DNA of 64,000 bases from Gemmatimonadota bacterium (GTDB lineage Bacteria > Gemmatimonadota > Gemmatimonadetes > Palauibacterales > KS3-K002): positions 40,903 to 104,902 of the forward strand of contig JBDHJS010000007.1 in assembly GCA_039586795.1 (NCBI GenBank), in the 5' to 3' direction. Below the pieces are notes generated by a model. It searched no databases. It was not told the DNA's origin and saw nothing but the letters and a program-made list of their open reading frames with translations. Of the stretch, positions 1-64,000 are shown in pieces. The translations under genes were made by a program, and so were the position numbers. Position 1 is the first letter of the stretch, and the number at the start of each line of letters is the position of its first letter.

Positions 1-2
1 CC

Positions 3-164
3 GGCGGCTATCATGTGATGCTGATGGAGTTGAAGGATCATCTATGGTCCGGCGACCACGTTGACGCGACTCTGCACTTCCGCCACATGGGCGAGGTGGC
101 AGTAAGACCGAAAGTCGTCGCCTACTCCGAACTCGAGCGTTTGCTCGACGAGCCGGAAGGTTGA
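3..164 (+). CDS. Copper chaperone PCu(A)C family protein, 3' end only
   Basis: Manual translation GGYHVMLMELKDHLWSGDHVDATLHF...EPEG*. GGYHVMLM is the PCuAC metal-binding signature. Confidence 0.8.
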   Translation, partial: GGYHVMLMELKDHLWSGDHVDATLHFRHMGEVAVRPKVVAYSELERLLDEPEG

Positions 165-189
165 CACGCACTTTCGTAACCCATAGAGT
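161..189 (+). promoter_or_regulatory. Sigma70-type promoter of the B12 uptake operon
   Basis: TTGACA(161-166)-17 nt-TAGAGT(184-189), immediately upstream of the riboswitch. Confidence 0.65.
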
Positions 190-211
190 CAACTCGACAA
201 TCGAGAAGTAT

Positions 212-369
212 TAGGCGGGCGGAACAAATCGGAAGCCGGTGAGAATCCGGCACGGCCCCGCCACTGTGTGAGGCCCGGCGTCAGCCGGAAGTAGCCAGCT
301 CACCATGCCACTGGGAGTGTTCCTGGGAAGGCGAGCTGACCTGCCTCGAGTCAGGAGACCTGTTCCGCC
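212..369 (+). ncRNA. Cobalamin riboswitch
   Basis: Conserved blocks GGAAGCCGGTGAGAATCCGGCACGGCCCCGCCACTGT, GCCACTGG...GGGAAGGC and B12-box AGTCAGGAGACCTG. 218-226 pairs with 361-369. Lies upstream of a TonB receptor. Confidence 0.93.
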
Positions 370-402
370 GCGCATGGCCCGAGCACTCTTCCAGGGCGAG
401 AC

Positions 403-2625
403 GTGCGGCCTTTATTATTGCCAGGACCGACTACTCACTCACGGCGCCGACCAAGCGTCGCCGGCGTCTCTGCCGTTTGTTCGCTTTTCCGCTCGAGAAG
501 TCCGCTCACATTCTTTGCCTTTCTGCTACTCGCAACGACACAGCCGCTCATAGCCCAGTATCCCGGCGACCTGGCAGGACGCGTGACCGATGCGATCACC
601 GGCGAACCGGTGGAGAACGCGTTCGTCGAGGTCGTCGGCGCGGGGCTCAGCGCCTATACCGATGGACGCGGCGAGTTCCGGATTCGCGGGTTGGAGTCCG
701 GCGAACAGACCCTGCGCGTCAGCCGCATGGGGTACGCGCCATCGGAACGCCGGGTCGAAGTTCGCAACGGCGCTTCGACGTGGGTGAACGTGAGCCTCGG
801 CGTGCAGCCTGTCGAAATCGATGAAATCGCAGTGGAGGCAACGGCCGCGATCGATGCGACCCGCGATGTGATCACCCGGGCCGAAATCGAAAGCAGCGGT
901 GAGTTGACAGCCGCCGGCTTGATCGAGGGCCGCGCCGGCGTCGTCGTACAGCGACGTGGACCGGGCGCACCACAGACGGTGAGCATCCGCGGAAGCTCGG
1001 CAGACGAAGTGCTGGTGCTACTGGACGGCGCACCGCTCAACGACCCAATCACCGGCGCGGCCGACCTTTCGACGGTGCCCACATCGCAGATTGAGACGCT
1101 GACCGTCCTCCGCGGCAGCCAGTCCGCCATCTATGGCCCGGGCGCCGCCGGTGGCGTCGTGCTCATCGAGTCGCGTATGACTGCACCGCCGTTGGGCCTG
1201 AGCGCCGAGACCGGATCGCTGGGTTACTGGTCAGGTCGAGCCGAAACAAGCGGCCCATTGCTGGGACTCGCCTGGTCGGCCGGTGGCCAGGTCCGACGAG
1301 CGGAAGGCAGTTTCGAGTTCGAGCGACCCCGTGAGTTAGGTGGCGGTCGCGCAACTCGACAGAACGCGGACTACTACGAGGCGGATGGGTTCGCCTCCGC
1401 CGTCGGCGGCCTGGCGAGTGGCGACCTTCGACTGCGCGGCGGTTTCACTCAGTTGGAGCGCGGCGTTCCCGGCCCCAGCTTCTTGCCCACGCCGTCGGCG
1501 CGAGAGGAGCTTACTCGCTGGCGCGGTCAGGTGACATGGGATCGGGTTGCCGGTCGCTTTCGTCATGCCGCTCGGTTGTTCGGCGTGTACCAGGACGTCC
1601 GCTTCGTCGACCCCGCCCCGCCGCAGGGCCTTCCCTATGACAGTCGGACCGAGGCACTGGCGTTGGGTGGCCGGCTGTCGTCGGAGCTCGATCTGCAGAG
1701 CGCCATGCGCTCGCTTTGGAGCGGTGTCGAAGTCCGTGACCAGCGGTACGAGAGTACGGTTCTTGACGCCGCGGCGCCCGGTGGACGGTTCGACTTCGGT
1801 GCCTTTGTCGGCGGCGAGCTCTCTCCGGGTTCTTCGTCGTCAACGCGCTTGGTCGCTGCGTTACGTGTAGATCGTGACGACCTGGCCAAGAGTTGGTATC
1901 CGACCCACGAGCTGAGCCTGACCGCCGTTGCCGGCCCGGCAACGTTGCGCGCTCGTCACGCCAGCTCATTCAGTCCACCGACCTTTGGAGACCAATTCTT
2001 CAGGGAAGGCATCGCAGTGGAGCCGAATCCGAACCTGAAAGCCGAACGCATACCCAGTGACATCGGACTCGGCGTCTCCGTTGGTGGGAACTTGGGGACT
2101 ACAACCGCCTCGCTCTCTATCGACGGCTACATCGCAGATGTGAAGGACATGATCATCTGGGCTCCCGATTTTCGTTTCGTTTGGAGTCCGCGGAATTTCG
2201 ATGTGAAGCGGCGCGGAGTCGATGTCCAGGCGCAACTTGGCTTGCCGGCCAGGAATCTCGAGCTCCACGGCACCTACAGCCTGGCGCGAGTCACATACGA
2301 CCGCCCCGGCGACGACGACGTTCAGGTCATCTATCGGCCACGCCACAGTGGCACGGTCGGATTATCGTGGCAGCCCGGTAGCTGGTTCTTCAGCGCCGAC
2401 GCCCGCTTCGTTGGCACGCGCTACCCGGTGCCGGCGCCGCTCAACGCCCTCGAACCCTTCTGGACATGGGACCTACGACTGCGGCGCAGCTTCGCAGCTG
2501 CCGGCTGGCAGATAACGCCGATGCTCGCGGTCGATCGAGTCTTCGACAACAGGAATTCGCTGATCTTCGGCTACCCCGAGCCCGGCCGCGTCATTCGCTT
2601 CGAGGTCGCGGCAGGACCGCGGTGA
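403..2625 (+). CDS. btuB: TonB-dependent receptor, probable cobalamin transporter with N-terminal carboxypeptidase-regulatory-like domain
   Basis: Plug motifs SIRG, VLVLLDGAPLND and IETLTVLRGSQSAIYGPGAAGGVV. Follows the riboswitch. Start uncertain. Confidence 0.85.
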   Translation: MRPLLLPGPTTHSRRRPSVAGVSAVCSLFRSRSPLTFFAFLLLATTQPLIAQYPGDLAGRVTDAITGEPVENAFVEVVGAGLSAYTDGRGEFRIRGLESGEQTLRVSRMGYAPSERRVEVRNGASTWVNVSLGVQPVEIDEIAVEATAAIDATRDVITRAEIESSGELTAAGLIEGRAGVVVQRRGPGAPQTVSIRGSSADEVLVLLDGAPLNDPITGAADLSTVPTSQIETLTVLRGSQSAIYGPGAAGGVVLIESRMTAPPLGLSAETGSLGYWSGRAETSGPLLGLAWSAGGQVRRAEGSFEFERPRELGGGRATRQNADYYEADGFASAVGGLASGDLRLRGGFTQLERGVPGPSFLPTPSAREELTRWRGQVTWDRVAGRFRHAARLFGVYQDVRFVDPAPPQGLPYDSRTEALALGGRLSSELDLQSAMRSLWSGVEVRDQRYESTVLDAAAPGGRFDFGAFVGGELSPGSSSSTRLVAALRVDRDDLAKSWYPTHELSLTAVAGPATLRARHASSFSPPTFGDQFFREGIAVEPNPNLKAERIPSDIGLGVSVGGNLGTTTASLSIDGYIADVKDMIIWAPDFRFVWSPRNFDVKRRGVDVQAQLGLPARNLELHGTYSLARVTYDRPGDDDVQVIYRPRHSGTVGLSWQPGSWFFSADARFVGTRYPVPAPLNALEPFWTWDLRLRRSFAAAGWQITPMLAVDRVFDNRNSLIFGYPEPGRVIRFEVAAGPR

Positions 2626-2651
2626 AGCGCTATGAGAGAGAGGAGAACGCA

Positions 2652-3692
2652 GTGCACGTTCGGTTAACCCAAACACTGGCCTGGAGCGGGATTCTGCTAT
2701 TGGCCATCGCGTGCGATAACACGCAGCCCCCAGGCCCCGACCCACTTCCTTTGAGGGAGACAGCGGTCATCCTGAATAGTACGGACCTGTCGATCACCGT
2801 CTTTCCCAGCGGATCGGCGTCCGACATCCGCACGATGGGCCTGGCGCCCGCGGGCTCCCCGGTTACCCTAGCGGCGCGACACAATCTCGTCGTTGTACCC
2901 ATGGGCTTTCTTGCCACGGCGGTGGTCGTCGATCTTCTCGAAGACACGGCGTGGACCGTCCCACTGCCCGACAACTCCGGGGCCACCGGAGTCGGTTTTC
3001 GCAATGATTCGATCGTATACGTGGCCAATCCGAACCTGAACACGGTCAGCCGCATCAACGCGTTCGCCGGCGTGCACGAGAACGAAATCGACGTCGGCGT
3101 CTTTCCGCAGGCGGTAGCGGTGGAAGACAGCCTGATATTCGTCCTCAACGGCGAGCTCGAGAACTTCGTACCGGCGCGCCCGGGGTCGATCTCAGTCATC
3201 GATCCGGCGACCGATTCGGTGGTGGCCACCATCTCTCTCAGCGGGACGAATCCGTCCGCCGCCATGTTCTGGTTTGGCATGCTGTACGTGGTCAACTCGG
3301 GATCATTCGGTCAGGGCGATGGCAGCCTTTCCGTTGTCGACCCGGTCACGCTTCGGGAAGTGGAGCACTATCCAGGCTTCGGCGAATTCCCGGGCGACAT
3401 AGCGATCAGCATCGGGGGCATCGCGTTTATCAGTTCTTTTGGATACGGCGTCGCCGCTTGGGACGTCGTGGGCGATACATTCATCAATCCGCCGTCCGAT
3501 CCGCTGGTGATAGCAGGAGAGACCATCTCCAGCGGTGTCGGGATAGATGCAGCCGGACTGTTGTACACGTTGATTCCCGGCGACTGCATCGCGCCAAGCG
3601 TCCTGTATCGCGTAGGGGTCGACACGACTTCGGTGAGCACGGGTGCCTGCCCGATCGACATCGCTTTCACCCGGTTCGATGAAAGTGAATAG
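2652..3692 (+). CDS. YncE-like beta-propeller lipoprotein
   Basis: AGGAGA SD before GTG 2652, lipobox LAIAC, and blade motifs (YVAN, SISVIDPATDSVVATI, LYVVNSGSFG). Confidence 0.75.
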   Translation: MHVRLTQTLAWSGILLLAIACDNTQPPGPDPLPLRETAVILNSTDLSITVFPSGSASDIRTMGLAPAGSPVTLAARHNLVVVPMGFLATAVVVDLLEDTAWTVPLPDNSGATGVGFRNDSIVYVANPNLNTVSRINAFAGVHENEIDVGVFPQAVAVEDSLIFVLNGELENFVPARPGSISVIDPATDSVVATISLSGTNPSAAMFWFGMLYVVNSGSFGQGDGSLSVVDPVTLREVEHYPGFGEFPGDIAISIGGIAFISSFGYGVAAWDVVGDTFINPPSDPLVIAGETISSGVGIDAAGLLYTLIPGDCIAPSVLYRVGVDTTSVSTGACPIDIAFTRFDESE

Positions 3693-4569
3693 AATCTCGC
3701 GGTTGCCGCTCATTCTGGTGCTGACTCTCGCAGCCTGTTCGGGGGGCGGGGGAGACTCAGCTCCGGGTGATAGGAGCGCAGCCACGCCTCAGCGAATCGT
3801 CTCGCTCATCCCATCCGCAACCGAAACCATCGTCGCCCTGGGCGCTCTCGACCGGTTGGTGGCGCGCAGCGAGTTCGACGTCGACCCCGCGCTCGCCCAT
3901 CTGCCGTCGGTGGGTGAAGGGCTGACGCCCAGTCTGGAACAGTTGACAGCTTTGCGACCCGACCTGGTGATCGCCTGGCCCGACAACCCATCGCGCTCGG
4001 TTATCGGCAGGCTGGAAGGACTTGGTGTCATCATCTACTCACCCGAAGTGCAAACGCTGGCGGACATTCGCCGGGCAACGACGGATCTCGGCCACATGCT
4101 GGGGTTGGAGCGAGCGGCCGACTCGCTGATCGCATCGATCGATGCGGGACTGGAGGAAGTCCGACGGGCCGTGGCCGGACTGGATCCACCCAGTGTCTTC
4201 TACGTTGTGTGGTACCAACCAGCGACGACGACGGGGTCAGGGACGTACATCGATGAGCTGATCCGGATCGCCGGTGGTCGTAATGTGTTTGCCGACGCGC
4301 CCGGCCTTTGGCCGCAGGTGAGCATGGAGGAAGTGGTTCGACGTCAGCCCGATATCGTCTTGTTGTCGCACACCGAGGATACGCCCACAGATGTCGATCG
4401 GCTGAGCGCGACGGTCGGCTGGCGCGAGCTTTCGGCTATACGCGAAGGCAATGTCTTCCAGGTGGACGCCAACCTCTACAACCGACCCGGCCCACGGGTG
4501 ACGTTAGCGGCCCGCACGCTGGCCCGGCTTCTTCACCCCGAAGCGTTCGAAGGCGCGAGCGAGCGGTGA
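3679..4569 (+). CDS. btuF: Cobalamin ABC transporter substrate-binding lipoprotein
   Basis: Lipobox LAAC, PQRIVSLIPSATE, GGRNVFAD and NRPGPR motifs. Confidence 0.85.
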   Translation: MKVNRISRLPLILVLTLAACSGGGGDSAPGDRSAATPQRIVSLIPSATETIVALGALDRLVARSEFDVDPALAHLPSVGEGLTPSLEQLTALRPDLVIAWPDNPSRSVIGRLEGLGVIIYSPEVQTLADIRRATTDLGHMLGLERAADSLIASIDAGLEEVRRAVAGLDPPSVFYVVWYQPATTTGSGTYIDELIRIAGGRNVFADAPGLWPQVSMEEVVRRQPDIVLLSHTEDTPTDVDRLSATVGWRELSAIREGNVFQVDANLYNRPGPRVTLAARTLARLLHPEAFEGASER

Positions 4570-5558
4570 GAGCGCTTAACGTCGCTCGTCTGGTCGGCCT
4601 GAGCGCCGCCGTGGCCCTCACAGCGGTGATCAGCATCGCATTCGGCGCCGCCGATCTGCCCCTTCGCGACGTGGTGGCGGCGCTGGCCGGTGGGGGCGAT
4701 GAGACAACGCGTACGATCGTGATTAACCTCCGATTGCCGCGTGCAGCGCTCGCCTTTCTGGTTGGCGGCGCCCTGGCGCTCGCCGGGGCGGTCTACCAGG
4801 CCCTGCTCCGGAACCCATTGGCAGAGCCTTTTCTGCTGGGCGTCTCCGGCGGCGCCGCGATCGGGGCGGTCACAGCAGTCATCCTCGGTTTGAACCTCAT
4901 CGCCACGTGGTCGTTGCCGCTCGCGTCCTTTCTCGGCGCGCTGCTCGCGATCGCGCTGGTCCTCTACATCGCCAGCCGCACGGGTCAGGGTCTCGACACA
5001 CGCGTCTTGTTGCTGACCGGCGTTGTCGTCGGAACGTTCTTCAACGCCGTGATCTTGCTGCTGCTCAGCTTCGCTCCGGCCGAGACGTTCCGCTCGGCCG
5101 TCTTCTGGATGATGGGAAGTCTGGCGGCCGCCGACTGGCCGGCGGTCGTCGTGCTTGCAACCTACCTGGCGCCGGCCGTCATCGCTCTTCTGTTCATGGC
5201 CCGCCCGCTCAACCTGTTGGCGATGGGCGAGGAGACAGCGTTGTACCTGGGCACGCAAGTGGAGCGGGTGAAGTTGGCCGCCTACGTGATCGCATCGCTT
5301 CTTGTTGCCGCCGCTGTGGCGGTGAGCGGTGTTATCGGCTTCGTCGGTCTGGTGATCCCCCACGCCATCCGACTGGTCTGGGGGAGCAATCACCAGTTTC
5401 TGTTACCCGCATCGCTGCTCGCTGGCGGTGCGTTCCTGTTGCTCGCCGATACGGTCGCCCGCACCGCCGCCGCACCGGCCGAGCTGCCGGTGGGCGTGAT
5501 TACGGCCTTGATCGGCGTACCGCTCTTCGTCGTGCTGCTGATCAGGAGGGCCGTATGA
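4566..5558 (+). CDS. btuC: FecCD/BtuC family permease
   Basis: LRLPR, RNPLAEPFLLGVSGGA, IGFVGLVIPH and ELPVGVITALIG motifs. GTGA overlap with the previous gene. Confidence 0.9.
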   Translation: MRALNVARLVGLSAAVALTAVISIAFGAADLPLRDVVAALAGGGDETTRTIVINLRLPRAALAFLVGGALALAGAVYQALLRNPLAEPFLLGVSGGAAIGAVTAVILGLNLIATWSLPLASFLGALLAIALVLYIASRTGQGLDTRVLLLTGVVVGTFFNAVILLLLSFAPAETFRSAVFWMMGSLAAADWPAVVVLATYLAPAVIALLFMARPLNLLAMGEETALYLGTQVERVKLAAYVIASLLVAAAVAVSGVIGFVGLVIPHAIRLVWGSNHQFLLPASLLAGGAFLLLADTVARTAAAPAELPVGVITALIGVPLFVVLLIRRAV

Positions 5559-6376
5559 CCGGGACGTCGGCCTTCGAAGTGAGGGGTCTGCGTTTCAGCT
5601 ACCCGGGCGCTGCGCGACCGGCGTTGGAAGATGTACGCCTGAGCATCCAGCCCGGTGCACTCTACGCCGTGATCGGCCCGAACGGTTCCGGCAAGTCGAC
5701 GTTGCTGAAACTCCTGCTCGGCGCATTGAAGCCCGAGACGGGCGATGTCTTGTATTCGGGCCGGCCGGTGGAGGAGTGGAGTCGTCGTTCGCTGGCGCAA
5801 CGGATCGGCGTGGTGCCGCAAGGCGAAGAGACGGCGTTCCCAGTCACGGTTCGAGAGATGGTGGAGATGGGGCGCTATCCTCACCTCGGGATCCTAGGTC
5901 GTCCAAGCGTGGACGATGTGCGAGCCATTGATGACGCGATGCAGCACTGCGATGTCGACGGTCTTAAAGACCGGCCCATCTCCAGATTGTCCGGCGGCGA
6001 GCGTCAGCGCGCTCTCATCGCTCGAGCGCTTGCTCAAGAGCCGACGACGCTTGTCCTCGACGAGCCTACGGTCTCGCTCGACATCCGTCACGAGATGGAG
6101 ATCTTCGAGCTGCTCGCCGAGTTGACGAGCACGCATGGCAAGACCGTCGTCCTAGTCACCCACCACCTCAATCTGGCGGCCCGCTACGCGGATCGATTGC
6201 TGCTGCTCGACGCGGGCCGCCCGATCGCCGAAGGAACGCCGTCCGAGGTGCTCACGCGGGAAACGATCGAGCGGGTCTACCAATGGTCGGTGGCCGTCGG
6301 CGCGCATCCAGGCCCCGGCCGCGACGCGGGAGCGCCACAGGTAACCCCTTTGGCGGGCGAAGAGACCCGCGAATGA
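5555..6376 (+). CDS. btuD: ABC transporter ATP-binding protein
   Basis: Walker A GPNGSGKS, signature LSGGERQR, Walker B LVLDEP. ATGA overlap. Confidence 0.9.
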   Translation: MTGTSAFEVRGLRFSYPGAARPALEDVRLSIQPGALYAVIGPNGSGKSTLLKLLLGALKPETGDVLYSGRPVEEWSRRSLAQRIGVVPQGEETAFPVTVREMVEMGRYPHLGILGRPSVDDVRAIDDAMQHCDVDGLKDRPISRLSGGERQRALIARALAQEPTTLVLDEPTVSLDIRHEMEIFELLAELTSTHGKTVVLVTHHLNLAARYADRLLLLDAGRPIAEGTPSEVLTRETIERVYQWSVAVGAHPGPGRDAGAPQVTPLAGEETRE

Positions 6377-6394
6377 ACTCGTTATCGGGGAACT

Positions 6395-6985
6395 CTAGCG
6401 TGAGCCACCCGGCGTGAAAGGCGGTGGCACACGCTGGCTCTCGTACCAGAAGGCGCCGGGGAAGTCGGCTTCTTTCTGATTCTTCTTGCCGCTCCAGCTT
6501 TCGATCTCGATGCGGTGCACCGAAGTGCGATCCAGTTCTTCCTGATTGGCCGGTCGGTAGTCGCGGCCCGGCTTCAAGTGCGGGGCGTACTTGTCCATGA
6601 GCATCTGCAAGGCGCGAGCTTTTTTGGCATCGTCTTCCACGACGCTGCCGCGTCCGAACACCGTCACGCTGGCGTATTCCACGCTGAACTCGAGAGCGAC
6701 CTTGTCTGGTAGAATCCGACCCATTTCGCTAACGCTGAAACAGACCTTCGCTCCGCTTTCCAAGTTCGACCGCGTGCGGCCAACGCGAGCGCCGTGCACG
6801 TAGATGACGTTTGACTCCTCGTCATAGACGTAGTTCTGCGTGTTGATGAACGGCTGTCCGTCAGCTACCGTGGCCAGCGCTCCCCAGGCACCCGAGTGCA
6901 AGAAAGCGCGGATCCAGTCTTCGTCTTGGGCCCTATCGCGGCGTCGCATTTCATTGATCGATTGATCGCTTCGATTCCCGGGCAT
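6395..6985 (-). CDS. Pyridoxamine 5'-phosphate oxidase-like (NimA-type) flavin-binding protein
   Basis: MRRRDR N-terminus, IYVHGA, VCFSV, FSVEYASVTVFG and SGK motifs. Confidence 0.8.
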   Translation of the reverse strand: MPGNRSDQSINEMRRRDRAQDEDWIRAFLHSGAWGALATVADGQPFINTQNYVYDEESNVIYVHGARVGRTRSNLESGAKVCFSVSEMGRILPDKVALEFSVEYASVTVFGRGSVVEDDAKKARALQMLMDKYAPHLKPGRDYRPANQEELDRTSVHRIEIESWSGKKNQKEADFPGAFWYESQRVPPPFTPGGSR

Positions 6986-7159
6986 TCCGTCCTCCTGTGG
7001 CTCGGCGATGTCTTATCTATAGGCGTCCGATCGACCCCACAAGTTGGAATCATTCCAGCGTTGTTATGCAAACGGTGGAGTGGTAGCTTCACAGCGTCGC
7101 AGCCACCCACCGCCCCGAGACGGAGGCATGCACTCCTTCTCAAAGAAGGGCTCGCAGCG

Positions 7160-9466
7160 GTGAAGACTTTCCTCACCGAACTGAAGCGACGCCGCGTCTA
7201 CCGCGTTGCCGTCGTGTACGCTGCCGTCGCCTTCGTGATATGGCAGGCGGCTGAGATCGCCTTTCCCGCACTGCGTCTCCCGGACTGGACGCTCACCCTG
7301 GTTGTTGTGCTGACCCTCGTGGGCTTCCCCATCGCCTTGATCCTCGCCTGGGCGTTCGACATCACGCCGGAAGGTGTCCAACGTACAGGACCTGACGAGC
7401 CCGACGCGGCTGAGGCTCATCATCGTTGGCCCATGGCCCTGACACTTCTGGCAGTCGTGCTGCTCCTGGTCGGCGCGGCCTTCTGGTGGGTCCGCCCTCG
7501 TATCCTGGGCCCGGTGAACCCGGACGCTCAGGTGATCGCCGTGCTCCCCTTCAACACGTCCGGCCCCGGCGTCGAGCTGCTCGGCGAAGGGATGGTCGAC
7601 CTGTTTTCGACCAACCTCAACAACGTGGGCGGAATTCGTAGCGTCGACTCGCGAACCGTGATGAACCGCTGGCAGCAGCGTGCCACTGACGGGACACTCG
7701 ACATGGAGGGCGCGCTCGACCTGGGACGCGACGTGCACGCGGGCTCCGTCCTATTGGGCAGCGTGGTATCCACCGGTCCCGAGGTCCGCCTGACGGCCGA
7801 GCTGTACTCGGTGCGCGGTGGCGAGCTAGCGCGCGCCCAAGTGGATGGCCCTGTAGACAGCGTCCTTGCGCTGGTGGACGAGCTTGGAATCGATCTGCTG
7901 AGAGAGATCTGGCTAGCACGCGAGCCGCTACCTCACCTACGGGTGAGCGCTATCACTACCGCGTCTGTTGAAGCGATTCGTGCTTACCTGGAGGGCATGC
8001 AGCACTATCGCCGCTCCGAATGGGATTCGGCGATCGTCGCGCTTCAGGCTGCCGTCGAAGAGGACTCCGCTTTCGCGCTGGCTCATCACAAGCTTGCCAC
8101 TGCCTACGGATGGAGCACGCGGCACGGCATGTACTCCCCGGGTACTTACCGCCACAGCGCGGCGGCGCTCCGTAACATCGAACGCCTGCCGACCCGCGAA
8201 CGCACTTTGCTGGTGGGCAACTACATGCACGAGCGGGGTGAGCCGGCAGCACTCGATACCTTTGAGACCTATGTCGCCTCCTACCCTGACGATCCGGAGG
8301 GCTGGTTCCAACTGGCCGACGTGCGATTCCACGCACAGCACATCTACGGCTTCGATCTCGAGACGCTCTATTCAGGTTTTGAGCGCGTGCTGAAACTCGA
8401 CCCCTCGTATTCCCCGGCCGCGTTCCATCTTCTGCAATTGAGCCTCGCTTACAACGACAGCTCACGCTACTACCGGTATCTCGGCGAGTACGAAACGGCT
8501 GGGGCCGACGAATCGCTCGTCGAGCTCTTCGCTGTATCGACGGCGCTGTGGACTCGACCGGACTCTCTTCTGGAAGTCTTCTCCTTGGTATGGGAAGACG
8601 GCCATGCCGGGAGCTTGCCCTTCTGGTTTGTCCAGGCGACCTACACATCGGATGCTATCGCTCCTGGCGACCTGATCGACTCTCTCGACCCTGCAGCTCC
8701 GCTGCCGGCGGTGCCTGACATGTATCTCGAGTACCGGTATTGGCTGGGATTCTGGTGCCTTGCCGGGCTTGGACAGCTCGACGACGCTAGACCGTGGCTT
8801 GACAGGCTGGCAGCCGCTTCGCAGGCCGGCCGGTATGCTAGCCTGTGGCCGGTTTTCGCAGGGCTCGCCGACTCCGCCTATGCTGCGGAAGCGCTGCGCC
8901 TCACCCGGGAGCCTCCTCGGCTACCAGCAGACCGCCCGATCCGTGCCTACTTCCGAATGCTGTTCGCCCTGAGCCAGGGGGACACTCCGACCGCCAGACA
9001 GTGGGCGGAACAAGCGCTGGTCCCGGACTCAGTGATCGACCCCGACGTGATGGGCGGCCTTGTACGAGCTGGACTTGGTTGGGCCGACTTGCTCGACGGC
9101 GACACGCTTTCCGCTCTACGGAAGCTCGATGAAGGGATCGAGAATGCTGGATACGGCCCGATAGCTATGATGATGGGAACACAGCAGCGCTTCGTTCGGG
9201 GCGCCGCGCTCGCCGCTCGCGCGGATACACGCGACCGCGGCATCCGTTTGCTGCGCTATAGTCTCACGATGGATGTGATTCACTTGCCGCTGGTCTACCT
9301 GGTCATCGGTCAAGCGCTGGAACAAGAGGGCGATATCGCCGGAGCGATCCAAGCCTACTCTCGTTTCGTTCGACTCTGGGAAGACGCCGATCCCGAACTG
9401 CAGCCGCGAGTCGAGACCGCGCGACGTGCCCTCGCACGATTGACCGCCGAAGGCTCCTCGCCCTGA
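7160..9466 (+). CDS. Membrane-anchored TolB-N-like/TPR protein
   Basis: ELKRRRVYRVAVVY, TM helices with LAWAFDITPEG, IAVLPF domain, TPR-like helices, C-terminal LWEDADPELQP. Confidence 0.8.
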   Translation: MKTFLTELKRRRVYRVAVVYAAVAFVIWQAAEIAFPALRLPDWTLTLVVVLTLVGFPIALILAWAFDITPEGVQRTGPDEPDAAEAHHRWPMALTLLAVVLLLVGAAFWWVRPRILGPVNPDAQVIAVLPFNTSGPGVELLGEGMVDLFSTNLNNVGGIRSVDSRTVMNRWQQRATDGTLDMEGALDLGRDVHAGSVLLGSVVSTGPEVRLTAELYSVRGGELARAQVDGPVDSVLALVDELGIDLLREIWLAREPLPHLRVSAITTASVEAIRAYLEGMQHYRRSEWDSAIVALQAAVEEDSAFALAHHKLATAYGWSTRHGMYSPGTYRHSAAALRNIERLPTRERTLLVGNYMHERGEPAALDTFETYVASYPDDPEGWFQLADVRFHAQHIYGFDLETLYSGFERVLKLDPSYSPAAFHLLQLSLAYNDSSRYYRYLGEYETAGADESLVELFAVSTALWTRPDSLLEVFSLVWEDGHAGSLPFWFVQATYTSDAIAPGDLIDSLDPAAPLPAVPDMYLEYRYWLGFWCLAGLGQLDDARPWLDRLAAASQAGRYASLWPVFAGLADSAYAAEALRLTREPPRLPADRPIRAYFRMLFALSQGDTPTARQWAEQALVPDSVIDPDVMGGLVRAGLGWADLLDGDTLSALRKLDEGIENAGYGPIAMMMGTQQRFVRGAALAARADTRDRGIRLLRYSLTMDVIHLPLVYLVIGQALEQEGDIAGAIQAYSRFVRLWEDADPELQPRVETARRALARLTAEGSSP

Positions 9467-9534
9467 ACAACAAGCCTTCCTGGGAATCAGTCGACATTGT
9501 CCTTCCGCGCTCTGCCCGGTAGCTTTGCCGTCCT

Positions 9535-10242
9535 ATGAATAGAGGCCAGATCTGCGCCGGGACTTCCGGCTTCTCGTATCCGGAATGGAAGGGCTCGTTC
9601 TATCCGGAGAAGCTGCCCCAAAAGAGGTTCCTCGAATACTACGCTGGCAAGTTCTCGACCGTCGAGATCAACAACACGTTCTATCGCTTCCCACGGTCAA
9701 GCCTGCTGGAAGGGTGGCGCGATGGAACGCCCGATGGCTTCACTTTCGCCGTGAAGGCGAACCAAGGGATCACTCACAAAGGTCGCTTGCGCGAAGTCGA
9801 GGAGCTGACTCGAGACTTCATCGAGCGATGCAAGTTGCTGGGGGGCAAACTCGGCCCGATCCTCTTTCAGTTGCCTCCCAATTTCAAACGCGATGACGAG
9901 CGCCTGGCGGATTTCCTGGACGCACTCGACCCACGCATGCGTTTCGCCTTCGAATTCCGTCACGCAAGCTGGTTCGATGACGCCGTGTTCGCGATGCTGT
10001 CCGACTCGGGAGCGGCGCTCTGTCTCTCGGAAGGCGATAAACTGGACACGCCACGTGTCGCCACCGGAGAGTTCGTGTACGCTCGGCTGCGCAAAGAGGA
10101 ATACACGGACGCAGAGCTAGCCGACTGGCACGTCTGGATGAGCGAGCAGGCGGCGACGGGGCGAGATGTCTTCGCCTACCTGAAACACGACGAAGAGGGC
10201 GAATCGCCGGAATACGTCCTGCGGTTGCTGGCCGGGGGCTAG
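9535..10242 (+). CDS. DUF72 family protein
   Basis: GTSGFSYPEWKGSFYP, VEINNTFY, LFQLPP and EFRH motifs. Confidence 0.9.
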   Translation: MNRGQICAGTSGFSYPEWKGSFYPEKLPQKRFLEYYAGKFSTVEINNTFYRFPRSSLLEGWRDGTPDGFTFAVKANQGITHKGRLREVEELTRDFIERCKLLGGKLGPILFQLPPNFKRDDERLADFLDALDPRMRFAFEFRHASWFDDAVFAMLSDSGAALCLSEGDKLDTPRVATGEFVYARLRKEEYTDAELADWHVWMSEQAATGRDVFAYLKHDEEGESPEYVLRLLAGG

Positions 10243-10360
10243 ACAGGGCTAACGCTTGCCGGAGGGGAGCCCGGGCCTCACATTACCCGGCCTGTCGCCC
10301 ATGCCGGCGCTGAGCCGGCGCCGAGCCGGGCGACTGCAAAGCCACAGGGAGGACAACAAT

Positions 10361-10555
10361 ATGGGCGGGATTTATCGTTCGCTCTACTACGCCGATGTGA
10401 CGGTGGGCAGCGGCGGCAGACTCACCATTCCTCAGGAGATCCGCGAGGATCTCAGGATCGAGGACGGAAATACCCTGACGCTCAGGGTGGAAGAGAGCCC
10501 GGACGGCCAGCGCCAGATGGTGATCTGGAAGGCTGCCCAGCAACCCGACGAATAG
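10361..10555 (+). CDS. AbrB/MazE/SpoVT-family DNA-binding protein (64 aa)
   Basis: GGGAGG SD. VTVGSGGRLTIPQEIREDLRIEDG matches the AbrB fold pattern. Confidence 0.8.
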   Translation: MGGIYRSLYYADVTVGSGGRLTIPQEIREDLRIEDGNTLTLRVEESPDGQRQMVIWKAAQQPDE

Positions 10556-10588
10556 ACCCCACCTCCCGACCCGCCTGCGACGGCGAAC

Positions 10589-10631
10589 AAAAAGCCGCCA
10601 GGCGCCGGATCACTGCCGCGCGCCGGGCGGC
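10589..10631 (-). terminator. Intrinsic terminator after the CBS gene
   Basis: GC stem gccgcc/ggcggc followed by TTTTT on the minus strand. Confidence 0.55.
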
Positions 10632-10658
10632 CGAATGAAGAGCCGCGCTCCTTGATGT

Positions 10659-11102
10659 CTACGTCGTCGCGCTAACTCCGTGGATGTAGTCCTTCAGCAT
10701 CCGGTTCTCGAATTCAGTCTTGCTGAGGTGGGAGTTCACAACGTCGCCGATCGATATGATCCCGACCAACCCTGACTCGTCAAGGATCGGGAGGTGTCGT
10801 ATTCGATTCTTGGTCATGATCCCCATGACATAATTAAGATCGTCATCAGGAACTCCGATGATCACGTCCCGCGTCATCACTTCGCCTACCTCCGTCTCCT
10901 TCAATCGGTCACAGCGCTGTGAGCTCTCACGCAGGATATCTCGTTCCGAGATGATGCCGACCACGGTCCCGTTCGATGCCGTCACGACCAGGCTTCCGAT
11001 GTTGTGCTTCACCAGAGCCTCTATGGCCTCGAAAACGGTGTCTGTGGGGCTGACAGTGACGACTTCAGCGCCTTTGCCGCGCAGAATGTCTCTCACTCGC
11101 AT
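10659..11102 (-). CDS. Tandem CBS-domain protein
   Basis: GIISERD, RIRHLPI and GIISIGDVV motifs. Confidence 0.9.
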   Translation of the reverse strand: MRVRDILRGKGAEVVTVSPTDTVFEAIEALVKHNIGSLVVTASNGTVVGIISERDILRESSQRCDRLKETEVGEVMTRDVIIGVPDDDLNYVMGIMTKNRIRHLPILDESGLVGIISIGDVVNSHLSKTEFENRMLKDYIHGVSATT

Positions 11103-11300
11103 GGTTGGGGCTCCTTTCGCTAGGCGCCGCCAGCTAACCTACCAGCTGGCCACGGGCAATGACCGGCGGTTGTCATGGCAGGCGCACGAGGATTCTACGA
11201 ACGATAATTATCGCATCTATCAGGGTCGCGGCGCCAGAACCGCGTATTGTGATCGAAATTACGCTTCTGGCGCCACACCTGGTGTGTGATTTCCGGCCGC

Positions 11301-11957
11301 CTACAGCTTCTTCACCCAGATATTGCGGAAGTAGATTGGGCTGCGGCTGTCATGGTTCTGCAGGCCGATATATCCGCGTGGGGCGAAGTCGGCGATCTTG
11401 CCCCGAGGTTCGGCCTGCCAGTCGACAACGGTCTCTCCGTTGAGCTCCACCGTGATGCGGTCGCCGATGAAGCTGATGCGGTAGTGATTCCACTCGCCGG
11501 CTGGCCGGAATGCCGCGTGGGTGGGTGCCTCGGCGTCATAGACCGCGGCAGTCTGGTGGATGCCCTCGCCCACATCGTTGATCTGAACTTCGAAGCTGTG
11601 GTAGATGTAGTCGTCGCTGGTCGGTACCCCGGGCACGCGGATGAATATCCCGGAGTTGGTCACTTCGTCCGAACACCTGTACTCGAGGTCGAGGATGAAG
11701 TCGCCATATTCTTCCGCGGCGTACCACATGAGCCCCATCCCACCGTGCCCCTTTAGCACGCCCGTCTCGCGGTCGAGCTCGAAATGGCCCGGCCCGTAGT
11801 GGTTCCATCCGTGTTTGTTGAAGCGGCCGTTATGCTCCCTGAGGATCCGTTCGAAGCCGGGGCCCGGGCTCTCGTCCTGTCTGTCAGTCATGATCTCATA
11901 GGATGCGTACAACCCGACGGGAAGCAACACGATCAAAGCAAGAGTGACCCACCTCAT
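11301..11957 (-). CDS. DUF1080 (3-keto-disaccharide hydrolase family) exported protein
   Basis: N-terminal hydrophobic segment, NSGIFIR, EVQI, GEWNHYRI and GYIGLQNH motifs. Confidence 0.85.
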   Translation of the reverse strand: MRWVTLALIVLLPVGLYASYEIMTDRQDESPGPGFERILREHNGRFNKHGWNHYGPGHFELDRETGVLKGHGGMGLMWYAAEEYGDFILDLEYRCSDEVTNSGIFIRVPGVPTSDDYIYHSFEVQINDVGEGIHQTAAVYDAEAPTHAAFRPAGEWNHYRISFIGDRITVELNGETVVDWQAEPRGKIADFAPRGYIGLQNHDSRSPIYFRNIWVKKL

Positions 11958-12016
11958 GCAAAACCAGCCTTTCCAGTCGTAAACCATCAACGCCACCATT
12001 AGGTCCGTGATTCTTC

Positions 12017-13270
12017 TCACCTCGAGTTCCGGGGGTTCCACTCGCCCTTCGCGACCGCGGGAACGAAGCTTTCGAGGTCCGGCGGTGGGAATGGGATCGT
12101 CTTGCCCTGCTCCGCGCTCATGTAAGCGGTCATGAGAAGCTCGGTCACATTGAGACCGTCGTCGAAGTTCTCGACCGGTCGCTTCCCGGCGAGGAACGAC
12201 CGAACCATGTGACGGTTTTCGCCGATGTAGCCGTACTCGCTCTCCTCATCGGCGACCACCGGCATCAATCCCACCTCGGCGTTTTGCTTCTCCACAAGGT
12301 CCTCACCAGAGTCACCTCGCACCTCTCGGCTGAAGAAGACGCGCGGTCCCGCATCCAGCGAGTTCACCGACAACGAATACTCCGGTCCCAGTAGCTCCAT
12401 GCTGAGGCGCAGGCCCGCACCGACGAAGCACCACGACGTGGTCGCCTCGACGATCCGCTCGTTCCCGTCCGCATCCCGATATTCGACCATGGCCCGGGCG
12501 AAGTCCTCGGCGGGCCGATTGAGGTAGTCGGTTGCGCCGTCACTGTTCTCCGACAGGATCTTCGCGTAATGCGGTTGCTGCCACTTCAGGCAGGAGGTGT
12601 GCGCCGTCACCTTGACCGGCGTCAAGACAGTTCGCTCGGCGCCCGGCGGCGTCAGCAAATGACGAGCGACCTCGACAGAGTGACACATCATGTCGTTGAG
12701 CACGCCGCCGCCCTGGAGCTCTCCCTCCCAGAACCAGGGCATATGAGGGCCGCTGTGCTCCTCCGCCGCGCGAGCCAGGTAGGGCGGTCCGGTCAACGCA
12801 GCGCCCCGAGCCCAGAGGATGTCCTTCCCGCGCACGACGGCGGGCGAAAAGAGCTGGTTTTCCAGATAGCCATCCAGGAGCCCCGCCCGCTGGACCATCT
12901 CGAGCATCTGTCGCGCCTCGGCGGCGTTGCGGCCTAGCGGCTTCTCGCAAGCGACACCTACCAGTTCGCCTTTCCCGCTCTCGATGGCATGGACGATCTC
13001 TTCCATGATCTCGACGCGGGTGAAGTTGGGAGCACAAATCCAGAGCGCATCGATGGCGGGGTCCGCAACCATGTCGGTGACCGTATCGTAGGGCTTCGCA
13101 TCACCGACACCCAGGCTATTCGCCAAGGCCACGGCTTCTTCGACTGTGCCATCGCTCCGGCCGGTGACACCCATGACATCCGCGTCGCGCACAGCTACAA
13201 AAGATCGGACATGAAACTTTCCGACGAACCCACCGCCAACGAACCCAACGCCAAGTCTCTTATTAGCCAT
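12017..13270 (-). CDS. Gfo/Idh/MocA oxidoreductase (cytoplasmic)
   Basis: Rossmann GFVGGGFVG, CEKP and GGGVLNDMMCH motifs. Confidence 0.88.
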   Translation of the reverse strand: MANKRLGVGFVGGGFVGKFHVRSFVAVRDADVMGVTGRSDGTVEEAVALANSLGVGDAKPYDTVTDMVADPAIDALWICAPNFTRVEIMEEIVHAIESGKGELVGVACEKPLGRNAAEARQMLEMVQRAGLLDGYLENQLFSPAVVRGKDILWARGAALTGPPYLARAAEEHSGPHMPWFWEGELQGGGVLNDMMCHSVEVARHLLTPPGAERTVLTPVKVTAHTSCLKWQQPHYAKILSENSDGATDYLNRPAEDFARAMVEYRDADGNERIVEATTSWCFVGAGLRLSMELLGPEYSLSVNSLDAGPRVFFSREVRGDSGEDLVEKQNAEVGLMPVVADEESEYGYIGENRHMVRSFLAGKRPVENFDDGLNVTELLMTAYMSAEQGKTIPFPPPDLESFVPAVAKGEWNPRNSR

Positions 13271-13292
13271 TCACACTCTCTCTTGTCTTCGA

Positions 13293-14510
13293 TCAAACCG
13301 CAGCGGTTGCCGGCGCCTTTTCTTCTCTGAAGAACAGCAGGAATGCCACGGCACAGATGATCGTCAAAACGCAAGGTACCAGGAACACGTTGGTCCAGTT
13401 TGTTCCGGCATCCGTCGTGAATACATCTTTGATCCAGCCGGCGAACAGGCTGCCGAGGAATCGACCGAATCCGAGGGCGACGATCGCGATCAAGCTTTGC
13501 GCCGATGCCCGAATGTCCGGCGGTGCCACGCTGTCCACGTAGATGAACGCCGCGACGAAGAAGAACACGTAACAGAAGCCGTGCAGCGCCATGGACGCGA
13601 TCACCAGCCAGGCCGGAGCACCGATGGCAAAGATCACGTAGCGGATCGGCCAGGCGATGACGCCGAACGCCAGCGTCTTCCGCATCCCGTACTTCTTGAG
13701 GAAATGGGAGAGCAGGAACGCCATGACGAAGATCTCCGCCACCTGCGCGATCGTCATGACCAGCGGCGTGTTGTTGGGCGAGACACCGATCTTGTCCGAC
13801 TCGAGGAACGGTGCCGTCAGGATGTAGTAGAACTCCAGCTCGGTAGCCACGACGAAGGTGATGCCGATGAAGATCGCGAAGTCCTTCGACTTGAGCATCT
13901 TCAACGACTCAAGGAACGCCCAGGGGTTCACGCCTTCTTTTTGCGGCGGCGTATGCGGAAGCGTGAACGACTGAAGCCCCATGATGATCGAGAACAGACC
14001 GGCGAGGAACAGCATGTCGCCCTGGATGCCAGGCAGCACGTCGCCTTCCACCAGCCAGCGGCCGCCGGTCAACAGCCAACCCGCGGCGATCCAACCCAAC
14101 GTGCCGCCCACTCGAATCCCGCCGAACTCTTCCTCGGAATCGGTGAGATTCATCATGGCGATGGAGTTCGTCAGGGCGAGAGTCGGCGCGTAGACGAGGC
14201 AATAGACGAGCATCAGAATCGCCATCAGGCTGAAGTCGGTCACCCTCGACAGCGCGATCAGCAGGATGCCGCCTGAAAACGCGAGGAACCCGATGACTTT
14301 CTCGGACGCGAAATAGCGGTCGGCGACCTGTCCTCCGACGAACGGAGCGATGATCGTCGCCAGTGGAAGCAAGGCGTAAATCGCTCCGATCTGGAAGCCG
14401 CTGAAGCCGAGTCCGCTATCGCCCAGATACGCCGAGAGCACGGGGGCCCATGAGCCCCAGATGGCGTACTGGAGGAACATCATGATCCAGAGGCGGGTCT
14501 TTGCGCTCAA
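13293..14510 (-). CDS. MFS transporter, nucleoside:H+ symporter (NupG-like) family
   Basis: MMFLQYAIWGSW, GQVADRYF, GTLGWI and LHGFCY motifs, about 12 TMs. TTG start after AGGAG. Confidence 0.88.
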   Translation of the reverse strand: MSAKTRLWIMMFLQYAIWGSWAPVLSAYLGDSGLGFSGFQIGAIYALLPLATIIAPFVGGQVADRYFASEKVIGFLAFSGGILLIALSRVTDFSLMAILMLVYCLVYAPTLALTNSIAMMNLTDSEEEFGGIRVGGTLGWIAAGWLLTGGRWLVEGDVLPGIQGDMLFLAGLFSIIMGLQSFTLPHTPPQKEGVNPWAFLESLKMLKSKDFAIFIGITFVVATELEFYYILTAPFLESDKIGVSPNNTPLVMTIAQVAEIFVMAFLLSHFLKKYGMRKTLAFGVIAWPIRYVIFAIGAPAWLVIASMALHGFCYVFFFVAAFIYVDSVAPPDIRASAQSLIAIVALGFGRFLGSLFAGWIKDVFTTDAGTNWTNVFLVPCVLTIICAVAFLLFFREEKAPATAAV

Positions 14511-14544
14511 GATTAGCTCCTATCGTTCATGGCGATCGATCATG

Positions 14545-16152
14545 TTACACGATCCTCCGATTCACGGGATCCCACGTGACTCGGCGACCTTCCATGAACG
14601 AGCGTGTCGCCATGTGACAGGTGATCGCCTCCTCGAAGCCGCGTTCGATATCGCAGCTGACCTGGCCACCGTTGCGAATCACGTCTAACCACTCGGCGAT
14701 ATGGAGGTGGTAGGCGCTGACGCGTCGGCCTCCCCGGTACGTGAAGAGCAGCCCACGGCTGGCGAAGTACTCCTCGGTCGCCGATGTCACCGCATCGATC
14801 CCCCTGAAACCGGGGCGGTAGGTGAACATGGGCAGCGAGGGATCGATGATATCGTCATCGATCTTCTTCTCGTAACGCGTCGAGCTACGGTCGGCAGTGA
14901 TCGTCAAGCCGCTGCCCACCTGCATGGTCGCATCGTGACCCATATACAGCTGGCCGCGGTACTTACCGTTAGCGAGAGTCGCGCTGTAGATCATCGTCAG
15001 GTCGCGATCGGGATACTCGAAGGCGGCCTGGAACACATCCGGCACATCGCGGCCATCCTTGAAGTAGTAGATGCCGCCAGTCGCGACGGCGCTGTGTGGG
15101 ATACCGACTTCGAGAATCTGGTTCACCGCGTCGAACTCGTGGGACAGCAGGTCACCGGAGAGGCCGGTACCGTAGTCGTACCAGCAACGCCACCGGAAGA
15201 ATCTCTCGAGGCTGAACGGTACCTTATTGGGCGCCGGACCCTGAAACAGATCCCAGTCGATGGTGTTCTCATTGCCCTCTTCGTGAATGTCGTACTGCCA
15301 GGCGCCCGTTGGACTGTTCCGGTTCGTTGTAGTCTCGACAAGCGTGATCGGGCCGAGGATGTCATGGTCCATTATCTCCCGGGCCTTTATGTGGGCCTCG
15401 GACTGGCGGTTCTGATGTCCCAACTGGAAGACGATGTCCGAGTTGGTCACGGCATCGTACATCGCGTGCGCCTCTTCCTCCGTGCGAGTCATGCACTTCT
15501 CGCAGTATACGTGCTTACCAGCCGCCGCCGCGTCGACTGTCATCTGGGAGTGCCAGTGGTCCGGCGTTGCGATGATCACGGCATCGACGTCGGGACTATC
15601 GAGGAGATCCTGATAGTTGACGAAGCGTGTCGCGCCCGCGCCCGCCGGTGCGCCACCGGGCCGCACATCGTTTTTTGAGGCGGCGATGCCGCGCTCGGCT
15701 CTGACGTCGAACACGTCGCACACAGCCGTGAGTTCGACATTCAGATCATCCTGTGCGAGCCAGTTCTCCAGCCGTTTGTTCTTTGGATCCTCCTCAGCGG
15801 CCTTCCTCAGGTCCTCTACCCAATCGGGAGGAGCGAAACCAGCGTTCCTCAGCAGCGATTGGCCTTCTCCACCGTTGCCGATGATGCCCAGCCGGATTCG
15901 ATCGCCTGGCGGACGCGAGATGGCCTCGGGAATGACGGCCGGCGCGCCCTCCGTGACACCCAGCTCGGACAGGATCTCGCTGCGCCTGAAATCGTCCTCG
16001 GCCTTCTTCTTCAGAAAACCGTAGAAGAACACGCCGAGGACGGGAATCGAGGCCAGCGCCTTGAGCACATCCCTGCGGTTTATGCCGCCAGTCGCACCGG
16101 ATTCGGGCGTTCCGGAGTGGTTCATGCCTGTGTCTTTCTTCTCGGGTTCCAT
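14545..16152 (-). CDS. Gfo/Idh/MocA oxidoreductase with twin-arginine-like N-terminus
   Basis: NRRDVLK plus hydrophobic helix, GIIGNGG, IATPDHWH, YCEK and WRCWYDYGTG motifs. Confidence 0.88.
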   Translation of the reverse strand: MEPEKKDTGMNHSGTPESGATGGINRRDVLKALASIPVLGVFFYGFLKKKAEDDFRRSEILSELGVTEGAPAVIPEAISRPPGDRIRLGIIGNGGEGQSLLRNAGFAPPDWVEDLRKAAEEDPKNKRLENWLAQDDLNVELTAVCDVFDVRAERGIAASKNDVRPGGAPAGAGATRFVNYQDLLDSPDVDAVIIATPDHWHSQMTVDAAAAGKHVYCEKCMTRTEEEAHAMYDAVTNSDIVFQLGHQNRQSEAHIKAREIMDHDILGPITLVETTTNRNSPTGAWQYDIHEEGNENTIDWDLFQGPAPNKVPFSLERFFRWRCWYDYGTGLSGDLLSHEFDAVNQILEVGIPHSAVATGGIYYFKDGRDVPDVFQAAFEYPDRDLTMIYSATLANGKYRGQLYMGHDATMQVGSGLTITADRSSTRYEKKIDDDIIDPSLPMFTYRPGFRGIDAVTSATEEYFASRGLLFTYRGGRRVSAYHLHIAEWLDVIRNGGQVSCDIERGFEEAITCHMATRSFMEGRRVTWDPVNRRIV

Positions 16153-16199
16153 CTTCTCAACTCCCGCGCTGTCGTTGCTTCATGCGAAGGCCACGCTCA

Positions 16200-16718
16200 C
16201 TACGCGGCCGCAGGCATGCTGGCGGCCTGCTCACCCGTTCGTTTCTTCCAGAAGATCAGCCGGTCCAGTCCGACGATCTGGCCGGTGGGGAACGCCAGCG
16301 TGACGAACAGGGCGGCAAGCTCAATGAGTGTCTTGTTGACGATGATGTAGTTGCCTTCCCTGGGCATGGAGTAGGTGTAGCCCGGGAACGGCGGGTTAGC
16401 TACGTAGTAGAGGCAAAGCAAGACGATCCCCGCGATGACCGCGGCACGGGTCAAGCAACCCAGCAGCAGCCCCAGTCCGATCGCGATCAATCCCCAGGTG
16501 TTCAGGAAATCGACGAAGCCAAGCATCCCCGGGCTGGCAGAAATCGATTGGAAGATACCTGAGAATAGCCATCTCGAGTCCGCCAAGAACTCGGCAGATG
16601 TCCAGTAGGGGTTGATCGCCTTGGCAATTCCCTCGTAGAGGAAATGCCATCCGATCAGCATGCGCAGCGCTACAAGCGCCGTCGTTTGAAAGTTCGAGTA
16701 GTCCGTCGCCCGCTGCAT
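16200..16718 (-). CDS. DoxX family membrane protein
   Basis: LRMLIGWHFLYEGIAK, GLGLLLG and EGNYIIVNKTLIE motifs, about 4 TMs. Confidence 0.85.
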   Translation of the reverse strand: MQRATDYSNFQTTALVALRMLIGWHFLYEGIAKAINPYWTSAEFLADSRWLFSGIFQSISASPGMLGFVDFLNTWGLIAIGLGLLLGCLTRAAVIAGIVLLCLYYVANPPFPGYTYSMPREGNYIIVNKTLIELAALFVTLAFPTGQIVGLDRLIFWKKRTGEQAASMPAAA

Positions 16719-16774
16719 CGCACACCTACCTTCCGTACTCTGTCTACGGTTACTGTCTGACGCCTATCGTCTTC

Positions 16775-17788
16775 TTATCCTCCCCATCCCCGCGACTTCC
16801 ACTTTCCACCACGCGCGTCGACAACAAGGCACTCGCACTGAGGTATCGCGCTGACGAATCTGACACCCGCCTGCGGGTTCATGATGAAAATGCTCGTGGC
16901 TAGCGCGTCAGCTGCCATCGCCGTCGGCGCTATCACCGAGACGCTCTTGCTTAAGTCCGGAGACGCACCGGTTCTCGAGTTAACTATGTGGTGGTACAAC
17001 CGCTCGTGGTCGAAATAGATTTCATAGCTTCCGGAGGTCGCCACCGCACCGTCACCCATTTGAATGATGTCCGGGTAGTCACCTTCCTTCTCCGGGTCCT
17101 GCACCGCTACGGCCCACGGCTGCCCCCCTTCTTTGGCGCCCGCCGTACGCACATCACCGCCGGCGTTGATCAGGTAAGACTTTAGGCCGGACCGCGAGAG
17201 GCTTTCCGATACTCTGTCGACGATGAACCCCTTTGCGATACCGTCGAGCGTGATGCCCATGCCTTGTCTGCGGAAGCGTATCGCGTTGGGTGAGAGCTCT
17301 ATGTGGCGTGAGCCAACCAGCTCCAGGATATCCGCAACTTCTCGTTCTTCCGGTCTTGCCGTATTCGTGCTGAAGAGGTCGACGAGCGGCTTCACCGTTA
17401 CGTCGAACGCGCCACGGCTCAGCCGGTGGTAGTGCAAAGCGCGACCCACAACGCGGGTTACCTCGGGCGGTGAATCGAGCAGCCGACCCTGACGATTCAG
17501 GTCCGAGACGGCCGACGCACCATCGAACCGATTGAACAGCGCGATTCGGCGGTCCATCTCTCGAAAAGCCTTCCCGATCGCATCCTCCGCCAGATCACGC
17601 GATCGATGAAGCGCGGTGATCGAGATGAACGTTCCCATCGCTGGGCGTGCGCATGTCACCTTAACGGTACGTCGATCGACCCGCGTCGCCGCCGTCCTGA
17701 CCGGGGACACTTCGACGCGCTCGAGGCCCAGGTCGGCAAGCACCGAGAGCTTCCGGGCGATCCGAGCCGCGTCGTTCATGTCCTGCAT
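16775..17788 (-). CDS. apbE: FAD:protein FMN transferase
   Basis: AMGT, GAFDVTV, DGIAKGF, NAGGD, ATSGSYE, HHI and ADALAT motifs. Confidence 0.93.
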   Translation of the reverse strand: MQDMNDAARIARKLSVLADLGLERVEVSPVRTAATRVDRRTVKVTCARPAMGTFISITALHRSRDLAEDAIGKAFREMDRRIALFNRFDGASAVSDLNRQGRLLDSPPEVTRVVGRALHYHRLSRGAFDVTVKPLVDLFSTNTARPEEREVADILELVGSRHIELSPNAIRFRRQGMGITLDGIAKGFIVDRVSESLSRSGLKSYLINAGGDVRTAGAKEGGQPWAVAVQDPEKEGDYPDIIQMGDGAVATSGSYEIYFDHERLYHHIVNSRTGASPDLSKSVSVIAPTAMAADALATSIFIMNPQAGVRFVSAIPQCECLVVDARGGKWKSRGWGG

Positions 17789-18745
17789 CTAGCGGCGTTC
17801 CTCCGCGAGCTGATCGCGGGTCCGCTCCAGGAGCGTCTTCGTCGCGCGGATCCCATCCGGCTCGCTCAGGCGGCTACCCTCGTACTCGATCCCCACGTAC
17901 CCGTGATAGCCGGCATCCAGAACGATTCCCAACATGCGTTTGTAGTCGGTATGAATCTCGTTGCCTTGCTCGTCGAAATCGTGTGATTTTGCGCTTACCG
18001 CCTTCGCGTAGGGCATCATCTCCTGGACACCCAGGTAGCGATCGTACCAGACATCCTCCGCGATTCGGAAGTTGCCGAAGTCCGGAAGCGTCCCACAGCG
18101 CGGACTGCCGACCGCCTCGATGACACTCGCTAGCCAGGCTCCATTCGACGACAATCCACCGTGGTTTTCGATGATGACGTTGATGTCGAAGGCCGAAGCC
18201 TCTTCCGTCAGCCGCCGTAACCCATCAACCGCTAGCTCCCGCTGCTCCTCCGGTGTCCCCTCCGAGCGCGCATTGACTCGAATCGAATGACAGCCGAGAA
18301 ACTTGGCCGCGTGAATCCACCGGTGATGGTTCAGAACCGCTCGCAGGCGCTCGACCTGGTCCGGCGCTCCCAGCGCGCCCTCACCGTCAACCATGATGAG
18401 AAGGCTCTTCACGCCATTGTCGTCCGCCCGAAGTTTCAACTCGGACAGATAAGCCTCGTCCTCCGCCTTGTCCTTGAAGAAAGAGTTCACGTACTCGACG
18501 GCGTCGAGTCCGTAGTCAACACGGGCGACGCGGGGAAATTCGAGCGCGTCGAGTTCGCCGGCGTTGAGCGTACGGTGCAGCGACCACTGGGCGAGGGAGA
18601 CTTTGAACAACGGCTGGTTAGCCGGCGGTATATGACCGCAGCCCGTCAGAAACGAGGGGCCCGCCAGGTAGGTTGCCGGGGTAGCCATTGCGATGCCCGC
18701 CAAGAACCGGCGACGGCTCATAGAACCTCGCGACGGTAGAACCAT
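17789..18745 (-). CDS. Sugar phosphate isomerase/epimerase-family TIM barrel, Tat signal
   Basis: [27 protein letters not shown] and GIEYEG motifs. Start 18745 or 18721. Confidence 0.88.
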
Positions 18746-18928
18746 AAGCCTCTACCACCTTGTAGCTGTGGGGAGTCAGGCAAGTGAACGCCCGGATTGG
18801 GGCATGAACTGGACCCTGGACTCCAGTTCCGTTACCGGTCGCCGAGTTGTGATTGAACTGATTATGGGTACGGTTCTGTGCGGCCGCAAGCTGCCGGCGG
18901 TCTAGCCACCGGCAGCTCGAGGATCGGC

Positions 18929-19516
18929 TTAGCGTGTGGCCTGGTAGTAAGGATTGGAGCCCATCGAGTGGTCGGTGATATCGATCACTTCCGAGACCTC
19001 AGGGAACGCCTCGCGGATCAGCCTTTCGACCCCCTGCTTCAGCGTAACCGTGGCCATCCCACACCCCTGGCAGCCGCCGGATAGCTGGACGTAAACCACG
19101 TTGTCCCTCACATCCACTAGAACGATCCGCCCACCATGCGCCGCAACTGCCGGGTTGATCTGAGCCTCCATAAACTGAGCGACCCTCTGGGCCAGCTCAC
19201 CGCTGGGCGGCTCCGAGCCGATCGGCTTGATGTTCGGGTTCTCGACCTGAAAGCCGCCACCACCCATCGACTCGACCCAATCTACCGAGGCGCCCTCCAG
19301 CTTTTCGACGCTCGCCTGGTCCACATAGACCTTGAACCCGTCCGCGTCGAAGATCGTGTCATCGGGCTGTTGGTCGGACTCGTCCACCAGCATGAGCTCG
19401 TACTGAGGCGCCAGCGGGCTGCCCGAGTGGACGGCGATGCGCAGCGCCACACCGCCCTCTTCTTCTTGAATGAACGACAGCACCCGCTCCCGGGCCTTGT
19501 CGGTGAACGTCAGCAT
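18929..19516 (-). CDS. nfuA: Fe-S biogenesis protein NfuA
   Basis: Degenerate A-type domain plus NifU domain (HGG...GGCQGCG...DITDH). GAGGT SD before ATG 19516. Confidence 0.88.
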   Translation of the reverse strand: MLTFTDKARERVLSFIQEEEGGVALRIAVHSGSPLAPQYELMLVDESDQQPDDTIFDADGFKVYVDQASVEKLEGASVDWVESMGGGGFQVENPNIKPIGSEPPSGELAQRVAQFMEAQINPAVAAHGGRIVLVDVRDNVVYVQLSGGCQGCGMATVTLKQGVERLIREAFPEVSEVIDITDHSMGSNPYYQATR

Positions 19517-19651
19517 CCGATACCTCACGAAGCTCTGGGTCCTCTGGGTGGCCACACTTCTGGCCTTTCGCTCTGAAACTACTGTAATATAGCAGCGTGG
19601 CCGAGGAGCGCAGCCGGTAGGAAATCCAGCCGGTCGACCCGGAGGTGGCGG

Positions 19652-20173
19652 ATGTCAGCAAAGACGAAGATCAGCGTGGTCAAGGGAGACATCACGGAAT
19701 TCGCAGGTGACGCGATCGTGAACGCGGCAAACAACCACTTGATCCTGGGCGCGGGCGTGGCCGGGGCGATTGATCGCAAAGGCGGGCCGACCATCCAGCA
19801 GGAGTGCCATAGACACGGCGCGATCCAGGTCGGCGAGGCGGCGATAACCGGCGCGGGCGAGCTGGTCGCCCGTTATGTCATTCATGCGGCCGCGATGGGC
19901 GACGAGCCGGCCAGCCGCACGACGATCGAGGCCGCCACACGGAATTCGCTACAACTCGCCGACGATCACGGAATCAAGACCATCGCCTTCCCGATACTGG
20001 CTTCGGGTGTCGCCGGATTTCGTCTCGATGAGGCGACGCGCATCATGCTGGCCTCGATTCGCGCCTATGTAAACGCAGGGACGACCCAGATCGAGGAGAT
20101 CACGCTGTACGGCTACTCCGATGCCGACGCGGGCACCGTTCGCGCTGTGGTCGAGGAGGATTCAGCCTCCTAG
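19652..20173 (+). CDS. Macro domain protein (O-acetyl-ADP-ribose deacetylase family)
   Basis: GDIT, AIVNAAN, GAGVAGAI and IAFP motifs. Confidence 0.9.
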   Translation: MSAKTKISVVKGDITEFAGDAIVNAANNHLILGAGVAGAIDRKGGPTIQQECHRHGAIQVGEAAITGAGELVARYVIHAAAMGDEPASRTTIEAATRNSLQLADDHGIKTIAFPILASGVAGFRLDEATRIMLASIRAYVNAGTTQIEEITLYGYSDADAGTVRAVVEEDSAS

Positions 20174-20620
20174 AATTTGCAGAATCTGTTCGGCGTGACC
20201 TTTGGGGCGCACCTTGAGAAAGACGTCCTGGATGACGCCTTCCTCGTCGACGATGAAGGTCGTTCGCAGTACGCCAATGAACGTCTTCCCGTACAGCTGC
20301 TTCTCTCCCCATGCGCCGTAGGCATCCGCCACCGCATGGTCCGGATCGCTGAGCAACGTAAAGGGGAGCTCGTACTTGGTTTTGAACTTCTGATGCGACT
20401 TCACGCTGTCCGGGCTCACGCCCAGGATCACCGCGCCTTCTCGCTCGATCTCCCGGGTGTGATCACGAAACCCCACCGCCTCGGTAGTGCAACCCGGCGT
20501 ATTGTCCTTGGGATAGAAGTAAAGAATGACCTTCTTTCCGCGCAGGTCGGACATCTTTAGCAGCTCGCCGGCGTCCGTCTGAAGCTCGAAATCAGGGGCT
20601 ACGTCTCCACTCTTCAGCAC
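20162..20620 (-). CDS. bcp: Thioredoxin-dependent thiol peroxidase
   Basis: YFYPKDNTPGCTTEA motif. Confidence 0.92.
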   Translation of the reverse strand: MLKSGDVAPDFELQTDAGELLKMSDLRGKKVILYFYPKDNTPGCTTEAVGFRDHTREIEREGAVILGVSPDSVKSHQKFKTKYELPFTLLSDPDHAVADAYGAWGEKQLYGKTFIGVLRTTFIVDEEGVIQDVFLKVRPKGHAEQILQILGG

Positions 20621-20751
20621 TCCGTCCTCCTTATGCAGACATGGGGGCTACATCTGTTCTAGCAAGTTCGAGAGGCCGCGGCAAGGTTCTTGCCTCTTTG
20701 ATCGCTCGAGAAGCACTCACATGATGGGACTTCAAAGGCGAGCGGAAGACG

Positions 20752-21231
20752 ATGAGCAACGCGGAAAGAGAGAAGGCGCGCCTCCGGGAACGGCACGAGG
20801 CCCACGTCAGAGCCTGGAACGAGTACGATCTGGGGGCCCTGGGCGAGATCTACGATGCGAACTGCCTCATATTCGATGCTATCGCGCCACCTAAGTCCCA
20901 CACTCTGAGTGACTTCCTGACTCACCTGACACCGTTGCTCCAGTCCAACAATGGCTTCCAGCTTCGCACCTTCGACCAAGTTCTGCGCATCGATGAAAAG
21001 GGCGACAGCAAGATTGGCTGGATTACCTCACGCTACGAGGTAGAGGTCCGCTACACCGATGGAATCTACCGCAGGTGTGGCCGCTGGACCGAGATCTATG
21101 AGCGACAGCTGGAGAACTGGAAGCTGACGCATTTGCACTCGTCCGACGACAGCGCGAACGCTCTGACTAGAAGAGGTTCAGTTGTGGATCGAGCTCGTCG
21201 GGCTCGGTCACTGGCTGGCCGAGGCGTTTGA
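20752..21231 (+). CDS. NTF2/SnoaL-like protein
   Basis: AWNEYDLGAL...GRWTEIYERQLENWKLTHLHSS pattern. 3' end overlaps the convergent gene by 65 nt. Confidence 0.7.
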   Translation: MSNAEREKARLRERHEAHVRAWNEYDLGALGEIYDANCLIFDAIAPPKSHTLSDFLTHLTPLLQSNNGFQLRTFDQVLRIDEKGDSKIGWITSRYEVEVRYTDGIYRRCGRWTEIYERQLENWKLTHLHSSDDSANALTRRGSVVDRARRARSLAGRGV

Positions 21232-21976
21232 GCAGCCGCCGTGCACTGGCTGGCGAGTGGCCTTCGTAGTGGTTGTTGAAGAAGCCATAGACCTCCCGGA
21301 CCTGACCTGAAAGCTCCTTCAGCACTTTCGCCCACCCGGCGATCTCGGTTGTCCGGTCGAATAGTGTTTCCGCATAGCTATCCAGATGAGGGCGATCACC
21401 CAACCATCTGAAGTAGGCAATCTCAGAAGTCGGTTTCAATGCTTCCCGCATCACCTGATCCCTGGGAATCCACGGCCCGTCTGACAGCGCCAATCCGACA
21501 TCGGACGATCTGAGCAGATCGCCTACGTCAGCCGTGTGCCAGTCCCGCTGGCGGAATTCAACACAGAACCGGAAACCATCCGGAAGCCGCCGGAGGAACG
21601 CCTCCAGCACCGCCCGGTCTGCCGGCGTGAAATCAGGTGGCAGCTGCACCAGTATGACGCCGAGCTTCTCCTCGAGGAGCTCTGCTCGCTTGCAGAACGT
21701 CCTGACTACTTCGTCCCCGCCGCGCAGCCGCTTCTCATGGGTCACTTCGCCGGGAAGCTTGAGGGCGAAGCGGAAGGCATCCGGCGTGCGCTCGCGCCAG
21801 CCAATGAAATGCGAGGCCGGCGGCACTGCGTAGAACGAACTGTCCACCTCCACCGCCGTGAACGCCCTGGCGTAGACGCTCAGATACCGGGAGCTCGGCG
21901 TACCCTCGGGATAGAACGGCCCGGTCCAATCCGGATAGGACCAGCCCTGAGTGCCGATGAAGAATGAAGCCGTCAC
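21167..21976 (-). CDS. DUF72 family protein (second copy)
   Basis: IGTQGWSYPDW, VEVDSSFY, VQLPP and FNNHYEG motifs. Confidence 0.9.
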   Translation of the reverse strand: MTASFFIGTQGWSYPDWTGPFYPEGTPSSRYLSVYARAFTAVEVDSSFYAVPPASHFIGWRERTPDAFRFALKLPGEVTHEKRLRGGDEVVRTFCKRAELLEEKLGVILVQLPPDFTPADRAVLEAFLRRLPDGFRFCVEFRQRDWHTADVGDLLRSSDVGLALSDGPWIPRDQVMREALKPTSEIAYFRWLGDRPHLDSYAETLFDRTTEIAGWAKVLKELSGQVREVYGFFNNHYEGHSPASARRLLKRLGQPVTEPDELDPQLNLF

Positions 21977-21989
21977 AGGCTATGCAGGA

Positions 21990-22376
21990 TCAGCGACATA
22001 CGATGCGACCTGCCCGCTCGGGGTATGCGTCGAACCCCTCCTCCAGGTGGCACGTGCGGTAGTCGTCCTCGTTGGTGATATCGACCTCGTAGCTCTTACC
22101 CGATGGGCTCACGCGATAACGGGTCTTATACGGCGCTGGCAGCTTCTTCACACGGTTCCCGCACGTCACTTCGCTGCAGTAGCGATTATGGATCAAAAAC
22201 TCGTCTCGCTGAACGACGCGGAATTCGGACAACCACATCGTCATGGCGTCGACTGTGCCGACATGCGGTTCCACGGTCGGCGACTCACCGGTCGGGAGGC
22301 CTTCTGTACTGATCGTGTGGCTGCACGCCACAGCACATAGCAAGAGCAGGTAATTACCTGCAGGCGCGCCTTTCAT
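21990..22376 (-). CDS. Hypothetical lipoprotein (128 aa)
   Basis: AAGGAG SD and MKGAPAGNYLLLLCAVAC lipobox. Fills the gap between SDR and DUF72. Confidence 0.55.
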   Translation of the reverse strand: MKGAPAGNYLLLLCAVACSHTISTEGLPTGESPTVEPHVGTVDAMTMWLSEFRVVQRDEFLIHNRYCSEVTCGNRVKKLPAPYKTRYRVSPSGKSYEVDITNEDDYRTCHLEEGFDAYPERAGRIVCR

Positions 22377-22423
22377 CCTCTCCTTACCACCGGAGGAGAC
22401 TCGTTGACCCGACCTAAGATCGC

Positions 22424-23146
22424 CTACGCGCGCCGCGGACGCGAGGGCCTGAGCTCCACCCGACTGGGGAGCGAGCGTTGTTCGTGATTGAGCAACTGAA
22501 GCACGGTTCTGGCCACGTCGTCGGATGTCAGCTTCCAGGACTCCCCCGACGGGTCCCGCTCGTTGAAGTGCGTATCCACTGTTCCCGGCATGACGCAGCT
22601 GACTCGAATGTCGTGTTCCCGCACATCGAGCATCAACGCCTCGGTGAAACCCAGCAACCCGAACTTCGACGCGTTGTAGGCCGTACCGCCGGCAAAAGCA
22701 TAGCGTCCGGCCAGGCTTCCTATCGTTATGATCCAGCCGCCCCCACGCTTCTTCATCTCGGGGACGACCTCGTGACAGCAGTAGTAGACGCCGGTCAGGT
22801 TGGTGTCGATCACCTGGTGCCACGCCTCCGGCTCGATCTCGTCGACGGACCCGAAGCCACCGCCAACCCCGGCGTTGGCGATGAGGATGTCGACACCGCC
22901 GAACTCCTTCACCGCCGTCCGCACCAATTGCCGCACGTCTTCCATGCGCCGCACGTCTACGCCGAGCCCCACGACACGGCCACCGCCCGCCCCATCTATC
23001 TCCTTCCCAGAGCGCTCGGCCTCTGCGGCGCTCCGGGCGCAAAGCGCTACATCGGCTCCGGCGGCGGCCAATGAGCTGGCGATTGCATGACCGATCCCTT
23101 TGCTGCCACCGGTCACCAACGCAGCCTTCCCTTTCAGATCCAGCAT
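22424..23146 (-). CDS. SDR family oxidoreductase
   Basis: TGGSKGIG, ANAG and catalytic YNASK motifs. Confidence 0.92.
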   Translation of the reverse strand: MLDLKGKAALVTGGSKGIGHAIASSLAAAGADVALCARSAAEAERSGKEIDGAGGGRVVGLGVDVRRMEDVRQLVRTAVKEFGGVDILIANAGVGGGFGSVDEIEPEAWHQVIDTNLTGVYYCCHEVVPEMKKRGGGWIITIGSLAGRYAFAGGTAYNASKFGLLGFTEALMLDVREHDIRVSCVMPGTVDTHFNERDPSGESWKLTSDDVARTVLQLLNHEQRSLPSRVELRPSRPRRA

Positions 23147-23349
23147 TATCTCAAGGCTCCTGGCTCGATTCTCTAAACTCAAGTGTTCGTTGCCGGTTCA
23201 GACTGGTCCCGCTACCACGCTCGCGCAAGCTGATGGAAAGCTGAAGGCGCGTCAGCGTCAGAACCGCGAATCGTATTCCTTTCAGCTCAGGCATGTGAAT
23301 CCAATGACTATTAGATGGAATATGCTCCATTACATGTAAATTGTATCAC

Positions 23350-23378
23350 TTGCCAACGCCGGGCTGTCTGTCTATATT
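23350..23378 (+). promoter_or_regulatory. Sigma70-type promoter of the OMP gene
   Basis: TTGCCA-17 nt-TATATT with an AT-rich upstream region. Confidence 0.55.
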
Positions 23379-23567
23379 CTTCGCACGTAGGACCCCGCCT
23401 ATCCCCCAGCCGTTCAACAGGTTGGGCCTCCCCAGGGTGATTCTAACTGGAAGTGCAGGCCCCCGTGTCATGCGAGTCGGATTACCGTTGCTGTCGGGGT
23501 ACGCTCGTGACGGAGTCGAGCACGACTATGTAGCAGTACTTCAGGTCCACTTCACAAGAGAGGTACA

Positions 23568-24188
23568 ATGAAGAAAGCGCTGTTGGGAATGGCATTGGTT
23601 TTCGGCCTCGGTCTGGCCGGGATCAGCGACGCTCAGGCCCAGGGGATCACACTCGGTGCACAGGGTGGTTACAACTACTCTCAGATCTCCGATATCCCCA
23701 CCGGTATCGACGAAATTGGCGACAAGGGCGGCCTGATCGTGGGAGCTTTCGTCGACATCCAGTTCCACAAGTTGATTTTCGTGAGCGTGGAAGGGAACTA
23801 CGTCGAGCGAAAGGCCGAGCTAACGGAAACGGGCGTGACCGGCGATTTCAAGCAGAACTACATCGACATCCCGGCGCTCTTGGGCGTGCGGCTCATGAGC
23901 GGCATGCTCCAGCCCGTGCTCTACGCGGGCGGGATGGTCTCATTCGAGACTAAGTGTACTTTGTCGACCGACCTGCTTTCTGAGAGTTGCGCAAATCTGG
24001 ACTTTGGCACAGAGAGCAACGTCTGGAGCGCGGTCTTTGGCGGCGGCCTCGACATCGCACTATCGGTGGTAAGGCTCAATGCTGACATCCGGTACAACCT
24101 CGGGCTGTCAGGGGTCGTCGAGGACGAAGACGCCAAGTGGAACAGCTGGATGGCGCTTGTTGGCATCGGTTTCGGACTCGGTGGCTGA
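23568..24188 (+). CDS. Outer membrane beta-barrel (porin family) protein
   Basis: Signal peptide ending AQA-Q, YIDIP and IRYNLGL motifs, amphipathic strands. Confidence 0.8.
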   Translation: MKKALLGMALVFGLGLAGISDAQAQGITLGAQGGYNYSQISDIPTGIDEIGDKGGLIVGAFVDIQFHKLIFVSVEGNYVERKAELTETGVTGDFKQNYIDIPALLGVRLMSGMLQPVLYAGGMVSFETKCTLSTDLLSESCANLDFGTESNVWSAVFGGGLDIALSVVRLNADIRYNLGLSGVVEDEDAKWNSWMALVGIGFGLGG

Positions 24189-24223
24189 TCTCAGGCTTCT
24201 AGCTGAATTACCTTGAGTGGCAT

Positions 24224-24256
24224 GCGGGCCCGCAGCTTCTGCGGGCCCGCTTTCTT
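24224..24256 (+). terminator. Intrinsic terminator
   Basis: GCGGGCCCGCAG/CTGCGGGCCCGC perfect stem followed by TTTCTT. Confidence 0.8.
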
Positions 24257-24274
24257 GTTGCTGCCACACCGCTC

Positions 24275-24967
24275 CTACTCGTCGGAGATCTCTAGCCCGC
24301 GCAGCACGGGTTCCAATACGGCCCACACATTTGCTGCAACGATCGCCTGGCCCTCAGCGGTCGGGTGGTTCCCATCCGGCTGGTTCAACTCCGGTATGCC
24401 CGCCACGCCATCCAACAAGAAGGGGATAAGCTCGGCATCGTTCGCTTCCGCCAAATCCAAGAAGACCTCCGCAAAAGCGACTGCGTACCGCTCGCCCAGA
24501 TTAGGCGCTGCCTGCATCCCCGCGATCACGAGGGCGGCTTCGGGATGCGCCGACCTGGTTCGATGGATGATCTCCTGCAGGTTAGCTCGCATCGCCGGGA
24601 TATCTTGGCCCCGCAACATGTCGTTGGCCCCCAACTCCAGCACTAGCACCGCCAACGGCTGACGCAGCAGCCAATCGATCCGACGCAGACCGCCCGCGGA
24701 TGTCTCTCCGCTGACGCCAGCGTTGACAGCCCTAAAGTTCAGGCCTGCGGAGTCGATCTTCGCCTGGATCAGCGCCGGATAGGCCTGTTCAGGCGATAGG
24801 CCCATGCCGGCGGTCAGGCTGGTGCCAAGGAACAGGACGGCGGGAGCGGTCGTTTCGCTTGCCGAATCGTCCGGAGATTGCGACCGTACAGCGGAATCCG
24901 AACTCTCACCTCCTCCACAGGCGAGGCCAAGCGCGGCGAATCCGCAGGCGAGTAACTTTCGAACCAT
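24275..24967 (-). CDS. tesA: SGNH arylesterase/acyl-CoA thioesterase lipoprotein
   Basis: GTSLTAG, NAGVSGETS, ELGAND and DGNHP motifs, lipobox GLAC. Confidence 0.88.
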   Translation of the reverse strand: MVRKLLACGFAALGLACGGGESSDSAVRSQSPDDSASETTAPAVLFLGTSLTAGMGLSPEQAYPALIQAKIDSAGLNFRAVNAGVSGETSAGGLRRIDWLLRQPLAVLVLELGANDMLRGQDIPAMRANLQEIIHRTRSAHPEAALVIAGMQAAPNLGERYAVAFAEVFLDLAEANDAELIPFLLDGVAGIPELNQPDGNHPTAEGQAIVAANVWAVLEPVLRGLEISDE

Positions 24968-25664
24968 GATGATCGTCACCAAAGGACTCGAGCAAACCTA
25001 CATGAGCGGCGACCGACCGCTCACGGTGCTCAAGGATATCGACTTCGAGATCGAGGCCGGCGACGCCGTCGCCATCGTTGGGCCTTCCGGCTCGGGCAAG
25101 ACTACCCTGCTCGGCCTTTTGGCCGGTCTCGATTTGCCGTCCGGCGGCACGGTCGCTCTCGACGGCCAGGATCTGAGCGAGCTCTCCGAGGACGAGCGCG
25201 CCACGCTACGAGCCGACAAGGTAGGGTTCGTCTTTCAGAGTTTCCAGCTCATCCCGACGCTCACGGCGTTGGAGAACGTTCTCGTGCCCATCGAGCTGCA
25301 GGCGGACGGTGCGGCTGATGCCGATGAGGCGGAGCGTCGAGCCACCGAGCTGCTGGAGCGAGTCGGCCTTGGCGATCGAACGCACCACTACCCTGCCCAG
25401 CTGTCCGGCGGCGAACAGCAGCGGGTCGGACTTGCGCGAGCGTTCGCCAACCGTCCGAAGATCCTGATGGCCGACGAACCCACCGGAAATCTGGACGCGG
25501 ATACGGGCGCCCATGTGATCGATCTCATGGTCAAGCTCAACCGCGAGGAGGGCACGACGCTAGTGCTGGTCACGCACGACACGGAACTGGCCTCCCGGGC
25601 GCATCGGATCGTTCGGTTGAGCGGCGGTCAAGTGATCAGCGACCAGAGGACGAGTCCGTCGTGA
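24966..25664 (+). CDS. ybbA: ABC ATP-binding protein (YbbA-like)
   Basis: GPSGSGKT, LSGGEQQR and ADEPTGNLD motifs. Divergent from tesA. Confidence 0.85.
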   Translation: MMIVTKGLEQTYMSGDRPLTVLKDIDFEIEAGDAVAIVGPSGSGKTTLLGLLAGLDLPSGGTVALDGQDLSELSEDERATLRADKVGFVFQSFQLIPTLTALENVLVPIELQADGAADADEAERRATELLERVGLGDRTHHYPAQLSGGEQQRVGLARAFANRPKILMADEPTGNLDADTGAHVIDLMVKLNREEGTTLVLVTHDTELASRAHRIVRLSGGQVISDQRTSPS

Positions 25665-28210
25665 GCGTTCGCTTCACGCTGCGGATGGCCAAGCGAGAGA
25701 GCCGCTCTACGCGTCGCCGTCTGGTCCTCTACATCATAGCCATAACCCTTGGCGTTGCGGCGCTGGTCGCGATCAACTCGTTCCGCGCCAATGTCACTTC
25801 CGCCGTGAGCAGTCAAGCGCGGGCGCTGCTGGGTGCCGACCTCGTGATGGGAAGTCGCTGGACGTTCCCCGACGACATTTTGGCGCTCATCGACTCGCTG
25901 GAGACGGAAGGCGCCGAGACTTCATGGGTGACTTCGTTCTCCTCCATGGCGTTGGCCACTCGGTCAGGACTCACGCGGCTCGTCGAGATACAGGCACCAA
26001 GCGGTGGCTACCCCTTCTATGGTGAACTGACCACCGATCCGCCCGGCATTTGGGAGTCGTTCCGTGATTCACGACAGGCGTTGGTCGATCCCGCAGTACT
26101 GGTTCAGCTCGATACCGAACTGGGGGACACGCTGGCCATCGGCGAAGCGCGCTTCGTGATTGCCGGTACGGTAACCAGCGTGCCCGGCGACATCGGGTTG
26201 CGCTCGGTATTCGGGGCGCGTGTTTACATCCCCGAGCCCTTCGTAGAAGAAACTGGTCTGCTGCGTTTCGGGAGCGTCTCGTTCACGCAGGCCTTCCTGA
26301 GGATCGATGATACCCCGGAGAACATCGATGCCTTTGTAGAGGCGGAGGACTCACTCTTCGAGGCCAACAGAGTCTGGAACACAACCGTTATCGAGTACGA
26401 GGAGGATCTGACGGAAGGCCTGGAGGATATGAGCAGCTTCCTCGCGCTCATCGGCCTCGTCGCCCTGCTGCTCGGTGGTGTTGGCGTGGCGAGCGGTGTT
26501 CATGTGTTCGTCAGCGAGAAGCTGGACACGGCCGCTGTGCTTCGCTGCCTGGGCGCTCGTCAGCGACAGACCTTCGCGATCTACCTACTACAGGCCGGCG
26601 CCATGGGCGCTATCGGCGCGATCGTGGGAGTCGCGCTAGGCCTCGGCGTGCAAGCCCTCGTTCCCAGCGTGCTCCGCGACTTCCTCCCGCTGGATGTACC
26701 CTTCACGCTGGTCTGGCCGGCGATCGCCGCCGGCTTCGGTATCGGCCTCTGGATTTCGCTTTTGTTTGCTGTCTTGCCGCTGCTTCGGATCAAAGACGTG
26801 GCCCCGCTCCGCGCCCTGCGGAGAGATTACGAGCGATCGAAGGGTCGTCGCGATCCGTGGCGGATCGCCACCTACTGCACGTTCCTCCTCACGCTACTGG
26901 TTCTCACCGTGTGGCAGGCGCCGGAGCCCGCGGTCGGGATCGCCTTCGCGATCGCCGCCGTGGTTACCGCCTTCGCCCTCGGGCTTACGGCGTGGGGCTT
27001 GATGAAAGTGACCCGGCGCTTCTTCCCGAGGCGCGCTCGCTTCGCCGTACGCCAGGGTATGTCCAACCTGTTTCGCCCGCACAATCAGACGGTAGCGGTC
27101 ACGCTGGCCATCGGCTCCGGCGTCTTCCTGATCGCGCTGGTGTACGTTGTGCAGCGCAACCTGCTCGATCAGGTAACCCTACAAACGAGACCGGACCGCC
27201 CGAATATCGTGTTGTTCGACATCCAGCCTGACCAGGAAGATGGTGTCGTCAACATCCTGAACGGACGCGACGCTCCCGTGCTGGAGCGTGCGCCTATCGT
27301 ACCCGCACGCCTCGTACACCTGGGAGATCGGACCGTCGAGGAAGTCCTCGCCGATACCGTTGGACCACGTGTACCGCGTTGGGCCCTGCTGCGTGAGTAT
27401 CGTCACACCTACCGAGACTCCCTTGTCGGCTCGGAGGTTTCGGTGGAAGGCGCGTGGCCACCCCCCGAGTCGGGGACGGAAGACGCGATCGCCAGGGTGT
27501 CGATCGAAGCCGATATAGCCGAGGAGCTGAACGTTGAGATCGGCGACCGGATCAGCTGGGATATCCAAGGCGTGCCCGTGGAAACCGAGATCGTCAACAT
27601 CCGTCGCGTAGACTGGGTTCGGTTCGAGCCGAACTTCTTCTTCGTGTTCGAGTCCGGTGTACTGGACGACGCTCCACAGAGCCTGCTCATGCTATCACGC
27701 ATCGACGACCCGATAGCGCGGGCGGAGCTCCAGAGAGATATCGTCAAGGACCACCCCAACGTCGCCACCATCGACATCACGGTCATCATTAACGCCATTG
27801 ATGCCATTCTCAGCAAAGTCGCGTTAGCGATTCGCTTCATGGCTCTATTCAGCATAGGCGCCGGCATCGTGATACTCATCGGCGCCATCGCGACATCGCG
27901 GTACCAGCGGGCCCGTGAGTCGGTGTTGTTAAAGACACTCGGCGCCCGATCGCGCATCATCGCCCGTATCCTTGCAACCGAATACTTCGCCCTCGGCTCG
28001 TTCGCGGGACTGGCGGGGGTTGCCCTGGCCGCCATCGGTGGCTGGGCCGCTATCGTGTTTCTGTTCAAGATGAGCTTCCACCTGCCAGCGTTACCGCTCA
28101 TCGGTATCTGGATCGCGACGGCGGCACTGACCACAGCGATCGGGATGGCGAACAGCCGGGACGTGATGCGGAGGACGCCGTTGGCGGGCATGAGAGACTT
28201 CGCGGAGTAA
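25661..28210 (+). CDS. ybbP: ABC permease (YbbP-like)
   Basis: 849 aa with two FtsX/MacB-like halves, LLGADL and FDIQPDQ motifs. Confidence 0.85.
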   Translation: MSVRFTLRMAKRESRSTRRRLVLYIIAITLGVAALVAINSFRANVTSAVSSQARALLGADLVMGSRWTFPDDILALIDSLETEGAETSWVTSFSSMALATRSGLTRLVEIQAPSGGYPFYGELTTDPPGIWESFRDSRQALVDPAVLVQLDTELGDTLAIGEARFVIAGTVTSVPGDIGLRSVFGARVYIPEPFVEETGLLRFGSVSFTQAFLRIDDTPENIDAFVEAEDSLFEANRVWNTTVIEYEEDLTEGLEDMSSFLALIGLVALLLGGVGVASGVHVFVSEKLDTAAVLRCLGARQRQTFAIYLLQAGAMGAIGAIVGVALGLGVQALVPSVLRDFLPLDVPFTLVWPAIAAGFGIGLWISLLFAVLPLLRIKDVAPLRALRRDYERSKGRRDPWRIATYCTFLLTLLVLTVWQAPEPAVGIAFAIAAVVTAFALGLTAWGLMKVTRRFFPRRARFAVRQGMSNLFRPHNQTVAVTLAIGSGVFLIALVYVVQRNLLDQVTLQTRPDRPNIVLFDIQPDQEDGVVNILNGRDAPVLERAPIVPARLVHLGDRTVEEVLADTVGPRVPRWALLREYRHTYRDSLVGSEVSVEGAWPPPESGTEDAIARVSIEADIAEELNVEIGDRISWDIQGVPVETEIVNIRRVDWVRFEPNFFFVFESGVLDDAPQSLLMLSRIDDPIARAELQRDIVKDHPNVATIDITVIINAIDAILSKVALAIRFMALFSIGAGIVILIGAIATSRYQRARESVLLKTLGARSRIIARILATEYFALGSFAGLAGVALAAIGGWAAIVFLFKMSFHLPALPLIGIWIATAALTTAIGMANSRDVMRRTPLAGMRDFAE

Positions 28211-28219
28211 TAGAGTCCA

Positions 28220-29488
28220 GTGAGCCGATCGGAGCTGTCAGGGTCTGAGGCTACACTTGTTCGGGATGGCGAACTGTGGTGCGAAGACGTCCGGCTCGCA
28301 GAGATCGGTGACGCCGTCGGCACTCCGTGCTACGTCTACAGCGAACACATCATCAGGAGCCGCTTCACTTCCTTTGCGTCCACCTTCAAAGATGTTGATC
28401 ATCGCGTCTTCTACTCTGTGAAGGCCAACCACAACCTCGCGGTGCTCGAGACGCTACGCGGTCTCGGCGCTGGGGCGGATGTGGTTTCCGTCGGCGAGCT
28501 CCACCGAGCCAAGCTCGCCGGATTCGCAGGCAGCGACATTGTCTTTGGGGGCGTGGGAAAACGGAACGATGAGTTGGAAGCCGCATTGGCGGCCGAGATC
28601 TTTTTGGTCAACGTGGAGTCCGAGAGCGAGCTATGCCGCCTCAGCGAAGCGGCCGCCCGCCAGGGGACCGTCGCCCGCGTTGGAATCCGAGTCAACCCCG
28701 GCGTCGAAGCGTCTACGCACAGCTACACCCAGACCGGACACTACGGAACGAAGTTCGGTGTCGCCCGGGAGGATGCGGTGGATGTCTATGCTCGCGCCGC
28801 CGAGTTGAGCGGCATCGAGCCGCGAGGTATCAACGCACATATTGGTTCGCAGATTCTCCAGCCCGAGCCCTACCAGCAAACTCTTCAGCTGCTGGTTGAT
28901 CTCGTTCGGGACATTCGAAGGCGCAGGCTGCAAGTCGACTACATCGACATCGGGGGCGGTTTCGGTATCCGGCACGACACGGGCGCGGGGATAGATCTAG
29001 ACGCCGTAGCGCATATGGCCGTCGAAGCCTGCTCGGACATCGACGTCGTTTTGCTGTTCGAACCCGGACGCTGGCTGGTCGCGCCCGCCGGCATCCTCCT
29101 GACGAGGGTGCTCTATACGAAACAGCTCGGCGACCGCGTGTACTGTGTGACCGACACGGGTTCTAATGATTTCATGCGACCCAGCTACTACAGCGCGCAC
29201 CACCCTATCGAAGCGGTACGAGACGGGCCGCGCGAGGTGACGGCAGATGTCGTTGGACCGGTCTGCGAGACCGGGGACTTCCTGGGCCGTGACCGTAAAC
29301 TGCCGAAGCTTGGGGAGGGAGACCTGTTAGCTGTGATGTACGCGGGAGCCTACGGCCTCGTGATGAGCTCCAACTATAACTCGCGGCCCCGGGCTGCCGA
29401 AGTTCTGGTCGCCGGCAGCAGCTACCGCGTTGTGCGACGTCGAGAATCGCTCGATGATCTCGTCGCGCTGGAGCGCGACAACGCTTAG
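28220..29488 (+). CDS. lysA: Diaminopimelate decarboxylase
   Basis: YSVKAN, KFG, HIGSQ, EPGR, GPVCETGD and MSSNYNSRPR motifs. Confidence 0.95.
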   Translation: MSRSELSGSEATLVRDGELWCEDVRLAEIGDAVGTPCYVYSEHIIRSRFTSFASTFKDVDHRVFYSVKANHNLAVLETLRGLGAGADVVSVGELHRAKLAGFAGSDIVFGGVGKRNDELEAALAAEIFLVNVESESELCRLSEAAARQGTVARVGIRVNPGVEASTHSYTQTGHYGTKFGVAREDAVDVYARAAELSGIEPRGINAHIGSQILQPEPYQQTLQLLVDLVRDIRRRRLQVDYIDIGGGFGIRHDTGAGIDLDAVAHMAVEACSDIDVVLLFEPGRWLVAPAGILLTRVLYTKQLGDRVYCVTDTGSNDFMRPSYYSAHHPIEAVRDGPREVTADVVGPVCETGDFLGRDRKLPKLGEGDLLAVMYAGAYGLVMSSNYNSRPRAAEVLVAGSSYRVVRRRESLDDLVALERDNA

Positions 29489-29979
29489 CCGCGTCCCTCG
29501 CGCTTCCGCTGAGCCCGATGTTCCTGCCAGTGGCGCAGCAGCTCCTCGAGCTCGTGCTCCATGAATCGGTAGAAATCCAGCTTCTCTTCCAACCGCTTCG
29601 TCCGCCCCTCGCCTTCCGATTCCAGAGCATCGAGCCCCTGCTCGGTCAGCGCCCGGGCCTCAACCGCACCCGCGATCCGCTGGCGCAGCATCCCTTCCAG
29701 CCCGCCCGGCTTCAGGCGGTAATGGCTCGCCCGAGCACCACGCAAGCCGACACGCTCGACCAGGCCCATGCTCTCCAGCAGACGCGTGTTGGTGCTGACC
29801 GATGCCTTGCTGACGTGCAGCGCCTCGACCAGTTCCTGGGCGGACTGTTCCGGTGGCTCGCAGACGTAAAGCCATCCCCAAATCCTACCGGCGGTGCGGG
29901 GCAGCCCCCAGCGAGCGAAGAGCAGCCCCCAGCTTTCGGCGTAGCCGGAAAGGGCTTCGAAAAGGTCGGGCTGGCTCAT
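29485..29979 (-). CDS. MarR/GbsR-family transcriptional regulator
   Basis: WGLPRTAGRIWGWL and wHTH SKASVSTNTRLL motifs. Confidence 0.85.
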   Translation of the reverse strand: MSQPDLFEALSGYAESWGLLFARWGLPRTAGRIWGWLYVCEPPEQSAQELVEALHVSKASVSTNTRLLESMGLVERVGLRGARASHYRLKPGGLEGMLRQRIAGAVEARALTEQGLDALESEGEGRTKRLEEKLDFYRFMEHELEELLRHWQEHRAQRKREGRG

Positions 29980-29990
29980 AGGCGAAATTC

Positions 29991-30040
29991 TTGACAGTTC
30001 GAATTGTTCAATTTATACTGAACAAAACGAACCGTGTCAA
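29991..30040. promoter_or_regulatory. Overlapping bidirectional sigma70 promoters with embedded inverted repeat (probable operator)
   Basis: Plus strand TTGACA-17-TATACT, minus strand TTGACA-17-TATAAA, with TTGTTCA-N8-TGAACAA inside. Confidence 0.75.
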
Positions 30041-30157
30041 CCACTGGGCAGGTGGGGTGGCTGGGGGCGTCTGGTCAACGACAGGGCGCCGGTCCTACAA
30101 TCCGGGGCCGGCGCCCGACGTTCTTGGAACCGCGAATCAGCAGAATTGGGGTAGACA

Positions 30158-30910
30158 ATGCGTACCCTTGCGATAATCACCGGTTTCTTCCTGCTCGCCA
30201 CGAACGTCGCGAGCGGGCAGGAAACGGCGGAGGAGATCATCGACCGAGTTGACCGCATCATGCGCGGCGAGTCGAGTCGCGGCATCGCCACGATGGAGGT
30301 GGTGACCGAGAATTGGGAGCGGAACATGACGATGGAGGTCTGGTCGCTGGGCACCGATTACTCCCTGATCCTCATCACCGCGCCCAAGAAGGAAGAAGGA
30401 ACGGCCACGCTCAAGGCGAACGAGGAGATATGGAACTATCTCCCTCGCGTCGACCGGACGATCAAGATCCCGGCCTCCATGATGATGGGCGCCTGGATGG
30501 GATCCCACTTCACCAACGATGACCTGGTGAAAGAGAGCCGACTGATCGAGGACTACGACATCGAGATCGGCTTCGACGGCGATCGCGAAGGCGTCACCGT
30601 GTGGGAGTTCCATTTGACGCCGCGGCCCGACGCACCGGTGGTCTGGGGCCGCATCGAATACGAGGTGCGGCAGGACGACCTGATGCCCACGTGGGCCCGC
30701 TATTACGACGAAGATGGAGAGCTGATCCGCACGATGATGTGGAGCGACTATCGAGAGCTTGGGGGGCGACTTGTGCCAGCGGTGATGGATGTACGTCCCG
30801 AGGACAAACCAGGCGAACGGACGACCGTGCGCTATGAAGAGTTGGAGTTCGACATCGATATCGATGAGAGCTTCTTCTCGCTACGCGCCTTGAGAGCCGG
30901 GGGGAGGTAA
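30158..30910 (+). CDS. LolA-like outer-membrane lipoprotein-sorting protein
   Basis: Signal peptide, GTATLK, IWNYLP and WMGSHFTNDDL motifs. Confidence 0.85.
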   Translation: MRTLAIITGFFLLATNVASGQETAEEIIDRVDRIMRGESSRGIATMEVVTENWERNMTMEVWSLGTDYSLILITAPKKEEGTATLKANEEIWNYLPRVDRTIKIPASMMMGAWMGSHFTNDDLVKESRLIEDYDIEIGFDGDREGVTVWEFHLTPRPDAPVVWGRIEYEVRQDDLMPTWARYYDEDGELIRTMMWSDYRELGGRLVPAVMDVRPEDKPGERTTVRYEELEFDIDIDESFFSLRALRAGGR

Positions 30911-30912
30911 CG

Positions 30913-32172
30913 ATGCTCGCAGGTCCATGGTGGCGGATCGGCTGGCGTAACCTCGGCCGAAATCGAAGGCGGACGTTAATCACAATGGCAGGGCTTGCCT
31001 TCGGGTATCTCGCCGTCGTTCTCCTGGTCGGCTGGATGGAGGGGCTCACCGCCGAAATGATCGAGAGCGCGACCAACACGATCACCGGCCAGGTGCAGGT
31101 CCATGACGTCGACTATCGCCCGGAGCGGAAGATCTTCGATACGATCGGCGGCCGCGACGGCGCCGACGTATACGCTTTGGTCCAGGAAGTTCAATCCGAT
31201 CCGGCCATCGAGGCGGCGGCCCCCCGCGTATTGGCAGGTGGCCTGGTAAGCTCCGGAGAGGCAACCACCGCCGGTCTCTTGATGGGCATCGACACCGAGC
31301 TCGAACCACGAGTCAGCGTGATCTTGAGCACCATCATCGATGGTGGAATACCCGCCGCCGGCACGAACGAGATCATCATTGGGGCCGAAATGGCCAGGCA
31401 GCTGGCGGTGGATCTCGGCGATGAGGTCGTCCTCATCGTACCCGCGGCGGACGGTTCGATGGGCTACGATCTCTACATCGTGGCCGCGATCTTCCGCAGC
31501 GGACTTGCCGAACTCGACGCGTCATACGCGATGATGCCGCTCGGTTCGCTCCAGCTTCTGATGGCGCTGGAGCCCAACCGGGTGCACGAGATCGCGGCAT
31601 CAACGGCCGATCCCTGGCTAGCGCCGGAGGCTGCGGGCCGAATCGCGGCGCAGTTGGAGCCGCTGGGCCTTGCTATCGAGGTTGAGCCGTGGAGCCGCCT
31701 GCGTCCTGAGATGATGGATTATGCGCAACTCGTGCAGGCCTGGAACGGAGTCATCATCTTCATCGTGTTCGCCATCGCGATCTTCGGCGTCGCCAACACG
31801 ATGCTGATGGCCACGTACGAGCGGCGACGCGAGTTCGCCGTCATGCTCGCCCTTGGCACCTCGCCGTTTGCCGTCGTGCGCTCCGTCCTCGCTGAGGCGT
31901 TGGGCCTGGGAGCGATCAGCCTTGTGTTCGGTGCCATCATCACATTCCCCATTGTCTTCTGGTTCCACAACGCCCCGCCGGACATGAGTTTTCTTTACGG
32001 CGACTACACGATGTTCGGAGCGCTAATGCGGCCAAGGCTGCGCGTCGAGCTCAACCCCGAGATGTGGGTGTGGACCGGTGTCGCGTTGGTGTTCACCGCT
32101 TTAGTGGCATCGCTATATCCGGCGGCTCGCGCGGCGCGAGTGCCGCCAGCCGATACACTGTCAGGTCTATAA
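30913..32172 (+). CDS. ABC permease (LolE/MacB type)
   Basis: WRNLGRNRRRT, ERRREFAVMLALG and SLYPA motifs. Confidence 0.88.
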   Translation: MLAGPWWRIGWRNLGRNRRRTLITMAGLAFGYLAVVLLVGWMEGLTAEMIESATNTITGQVQVHDVDYRPERKIFDTIGGRDGADVYALVQEVQSDPAIEAAAPRVLAGGLVSSGEATTAGLLMGIDTELEPRVSVILSTIIDGGIPAAGTNEIIIGAEMARQLAVDLGDEVVLIVPAADGSMGYDLYIVAAIFRSGLAELDASYAMMPLGSLQLLMALEPNRVHEIAASTADPWLAPEAAGRIAAQLEPLGLAIEVEPWSRLRPEMMDYAQLVQAWNGVIIFIVFAIAIFGVANTMLMATYERRREFAVMLALGTSPFAVVRSVLAEALGLGAISLVFGAIITFPIVFWFHNAPPDMSFLYGDYTMFGALMRPRLRVELNPEMWVWTGVALVFTALVASLYPAARAARVPPADTLSGL

Positions 32173-32173
32173 G

Positions 32174-33451
32174 ATGATATCTCGAACCACTACCCTCTTC
32201 CGCCTCGCTATGCGAAACCTGCGACGCTATGCGCGCCGCAGCGCGCTCACGGCAGCTGCGATGATCGTGGGCGGCGGTTTGATGATCTTTTCGCTGTCGC
32301 TGGGTGACGGAGGACACGAAGACTGGATCGAGTCCGGTGCGCGCCTTGGGAGCGGGCATCTGTCGATTCAGGCGCCCGGTTTCCGAACTACCCGCAAGAT
32401 CGAGGACCGACTCAGCGCTTCGGCACGCAACGCGGCCGAGGCGGCGCTCGAGCTTCCGGGGATCGGCGAGCACGTGGTCACCGTCGTGCCGCAGTTCGCT
32501 GTCGGTGGGCTGGCAAGCTCGCCGACGGGCGCCCGGCCGGTGCAGATCGTTGGCGTGGACCCGGCCGCCGAGGCAGAGTTTTCCATCATTGACGAGAAAG
32601 TGGTCGAGGGCAGGTACCTGCAACCTGACGATGCCGCGGCCGCCTATGTCGGCACCGTCCTGGTGGAGGCTCTCGATCTGCGTATCGGCTCGCGTCTGGT
32701 GCTAACGGCACAAGACGCCGAAGGGGAGATCTCCGGCGAGTTGGTTCGCGTGGTCGGCATCTTTCGCAGCGGTGTCCCGGAAATCGATCAATCGCTGATC
32801 CACATTCCGATCACCACAGCGGGGTCGTGGCTTGGGTCGGGAGAAGATGTGACGACGATCGCGGTGTTGTTGGATCGGAGTCGGGCGGTAGATCCGACGG
32901 TCAGAGGGCTCCAACGCGAACTGTTCGATGAGATCGAGACCGGTCAATTGGAGGTAGTCAGTTGGCGTGAATCTTCGCCCGAGCTCGAAGCCGCCGTTCG
33001 CATCGATGACATGGGCAACTACATCTGGCAGGGCATCATGTTTGGCATCATCGCACTGGGAATCGTGAATACGGTGCTGATGTCCGTGATGTACAGAAAG
33101 CGCGAGTTCGGTCTGCTTCAGGCGCTAGGATTCACGCCGCGCCAGACGGGAGGCCTGGTCGTCACGGAAGGGGTAGTGCTCACCGCGATCAGCGGCCTGT
33201 TCGGAATTGCGCTGGGCCTGTTCCTGACATGGTTCTTTTTCCGCGACGGACTCGATTTTTCCTTCACCTGGGATGAGAGCTTCACCTTCTCGGGCGTTGC
33301 GATGGACCCTGTTATCGTACCGATGTTCACTGTCAGGCGAGTCATTCAGTCCCTGATATTCATCCTGATCATCGGCACCATAGCATCACTCTACCCCGCT
33401 TACCGAGCGACACGTATTGACGTCGCTGAAGCGATGAAATTCGAGCGATGA
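32174..33451 (+). CDS. ABC permease (LolE/MacB type)
   Basis: MRNLRRYARRS, RKREFGLLQALG and SLYPA motifs. Confidence 0.88.
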   Translation: MISRTTTLFRLAMRNLRRYARRSALTAAAMIVGGGLMIFSLSLGDGGHEDWIESGARLGSGHLSIQAPGFRTTRKIEDRLSASARNAAEAALELPGIGEHVVTVVPQFAVGGLASSPTGARPVQIVGVDPAAEAEFSIIDEKVVEGRYLQPDDAAAAYVGTVLVEALDLRIGSRLVLTAQDAEGEISGELVRVVGIFRSGVPEIDQSLIHIPITTAGSWLGSGEDVTTIAVLLDRSRAVDPTVRGLQRELFDEIETGQLEVVSWRESSPELEAAVRIDDMGNYIWQGIMFGIIALGIVNTVLMSVMYRKREFGLLQALGFTPRQTGGLVVTEGVVLTAISGLFGIALGLFLTWFFFRDGLDFSFTWDESFTFSGVAMDPVIVPMFTVRRVIQSLIFILIIGTIASLYPAYRATRIDVAEAMKFER

Positions 33452-34161
33452 ACGAGATAGACATGAATCCGACCAAGACAGCAGCGGTCCGAACCGAAGA
33501 AGTATGGAAGATCTTCGAGCAGGAAGCGGAAGAGGTTCAGGCCGTCCGCGGCGTCACCATGACCATCGAACCGGGCGAGTTCACGGCGATGGCTGGCCCG
33601 TCGGGCTCGGGCAAGACGACACTGCTGAATCTTATCGGTGGCCTGACGCGCCCGACGCGCGGCAACGTATGGGTTGCCGATCAGGACCTGACTGCGATGT
33701 CTAATCGTCAGTTGGCCCGTGTTAGGCTCGAGCAGATCGGCTTTGTCTTCCAGGCCTACAACCTGCTACCGGTGCTCACCGCGGCGGAGAACGCCGAGTT
33801 CCCTCTGTTGCTGCAAGGAATAGATGGAGGCGACCGGGAGCGACGCGTCCAAACGTTGTTCGAGCGAACCGGACTGGAAGGTCTGGAGGATCGTCGACCC
33901 GGTAAGTTGTCCGGTGGTCAGCAGCAACGTGTTGCGGTAATACGTGCCGTCGTTGGCGAGCCGGCGTTGGTGCTAGCCGATGAACCGACGGCCAATCTCG
34001 ACTCGGCAGCGAGTGACAAGTTGCTAGAAATGATGCAGGAGCTGAACCGCGAGCTGGGCACGACTTTTGTGTTCGCCACGCACGACCCGCGGGTGATGGA
34101 ACAAGCGCGACGGTTGATTCGGCTGGTCGATGGATCGATAGCTTCCGACGAACACCGCTAG
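33448..34161 (+). CDS. ABC ATP-binding protein (LolD type)
   Basis: GPSGSGKT, LSGGQQQR and ADEPTANLD motifs. Confidence 0.92.
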   Translation: MNEIDMNPTKTAAVRTEEVWKIFEQEAEEVQAVRGVTMTIEPGEFTAMAGPSGSGKTTLLNLIGGLTRPTRGNVWVADQDLTAMSNRQLARVRLEQIGFVFQAYNLLPVLTAAENAEFPLLLQGIDGGDRERRVQTLFERTGLEGLEDRRPGKLSGGQQQRVAVIRAVVGEPALVLADEPTANLDSAASDKLLEMMQELNRELGTTFVFATHDPRVMEQARRLIRLVDGSIASDEHR

Positions 34162-34175
34162 CGCGAGCAAGAACA

Positions 34176-35360
34176 GTGAGGCGTGCGACTTACCTCGCGC
34201 TTTTGGCCACCTTGATCGCGGCTACAATCGCGAACGCACAGTTGCCCCGCGTTCGCGGCTACTATCTGAACGTCCCCACTTGGAGCGACTCGAACCTCGT
34301 TGCCGTCGGCGGCTTCGGCGACATCAATCGCTTGCGCCTGATGACCGAGCCGAGCTTCAGTGATTTCCGCTTCCAAGTCGCCTACGAGCAGCTACTCAGC
34401 TTGTCGCAGCGCGCCGGTGCCGACCCGTCCGGGATTTTTCTTGGCCTCGCTCCTGGCGGAGGAGAATGGCTCGACCTGCAGTGGGTGATCGCGGACGACG
34501 ATCACGTCAGCTGGGTCCATCGGTTCGATCGACTGAACGTTGACTGGGCTCCCAGCGACGCCATCGACATGGTGCTCGGACGGCAGACGATCTCCTGGGC
34601 GACTACGCTTTTTCTCACGCCGGCCGACCCTTTCATCCCGTTCGACCCTTCCGATCCCTTCCGCGTATATCGCGCGGGAGTTGATGCGTTCAGGTTTCAG
34701 TTCTTTCCCGGACCGCTCAGCGATCTCGATTTCGTCGTTAGACCGGCCGAGTTCTCGACCGGCACCAAGATGTCCATCCTGGGGCGTGGCAGAACCGTAT
34801 GGAAGAGTTGGGAGATCTCATCCTGGCTCGGTATGCTCTACGAGGAACCGGCTGTGGCGGTAGGTGCGGCAGGTGGCATTGGAGCAATCGCTGTCCGGGC
34901 GGAAGCCGTGGTTCAGGGCAGCGACGGCGAGGCGGTGCTTCGCGGCACCGTAGGGATCGACGGGCGTATCGACGCCTGGAGTCGCGATCTGTTCTATGTC
35001 CTGGAGTATCAGCGGGACGGCTTCGCCGCTGCCAGCTCGTCAGAGCTACTCCAGGTGGTGCAATCCGTCGCGTTCGCTCAGGGCCAGCTCCAGGTGCTGG
35101 GGCGCGATGAGGTCGTAGCCCAGGGCTCTTACCAGATACACCCTCTCTGGAGCCTCAACCTACTGCTAATGACGAACCTCAACGATCCCAGTTCCCTGCT
35201 CTCCCCTTCCGCTGCCTACTCGATCAGCAACGAGGTCACCGCAAGCGGCGGTGTCTTCTTCGGTCTGGGAGACGACACACCGAGTCCGCAGTCACCAATT
35301 CCGTCTGAATACGGACTCGTCCCTGACTATCTCTATCTGTCGGTAGAGATCTTCTTCTAG
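34176..35360 (+). CDS. Hypothetical exported protein, probable outer-membrane beta-barrel
   Basis: Signal peptide, GRQTISW and GVDA motifs, C-terminal YLSVEIFF beta-signal. Confidence 0.7.
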   Translation: MRRATYLALLATLIAATIANAQLPRVRGYYLNVPTWSDSNLVAVGGFGDINRLRLMTEPSFSDFRFQVAYEQLLSLSQRAGADPSGIFLGLAPGGGEWLDLQWVIADDDHVSWVHRFDRLNVDWAPSDAIDMVLGRQTISWATTLFLTPADPFIPFDPSDPFRVYRAGVDAFRFQFFPGPLSDLDFVVRPAEFSTGTKMSILGRGRTVWKSWEISSWLGMLYEEPAVAVGAAGGIGAIAVRAEAVVQGSDGEAVLRGTVGIDGRIDAWSRDLFYVLEYQRDGFAAASSSELLQVVQSVAFAQGQLQVLGRDEVVAQGSYQIHPLWSLNLLLMTNLNDPSSLLSPSAAYSISNEVTASGGVFFGLGDDTPSPQSPIPSEYGLVPDYLYLSVEIFF

Positions 35361-35377
35361 AGGAAAGCGCTAGGATA

Positions 35378-36088
35378 TCAAACGCGAAATGCTTCGCCGT
35401 TGCGCGCCGGTTCGGCGCCTGCGCTTTGCAGTGCTTTCTTGAAGAGCCAGGCGGAGATCGCCAACGCTAATCCGATCCACAGAATACCCCAAAAGAGCGT
35501 CGGTATACCTGTCATCTCCGCTAGCATACGAGCGTCAGAGAGCACATCCGGTCGGTCGAGGATGTCGCTCTTGATGTCGAGGATGGCGTACAGGCAGCTC
35601 GTCAGGCCCAGCGCCGTGAGCAGCATCGAGTTGGCTTCGGGCTCCATCTCCTTTCCGGCCAGGATCAGCGCACCGCCAAACGCGACGCCGAACAGCAAAC
35701 CAAACCAGCTCCGCACGTACAGGACTGTTACAATAACAACCATCAAGCCGATAACTGCCGACGCGATCTGCGGAACGCGCCCCTTACCCCGCGCCGCCCA
35801 GAGTATCGCGGCACCGAATAGCAGGCTGCCCAGGTAGCCAGCCGACAGAGTGAGGAACGCGTTGCCTCCCGGGCATTGGCACACACCACCCTGGTCCGCG
35901 CTGATCAGGATCCGCTCGATGCTGCCGCCGGTAGCCACGGCTACAAAGCCATGGCTTATCTCGTGAAGGAGTACAACGAAGATCTTCAGAGGATAGACAA
36001 AAGGCGTATTCCAGAGGAACCAGAGTATGCCGAAATAGACGGCGAACCCCGCCAGGAATCGAAGGCGTCGCTTGGTGATCTCTTCCAT
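35378..36088 (-). CDS. M50B-like membrane metallopeptidase
   Basis: LHEISHG, AGYLG and SDA motifs, multiple TMs. Confidence 0.85.
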   Translation of the reverse strand: MEEITKRRLRFLAGFAVYFGILWFLWNTPFVYPLKIFVVLLHEISHGFVAVATGGSIERILISADQGGVCQCPGGNAFLTLSAGYLGSLLFGAAILWAARGKGRVPQIASAVIGLMVVIVTVLYVRSWFGLLFGVAFGGALILAGKEMEPEANSMLLTALGLTSCLYAILDIKSDILDRPDVLSDARMLAEMTGIPTLFWGILWIGLALAISAWLFKKALQSAGAEPARNGEAFRV

Positions 36089-36211
36089 GGCCCGTCTGTT
36101 GTGACGTGCGGGGTCCGCCGTCCGCACCTGCCCACTGTTAATCGACCGCGACCCAACGTCCCGATCGCTGTCAACGGTCATTACGAATGTAGCATCGAAT
36201 ATGTTTCGCGA

Positions 36212-37057
36212 TTAGAACCCATCTTCGGCTTCTACACTCTCTGCGACGACGCCAAGCCGACGGCATAACCCAACAGCCCACAGCGCTGACGCCATGAGAA
36301 GTATCGCGCCGAAGATCATCACACCAATTCCTTCATCCGAAGCAGGAGGCTCGGAGATATCCGTGGCGAATAGACCGACAAGCCCGACCACGTTGTTCAC
36401 CGCGTGGACGACAATCGCCGGTCGGATGCTCCCGGTGCGCCATGTGACCCAGCCAACCGGCAAGCTCCAGAAGAAAAAGAACAACGCGCCGTGACTTCCG
36501 TGCAACAGGGCGAAGGCCATCCCGGTCAACGCGATAGCATACCAGTGTCGAAGCCGCGTCTCCAACGCGCCCTGGAGCAGCCCGCGAAACAGTACTTCCT
36601 CGGCCACGGGCGCGATCAGCGCCACGCTGACCGCCAAGATGATTCGCTCGGCGAGACTCCCCGCGGATACCACAAACTCGACGTCCTGCATCGGAGGACC
36701 GAGCAGCACCGTCGCGCCCATGTTGCCGAGCAGCAGTGCCGCACCAAGCCCTAGTGATGGCAGGAATGCGCTCCGCGGAAGTCGTCTCAGCCGCAGAACG
36801 CGCCAGTTCGCGCGTCCAACGGCTGCGAGCCAGCCAAGCGAGCCGACGAGCAGGCCGAGCTCGAACGCCAGCGCCGCAAACGCCAGAGAGTCGTTGAAGT
36901 AGAAGACAACGCCGCCGAGGCCGAGCGCCAACAGCAGTCCGACCACCAGTGCCATGATGACGGTGCCCAGACCGGGGCCACGCGGCTCCAGCAGCGGAGC
37001 TCCGGATTCCCCTTCTGGTCGGGGAGGATCCCTGTTTTCGTGGTATCTCTCAGACAT
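36212..37057 (-). CDS. CPBP (CAAX) family intramembrane metalloprotease
   Basis: EEVLFRG, FALLH and HAVNN motifs. Confidence 0.88.
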   Translation of the reverse strand: MSERYHENRDPPRPEGESGAPLLEPRGPGLGTVIMALVVGLLLALGLGGVVFYFNDSLAFAALAFELGLLVGSLGWLAAVGRANWRVLRLRRLPRSAFLPSLGLGAALLLGNMGATVLLGPPMQDVEFVVSAGSLAERIILAVSVALIAPVAEEVLFRGLLQGALETRLRHWYAIALTGMAFALLHGSHGALFFFFWSLPVGWVTWRTGSIRPAIVVHAVNNVVGLVGLFATDISEPPASDEGIGVMIFGAILLMASALWAVGLCRRLGVVAESVEAEDGF

Positions 37058-37157
37058 CGCTTAACATTCTCACGTGCGAGCGCATCTAGTACTTCAGAAG
37101 GTGCTACCGCTGCGACTCGTTGCAAGTCCCGAGCCCGCCGGAAAGAGGAGACACCGG

Positions 37158-38723
37158 ATGACGCGTAGGATCCTCACCGCAGTCGTTGCCCTCTCATTGG
37201 GGCTGCCGATGGCCGACAGCCAGACGGTGAACCCACAAGGCGACGACCGGCTCAACGGCCTCACCGAAGAGGAGAGGGCCGTGCACGTGCTCAACCGGTT
37301 GGGCTACGGCCCGCGGCCGGGCGATGTGGCGCGTGTGCTGCGGATGGGGGTGGGTGCGTACATCGAGGCTCAGCTTCAGCCCTGGGCGATTGATGACGAT
37401 CCGGCGCTCGAGCGTCAGCTGGCCAGCTACGATGTCCTCGCGCTCTCTACGGCCGAGCTGATGCGGGAGTACCCGCTGCCGAACTTCGTTCAGCGCGAGA
37501 TGCGAGCGAGCGGTACGCTGGACACAGCGGCGATACGGATGGCGGCACGAAGATCGTTCGAGCCCGCCGGCGAGTTGAGTCAGGCGCGCATCGCACGAGC
37601 GATTCAGAGCGAGCGCCAGCTGCAGGAAGTGATGGTCGATTTCTGGCTCAATCACTTCAACGTGTACGCACGCAAGGGGCCGGTCAGGCTATTTCTCATA
37701 GAGTACGAGCGCGACGCCGTCCGACCGCACGCGCTGGGTGACTTCAGGGAGTTGTTGGGCGCCGTCGCGCACAGTCCGGCGATGCTCTTCTACCTGGACA
37801 ACTGGATGAGCGCCGCGCCGGAGGGAGCGCCAAGAGCGGCGAGTTCGCAACGCGATAGTGGGCGTAGAGCTTTAGCTGGACGACGCGCGACCGGCCTCAA
37901 CGAGAACTACGCTCGTGAACTGCTCGAGCTACACACCCTGGGTGTGGACGGGGGTTACACACAGGACGACGTAGTCGCGGTGGCTCGAGCGTTCACGGGT
38001 TGGACGATAAATCTACGATCGGGACGTTTCGCATTTAGACCTGAACTACATGATGCAAATCCGAAGGTAGTGCTGGGTTGGGAGATTAACTCTGAGGGGA
38101 TTTCAGAAGGGGAGCAAGTGCTCGATCTTCTGGCCCAGCACCCTTCTACCGCGCAGCTCATTTCCGAGAAGCTGGTACGCCGCTTCGTCAGCGACCAGCC
38201 ACCTGCGGCGCTCGTCGATCGCGCCGCAGCGGTGTTCCTCGAAACCCAGGGTGACATACAACAGGTCGTGAGGACGATCGTAACGTCACCTGAGTTCTTC
38301 AGCCGTGAAGCCTACCGCGCTAAGGTGAAGACACCCTTCGAATGGCTTACGAGTAGCATTCGCGGACTCGATCTGGATATTCGCGAGACACGTCTTCTTG
38401 TCGGCGCCCTGATTCGACTCGACCAACCGCTCTACGGAGCGCTCGAGCCCACCGGTTACCCCGACGTCGCCGAGTCATGGGTCAGTTCTGGCGCGTTGTT
38501 GACGCGCGCCCAGCTCGGGCAACGGCTTGCACGTCCAGCTGTGCGTTCGGCTGACCGCTCACTCAGTTCGAAGAAGGTCGTCGATCAACTGCTGCCAGCG
38601 ATCGAAACCGACCGCCTACTCTCGGTCATCGAATCGAGCTACGCTGCGGCCGCTCGGCCACGCGACAAGACTGAGACAGCTGTGAGCCTGACACTCGCCT
38701 CGCCCGAGTTCCAGAGGAAATAG
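37158..38723 (+). CDS. DUF1800 family protein
   Basis: HVLNRLGYGP, FWLNHFNV, MLFYLDN, NENYARELLELHTLG and SPEFQ motifs. Confidence 0.92.
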   Translation: MTRRILTAVVALSLGLPMADSQTVNPQGDDRLNGLTEEERAVHVLNRLGYGPRPGDVARVLRMGVGAYIEAQLQPWAIDDDPALERQLASYDVLALSTAELMREYPLPNFVQREMRASGTLDTAAIRMAARRSFEPAGELSQARIARAIQSERQLQEVMVDFWLNHFNVYARKGPVRLFLIEYERDAVRPHALGDFRELLGAVAHSPAMLFYLDNWMSAAPEGAPRAASSQRDSGRRALAGRRATGLNENYARELLELHTLGVDGGYTQDDVVAVARAFTGWTINLRSGRFAFRPELHDANPKVVLGWEINSEGISEGEQVLDLLAQHPSTAQLISEKLVRRFVSDQPPAALVDRAAAVFLETQGDIQQVVRTIVTSPEFFSREAYRAKVKTPFEWLTSSIRGLDLDIRETRLLVGALIRLDQPLYGALEPTGYPDVAESWVSSGALLTRAQLGQRLARPAVRSADRSLSSKKVVDQLLPAIETDRLLSVIESSYAAAARPRDKTETAVSLTLASPEFQRK

Positions 38724-38725
38724 CA

Positions 38726-39964
38726 ATGATCGATCGGCGCGTCTTCCTGAAATCAGGGGCGCTCTCGCTCCTCAGCCTTGGCCTCACACCAGGGTTCGTG
38801 TGGCGAACCGCTCATGCCAGGGCAACGCGCCAAAACAAGACCCTGGTCTGCATCTTTCAACGCGGCGCCGTAGATGGCCTGAGCATGTTGGTACCGTTCG
38901 GCGAGCCGGCGTACTACGGAATGCGTCCGCGGATCGCGATCGCGCAGCCCGGCGCCCGCGACGGAGCGGCACTCGATCTGGATGGACGCTTCGCCTTTCA
39001 CCCGGCCCTAGCCCCGTTCAAGGGACTCTACGACCGGGGGTTGTTGGCCGCTGTACATGCGGTCGGGTCGCCCAGCGCGACGCGCTCCCACTTCGACGCG
39101 CAGTACTTCATGGAGACGGCGGTTCCCGACGTTAAGTCGACACGGGACGGCTGGCTCAACCGTGCGCTCGCCGTTTCCACCAAAACAGACCCGGAAGGTC
39201 ATCGATTCCTGCGGGCGGTGGCGATGGGCGACCGGCTGCCCGTCGCGCTGAAGGGCGATGAACCGGCGCTGGCGATCTCCGACCTCGAATCTTTCATGGC
39301 GGGGCCGCCCGCTGGACTCGATGCCTTCACGGCTCTTTACGACGAGGACAGTGGCGATAGCGTGCTAGGTGCGTCAGGTCGCGAGGCGACGGAGGCAATC
39401 AAGCTCCTGCGCGAGCACGACCCCCGCCGCTACGAACCAGAGAACGAGTACCCGCGTAGCCCGTTCGGTCGATCGCTGGCGGAGATCGCGCAACTGATCA
39501 AAGCTGATATCGGCCTGCAGATCGCGTTTGCCGATGTTGGCGGCTGGGACACCCACGTAAACCAGGGCGCCGCTCAGGGCCAACTCGCTCAACGCTTGCG
39601 CGACTTCAGCGACAGCATCGCTGCGTTCTGCGCCGACCTGGGCGATCGAATGGAAGACGTTCTGGTCCTGACCATGTCGGAGTTCGGACGCACCGCCCGC
39701 GAGAACGGCAACGCGGGCACCGACCATGGTCATGCCAACTGCCTTTTCCTGATCGGCGGTAGCGTGAAGGGCGGAACTATCTACGGCAACTGGCCGGGCC
39801 TGGAGCCCGAGCAACTTTACGAGGGACGAGACCTGGCCCTGACAACTGACTTTCGAGACATCTTCGCCGAAGCGTTGGCCAGCCAGCTCGGTATTGAAGC
39901 ATTAGACCGAGTGTTTCCTGGCTATCAGGTCGACCGCGCTAAGTTTCGTGGCCTGATAGGGTAA
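38726..39964 (+). CDS. DUF1501 family protein (Tat signal)
   Basis: DRRVFLK, RGAVDGL, RSHFDAQ, GWDTH, SEFGRT and GTDHG motifs. Confidence 0.92.
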   Translation: MIDRRVFLKSGALSLLSLGLTPGFVWRTAHARATRQNKTLVCIFQRGAVDGLSMLVPFGEPAYYGMRPRIAIAQPGARDGAALDLDGRFAFHPALAPFKGLYDRGLLAAVHAVGSPSATRSHFDAQYFMETAVPDVKSTRDGWLNRALAVSTKTDPEGHRFLRAVAMGDRLPVALKGDEPALAISDLESFMAGPPAGLDAFTALYDEDSGDSVLGASGREATEAIKLLREHDPRRYEPENEYPRSPFGRSLAEIAQLIKADIGLQIAFADVGGWDTHVNQGAAQGQLAQRLRDFSDSIAAFCADLGDRMEDVLVLTMSEFGRTARENGNAGTDHGHANCLFLIGGSVKGGTIYGNWPGLEPEQLYEGRDLALTTDFRDIFAEALASQLGIEALDRVFPGYQVDRAKFRGLIG

Positions 39965-40010
39965 ACCATTCCTTCCATACTCCATCAAGTGGCTGGCCAC
40001 GCTTCGGTGG

Positions 40011-40268
40011 GATTCGGTGATTAGGAGATTCTGTGGTTCGGGGCCTTGGGGATTGGGTAGCCGTGTGCCCTATCCCTTATTGGTTTTCGTGGTTTGCGCG
40101 CGGTGGCTATGCTGACTACGAAGATGGCAGTGAGTTCGTCTGTCTCACCGATCGCTTTTTTCAGCGGCTAACGCTACCAGCCGATTCCAGCGCCTGCGCC
40201 ATAATCTGCAACTTTCTTCTGAGAAATCATTGAATAACCCAATCTCCGAATCTCGTAACCACCGAATC
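40011..40268. repeat. 21-bp imperfect inverted repeat pair within CCGAATCT-type short repeats
   Basis: 40011-40031 GATTCGGTGATTAGGAGATTC versus 40248-40268 GAATCTCGTAACCACCGAATC, 19/21 reverse-complement match. Confidence 0.7.
40021..40164 (-). pseudogene. Remnant of a four-helix-bundle protein gene (C-terminal helix)
   Basis: Reads LKKAIGETDELTAIFVVSIATARK...* with in-frame stops just upstream and no start codon. Confidence 0.5.
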
Positions 40269-40365
40269 TCCGACCCCCCGAATCTACAACCCGCCCTCAA
40301 CAATCCCTCAAACGAAACCCACTCCAACGCCGGACCGTAGGGCTAAAGGACAGTCCGAATATCGA

Positions 40366-40396
40366 TTCCAACCTTACGGCACCGAGCCATGTCTAA
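40366..40396 (+). promoter_or_regulatory. Putative ECF sigma promoter
   Basis: TTCCAACCTT-N15-GTCTAA, the same core as upstream of the ECF sigma gene. Confidence 0.65.
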
Positions 40397-40472
40397 CGCA
40401 GTGGTAGTCCACCTACGCACGCCGCCCCTGCAGGCGCGGGGCCGGCATTCGTCCTTTTGCGGAGGCACAGTC

Positions 40473-41543
40473 ATGAAGGCATTACTGAGTGCCCTGCTGG
40501 CCGCGGGACTGGTAGCCCTGGCGGCGGAGCCGGTTTCGGCTCAGCAGGAGTGGTCGTTCGAGGGGGATCAGGTCCTGGTATCGAACCTGATCGGCAATAT
40601 CACGGTCAGCGGGCATGACGGCTCGCGAATCGTCGTCCGCGTTCGCCCCGGCGGGGACGACTCCGATATCCTCGACTACCAGGTCAAAGAGGGCGGTCGA
40701 GCTGAATTCCACGTGGTATACCCCCTGGAGCAGGAGCTCGACTACAGCTATCCACGCCGCGGCGGCGGCAGCATGGAGACCCGTGTCGAGAGCTGGCGCA
40801 AGGCGAGCGGCTTCATGGAGGATCTCTACGGCGGGGTCTCGAGCCGCGACCGGATCCGGATCCGCGACGGCCGCGGTTCCGAGGCGTGGGCCGACCTCGA
40901 GGTTCTCGTCCCCAATGGCGTGAAGACGCACATCCGCCTCGCCGTCGGTGAACTGGAAGCCAAGAACGTGAACGGCGACATCTTCCTCGATACGTACAGC
41001 GGACCCGTTCGCGCTTCGAACATCACCGGAAATACTCTCATCGATACGGGCAGCGGCTCCGTGGTCGCCAGCATGATTCGAGGAGACCTCAATATCGACA
41101 CGGGATCGGGCCGTGTCGAAGCCGACGACGTCGAAGGCGATGAGATCCTAATCGACACGGGCAGCGGCAGAGTTACCCTGGAAAGGGCGAAAGGTCGCAG
41201 CGTAACCGTCGACACGGGCAGCGGTTCGGTCAGCGCCTCCGAGATCGATGCGGACGACACTCTCATCGATACCGGCTCAGGGTCTGTGACCCTCGACTTG
41301 GTACGTATGGGGAACGGCCGGCACGTGGTCGACACCGGCAGCGGCGGAGTGACTGTCTACCTGCCTTCAGACGCGTCTTGCCGAATCATCGCTGACACCG
41401 GCAGCGGTGGAATCGAGCTGGATATACCCAACGCTACGCTCAGCAGGATGAGTCGCGATCACATCGAGCTTTCGGTTGGCGGAGGCGATGGCAGGCTCGA
41501 GATCGATACCGGTTCAGGTTCGATCAAGATTCGCACGCGCTAG
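40473..41543 (+). CDS. DUF4097-family beta-strand repeat protein
   Basis: GGAGG SD, signal peptide, eight DTGSG repeats plus one DTYSG. Confidence 0.85.
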   Translation: MKALLSALLAAGLVALAAEPVSAQQEWSFEGDQVLVSNLIGNITVSGHDGSRIVVRVRPGGDDSDILDYQVKEGGRAEFHVVYPLEQELDYSYPRRGGGSMETRVESWRKASGFMEDLYGGVSSRDRIRIRDGRGSEAWADLEVLVPNGVKTHIRLAVGELEAKNVNGDIFLDTYSGPVRASNITGNTLIDTGSGSVVASMIRGDLNIDTGSGRVEADDVEGDEILIDTGSGRVTLERAKGRSVTVDTGSGSVSASEIDADDTLIDTGSGSVTLDLVRMGNGRHVVDTGSGGVTVYLPSDASCRIIADTGSGGIELDIPNATLSRMSRDHIELSVGGGDGRLEIDTGSGSIKIRTR

Positions 41544-41735
41544 TTCCTGAAGTCGGCCGCGCGGATATGTCCGCACCCAAAGGTCAGCTACTGACCGGGC
41601 GCCCGCCTGGGTGCGGACACCGCCGGCCAGTTCGTGCATTATCTCGAACGGTCCGCTACCTGGCGGGCCGTTGTTTTTGCTGCGCCGTCGATCTACTCTC
41701 ACCACCACACCTCGCTGATAACCGACGGAGACAAC

Positions 41736-42221
41736 ATGAGTCTGCCCAAGTCAGTCTTCACCGGTCTGACATTGACCCTGCTGGTCACCGCGTGCTCGCG
41801 CCAAACCGATCGCGCACAGACAACCCAGGCTGACATGGTGGCGGTTGCCCGTCTGATGGTCACACTGGATCGCGTAGTATCGGAGGAAGACCTTGACGGG
41901 TTCTTGGCCCTAGTTTCAGAGGATGCGGTCTACATGCTGCCCGACAAACCGGCCATCGTGGGAAAGCGAGCGATTGGCGAATTCTATCGCACGCTCTTCG
42001 CCGCGACCAACATCGAGATCGTACACCAAGTGCTGGAAATCGATGTTGCCGACGACCTGATCATCCATCGGGGGAACGCGACCGGCTCGACAACGCGACG
42101 GACTGACGGCGAATCCGTCGACTTCGATGACAAGTATCTACTGGTCATCAAGCGGTCCGCGGATGGCTCGCTTCGTGTATGGCGTGCAATGATGAACGGA
42201 AACGCAGCCGCGACCCGTTGA
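41736..42221 (+). CDS. NTF2/DUF4440-like lipoprotein
   Basis: GGAG SD, lipobox VTAC, DAVYMLPDKPAIVGK and KYLLVIKRSADGS motifs. Confidence 0.75.
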   Translation: MSLPKSVFTGLTLTLLVTACSRQTDRAQTTQADMVAVARLMVTLDRVVSEEDLDGFLALVSEDAVYMLPDKPAIVGKRAIGEFYRTLFAATNIEIVHQVLEIDVADDLIIHRGNATGSTTRRTDGESVDFDDKYLLVIKRSADGSLRVWRAMMNGNAAATR

Positions 42222-42222
42222 C

Positions 42223-42990
42223 TTACGAAAGGTCCCCCTCATCCGCGAGAGGATCTCCGAGTATCCGCTTGTCCGGCGGCACCATCAGCTTCCATAGACC
42301 AAGGCCGAGCAGCGCGTTCACGGCAGCGTGCGCAACGATCGCCGGCCACAGGCCAGCTCCCGCAATCACCGGAAGACAAAGCACGAATCCCATGGCGAAC
42401 GCGCGCACGGCTCCTGCTTGACCCTGGTATCCGTGCAACACGCCGAACGCCAGGTTCGCTATCACCGCGGCGTACCAGCCATTCTCCAACCAGCCGTTGA
42501 GTCCCGCCAGCAGAAAGCCGTGATACGTCAGCTCCTCGCCGAACCCAGCGCTCACCGACACACCCATGAACATCCTCAGGTCACGGCCGTCGCGTGGCAT
42601 CAGATGGTAGGTCAGGCGTGACTCGCGGAGGCCCAAACGCGCCGCCGTGCGACTGATCACGAAATTGCCAAACAAGGTGCCAAGAGTGATCGCGACGCTC
42701 CAACCCACAAAAGACACAAGGCTGGTAGAGTGCAATCCGATCGTGGAGAACGGTGCGCCTTCCAAAAGGAGCACCACAAAGGTCAATCCGGCGAGGAACA
42801 GGATCCCGATGATGGCCGATGAGTAGAGGCTGGAACGTGGCGGAAGCCGCAAATCGCTATCGTCGGGCTGCAGAAGCGCGAGGAATGGTACGACGACCAG
42901 CAGAAAGAAGACGAAGATCCGCCCGGACCACCCGAAGGCCACGGCCGGTGCAGCATCCTGGAAGATTGAGGCGAGCATACTCACAAGCAT
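42223..42990 (-). CDS. CPBP (CAAX) family intramembrane metalloprotease
   Basis: GEELTYHG, FGVLHGYQG and HAAVN motifs. Confidence 0.85.
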   Translation of the reverse strand: MLVSMLASIFQDAAPAVAFGWSGRIFVFFLLVVVPFLALLQPDDSDLRLPPRSSLYSSAIIGILFLAGLTFVVLLLEGAPFSTIGLHSTSLVSFVGWSVAITLGTLFGNFVISRTAARLGLRESRLTYHLMPRDGRDLRMFMGVSVSAGFGEELTYHGFLLAGLNGWLENGWYAAVIANLAFGVLHGYQGQAGAVRAFAMGFVLCLPVIAGAGLWPAIVAHAAVNALLGLGLWKLMVPPDKRILGDPLADEGDLS

Positions 42991-43077
42991 GCTCCGCTCA
43001 CCTCACACTTGCCTCTGCCCGGTATTTCGGTCAGCATGGTCATATCTAGGCGTCCTTCACCACATTCACCTTCCACC

Positions 43078-43800
43078 ATGGCTAACAAGATCGAGCATAC
43101 GGCCTCACACCTCAAGCGGCGATTGAAAGAGCTGGCCAGCCCCGAGCGGCGCCGCTCGACGGAACGCTTCTTCAAGGAGCCCGTCCGTTGCTTGGGAGTG
43201 TCCACACCCGACGTCCGCCGGCTATCAGGCGAGGCGGCGAAGGAATACCGCGGCGCGAAACTGGAGTTCCAGGCGATACTAAACTTCGCCGATCGCCTTT
43301 GGCGCGGCGGAATTCTCGAGGAGCGTGTCCTGGCCGTTGTTCTCCTGGCGCGGTTCAAGCACAGCTTCACCCGCGATCACTGGGACCACCTGGATTCATG
43401 GGTCGATGGATTGACCAACTGGGGTGAGACCGACGGGCTGTGCTGCGAAGTACTCGCACCGTTGATCGTCCACGATCCTTCACTGGCTCGCCGCCTTCTC
43501 GCCTGGACCCACGCTCCCGGACGGTGGCGGCGACGAGCCGCGGCCGTCGCTCTCGTCAAAGCTGCCCGGGCAGGAGACCACCACGACCTCGCGTTCCAGA
43601 TCTGCGACAGCATGGCGGAAGATCGGGATGACATGGTCGAGAAAGGTGTGGGTTGGCTCTTGAAGGAGATGTCACGCACCGAGCCCAACCGCGTCGCGGA
43701 GTACCTGCTCGCCAACATCAGCCGGCTCTCCCGAACGACCGTCCGTTACGCGTGCGAGAAGCTGCCTTCAGACCTGCGACAGACGGTGATGTCGGCTTGA
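43078..43800 (+). CDS. DNA alkylation repair (AlkD-like) protein
   Basis: LGVSTP, NWGETD, WRRRAA, KGVGWLLKE and RTTVRYACEK motifs. Confidence 0.88.
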   Translation: MANKIEHTASHLKRRLKELASPERRRSTERFFKEPVRCLGVSTPDVRRLSGEAAKEYRGAKLEFQAILNFADRLWRGGILEERVLAVVLLARFKHSFTRDHWDHLDSWVDGLTNWGETDGLCCEVLAPLIVHDPSLARRLLAWTHAPGRWRRRAAAVALVKAARAGDHHDLAFQICDSMAEDRDDMVEKGVGWLLKEMSRTEPNRVAEYLLANISRLSRTTVRYACEKLPSDLRQTVMSA

Positions 43801-43826
43801 CTCAAGTACTCGTTTCGAGCGCGGCC

Positions 43827-44795
43827 TCAAGCTCTGTGGCGTACGATCAAGTCTGACAGAACCTGCGCTTCCACGTTTCCACCGCTGACCACGACGGCAA
43901 CGTTTTCGCCGCGCCCCGAGAACTTACCAGAGAGCAACGCGGCAATGCCCACGGCTCCGCCGCCCTCGACCAGACACCGGTGCTCGACGGCCGAGAACGC
44001 CATCGCCTCACGGATCTCATCTTCATCGACGAGCAAATACTCGTCCACCAGCTCGTCGACCATGCGGTACGTGTAGCGGTTATCGAGACCGATTCCACCG
44101 GCCAGCGCATTGGCTATCGTGTCTTCTTCGGGAAAGCTGATGGGCTTCCCCGCCAGCAGACTCTCGTGCATGACGCGCGCGTTCTTAGCCGAAACGCCAA
44201 CCACTCGCATCATCGGCTCTTCCCGCTTCACCGCCAACGTGATCCCGGCAATCAATCCACCGCCGGATAGCGGGACAACGATGGTATCGAGCAGCCGGTT
44301 CTGCTCGAGGATTTCGAGACCAATCGTGCCCTGGCCCGCAATGACGTCCAGGTCATCGAAGGGATGGACAAAGACAAGGTTGCGCTCACGTTCGATTTCT
44401 CGAGACCGCGCCTCGGCTTCGTCGTAAGTACCACCGAACAGGACAGTTTCGGCCCGATGCCGGCGGATCGCCTCGAGTTTAGTGGGATCCACCCACTCCG
44501 GGACACAGACAACGGCGTGTATGTCCAACAGATCCGCCACGTAGGCCACCGCGCGGCCGTGGTTTCCGCTTGAACAACACACGACACCGCGCTCTTTCTC
44601 CGCCTTGGAGAGAGAGAGGATCTTGTTGGCAGCGCCGCGAACCTTGAACGAGCCCGTGACCTGGAGGTTTTCCAGTTTCAGCCACACGTGGGCGCCGGTG
44701 CGTTCGTCTAGCTCGGGCGAAGAGATCATCGGCGTGTCGACCGCGATGCGCGCTATTCGTTCACGTGCGGCTTCGGTATCGATCTCCTTCATCAA
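43827..44795 (-). CDS. PLP-dependent threonine/serine dehydratase family protein
   Basis: KLENLQVTGSFKVRGA, SSGNHG, GQGTIG and SGGN motifs. Confidence 0.9.
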   Translation of the reverse strand: MMKEIDTEAARERIARIAVDTPMISSPELDERTGAHVWLKLENLQVTGSFKVRGAANKILSLSKAEKERGVVCCSSGNHGRAVAYVADLLDIHAVVCVPEWVDPTKLEAIRRHRAETVLFGGTYDEAEARSREIERERNLVFVHPFDDLDVIAGQGTIGLEILEQNRLLDTIVVPLSGGGLIAGITLAVKREEPMMRVVGVSAKNARVMHESLLAGKPISFPEEDTIANALAGGIGLDNRYTYRMVDELVDEYLLVDEDEIREAMAFSAVEHRCLVEGGGAVGIAALLSGKFSGRGENVAVVVSGGNVEAQVLSDLIVRHRA

Positions 44796-44977
44796 GTCTC
44801 CTTGGGTCCACTAAGTGGTCGCAGACGAAGAAGCATGGCCAGAAATCTACGGCGTTGCCGCATCCAAGGAAATCTCACTCAGACTCTTCTTCCTCGGTTC
44901 GCGCTCTTGCTGACAGCGGGATCGTTCGATTACGATCACGATAAAGAGCACGAGCACGAGTAGGAGCAGGAGTAAAG

Positions 44978-45011
44978 AAAAGAGGGGGGCGTTGATAGCG
45001 CCCCCCCTTTT
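44978..45011. terminator. Intrinsic terminator after the ECF/DUF4097 operon, potentially bidirectional
   Basis: AAAAG-AGGGGGGCG...CGCCCCCCC-TTTT. Confidence 0.75.
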
Positions 45012-45035
45012 GCACTAGCGGTGGTTTTTCGTTGA

Positions 45036-45833
45036 CTAGGACCGGCGGATTTGGATGCTGCCGTTGACTGTCTTCACGACGAGCTTCCGTCCCCCGGAAC
45101 CGATCGTCCCTTTAATGTTCCGCGGTGAAAAGCGGCCTTCCACCGTGAGCGGAAAGTCGATGTTCATCTGACCGTTGACGGTGGACAGGCTGACATCGCA
45201 GTCCAGGTCGTCAGGCATTTCCAATGTCACGCTGCCGTTCACTGTGGTGAAGTCGAGCGCGCCATCCCAGTCGGCCCTGCCCATCGACACTGTGATCGAT
45301 CCGTTCACCGTGGTCGCTTCGGCGAGCCCGCCGGCGTAAATATCGACGCTCCCGTTGACCGTGTACGCGAACACATCACCCTCGATGCCTCGCGCATCGA
45401 CTTCGCCATTAATGTTGCGGCCGATGAAGTTGACGCCCGCCGGTACGCTGACACGGAACTCAACACTAACGTTGTAGTCTTCTTTGATGTTTGTCCGACC
45501 CCGCGATCCCGGCTCGCACTCGTTGGGCCGATCTTCATCCTTGCTGGGATACACGGCGCAGATCGTCACACCTTTGTCGTGTTCCAGCACGACCATTTCG
45601 ATCTCGCGAGGGTCGTCATTGTCCCTGCTACGCATGCGGACGCTGACCTGCACCTCGTTACCCGAGCCGGCCTCTGCCACGATCTCGCCGCTGACTCCTT
45701 TGATTTCGATCGCGTCACCACGATCGACGCGCCCGCTCCAATCCCAGTCGCGTGTTTGGGCTGCGCTGCTGGCGGGCGTCCAGACCGCGAGGATCACTGC
45801 CAGTCCTGCTGCGCCGAGCTTATACATTTCCAT
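45036..45833 (-). CDS. DUF4097-family beta-strand repeat protein
   Basis: Signal peptide and repeated TVNG motifs. Confidence 0.85.
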   Translation of the reverse strand: MEMYKLGAAGLAVILAVWTPASSAAQTRDWDWSGRVDRGDAIEIKGVSGEIVAEAGSGNEVQVSVRMRSRDNDDPREIEMVVLEHDKGVTICAVYPSKDEDRPNECEPGSRGRTNIKEDYNVSVEFRVSVPAGVNFIGRNINGEVDARGIEGDVFAYTVNGSVDIYAGGLAEATTVNGSITVSMGRADWDGALDFTTVNGSVTLEMPDDLDCDVSLSTVNGQMNIDFPLTVEGRFSPRNIKGTIGSGGRKLVVKTVNGSIQIRRS

Positions 45834-45862
45834 TTCCTCCGTTTACCTGCCCGCTTTCACAT

Positions 45863-46960
45863 CTATCGTCGTAGAAGTTGGATATCACCATCAAACGTAC
45901 TGAGCTCCAACCGCGCCCCACCGTTACCGAGAACGAAACTGAACTTCCGACTTGCCTGGGCGCCGTGAAGCTGGACCGGGAAGTCCGCTTCGAATTCGCC
46001 ATCGAACGTAGCCACCGAGATATCGGCGTTCGCATTCGCCGGTATCTTCACAACCACATCGCCATCGTGCGTCGTCAGCTTGTAGCGGCCGTCATCGAGG
46101 ATCGTGCCTTCGTAGTAGACTTCGCCGTCGACGGTCTTGGCCTCCACGCTTGCGGAGTTGACTCCCTCCAGGGTGATGTCTCCGTCAACAGACTCAATGA
46201 ATATCCGGCCATCGAAACCAAGAACATCGATGTCGCCGTCCATGCTGTTCGCTTCCAGGCTGCCAGTCGAGCGTTGTACCACGACGTCACCCTCTACCGA
46301 CTTGAGAGACAGCTCGCCCCCGGCGTTCCGAATCTCGATCTCGCCTTCCAGGGTCTCGACCTGCACACCGCCCTGGACACCCTCAACCGAGATGTCCGTA
46401 TAGAATCCCCACAGGTCAACGGCCATCCAGCTTGGGACCGTGACCTCGAAGTCGACGGACTCGGGGTGACCGTGCCGTGCTTCGGTCTTGATATTCACCG
46501 TCGATCCTGACTGGTACACCTTGATCCGATCGTCGCTCGAATAGCTAGCCTCGATGCGAACCTGATCTCGACTCCAGGATCTGATGATGATCTCGCCCGC
46601 ATGGTTACGCAGCTCGAGCCGGGCGCCACGACTGACATCCAGCGTGGTGTCCATATCCAGATCCTGGTAATCCCAGTCGTGGTCGTCGTAGTACCAATCG
46701 ACGTACTCAGGGATCTCGATCGTGAACGCCGGAATCTCCACATCGACATAAGGCAGGTACAATTCGAACCCATCATAGTAGAACTCGACGGCCGAGGCCG
46801 AGAATTCCACCATTGGGATCTCGATGTCGATGTTGTACTCCGGTATCTCGATATCGATCGCGGGTATCTGGATATCGTGGACTCGAACTTCCGTCCGCTC
46901 CTGGGGTTCCTGTGGAGCCGCGATCGCGACCGCTGCTCCTAGCAATAGCTTGGCAAACAT
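45863..46960 (-). CDS. DUF4097-family protein with acidic N-terminal extension
   Basis: Repeated (S/T)x(D/E)G(D/E) beta-motifs and C-terminal GNGGARLELSTFDGDI. Confidence 0.8.
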   Translation of the reverse strand: MFAKLLLGAAVAIAAPQEPQERTEVRVHDIQIPAIDIEIPEYNIDIEIPMVEFSASAVEFYYDGFELYLPYVDVEIPAFTIEIPEYVDWYYDDHDWDYQDLDMDTTLDVSRGARLELRNHAGEIIIRSWSRDQVRIEASYSSDDRIKVYQSGSTVNIKTEARHGHPESVDFEVTVPSWMAVDLWGFYTDISVEGVQGGVQVETLEGEIEIRNAGGELSLKSVEGDVVVQRSTGSLEANSMDGDIDVLGFDGRIFIESVDGDITLEGVNSASVEAKTVDGEVYYEGTILDDGRYKLTTHDGDVVVKIPANANADISVATFDGEFEADFPVQLHGAQASRKFSFVLGNGGARLELSTFDGDIQLLRR

Positions 46961-46982
46961 CGCTCTTCCTCGTCCTGCGGGT

Positions 46983-47699
46983 TTAGCTGACCGCTCCAGC
47001 CATCTGAACTGCTTGTCTCAAGAACTCCAACTTCTGCCTCTTCGTCACAGCCAGATGCTCATGCAAGTATATGCTACCCGGGTCCTGGGTGAGCGCTTGT
47101 TGCGCCTGCGCGATGGCCCGGTCGATGATTCTCAGATTCTCCTCGATCACTCTTACCGTTGCTGTATCGAGACGATCTCGACTCTCCAATAGTACGCGAT
47201 CCAACTCAGCAACCGCGGCTTCATAAGGAGTCGCAACGAAGCTTGCTGCGCCCGATATATCCTGCGTGGGAGCTTCAATGACCACGGTTTCCTGCTCGGG
47301 TCCTGTCGCTCGGACCGCCAGCCAGGCGCTCCCACCGGAAAGCACCATCAGCGCGACGCTCGCCGCCGCCAGCTGCGGGACCGAGAACGTGAACCGCCGC
47401 TCTTTGAGTCCGGCGTGTTTCCGCTGCCGGTATTCATCGAGTCCCGTCACGTCCTCGTCCTCGGGCGTCGCGCCTATCCGCCCCGCGATGCCAGGCCACA
47501 GGTTGGAGGCCGGCGAACGATCCGTCAGCGAACCTGCACGATCAACCACGCGCCGCAGCTGTTCCAGCGTCTCGGAGCACTCCTGGCACTCAGCCAGGTG
47601 CGCCTCGAACTCGTGACGCTCTTCAGCGGTCAGCTCGCCGTCCAAGTACTCTGACAGTCTGTCGATCCACCGATCGTTCATCTCAATCAACTCCATCAC
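46983..47699 (-). CDS. Zinc-binding (zf-HC2) anti-sigma factor
   Basis: LSEYLDGEL...HLAECQEC and a single TM. Overlaps the sigma stop. Confidence 0.88.
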   Translation of the reverse strand: MMELIEMNDRWIDRLSEYLDGELTAEERHEFEAHLAECQECSETLEQLRRVVDRAGSLTDRSPASNLWPGIAGRIGATPEDEDVTGLDEYRQRKHAGLKERRFTFSVPQLAAASVALMVLSGGSAWLAVRATGPEQETVVIEAPTQDISGAASFVATPYEAAVAELDRVLLESRDRLDTATVRVIEENLRIIDRAIAQAQQALTQDPGSIYLHEHLAVTKRQKLEFLRQAVQMAGAVS

Positions 47700-48259
47700 C
47701 GATCTAAATGCTCGCGAAGTATCATCCGGGCTCTGTGCAGCTGGGACTTCGATGTCCCCGTACTAATGCCCAGCATCTTCGCTATCTCGTCGTGCTTGTA
47801 TCCCTCAACATCGTGCAAAACGAACACCTCTTGCGCTCCGTCCGGGAGCATCCCCATCGCAGCCTCGAAATCGATCGCCGTCTCTGGCCCCTTCGGTCGC
47901 TCCGAGAGCAAATCCAGCACCTTCTCTCCATCCACGAATCGCTCTCTCGATATCCCCAGCTTCTTCCGCCTCCCCAGAATCACGTTTATCGCCAACCTAT
48001 GAAGCCAGGTCCCGAACGCCGCCTCCCCACGAAAACTGCCCAACTTCTCCCAGGCTCTCACGAAGACGTCCTGGGTCACCTCATCCGCCAGATCCGGCCC
48101 GATCATCCGGCGGGCCAAGCTGTGGATTCTGGCCACATGCTTGTTGTAGAGGTTTTCAAATGCCCGCGTATCTCCAGCGGCGGCGAGCGCCGCATCGTCG
48201 GCGTCTGCAGGCCGTAAGTCCCTGTCGTGCTTCAGGTTAGCAACTCTCCAGGGCCCCAG
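47696..48259 (-). CDS. ECF RNA polymerase sigma factor (probable CTG start)
   Basis: AGDTRAFENLY, QDVFVRAW, FGTWLHR and GTSKSQLHRAR motifs. The conserved N-terminus extends upstream of the first canonical start (48136). Confidence 0.88.
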   Translation of the reverse strand: MGPWRVANLKHDRDLRPADADDAALAAAGDTRAFENLYNKHVARIHSLARRMIGPDLADEVTQDVFVRAWEKLGSFRGEAAFGTWLHRLAINVILGRRKKLGISRERFVDGEKVLDLLSERPKGPETAIDFEAAMGMLPDGAQEVFVLHDVEGYKHDEIAKMLGISTGTSKSQLHRARMILREHLDR

Positions 48260-48279
48260 ACGCCCCTCCTTTCACCCAC

Positions 48280-48310
48280 TGAGATACCCCGGGGGGCAGG
48301 AAGGTTGGAA
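48280..48310 (-). promoter_or_regulatory. Putative autoregulatory ECF promoter
   Basis: TTCCAACCTT-N15-ATCTCA directly upstream of the sigma SD. Confidence 0.65.
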
Positions 48311-48344
48311 CCCATCGTTACCCTGCGGCTACGGACCGGCGACG

Positions 48345-48782
48345 TCACGCCGCGCCTTCCAGGGCGCCTGGCCGGCTGACAAAGAGGAGAGCGAGTGCGG
48401 CGCCCGCGCCCAGCGCCATGAGAGTGGTGTTGGCGGTGAGCCAGCCGACAACGATGGCCAGCAATCCGCCGCTCTCGGCGATGGCCCAAGAGACCACGGC
48501 CTTGGGCTGATTTGCCTTCCACCACTGATCGAGATCCGTACCAGAAGGCGGGACAGGAATACGACCGCGCACCCCGTAGGAAGCGACCAAAGATGCCGCC
48601 AATCCGACATAGGCGACCCACTTGAGTATACCGGCCACCTGGCCCGAAAGATCAGTGCTTCCGCCGGTTCGCAAAAAGAGGAACACGCCGAACAGGGTAG
48701 CGATCCCGACACTGATCGCGGCGTGGATGATGCGCACTGTCTTCGCGGCGCTCAGCGTGCTGGAAGGGTTTTGCTCGGTCAT
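48345..48782 (-). CDS. Hypothetical membrane protein
   Basis: GGAG SD and about 4 hydrophobic segments. Confidence 0.7.
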   Translation of the reverse strand: MTEQNPSSTLSAAKTVRIIHAAISVGIATLFGVFLFLRTGGSTDLSGQVAGILKWVAYVGLAASLVASYGVRGRIPVPPSGTDLDQWWKANQPKAVVSWAIAESGGLLAIVVGWLTANTTLMALGAGAALALLFVSRPGALEGAA

Positions 48783-48852
48783 GGAATCTCCAAGTCTCTG
48801 GGATATCGGCGCCGGCGCACCATTATCAACGAACAATCTTAGAATTCCAAGA

Positions 48853-48942
48853 CCTAATCACAATCCTCAACACCCCGCCCCTCAACACCGAGGTCCTTTT
48901 CACTTGGGTATTGAGAGCTAGGTGTTGAGGATTGTCATTAGG
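48853..48942. repeat. 90-bp intergenic palindrome (REP/MITE-like)
   Basis: Outer arms CCTAATCACAATCCTCAACACC and GGTGTTGAGGATTGTCATTAGG match 21/22, with an inner CTCAA.../...TTGAG pair. Confidence 0.75.
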
Positions 48943-49009
48943 GACCAATAATCGAACATTGGACATGGACAACCGGTCCACGAGCGGACACCGTAGCGAG
49001 GACTTCGCC

Positions 49010-50140
49010 ATGCGCAAACCCCTGATCGCCGCAACAGCCCTGGTCCTCACATCCACATCAGCCTTCGCCCAAGACGACCGACCCGCATTCTCAATACCCA
49101 TCATCGATCTAGCAGACGAAACGGACCGGCAGGTCATTGTCGATAGAGAGCCCGGCCAATACCTGGGTCATCCGACCACCGTGCTGCTGGAGGATGGCAG
49201 CACCATGATCGCAGTTTATCCCAAGGGTCACGGACGCGGCGCCATAGTCATGAAGAGTAGCTACGATGGCGGTTCAACGTGGAGCGAGCGCTTGCCGGTC
49301 CCAGAGAACTGGGCGACGTCGCGGGAGGTCCCAACGATCTACCGGGTCATCGACAAGCAAGGCACAAAACGACTTGTCGTATTCTCCGGCCTCTATCCGA
49401 TCCGGTCGGCCGTTTCTGATGACGACGGCCTGACCTGGACACCCCTCGCCCCGATCGGAGACTTTGGCGGTATAGTAGCCATGGCATCCCTCGCACGCCT
49501 GACAAGCGGCGAGTACATGGCTTTCTTTCACGACGACGGGCGCTTCTTGAGAGGCTCCGGGGAGCGGTCTTTGTTTCAAGTATTCAAGACACTGTCAGAA
49601 GACGGCGGTCTCACCTGGAGCGAGCCCTCAGTAGTTGCGGAGCATCCCGAGGCTCACCTTTGCGAGCCTGGACTGGTTCGGTCACCAGATGGAAAGCAGA
49701 TCGCACTCCTCCTCCGCGAGAACAGCCGCAAATTCAACTCGTTTGTCGTGTTCTCCGACGATGACGGAAAGACCTGGTCGACTCCCGTCGAGTTGCCAGG
49801 CGCCCTCACCGGCGACAGACACACGGCCCGCTACGCGCCTGACGGCCGGCTGTTCGTGACCTTCCGCGACATGGCACGTGGAAGCCCGACCTGGGGCGAT
49901 TGGGTCGGCTGGGTCGGCACGTACGAGGACATCGTGGCCGGGCGTGAAGGGCAGTACCGGGTCCGGTTGATGGACAACACGTATAGATCTGACACCGCGT
50001 ACCCGGGACTCGAGCTACTGCCGGATGGCACGTTCGTGACGACAACCTATGGGCACTGGGATGAGGGAGAGGAACCGTATATCGTCAGCGTGAGGTTTCG
50101 GATAGAGGAGCTTGATGTCCGGGCTGAGCAAATGCGTTAA
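49010..50140 (+). CDS. BNR/Asp-box (sialidase-family) exported protein
   Basis: Signal peptide AFA-Q and Asp boxes SYDGGSTW, SDDDGLTW, SEDGGLTW, SDDDGKTW. Confidence 0.85.
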   Translation: MRKPLIAATALVLTSTSAFAQDDRPAFSIPIIDLADETDRQVIVDREPGQYLGHPTTVLLEDGSTMIAVYPKGHGRGAIVMKSSYDGGSTWSERLPVPENWATSREVPTIYRVIDKQGTKRLVVFSGLYPIRSAVSDDDGLTWTPLAPIGDFGGIVAMASLARLTSGEYMAFFHDDGRFLRGSGERSLFQVFKTLSEDGGLTWSEPSVVAEHPEAHLCEPGLVRSPDGKQIALLLRENSRKFNSFVVFSDDDGKTWSTPVELPGALTGDRHTARYAPDGRLFVTFRDMARGSPTWGDWVGWVGTYEDIVAGREGQYRVRLMDNTYRSDTAYPGLELLPDGTFVTTTYGHWDEGEEPYIVSVRFRIEELDVRAEQMR

Positions 50141-50167
50141 TGATCGATCCTCAACACTCAGCCCTGA

Positions 50168-52081
50168 TCATTGCGACTTCTCAACAACATAAGCCTCCAT
50201 AGCATAATACTCCGCCAACCCCAATCGATCCGCCCGCGCCGCCGTATCCAGATTCCGCGCCTCAACACGCTGCCAGAACTCGCGGTCGTCATAACCACCC
50301 GGGAACGGAGCGACATCCTTCTGCGACTGATGCTTGAAGATCGAAAGGATCTTCCTACGGAGTTCCCCTTGTGACAACGGCACGAGGACGTCGGCTGCGG
50401 TCAACGACCATTCCTCCCACGCGCCTCTGTACAGCCACACCTCCGGGCTTGTGGCGTCGTAGCGCTCCAGCGCAGCGTCGATAGCAGCCTTGCACAGCCG
50501 GTGCGTGCCATGTGGATCGGAGAGATCGCCTGCCACGAACAACAAGTCCGGCTTGTGCTCGTTGAGCAGCGCGAGCACGATCTCCACGTCAGCCCTGTCG
50601 ATCGGTCGCTTGCGGACCTCCCCCGTTCGGTAGAAAGGCAGGTTGAGGAAACGAGCCGCCGAGCGTGGCAGACCGACGGCCGCTATCGCAGCAACCGCTT
50701 CCGACTCACGCACAAAACGCTTGAGGTTTTGCACTCGCTCCGAGTCGACGTCACCCGGCCGCTTGCTGTTAAAGCGTTCCTCAATCTCGCGTCGCAACTC
50801 GCGGATCAGTTCCGCGTCCATCCCAAGCGTCGGCGCCGACCGTTCGATGAAATCGAGGTGGCGCCGAACATCGTGATCGAACACCGCAATGTTTCCGCTG
50901 GTCATGTATGCGACGACTATATCGTTATCGTTCTCCCATAGCTTCCTCAGGATTCCGCCCATAGAAATCACGTCATCGTCCGGATGCGGTGAAAAGACGA
51001 TGATCCGCTTACCTGCGAAGAGCTTCGAGCGACCCCTGATTTTGTCCACCAGGCGGTTGAAGACTTCACCGTTTATCTCGCCCGATGCGGCATAGAGGTT
51101 GAGCAGCGGGCTCAAGTAGTTTTCTCGATAATCGCGCGCTGTCAACTTGAGTATCGCCTTGTCAGTTCGTTCGGCCAACCAGACAACGGCCTGCTCCCTC
51201 ATCGGCGGTGACCAATCTACGCTCTCCAGCAGCCACGGTGTCTTTACGCGCGTTAGCTCGCCCGCCGCAGGAAGATCGAGATAGAACGTCGCGCTCGCGT
51301 GCTCCTGCAGGTACGTGGCCGTCACATCCTGCGACACGGGGCTTTCGACGGCGCGCCGTACAACGGGCGCTTTGTGTTCACCGGTCGCGATAATCGCTAT
51401 CTCACGCGCATCCAGGATCGAGGCGATTCCCATGGTTATCGCCTCGAGTGGCACGTTGTCCTCACCAAAGAAGTCGGCAGCTGCGTCCTTGCGCGTGATC
51501 GTATCCAAGGTGATCAATCGTGTTCGTGACTCGGGCGGCGAGCCGGGCTCGTTGAATCCGATGTGTCCACTTCGCCCGATTCCGAGGACCTGCAAGTCGA
51601 TTCCACCCGCTGCTCTGATCGCCTCCTCATAGGCTTGGCAGTGACCAAAGAGATCATCGCGCGGAACACCGCCATCCGGAATGTGAATATTGCGCGGGTC
51701 CAGATTCACGTGAGAGAAGAAGTTCTCCATCATGAAGAGCCGATAGCTGTGTATGCTATACGGCGACATCGGGTAGTACTCGTCCAGATTGAATGTCACG
51801 ACCTTCGAGAAGTCCACCTCGCCGGCCTCGTACTTTCGGATCAGCTCCCGATATACACCGATCGGCGTGCTTCCCGTCGCCAATCCGAGCACACAGCGAT
51901 CCTTCTCCTCGGTTTCACGATCGATGATTTCGACGATCCGCTCCGCGACCAGGACAGCCAGGTCATGGGGATCTTCAACAACAACTGTGTGGATGCGCTC
52001 TCGCTCGCGGGAACTCGAGATCGAGGCGATCGCCCCCGCCGTGGCGGGGTGACTGGGGGCGTGGGTCTCCACTCGCGGCAC
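50168..52081 (-). CDS. nagB: Glucosamine-6-phosphate deaminase fused to a PIG-L deacetylase-like domain
   Basis: LGLATGSTP, FNLDEY and GHIGFNEPG, followed by SPHPDDD and DPHGTH. Confidence 0.9.
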   Translation of the reverse strand: MPRVETHAPSHPATAGAIASISSSRERERIHTVVVEDPHDLAVLVAERIVEIIDRETEEKDRCVLGLATGSTPIGVYRELIRKYEAGEVDFSKVVTFNLDEYYPMSPYSIHSYRLFMMENFFSHVNLDPRNIHIPDGGVPRDDLFGHCQAYEEAIRAAGGIDLQVLGIGRSGHIGFNEPGSPPESRTRLITLDTITRKDAAADFFGEDNVPLEAITMGIASILDAREIAIIATGEHKAPVVRRAVESPVSQDVTATYLQEHASATFYLDLPAAGELTRVKTPWLLESVDWSPPMREQAVVWLAERTDKAILKLTARDYRENYLSPLLNLYAASGEINGEVFNRLVDKIRGRSKLFAGKRIIVFSPHPDDDVISMGGILRKLWENDNDIVVAYMTSGNIAVFDHDVRRHLDFIERSAPTLGMDAELIRELRREIEERFNSKRPGDVDSERVQNLKRFVRESEAVAAIAAVGLPRSAARFLNLPFYRTGEVRKRPIDRADVEIVLALLNEHKPDLLFVAGDLSDPHGTHRLCKAAIDAALERYDATSPEVWLYRGAWEEWSLTAADVLVPLSQGELRRKILSIFKHQSQKDVAPFPGGYDDREFWQRVEARNLDTAARADRLGLAEYYAMEAYVVEKSQ

Positions 52082-52286
52082 CTCTCCGAGTTTGACTGCG
52101 GTCCTGTGGTCGAATTCGACCGGTTTTGGCTCGTGCTCTGAGTCGTTGGGGCGGCTAATGTTACAATATAGCAGCCACCAACAAGACTGTGACCCGGCAG
52201 TGCTCTGATCCCCAAGCGCCGCATGCGACCTCGAAGCCCGGCGTTATATTGACAGCTCCGCTCAGCATGACACGTCTGAACGAGGC

Positions 52287-54149
52287 ATGATCGGCTCAAC
52301 CATGATCGATATTGCAGGCCTGACAGAGGCCATTCGCCGAGTGAGATCGGAGTTCTGGCTTCTGCTCGAGTTCGACGTCTTCTTCACGATTTTGGCGCTC
52401 GTGCTTCTACAGCCCTCGATTGCCGGGCTGACGAGTGTGACGATTTCCTCTACGGGGTACCCAACCGTCAGCAACGAGCAGCTGCTCACGTTTTTCTTCT
52501 CGCCGGTGGGTTTGCTGACCGCACTCGTATCTGGCAGTGGTGTCTTCGCCATTATCTTTGCTCAGCAGGCTGGGGTTCAGATCATCGACATGGCATCCGG
52601 GGACGACCAGCGCGTCACCGGCATGGAAGCGATCTGGCTGGCGGTAAAACAATTCGGTTCCCTGGCTAGACTTGGCGGTACGATGATAATCCTGTCCGCG
52701 CTGGCCGTACTGCCAATCCTCATTGCATTGAGAATGACGTACTCCACCTTGTTGTCCGGGGCCGACATCAACTTCTACCTGGCCGAGAAGCCCCCTGCGT
52801 TCCTGACGGCCGTAGCCGTTGGGTGCCTTCTTGTCGTGACTGCAATCGTGGTCGCTCTGATCCTTCTGGGACGCTGGATGCTCGCCGTACCTGTTGTGCT
52901 ATTCGAGGGAGCGGGCGCGCGGGCCGCCTTGCGCCGCAGCGTCCAGCTTGGAAGCGGTCGTCGTGCGAAGTGGGTAGCCACGATACTGGCATGGACAGCA
53001 CTTCCCGCTCTATTGACGGTCGTCGCTACGATAGTCTTCGGACAGCTCGGTTCGCTCGCGACGAGGATGGTGGGAGACCAGTTGAACACTCTGCTCACTG
53101 CATTAGGATCAATCGCCATCGGTTACCTGATAGTCTTGACACTGATCGGTTACTTGGGCTCCACAATCGGCAGCGTCTACATAAACCTACAGTACAGGAA
53201 TGCAACGCCCGATTGGGTGGCCGGTTCGCATTATGCTCCCAGGCGCGTAGCCCCTGAGCGATCGGCGAAGGCTGTGGCTCGCCTAAGAAAGATCAACACC
53301 ATTGCGTGGTTGGCGGCTATCACCTTGCTGGTCACCTCCGCAGTCACGACAACGCTTGTCGTGCGCGGTCTAGGCATTGCCGAATCGCCGGAAATAACCG
53401 CGCATCGCGGAAGCTCCGCTCGCGCACCCGAGAACACGATCGCAGCTCTCGAAGCGGCCATCGAGGATGGCGCCGACTACGCCGAGATAGACGTTCAGGA
53501 GACCGCGGACGGTATAGTTGTGATGCTTCACGACGCCGACCTCAACAGATTGGCCGGAGTGAACTGGAAGATCTGGGAGACAAACTACGCTGATCTAGCA
53601 TCCCTTGATGTGGGAAGTTGGTTCGCGCCCGAGTTCGCCGGACAGGGTATCGCAACGCTGAAGGATGCAATCGAAGTAGCCCGAGGGAGAATCGGCCTCA
53701 ACATCGAGCTGAAGTACAATGGCCATGACGTTCACCTGGCGGAACGAGTCGTGGACGTTCTACGCGAAACCGACTTTATCGATCAGGTGTTGGTCAGCTC
53801 TCTGGAGCTCAGAGGCTTAAGGGAGGTAGAGTCGCTGAACAACCGCATCGAGACAGGTTTCATTGTCGCCAGCGCCATCGGTAATCTCAATCGAATCAAC
53901 GTTGATTTTTTCGCAGCGAGCACCAGCTTTGCGAGCTCGGGGCGCGTAGCGAGCTGGCAGCGTAATGGCAAAGATGTTCACGTGTGGACGGTCAACAGTC
54001 GCTCCGAGATGTCGAGGTTCATCGAAATGGGCGTCGACAATATCCTGACGGACTATCCCGCCGTGTTGAGGGCAATGCTGGACGAGCGGGAGCAACTGGA
54101 CCGACCAGAGCGGATCCTGATCGCCTTTCGGAACTGGCTGCGGAACTGA
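52287..54149 (+). CDS. Membrane-domain glycerophosphodiester phosphodiesterase
   Basis: Multi-TM N-terminus, AHRG, PENT, EIDVQ, HD, WTVN and TDYP motifs. Confidence 0.9.
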   Translation: MIGSTMIDIAGLTEAIRRVRSEFWLLLEFDVFFTILALVLLQPSIAGLTSVTISSTGYPTVSNEQLLTFFFSPVGLLTALVSGSGVFAIIFAQQAGVQIIDMASGDDQRVTGMEAIWLAVKQFGSLARLGGTMIILSALAVLPILIALRMTYSTLLSGADINFYLAEKPPAFLTAVAVGCLLVVTAIVVALILLGRWMLAVPVVLFEGAGARAALRRSVQLGSGRRAKWVATILAWTALPALLTVVATIVFGQLGSLATRMVGDQLNTLLTALGSIAIGYLIVLTLIGYLGSTIGSVYINLQYRNATPDWVAGSHYAPRRVAPERSAKAVARLRKINTIAWLAAITLLVTSAVTTTLVVRGLGIAESPEITAHRGSSARAPENTIAALEAAIEDGADYAEIDVQETADGIVVMLHDADLNRLAGVNWKIWETNYADLASLDVGSWFAPEFAGQGIATLKDAIEVARGRIGLNIELKYNGHDVHLAERVVDVLRETDFIDQVLVSSLELRGLREVESLNNRIETGFIVASAIGNLNRINVDFFAASTSFASSGRVASWQRNGKDVHVWTVNSRSEMSRFIEMGVDNILTDYPAVLRAMLDEREQLDRPERILIAFRNWLRN

Positions 54150-54157
54150 GACACTAG

Positions 54158-57520
<3,363 letters not shown>

Positions 57521-57530
57521 GAGGTGCACA

Positions 57531-58400
57531 CTGGCTGCTTGCCGATCAACATCTGAACAGACGCGTGGCCAGCATATCGGTCGCGCGCTGCTCACTCTGC
57601 TCTTCGCCGCGCAGGCGTGCGTTGGATCACCTGATGCCCGCGATTCAAGCACGGCCGCCGGAGCCGCGACTGAGGCACCAGTGGCCGCATCGCGAGCCCG
57701 AGAGCCCGGTTCGCTCAGAATCCTCGCGTACAACATTCGCCACGGCGAAGGCATGGATAGCGTGATCAACCTGAAGCGAGTGGCAGAGCTGATCACTGCC
57801 TTGGATCCGGACGTCGTGGCGCTCCAGGAGATTGATAGCGCTGTTGAGAGATCACTTGGCGTACACCAGGCAGGCGTTCTCGGCGAGCTGACCGGTATGC
57901 GTTCTGTTTTTGGTTCCTTCTTCGACTACCAGGGTGGACGCTACGGTATGGCGGTGCTCTCGAAAGACACGATCCTGTCATTCCAGAACCACAGACTCCC
58001 TGACGGTCTAGAGCCACGTACGGCCCTGGCATTGCGCCTTGAGGTCGACGGCGTTGAAATCGTTTTCGTCGGCATTCACCTGTACGCAACTGCTGAGGAA
58101 CGTCTTGCACAGGCAGAGCGTCTAGTGCAGATATTCGAAGGAGAAACCGCGCCGGTGATTCTGGCCGGTGACTTCAACTCCCAGCCGGAATCGGCGGTGA
58201 TCGCGCTGTTGTCCCAACATTGGGATATCCCCGACAAGGGGGACGATCGCTTCACGTTTCGGTCCGACGCGCCCGACCGGGAGATCGACTACGTTATGTA
58301 CCGCCCGGCGGCCCGCGTCGAAGTTATCTCACATTGGGTAATCGACGAACCCGTCGTCTCGGACCATCGGCCAGTAGTCATCGATCTCAAGATCCGCTAG
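57531..58400 (+). CDS. Endonuclease/exonuclease/phosphatase-family lipoprotein (probable CTG start)
   Basis: YNIRHG, VALQEID, AGDFN, IDY and SDHRP motifs. AGGAGGT SD lies 5 nt before an in-frame CTG. Confidence 0.85.
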   Translation: MAACRSTSEQTRGQHIGRALLTLLFAAQACVGSPDARDSSTAAGAATEAPVAASRAREPGSLRILAYNIRHGEGMDSVINLKRVAELITALDPDVVALQEIDSAVERSLGVHQAGVLGELTGMRSVFGSFFDYQGGRYGMAVLSKDTILSFQNHRLPDGLEPRTALALRLEVDGVEIVFVGIHLYATAEERLAQAERLVQIFEGETAPVILAGDFNSQPESAVIALLSQHWDIPDKGDDRFTFRSDAPDREIDYVMYRPAARVEVISHWVIDEPVVSDHRPVVIDLKIR

Positions 58401-58429
58401 AAGGACCTCAACTCTGGAGCCATTACAGA

Positions 58430-59773
58430 ATGACCATTCAGCGACGCGACTTTCTCAAGACAGGAGCAGGTGCGGCCATAGGCGCCTCAATGTTGCCTAC
58501 GCCGTTGTTCGGCGCTCCACGCCGGCCCGGCGATGACAAAGTCCGACTCGGCTTCATAGGGGTGGGCGGCCGCGGAACCTGGCTGCTGCGGCTGGCTCTG
58601 CAACGCGATGATTGTGAAGTCAAATCAGTATGCGACGTCAAGCCGGACAGAGTCCAGCGCGCTCAGGACATGGTTAATGAGCAAACCGGCAAGACGCCTC
58701 GCGGCTTCAGCGACGGCGAGGAGGACTTCCTCAACCTGGTAGAGCGAGATGACATGGACGCGGTGATCATCGCGACACCGTGGCTCTGGCACACACCGAT
58801 GGCCGTCGCTGCGATGAACAATGGGAAACGAGTTGGAGTGGAAGTGCCCGCCGCCGTCACGATTCAGGAATGTTGGGATCTGGTCGATACGTCGGAGCGT
58901 ACCGGGATGTTCTGCATGATCATGGAGAATGTCTGCTTCCGCCGCGACGTAATGACCGTCCTCAACATGGTCCGCAAGGAGATGTTCGGCGAGTTGATGC
59001 ACTGTCAGTGCGGATACCAGCACGATTTGCGGGGCGTGAAGTTCAACCCCGGGGCGGAATTCGGACGGGGAGCGAACGGTGAGGCCGAGTGGCGGACCGA
59101 GCACGCGATCCGCCGAAACGGAGATATCTATCCCACCCATGGCGCAGGGCCGGTTGCCAAGATGCTGAACATCAACTCGGGGAACCGCTTTCTGACGCTG
59201 ACTTCCACCGCCACCAAGACCCGTGGGCTTCACGAGTACATCGTCGCGGTGGGCGGCGAAGACCATCCAAACGCCGACGTCAGATTCATGCTGGGCGACA
59301 TCGTGACCACGGTTATCCAGTGCTCGGGCGGAGAGACAGTCGTCGTGAGTCACGACACGAATCTGCCGCGACCTTACTCGCTCATGTTCCGGGTGCAGGG
59401 GACAAAAGGCTTGTGGATGAACGATGGCCGCACCATCTACATCGAGGGTGTAAGCCCCGAGCCGCACCGCTGGCAACCATTCTCGGATTACCAGGAGAAG
59501 TACGACCATCCACTTTGGCGGCGTTACGAGGACCGGGCGGCGGGTTCCGGCCATGGCGGTATGGACTTCTTTGTAATGAACGCTTTCGTAGAGTCCGTGA
59601 AGCGAAATGTCGATCCACCAATCGACGTGTACGACGCTGCAGCCTGGAGCGCTATCAGCCCCCTTTCCGAGCAATCGATCGCCACAGGGAGCTCGCCTAT
59701 GCGATTCCCTGATTTCACCCGAGGTAAGTGGGTCACTCGAAGAAAGATCTTTGGTCTGAGCGATGAATACTGA
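58430..59773 (+). CDS. GH109 NAD-dependent alpha-N-acetylgalactosaminidase-family protein (Tat)
   Basis: QRRDFLK, ATPWLWH, EVPAA, YPTHG, PRPY, GHGGMD and PDFTRG motifs. Confidence 0.88.
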   Translation: MTIQRRDFLKTGAGAAIGASMLPTPLFGAPRRPGDDKVRLGFIGVGGRGTWLLRLALQRDDCEVKSVCDVKPDRVQRAQDMVNEQTGKTPRGFSDGEEDFLNLVERDDMDAVIIATPWLWHTPMAVAAMNNGKRVGVEVPAAVTIQECWDLVDTSERTGMFCMIMENVCFRRDVMTVLNMVRKEMFGELMHCQCGYQHDLRGVKFNPGAEFGRGANGEAEWRTEHAIRRNGDIYPTHGAGPVAKMLNINSGNRFLTLTSTATKTRGLHEYIVAVGGEDHPNADVRFMLGDIVTTVIQCSGGETVVVSHDTNLPRPYSLMFRVQGTKGLWMNDGRTIYIEGVSPEPHRWQPFSDYQEKYDHPLWRRYEDRAAGSGHGGMDFFVMNAFVESVKRNVDPPIDVYDAAAWSAISPLSEQSIATGSSPMRFPDFTRGKWVTRRKIFGLSDEY

Positions 59774-60683
59774 TAAAATCAATCAACTAACTACATTGAC
59801 GCTGGCGACATTGCTGGCGACCGCGTGCGTCGGCGAACCGGTCCTCGAAAAGAAGGTGCTGGTAATCGGCATCGACGGTGTCCGGCCCGACGTGTTGGCA
59901 CAGCTCGAGACCCCGAACATCGATGCTCTGATCGCCACCGGCTGCTACTCGGACGATATACAGACGGGAGCCCAGACGATCAGTGGACCCGGCTGGTCGA
60001 GCATGTTGATCGGCGCCTGGCCAGACAAACACCAGGTTGTTGATAACGACTTCACGCCGAACAACTATGCCGAATTTCCCGACTTCCTTACGCGCCTCGA
60101 ACGTGCCAATCCGCAGCTTTTGACATTTACGATCGTTGATTGGCCACCGCTGGGAACTGACGCTTCCGGAGGGCCGCTGCTCAGCGGAGAAATCGATTCG
60201 AAGGTCAACGTAAGTGGCGACGAACTGGGCTATCCGCAGGCAGATTCCTTCTCCGTTGGCATGGCCGCCCGAGTTCTGGAGGAGAATGGCCCGGACGCCT
60301 CGTTCGTTTATATCGGCAACCCGGACGTGGCAGCGCATGAGCACGGTGGACAATCCGAGCAGTACTTCGACGCGATTCGCACCGCCGACAGCCAGGTCGG
60401 CCAACTAGTCGCCGGTATCCAAAACCGCGAAGATTATGCGGGAGAGGACTGGCTCATCCTGATCAGCACCGACCACGGCCATAAAGACGAAGGAGGCCAC
60501 GGAGGCACTTCTGCAGAAGAGACAACCGTCTTCTATCTGGCGAGTGGACCTTCGGCCATCAGTGGAAGGTGCGATGTACACGCCAACATCGTCGACGTTG
60601 CCGTTACCGCAATGGCCCACATGGGGGTGACAGCTGACTCGAGCTGGCTTCTGGATGGACGGGTAACGGGACTACGCCGCTAG
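59763..60683 (+). CDS. Alkaline phosphatase/nucleotide pyrophosphatase-family lipoprotein
   Basis: Lipobox ATAC, IGIDGVRPD, SGPGWSS, DVAAH, TDHG and HGG motifs. Confidence 0.85.
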   Translation: MNTDKINQLTTLTLATLLATACVGEPVLEKKVLVIGIDGVRPDVLAQLETPNIDALIATGCYSDDIQTGAQTISGPGWSSMLIGAWPDKHQVVDNDFTPNNYAEFPDFLTRLERANPQLLTFTIVDWPPLGTDASGGPLLSGEIDSKVNVSGDELGYPQADSFSVGMAARVLEENGPDASFVYIGNPDVAAHEHGGQSEQYFDAIRTADSQVGQLVAGIQNREDYAGEDWLILISTDHGHKDEGGHGGTSAEETTVFYLASGPSAISGRCDVHANIVDVAVTAMAHMGVTADSSWLLDGRVTGLRR

Positions 60684-60705
60684 CTCCTGCGGCAGGAGGA
60701 CAACC

Positions 60706-61929
60706 ACGCTCGCGACAACCCCGCACCTGGAGACGCTTCGCAGCGCGTTCGTGGAGAACTACGGCTCTGCCGAGGGGACGAGTCTGGTTGTCGCGCCGGG
60801 ACGAGTGAACCTGATGGGGGACCACATCGACTACAATGGTCTCTCCGTACTCCCAATGGCGCTGCAAAGGCATTTCGCGTTGCTCTATCGAGAGCGTGGG
60901 GACTCGGTCGTTCGGATCGCCAGCACGAACGCTGAGTATACACCTCGCGAGTTCGAGCTCTCCTCCAAGATCAAGCCGAATAAGGACGGGGACTGGGGCA
61001 ATTATGCCAAGGCCGCATGCCAGACAGTGGTTTCTCACTACGGTGCTTCTGCTGGCTTCAACGCGATCGCGCATTCTGATATCCCTGTTGCAGCGGGACT
61101 CAGCTCCTCCTCAGCTCTCGTCGTGGCCAGCGCCCTAGCGGCTCTTCACGCCAGTGATGTATGGACTGAGAAGATGGAGCTTGCGGAGTTGCTCGCAGAA
61201 GGCGAACACTACGTGGGCACGCGAGGCGGCGGCATGGATCAGGCGATCTGCCTGGCAGCGCGCAAGCACTCCGCCAGCCGTATAGACTTCGAGCCGCTGA
61301 GACTTACCGCCCATCCTATCCCTCCCGAGTGGCACATCATTATCGCATTTAGCCTGGTTCGGGCCGAGAAGTCCGGCACAGCAAGATCGGCTTACAACGT
61401 GCGCGAGAAACAGTGTCGAAAAGCGCTGAAGCAGGTCGTCGACGCGCTTGGCTTAGCCGGAAAGGTAGACTCCTATTCAACGCTCATGAGCAAGAAGCGG
61501 CCAAATGAGCTTCTGGCCAGAGCCGGCGACATCCTCGATGATGATACGCTGCTCAGACGGTTCGTCCATGTGATCAGCGAAGGCGAGCGCGTGAATCGAG
61601 CCGAGAAGGCACTGCTCTCGTATGACCTAAGAGCGTTTGGCCACCTGATGAGCGAGTCGCATGAGAGCCTGCGCGATAGCTTCGGCGTGAGCACCCCGGA
61701 ACTGGACGAGCTCGTGAACATCGCGGTTCGCGCAGGGGCGGCTGGCGCCCGTCTCACCGGCGCCGGGCTCGGCGGATGCGTGGTCGCTCTCTGCACGGAA
61801 AAGAAGTCGGCGGGAGTCCTGAAGGCCCTAACGGACCGCTATTACAGAAAGCATGAGTACGACGGAGCGCTCGAAGACCAGCTGTTCGTCGCCGAGCCAT
61901 CTGGGGGGGCCACAGTCACGCCACTCTGA
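60706..61929 (+). CDS. galK: Galactokinase-family GHMP kinase (start ACG 60706 or GTG 60751)
   Basis: APGRVNLMGDHIDY, GLSSSSA, GGMDQ and GARLTGAGLGGC motifs. Confidence 0.88.
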   Translation, partial: TLATTPHLETLRSAFVENYGSAEGTSLVVAPGRVNLMGDHIDYNGLSVLPMALQRHFALLYRERGDSVVRIASTNAEYTPREFELSSKIKPNKDGDWGNYAKAACQTVVSHYGASAGFNAIAHSDIPVAAGLSSSSALVVASALAALHASDVWTEKMELAELLAEGEHYVGTRGGGMDQAICLAARKHSASRIDFEPLRLTAHPIPPEWHIIIAFSLVRAEKSGTARSAYNVREKQCRKALKQVVDALGLAGKVDSYSTLMSKKRPNELLARAGDILDDDTLLRRFVHVISEGERVNRAEKALLSYDLRAFGHLMSESHESLRDSFGVSTPELDELVNIAVRAGAAGARLTGAGLGGCVVALCTEKKSAGVLKALTDRYYRKHEYDGALEDQLFVAEPSGGATVTPL

Positions 61930-62050
61930 CCAAAAAAAACAACTGTCAATGTAAAAACGTAGTGAAAGAAAGACGGTGCAAGTCGTGGCAACCGGCAGCC
62001 CAGGTACGGGCGTCTACATAGATGAGGGGGAAGATCCGGAGCCGTTGACC

Positions 62051-64000
62051 ATGATCCTCGGACCGGGAAACATATGTTCCGCTATCGCTGATCGCTACGC
62101 CATCGCGCGAGAGTTGGGGCGTGGTGGCATGGCAACCGTGTACCTGGCGGACGATCTCAAGCATCACCGCAAGGTCGCCGTCAAAGTGCTCAAGCCCGAA
62201 CTTTCCGCGACGCTTGCGGCGGAGCGATTCCTGCGAGAGATAGAGATCGTCGCCGCACTGACCCACCCAAACATCCTCCCCTTGCACGACTCCGGAGAAG
62301 CCAGCGGCTTTCTGTATTTTGTGATGCCCTACGTTGAGGGCGAGTCACTACGCGATCGCTTGAACCGAGAGGGCCAGCTCGCCGTCGACGAAGCCGTCCA
62401 GATCACGCGGCAAGTGGCTGACGCTCTTGCTGCAGCCCATACCCAGGGTGTCGTACATCGCGACGTGAAACCAGCCAACATCTTGCTGGAGTCCGGCCAC
62501 GCCTTTGTGACGGATTTCGGTATCGCACGAGCTGTCTCGGCGGCGGGCGGCCAAGGCCTGACCGAAACGGGCCTGGCCGTCGGTACGCCAACCTATATGA
62601 GCCCAGAACAAGCCTACGGTGAGGAGGATGTGGACCACAGAAGCGATCTCTATTCCCTCGGTTGCGTACTCTATGAAATGCTGGTCGGGCAGCCGCCGTT
62701 CGTTGGCCCGAATCCGCGCGCCATCATCGCTCGCCATCTCGTAGACGCTGTTCCACCGATTCGCACCGTACGCCCCGACGTGCCCATGCCTGTGGCGCGA
62801 GCGGTACGCCAGGCTCTGGCAAAAGCAGCCGTAGACCGCCACTCAACACTCTCTGATTTCGCCGTGTCACTAACGGAGGAGCGATCGAAATCTGAGCCGG
62901 CAACGGAGCGATCGATCGCGGTTTTGCCATTCGCCAACATGAGCCCAACGGCGGAAGACGAGTACTTGAGCGATGGCATCACAGAGGAAATCATCAATGC
63001 ACTGACCAAAGTCGAGAACCTCCAGGTCGTCTCTCGCACCTCCGCTTTTGCGTTCAAAGGAAAGAACCAGGACGTTCGCGCCATAGGTGAGCAACTGAAC
63101 GTTGCATCCGTTTTGGAGGGCAGCGTTCAGCGCTCCGGCAATAGGCTGCGCATCACCGCCCAGCTCGTGAAAGCCAGCGACGGCTACCATCTCTGGTCAG
63201 AACGTTACGATCGCGACCTCGAGGATGTATTTGCGATTCAGGACGAGATCGCTGAAGCAATCACAGGCGAATTGCAGGTTATCCTCAGCGAAACGGAGAG
63301 AAAGGCACTTACGAGAGTGCCGACCGCGAATATCAACGCCTACGAATACTATCTGCGCGGCCGTCAGTACTTCCACCAGAGCCGCAAGAAAAGCCTGGAG
63401 TATGCGCGCCAGATGTTCGAGCGAGCCATCGAAGTCGACACCGGGTACGCGCTCGCCTACGCCGGGTTCGCCGACTGTTGCGCGCTGCTCCACATGTATT
63501 ACCCGACCGCGGGCGGGAACCTGGAGAAAGCTGATGTAGCGAGCGCGAAAGCACTGCAGTTGGACCCGGAATCGGCCGAGGCCCACGCGGCTCGAGGCTT
63601 CACGCTTTGGCAGATGGGGCGGAACGAAGATGCCGTCGAGCGCTTTGAGACCGCCATGCGCCTCGACCCAAAGCAGTTCGAGGCTCGGTACTTTTACGCC
63701 CGCGCCAGTTTCCAAAAAGGCGATCTGGAGAAGGCTGCTCTCTTGTTCGAGGAAGCGGCTGGCGTCCGCCAGGATTATCAAGCCTGTTTCTTCGCCGCCC
63801 AGTCGCACGCGGCGCTGAAGCACAAGGCGGAAAGCGAAGCAGCTTACCGTAGGGCTCTGCAGGTCGCGCAGGGCCACCTCGAACTCAATCCTGATGATCC
63901 GCGCGCCGCTACCATGTGCGCCGTGGCACTATGCAGACTGGGGGACAAGCAGGGTGGTATCGAGTGGGCGGAGCGGGCGCTGGCCATCGACCCCGAAGAT
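62051..64000 (+). CDS. Ser/Thr protein kinase with TolB-N-like and TPR domains, 3'-truncated by the window
   Basis: Absent from the ORF track because it has no stop. Manual translation gives LGRGGMATVY, VAVK, HRDVKPANILL, DFG, GTPTYMSPEQ and SIAVLPFANMS. Confidence 0.92.
   Translation, partial: MILGPGNICSAIADRYAIARELGRGGMATVYLADDLKHHRKVAVKVLKPELSATLAAERFLREIEIVAALTHPNILPLHDSGEASGFLYFVMPYVEGESLRDRLNREGQLAVDEAVQITRQVADALAAAHTQGVVHRDVKPANILLESGHAFVTDFGIARAVSAAGGQGLTETGLAVGTPTYMSPEQAYGEEDVDHRSDLYSLGCVLYEMLVGQPPFVGPNPRAIIARHLVDAVPPIRTVRPDVPMPVARAVRQALAKAAVDRHSTLSDFAVSLTEERSKSEPATERSIAVLPFANMSPTAEDEYLSDGITEEIINALTKVENLQVVSRTSAFAFKGKNQDVRAIGEQLNVASVLEGSVQRSGNRLRITAQLVKASDGYHLWSERYDRDLEDVFAIQDEIAEAITGELQVILSETERKALTRVPTANINAYEYYLRGRQYFHQSRKKSLEYARQMFERAIEVDTGYALAYAGFADCCALLHMYYPTAGGNLEKADVASAKALQLDPESAEAHAARGFTLWQMGRNEDAVERFETAMRLDPKQFEARYFYARASFQKGDLEKAALLFEEAAGVRQDYQACFFAAQSHAALKHKAESEAAYRRALQVAQGHLELNPDDPRAATMCAVALCRLGDKQGGIEWAERALAIDPED

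Follow-up and report, generated by a model that had tools for sequence, protein, structure and literature searches.

A Probable Flavinylated Gfo/Idh/MocA Dehydrogenase Encoded with ApbE and DoxX in an Oxidative Glycoside-Cleavage Cluster of a Gemmatimonadota Bacterium

Results

Gene Cluster and Its Products

The window, i.e., the whole 64,000-nucleotide stretch of Gemmatimonadota DNA analyzed here (contig JBDHJS010000007.1, positions 40,903 to 104,902), contains apbE, doxX and gfo in one co-oriented run on the minus strand, as determined by gene order and Pfam profile matches (Table 1). The gene order confirms the initial annotation, which had placed doxX and apbE immediately upstream of gfo (14545–17788). 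On this strand the order is TIM barrel, apbE, doxX, Gfo/Idh/MocA, MFS transporter, second Gfo and DUF1080/3-keto-disaccharide hydrolase. Export signals were called from sequence pattern and hydrophobicity only. The MFS transporter gene is found in 60 of 80 GTDB loci, and none of 56 second Gfo proteins of the operon has an RR signal. A Tat-targeted Gfo, a TIM-barrel protein, a DUF1080 protein and a cytosolic second Gfo together make up an oxidative (3-keto) glycoside-cleavage cluster; the DUF1080 family has been demonstrated to be a 3-keto-glucoside lyase/hydratase in the literature on oxidative glycoside cleavage.

Table 1. Features of the apbE-doxX-gfo locus (positions within the window)
Feature	Position	Strand	Basis
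DUF1080/3-keto-disaccharide hydrolase-family protein, N-terminal hydrophobic segment, start codon uncertain	11301..12041	-	PF06439, 135 bits
Second Gfo/Idh/MocA, lacking export signal and motif, likely a keto-sugar reductase of the cytoplasm	12017..13270	-	PF01408
Nuc_H_symport-family MFS transporter, likely importer of cleaved sugar	13293..14510	-	PF03825
Gfo/Idh/MocA dehydrogenase P0001 (Gfo), 535 aa, predicted to be Tat-targeted and anchored in the membrane, candidate substrate of ApbE	14545..16152	-	PF01408/PF02894
Clade-specific motif-bearing insert, about residues 421–480, limits approximate	14713..14892	-	Shorter/unrelated in motif-less relatives
D453-A-V-T-S-A-T459, predicted flavinylation site (T459)	14776..14796	-	Clade conservation, canonical variants, model
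Twin-arginine motif RRDVLK (residues 26–31) with a hydrophobic helix behind it, cleavage site not evident	16012..16077	-	Pattern and model
DoxX-family membrane protein with four helices, 172 aa, predicted partner in the membrane	16200..16718	-	PF07681
DoxX invariant His25	16644..16646	-	Alignment, 93/93
ApbE flavin transferase, 337 aa, signal peptide not evident, likely located in the cytoplasm	16775..17788	-	PF02424, 244 bits
Tat-signal TIM-barrel protein (RRRFLA), likely of 3-keto-glycoside lyase/hydratase type by analogy with AL1/BT1	17789..18745	-	PF01261

Gfo possesses the features of its family (Rossmann GxGxxG, EK motif, C-terminal alpha/beta domain and Asp-x3-His), and its residues G92/G94/G97, D146, E218-K219, Q247, D334 and H338 are at least 90% conserved (alignment A1). 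Its best match in both sequence and fold is the glucoside-3-dehydrogenase AL3 (PDB 8TDF). With the AL3/BT2158 system (PDB 8TDF; bioRxiv 10.1101/2024.03.25.586180; PMC8121099) it shares the fold, Tat targeting, active-site residues of the bound-NAD type and the neighboring TIM-barrel, DUF1080 and second cytosolic Gfo genes, but it is only about 19% identical to AL3 in the structure alignment, scores below the curated cut-off of the BT2158/AL3 glycoside 3-dehydrogenase family NF058561 (119 vs. 750 bits), and has in addition the membrane anchor, the motif insert, doxX and apbE. The sequence and profile alignments to AL3, which has a regulatory arm, end ahead of the motif insert. Based on the neighboring genes, we infer by analogy that Gfo may oxidize C3 of glycosides.

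The RR pattern is present in 114 of 121 clade Gfo proteins with a scorable N-terminus, and the Gfo model contains a long helix at residues 37–64. The initial annotation had treated the protein as an exported enzyme; with no evident cleavage site, Gfo appears to be held in the membrane through an uncleaved twin-arginine helix and not to be released.

The DAVTSAT Site

The motif DAVTSAT was confirmed at its annotated place. The strict form D-x-x-[ST]-G-A-[ST] is not found in this Gfo, in which Ser occupies the Gly position. This departure from Gly, a worry at first annotation, has a parallel in the solved RnfD chains with DGVTTAT (7ZC6) and DTVTTAT (9ERI), which resolves it: Gfo has a non-Gly, RnfD-like site with a conserved terminal Thr/Ser. 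The paper on 7ZC6 reports a covalent flavin on Thr153 of RnfD and found no RnfD band by in-gel UV (PMC9588780).

Conservation of the motif among homologs had been proposed as a check; its last residue is Thr or Ser at all 130 clade loci (Thr 112, Ser 18; 129 distinct), although these loci are partly kin and the counts are not independent. The motif is retained in 15 clusters with identity down to 38%, two of which have the canonical DAVSGAT, and the canonical Gly variants DAVSGAT/DGISGAT recur in separate lineages. A relaxed pattern, fitted post hoc after the data had been seen, matches 111/111 clade proteins, 0/58 second Gfo, 0/19 TIM-barrel, 0/54 DUF1080 and 3/99 DoxX proteins. DoxX, ApbE, the TIM-barrel protein, the MFS transporter, DUF1080 and the second Gfo were rejected as alternative carriers, as none keeps the motif.

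In a rough proteome of this genome, D..[ST][GS]A[ST] has 17 matches in about 1.37 million residues (0.007 per 535 residues); 10 other motif-matching proteins were scanned against Pfam, of which none matches a flavoprotein family and one has no Pfam match at all. Given this chance rate, the single DAVTSAT match is only suggestive, and the argument rests on conservation and context. For the 120 closest homologs, conservation alone was not accepted as evidence: 36% of their columns are conserved to at least 97%, so that a conserved motif is nothing special there.

The insert region is shorter or unrelated in motif-less relatives. A sister clade, of which a metagenome scan with the sister-clade alignment found three loci among 79, also has the insert, and the motif in it is degenerate. 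Cultured Bacteroidota include carriers of the motif clade. In the Gfo model, residues 450–461 (pLDDT <50) are the sole internal low-confidence segment, in which the model tentatively places a helix from 458 with T459 at its start. The RnfG flavin site is at a helix N-terminus (PMC9588780). Ser457-Ala/Pro458-Thr459 is also compatible with an ordinary helix cap.

ApbE and Its Client

The ApbE contains the motifs ATSG, YHHIVN and ADALAT and no hydrophobic N-terminal segment; an intact-core ApbE is linked to gfo at this locus and at 69 of 130 loci. In line with the initial annotation, which saw no FMN_bind, Rnf, Nqr or NosR client in the window, FMN_bind (PF04205) and RnfD/NqrB (PF03116) have no match on the window's contig, and a profile search of the genome found no DUF2271. 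The FMN_bind/RnfD-NqrB clients of the genome are on two other contigs (C79 and C27), each with its own adjacent apbE, and the ApbEs of these known clients are signal-bearing, unlike the ApbE of this locus, in which no signal peptide is evident, as suits a client exported by Tat. In Klebsiella pneumoniae, a cytosolic ApbE is likewise signal-less with a dedicated client, but that client is a cytoplasmic fumarate reductase, whereas the one proposed here is a Tat passenger that would be flavinylated before export (PMC12052999).

In the main text of PMC8238504, PMC11334425 and PMC12052999, the ApbE substrates are FMN_bind/NqrC/RnfG, NqrB/RnfD, DUF2271, DUF3570, Flavodoxin_4 and FMN_red, with which Gfo shares D-x-x-[ST]-x-A-[ST], placed by the low-confidence model region at a helix start, and a clustered apbE; Gfo and DoxX are not named there. 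The fold normally has no such motif, which here, as in Flavodoxin_4, is carried by an inserted segment. Unlike the known substrates, Gfo is an NAD-dependent Gfo/Idh/MocA protein with no flavin-binding ancestor, and its partner is DoxX.

Co-occurrence with apbE and doxX

Co-occurrence of the motif with apbE and doxX had been proposed as a check: doxX lies within 115 of 130 motif-clade loci and apbE within 69. Among GTDB-scan loci, doxX is found in 62/62 given 800 nt of upstream DNA and apbE in 44/51 given 3.5 kb. Within one phylum, motif-clade loci have doxX in 14/14 and apbE in 13/14, compared with 0/26 and 1/26 for loci of motif-less paralogs; at the lone apbE-bearing paralog locus, the gene just upstream of apbE encodes an FGE protein that carries the motif. 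Of 41 related genomes, 16 have both the Gfo ortholog and the dedicated ApbE and 23 have neither; in one discordant genome apbE-doxX is interrupted by a contig end, while a single-contig relative (G016) keeps doxX-gfo and lacks the dedicated apbE.

No adjacent apbE is found in Bacteroidota (0/28 loci). With 0/5 metagenomic clade loci, there are 33 loci with the motif and no adjacent apbE, which at locus level is part of the outcome named beforehand as refuting (a motif equally common without apbE); Bacteroidota genomes, however, encode apbE elsewhere (111 of 113 in the sample). As nearly all are positive, genome-level co-occurrence is uninformative in this sample and was dropped as evidence. 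No doxX was seen at five metagenomic motif-bearing loci and at 6/28 Bacteroidota loci, some of which are cut by contig ends. Two motif-bearing Gfos without doxX (L099, L105) are followed by a Tat FAD-dependent oxidoreductase, and at two loci (L166, L171) apbE is next to Gfos that lack the motif, and no client was identified nearby. As the trees (FastTree) were midpoint-rooted without a topology test, we only infer that apbE was recruited independently.

The suggestion that Gfo is the ApbE substrate has good support from conservation, from the matched controls and from gene context, and covalent FMN at the predicted Gfo site is probable.

DoxX as a Putative Membrane Partner

His25 of DoxX is conserved in 93/93 sequences, several charged residues within the membrane show little or no variation, and DoxX is fused in frame to Gfo in P0120 and L069. 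The Gfo-DoxX complex model proposed as a check scored 0.48 vs. 0.00 for the best control, with contact agreement of at least 62% and partner pLDDT of at least 82. The mark for this score is passed by 116/157 solved pairs and 2/215 mismatched pairs, but only 18/157 solved pairs, and both mismatches, pass it with a score of 0.60 or below; the co-model thus lends weak support to a predicted complex.

In fold comparisons, DoxX comes closest to NACHO/TMEM35A, an assembly factor that is not a redox protein (Z 11.6, rmsd 3.7, 126 aligned); chance alone can give such values for helical bundles. Its sequence has no match in the PDB, and a wide fold search gave no redox protein among the top matches, which excludes nothing. 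The nearest Atlas clusters are labeled DoxX/DoxD, by automatic naming. DoxD, which is related to DoxX, belongs to a quinone-reducing enzyme, thiosulfate:quinone oxidoreductase DoxDA, which likewise combines a small DoxX/DoxD-type membrane subunit, an outward-facing partner and a quinone link (PMC6335251). The present system differs in partner and substrate, DoxDA has no flavin transferase, DoxX matches only PF07681 and not the DoxD profile, and no DoxA gene is among the operon proteins scanned. The proposed passage of electrons through DoxX to the membrane is the weakest step: adjacency, fusions, the invariant His and a weak complex score speak for it, and a redox role of DoxX is weakly supported.

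Parallel Architectures

Two parallel architectures are new here. In a second Gfo subfamily, Thr (100) or Ser (20) occupies the site in all 120 proteins with variable neighboring residues, and apbE is present and doxX absent in 8/8 loci. The other is a motif-bearing FGE domain fused to a NapC/NirT cytochrome. The FGE domain has Thr (117) or Ser (3) at the site in 120 proteins, of which 98 are long forms and 84 have four CxxCH, NapC/NirT by Pfam; the FGE-NapC/NirT gene is directly upstream of another Gfo gene in 12 of 15 such loci. One locus (L260) contains doxX-gfo and a NapC-FGE gene within one cluster.

Discussion

On balance, we favor a reading in which the operon product is an NAD-type sugar dehydrogenase, likely anchored in the membrane and facing the periplasm, that would carry a covalent FMN on Thr459, attached by the adjacent ApbE; this FMN would re-oxidize the bound NADH, the electrons passing via DoxX to the quinone pool. 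Probably, the signal-less ApbE would flavinylate folded Gfo in the cytoplasm ahead of Tat export, with an ApbE encoded elsewhere serving lineages without adjacent apbE. It is likely that Gfo would oxidize glycoside C3, the DUF1080 and TIM-barrel proteins would eliminate and hydrate, the MFS transporter would import the keto-sugar and the signal-less second Gfo would reduce it inside. Somewhat less surely, a mobile FMN loop may reach into the sugar site to accept the hydride before moving to DoxX, where His25 may bind haem or quinone.

The flavin had been invoked to explain how an exported NAD enzyme turns over. This explanation does not hold as such, since AL3/BT2158 regenerate their bound NAD with 3-keto sugars, and an exported NAD enzyme thus needs no flavin for turnover; AL3/BT2158 and glucose-fructose oxidoreductase all turn over without one. 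With the product probably entering the cytoplasm, the outer enzyme would need another oxidant. For AL3/BT3 in vitro, re-oxidation of bound NAD is rate-limiting, and cytochromes, among others, were named by the authors as a possible specialized route (bioRxiv 10.1101/2024.03.25.586180).

Unflavinylated relatives, together with chance matches in unrelated proteins, the 33 motif-bearing loci without adjacent apbE and apbE beside the motif-less Gfos of L166 and L171, would also fit a motif that is merely a conserved helix cap or active-site lid, with Gfo recycling its bound NAD on 3-keto sugars and ApbE serving another protein. We regard this as improbable, given that no other operon protein keeps the motif, the canonical Gly forms recur separately, the motif loop alone has low confidence inside the model and the dedicated apbE tracks Gfo across the 41 genomes. 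A less distant possibility, though still an unlikely one, is that Gfo is flavinylated and DoxX is a mere anchor or assembly factor of the Tat helix, FMN handing its electrons to NapC/NirT or a soluble cytochrome, another flavoprotein or oxygen. The NACHO match, the motif-bearing Gfos without doxX (including L099 and L105 with their FAD-dependent oxidoreductase), the doxX-less second subfamily and the combination in L260 are in its favor, while the invariant His25, the invariant or near-invariant intramembrane charges and the kinship with quinone-linked DoxD argue against it.

Reduction of NAD by quinol is uphill by redox potentials. It is for this reason, and given that the neighbors belong to 3-keto-glycoside lyase families and that the second Gfo, which has no signal, is available as reductase, that we consider it very unlikely that the flavinylated module runs in reverse, with membrane electrons reducing a keto-compound in the periplasm, or that its substrate is an inositol, a nucleoside or another non-glycoside, even though Gfo is far under the BT_2158 cut-off, the transporter is of the nucleoside-symporter family and most characterized ApbE systems move electrons outward according to PMC8238504.

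A route for electrons from a periplasmic sugar to the respiratory chain via a flavinylated Gfo was not found in the literature searched. More tentatively than for this operon, we propose that oxidative glycoside-cleavage clusters of several phyla may be respiratory, the bound NADH of exported Gfo being drained via ApbE-attached FMN on a mobile arm in at least three builds (Gfo with DoxX as His-ligated outlet, the second Gfo subfamily and the FGE-NapC/NirT tetrahaem cytochrome). These would constitute an undescribed class of periplasmic sugar:quinone oxidoreductase whose flavin is added in the cytoplasm before Tat export. The reading of the operon favored here addresses a point of the recently described oxidative glycoside pathway, i.e., by what means the cell re-oxidizes the NADH that the exported dehydrogenase binds tightly. 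If it is true, the ApbE substrates would gain an NAD-dependent enzyme class and a DoxX subfamily would gain a function.

Distribution of the Module

The genes for ApbE, DoxX and the 535-residue Gfo/Idh/MocA dehydrogenase P0001 (hereafter the Gfo) lie where the initial annotation placed them, inside a minus-strand run of seven genes ordered TIM barrel, apbE, doxX, Gfo, MFS, second Gfo and DUF1080, and its DAVTSAT motif was likewise found as claimed. Three apbE genes are present in the genome, whose completeness is 97.8%: one adjacent to an Rnf cluster, one adjacent to an FMN_bind gene and one in this operon. The operon contig encodes no known ApbE client, as had been noted for the window. The nearest named homologs are from Gemmatimonadota. 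An NfuA-like gene for an Fe-S carrier lies upstream of the operon and is its neighbour in 7 of the 80 GTDB loci, which all come from close relatives. On scanning, the FMN_bind protein of contig C27 gave no D..[ST].A[ST] match; a 500-residue ORF on contig C64 contains DMISGAT and has no Pfam match.

In the GTDB scan, doxX accompanies 76 and apbE 53 of 80 loci of the motif clade (Gfo homologs with the insert and the motif), and where upstream DNA is sufficient these counts are 62/62 and 44/51, respectively. Both genes are found at the three motif loci of relatives, while doxX and apbE occur at 14/14 and 13/14 motif loci of Acidobacteriota, 22/28 and 0/28 of Bacteroidota, and 0/5 and 0/5 of metagenomes; in the Bacteroidota sample, apbE is present somewhere in 111 of 113 genomes. 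At motif-less paralog loci of Acidobacteriota (the best-scoring 26 of about 130), doxX is found at none and apbE at one, and in a genus of the same order with only a 36%-identical motif-less paralog, neither motif, doxX nor apbE was found at the six loci examined of 12. Among 41 related genomes, which like the loci are kin and not independent, the Gfo ortholog (E < 1e-200) and the dedicated ApbE (at least 47% identity) occur together in 16 and are jointly absent from 23; in genome G019 a contig end interrupts apbE-doxX, and G016 carries doxX-gfo but lacks the dedicated apbE. Counting against flavinylation, the co-occurrence of motif and apbE that the initial annotation had made a test of its proposal fails at 33 motif-bearing loci without adjacent apbE. 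The Gfo-DoxX-ApbE module is real and conserved.

Motif Conservation

For a protein as long as the Gfo, the expected number of D..[ST][GS]A[ST] matches is 0.007, given 17 among the 3317 ORFs of this genome's rough proteome, and chance matches were found in unrelated proteins too. The motif is near-invariant in 120 close sequences (69-100% identity), as are 36% of all columns. More telling is a wider comparison, in which clusters at 50% identity gave 150 representatives and the 90 that reach at least 400 residues in length were aligned. Fifteen of these 90 (38-62% identity) retain the motif, with DAVTSAT, DAISSAT, DAVTTPT, DGISSAT, EAITSAT and, twice, canonical DAVSGAT among the variants, six have the insert with a degenerate motif in which the final Ser/Thr is still present, and 69 lack the motif at the equivalent place. 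Conservation across homologues, which the initial annotation had put at stake, extends to all 130 clade loci (129 distinct; 129 motifs by pattern and one read by eye), where the motif ends in Thr 112 times and in Ser 18 times. A relaxed pattern, fitted post hoc on these same data, matches 111/111 clade proteins, 0/58 second Gfo, 0/19 TIM, 0/54 DUF1080, 1/68 MFS, 3/99 DoxX and 4/55 ApbE proteins.

Ser at the Gly position is probably no problem for flavinylation. RnfD reads DGVTTAT (7ZC6) and DTVTTAT (9ERI) in solved structures and DAVTAAT in this genome; PMC9588780 describes FMN bonded to Thr153 of 7ZC6 RnfD and, for the same complex, in-gel UV fluorescence of RnfG only. Replacing Gly with Ala lowered flavinylation to about half, according to the review PMC12052999, which also records cytosolic ApbEs.

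Exceptions and Parallel Modules

Loci with neither the motif clade nor the second Gfo subfamily described below have doxX in 0/98 and apbE in 13/98. Three of these 13 (L096, L097 and L114) are Gfos of the insert-bearing sister clade; their degenerate motifs are AAPS, GNPS and TSET, and the next gene is apbE, convergent or co-directional. In L113 and L153 a further Gfo gene begins directly after apbE and runs off the contig, and the contig ends shortly after apbE in L116, L131, L138, L156 and L163. In L219, an FGE-domain gene (formylglycine-generating, FGE-sulfatase) with DAVSRPT lies directly upstream of apbE. Following up the exceptions gave no explanation for apbE in L166 and L171. The next gene in both encodes a secreted protein of ~900 residues with MSGAT or MSSAT; its L162 homolog has no such match.

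The second Gfo subfamily, whose named homologs are from Armatimonadota, has apbE upstream in 8/8 loci. At one position of its equivalent insert, 120 homologs have Thr (100) or Ser (20) among variable neighbours (LDAGAT, LDADVT, IASAT), a non-canonical site because the Asp is four, not six, residues back. In 120 FGE sequences the site is Thr in 117 and Ser in three, Gly is kept in 103, and Pro (78) or Ala (42) precedes the Thr, which makes the DAVTTPT variant of the Gfo clade plausible. Long forms make up 98 of the 120, with four CxxCH in 84 and NapC/NirT identified by Pfam. Of 42 FGE matches in Bacteroidota, 20 were examined. Fifteen proved to be four-haem proteins carrying the motif; a Gfo gene lies directly downstream of 12, and none has apbE within the stretch examined. 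Related clusters thus couple a domain bearing the motif to a recognised quinone-pool cytochrome and by analogy support the logic proposed here. An FGE-NapC/NirT module and doxX-gfo share one cluster in L260, and this genome has no match to the FGE protein. The marine loci L099 and L105, the latter preceded by a SusD gene, have Gfos with canonical DGISGAT/DAVSGAT, without doxX or apbE, followed by a twin-arginine FAD-dependent oxidoreductase (PF12831).

Features with coordinates (L, loci; P, proteins; C, contigs of this genome, G000)
Feature	Locus or protein	Position
DAVTSAT of the Gfo	P0001, D453-T459	window 14796-14776
NfuA-like gene		window 18929-19555 (-)
FMN_bind protein	L002	G000:C27:76670-76882
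ORF with DMISGAT	L267	G000:C64:24893-26392
DoxX-Gfo fusion	L069	6044-8548
Secreted protein after apbE	L166	8938-11862
Secreted protein after apbE	L171	8559-11309
Second Gfo subfamily; signal-less apbE upstream, no doxX	L148	8324-9568
Same subfamily	L118, L127, L129, L136, L137, L155, L162	
FGE-domain gene	L219	3981-4892 (-)
FGE-sulfatase-domain proteins, near-canonical motif, mostly NapC/NirT-fused, upstream of Gfo genes	L219, L244-L262, P0415-P0534	
Marine locus with canonical Gfo motif	L099	2583-5600
Marine locus with canonical Gfo motif	L105	5899-8810

ApbE, Structure and DoxX

The operon ApbE has intact core motifs and, judged from pattern and hydrophobicity only, an N-terminus neither hydrophobic nor twin-arginine, as do its co-directional orthologs; on the same basis, signal-like N-termini occur in the other two ApbEs of the genome and in divergently encoded ApbEs of Aminicenantes-labelled loci. 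A cytoplasmic ApbE would fit a client folded with its cofactors before Tat export. In a rough tree, the ApbEs adjoining insert-bearing Gfos are spread over no fewer than three branches, which suggests that apbE was recruited repeatedly beside them.

In the AlphaFold2 model of the Gfo (145 sequences; mean pLDDT 88.7), pLDDT drops below 50 in a single internal segment, residues 450-461, with a helix beginning at 458. The flavin site of RnfG is at a helix start (PMC9588780); the modelled segment would resemble that site and a ligand-less loop, but also an ordinary helix cap. The top fold match is the glucoside-3-dehydrogenase AL3, and the Gfo scores far below the AL3 family cut-off. DoxX is built of four main helices, and its His25 is invariant; the top fold match of DoxX, NACHO/TMEM35A (Z 11.6), is not a redox protein. 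P0120 and L069 join DoxX to the Gfo in one reading frame, placing the twin-arginine helix internally, behind four membrane helices; the L069 fusion may be a sequence error. Such fusions may be Sec-plus-Tat polytopic proteins. The Gfo-DoxX complex that the initial annotation envisaged is weakly supported by a prediction of 0.48 versus 0.00 for the best control (with contact agreement no lower than 62% and partner pLDDT no lower than 82), made with NAD and FMN, which the calibration pairs did not include. The mark was reached by 116/157 solved versus 2/215 mismatched pairs, and at 0.60 or below by 18/157 solved pairs and both mismatches.

Literature and Proposed Mechanism

The literature searched, with most subscription papers lying outside it, yielded nothing joining flavinylation, ApbE and DoxX; searches of the same literature found no paper joining Gfo/Idh/MocA, covalent flavin and ApbE, nothing related for formylglycine-generating, ApbE and flavin, and, for DoxX/quinone, nothing on a Gfo-DoxX pairing. 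Neither DoxX nor Gfo is named in the main-text parts available of PMC8238504 and PMC11334425, nor DoxX in that of PMC12052999; the eLife supplementary text (5,406 characters) gave no match, and the full gene-cluster table perhaps lies outside it.

A flavin had been offered as the explanation of how an exported NAD enzyme turns over. The related AL3/BT3 hold NAD tightly (bioRxiv 10.1101/2024.03.25.586180; PMC8121099), and in the former their in vitro rate is limited by NAD re-oxidation, with a 3-keto-sugar oxidant raising it >100-fold. Turnover thus does not require a flavin; the bioRxiv authors favour recycling on 3-ketoglucose and allow for specialised proteins such as cytochromes. In the layout of this operon, outer oxidation and inner reduction are parted by a transporter, and the outer Gfo would stay reduced. 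Covalent FMN on a mobile loop would then take hydride from the NADH-bearing enzyme and hand electrons to DoxX and quinone, closing the cycle. Covalent FMN on the Gfo is quite probable; for the whole route from sugar oxidation to quinone the balance tips only slightly in favour. The Gfo most likely adds a new class to the ApbE substrates, within a variant oxidative glycoside-cleavage cluster.
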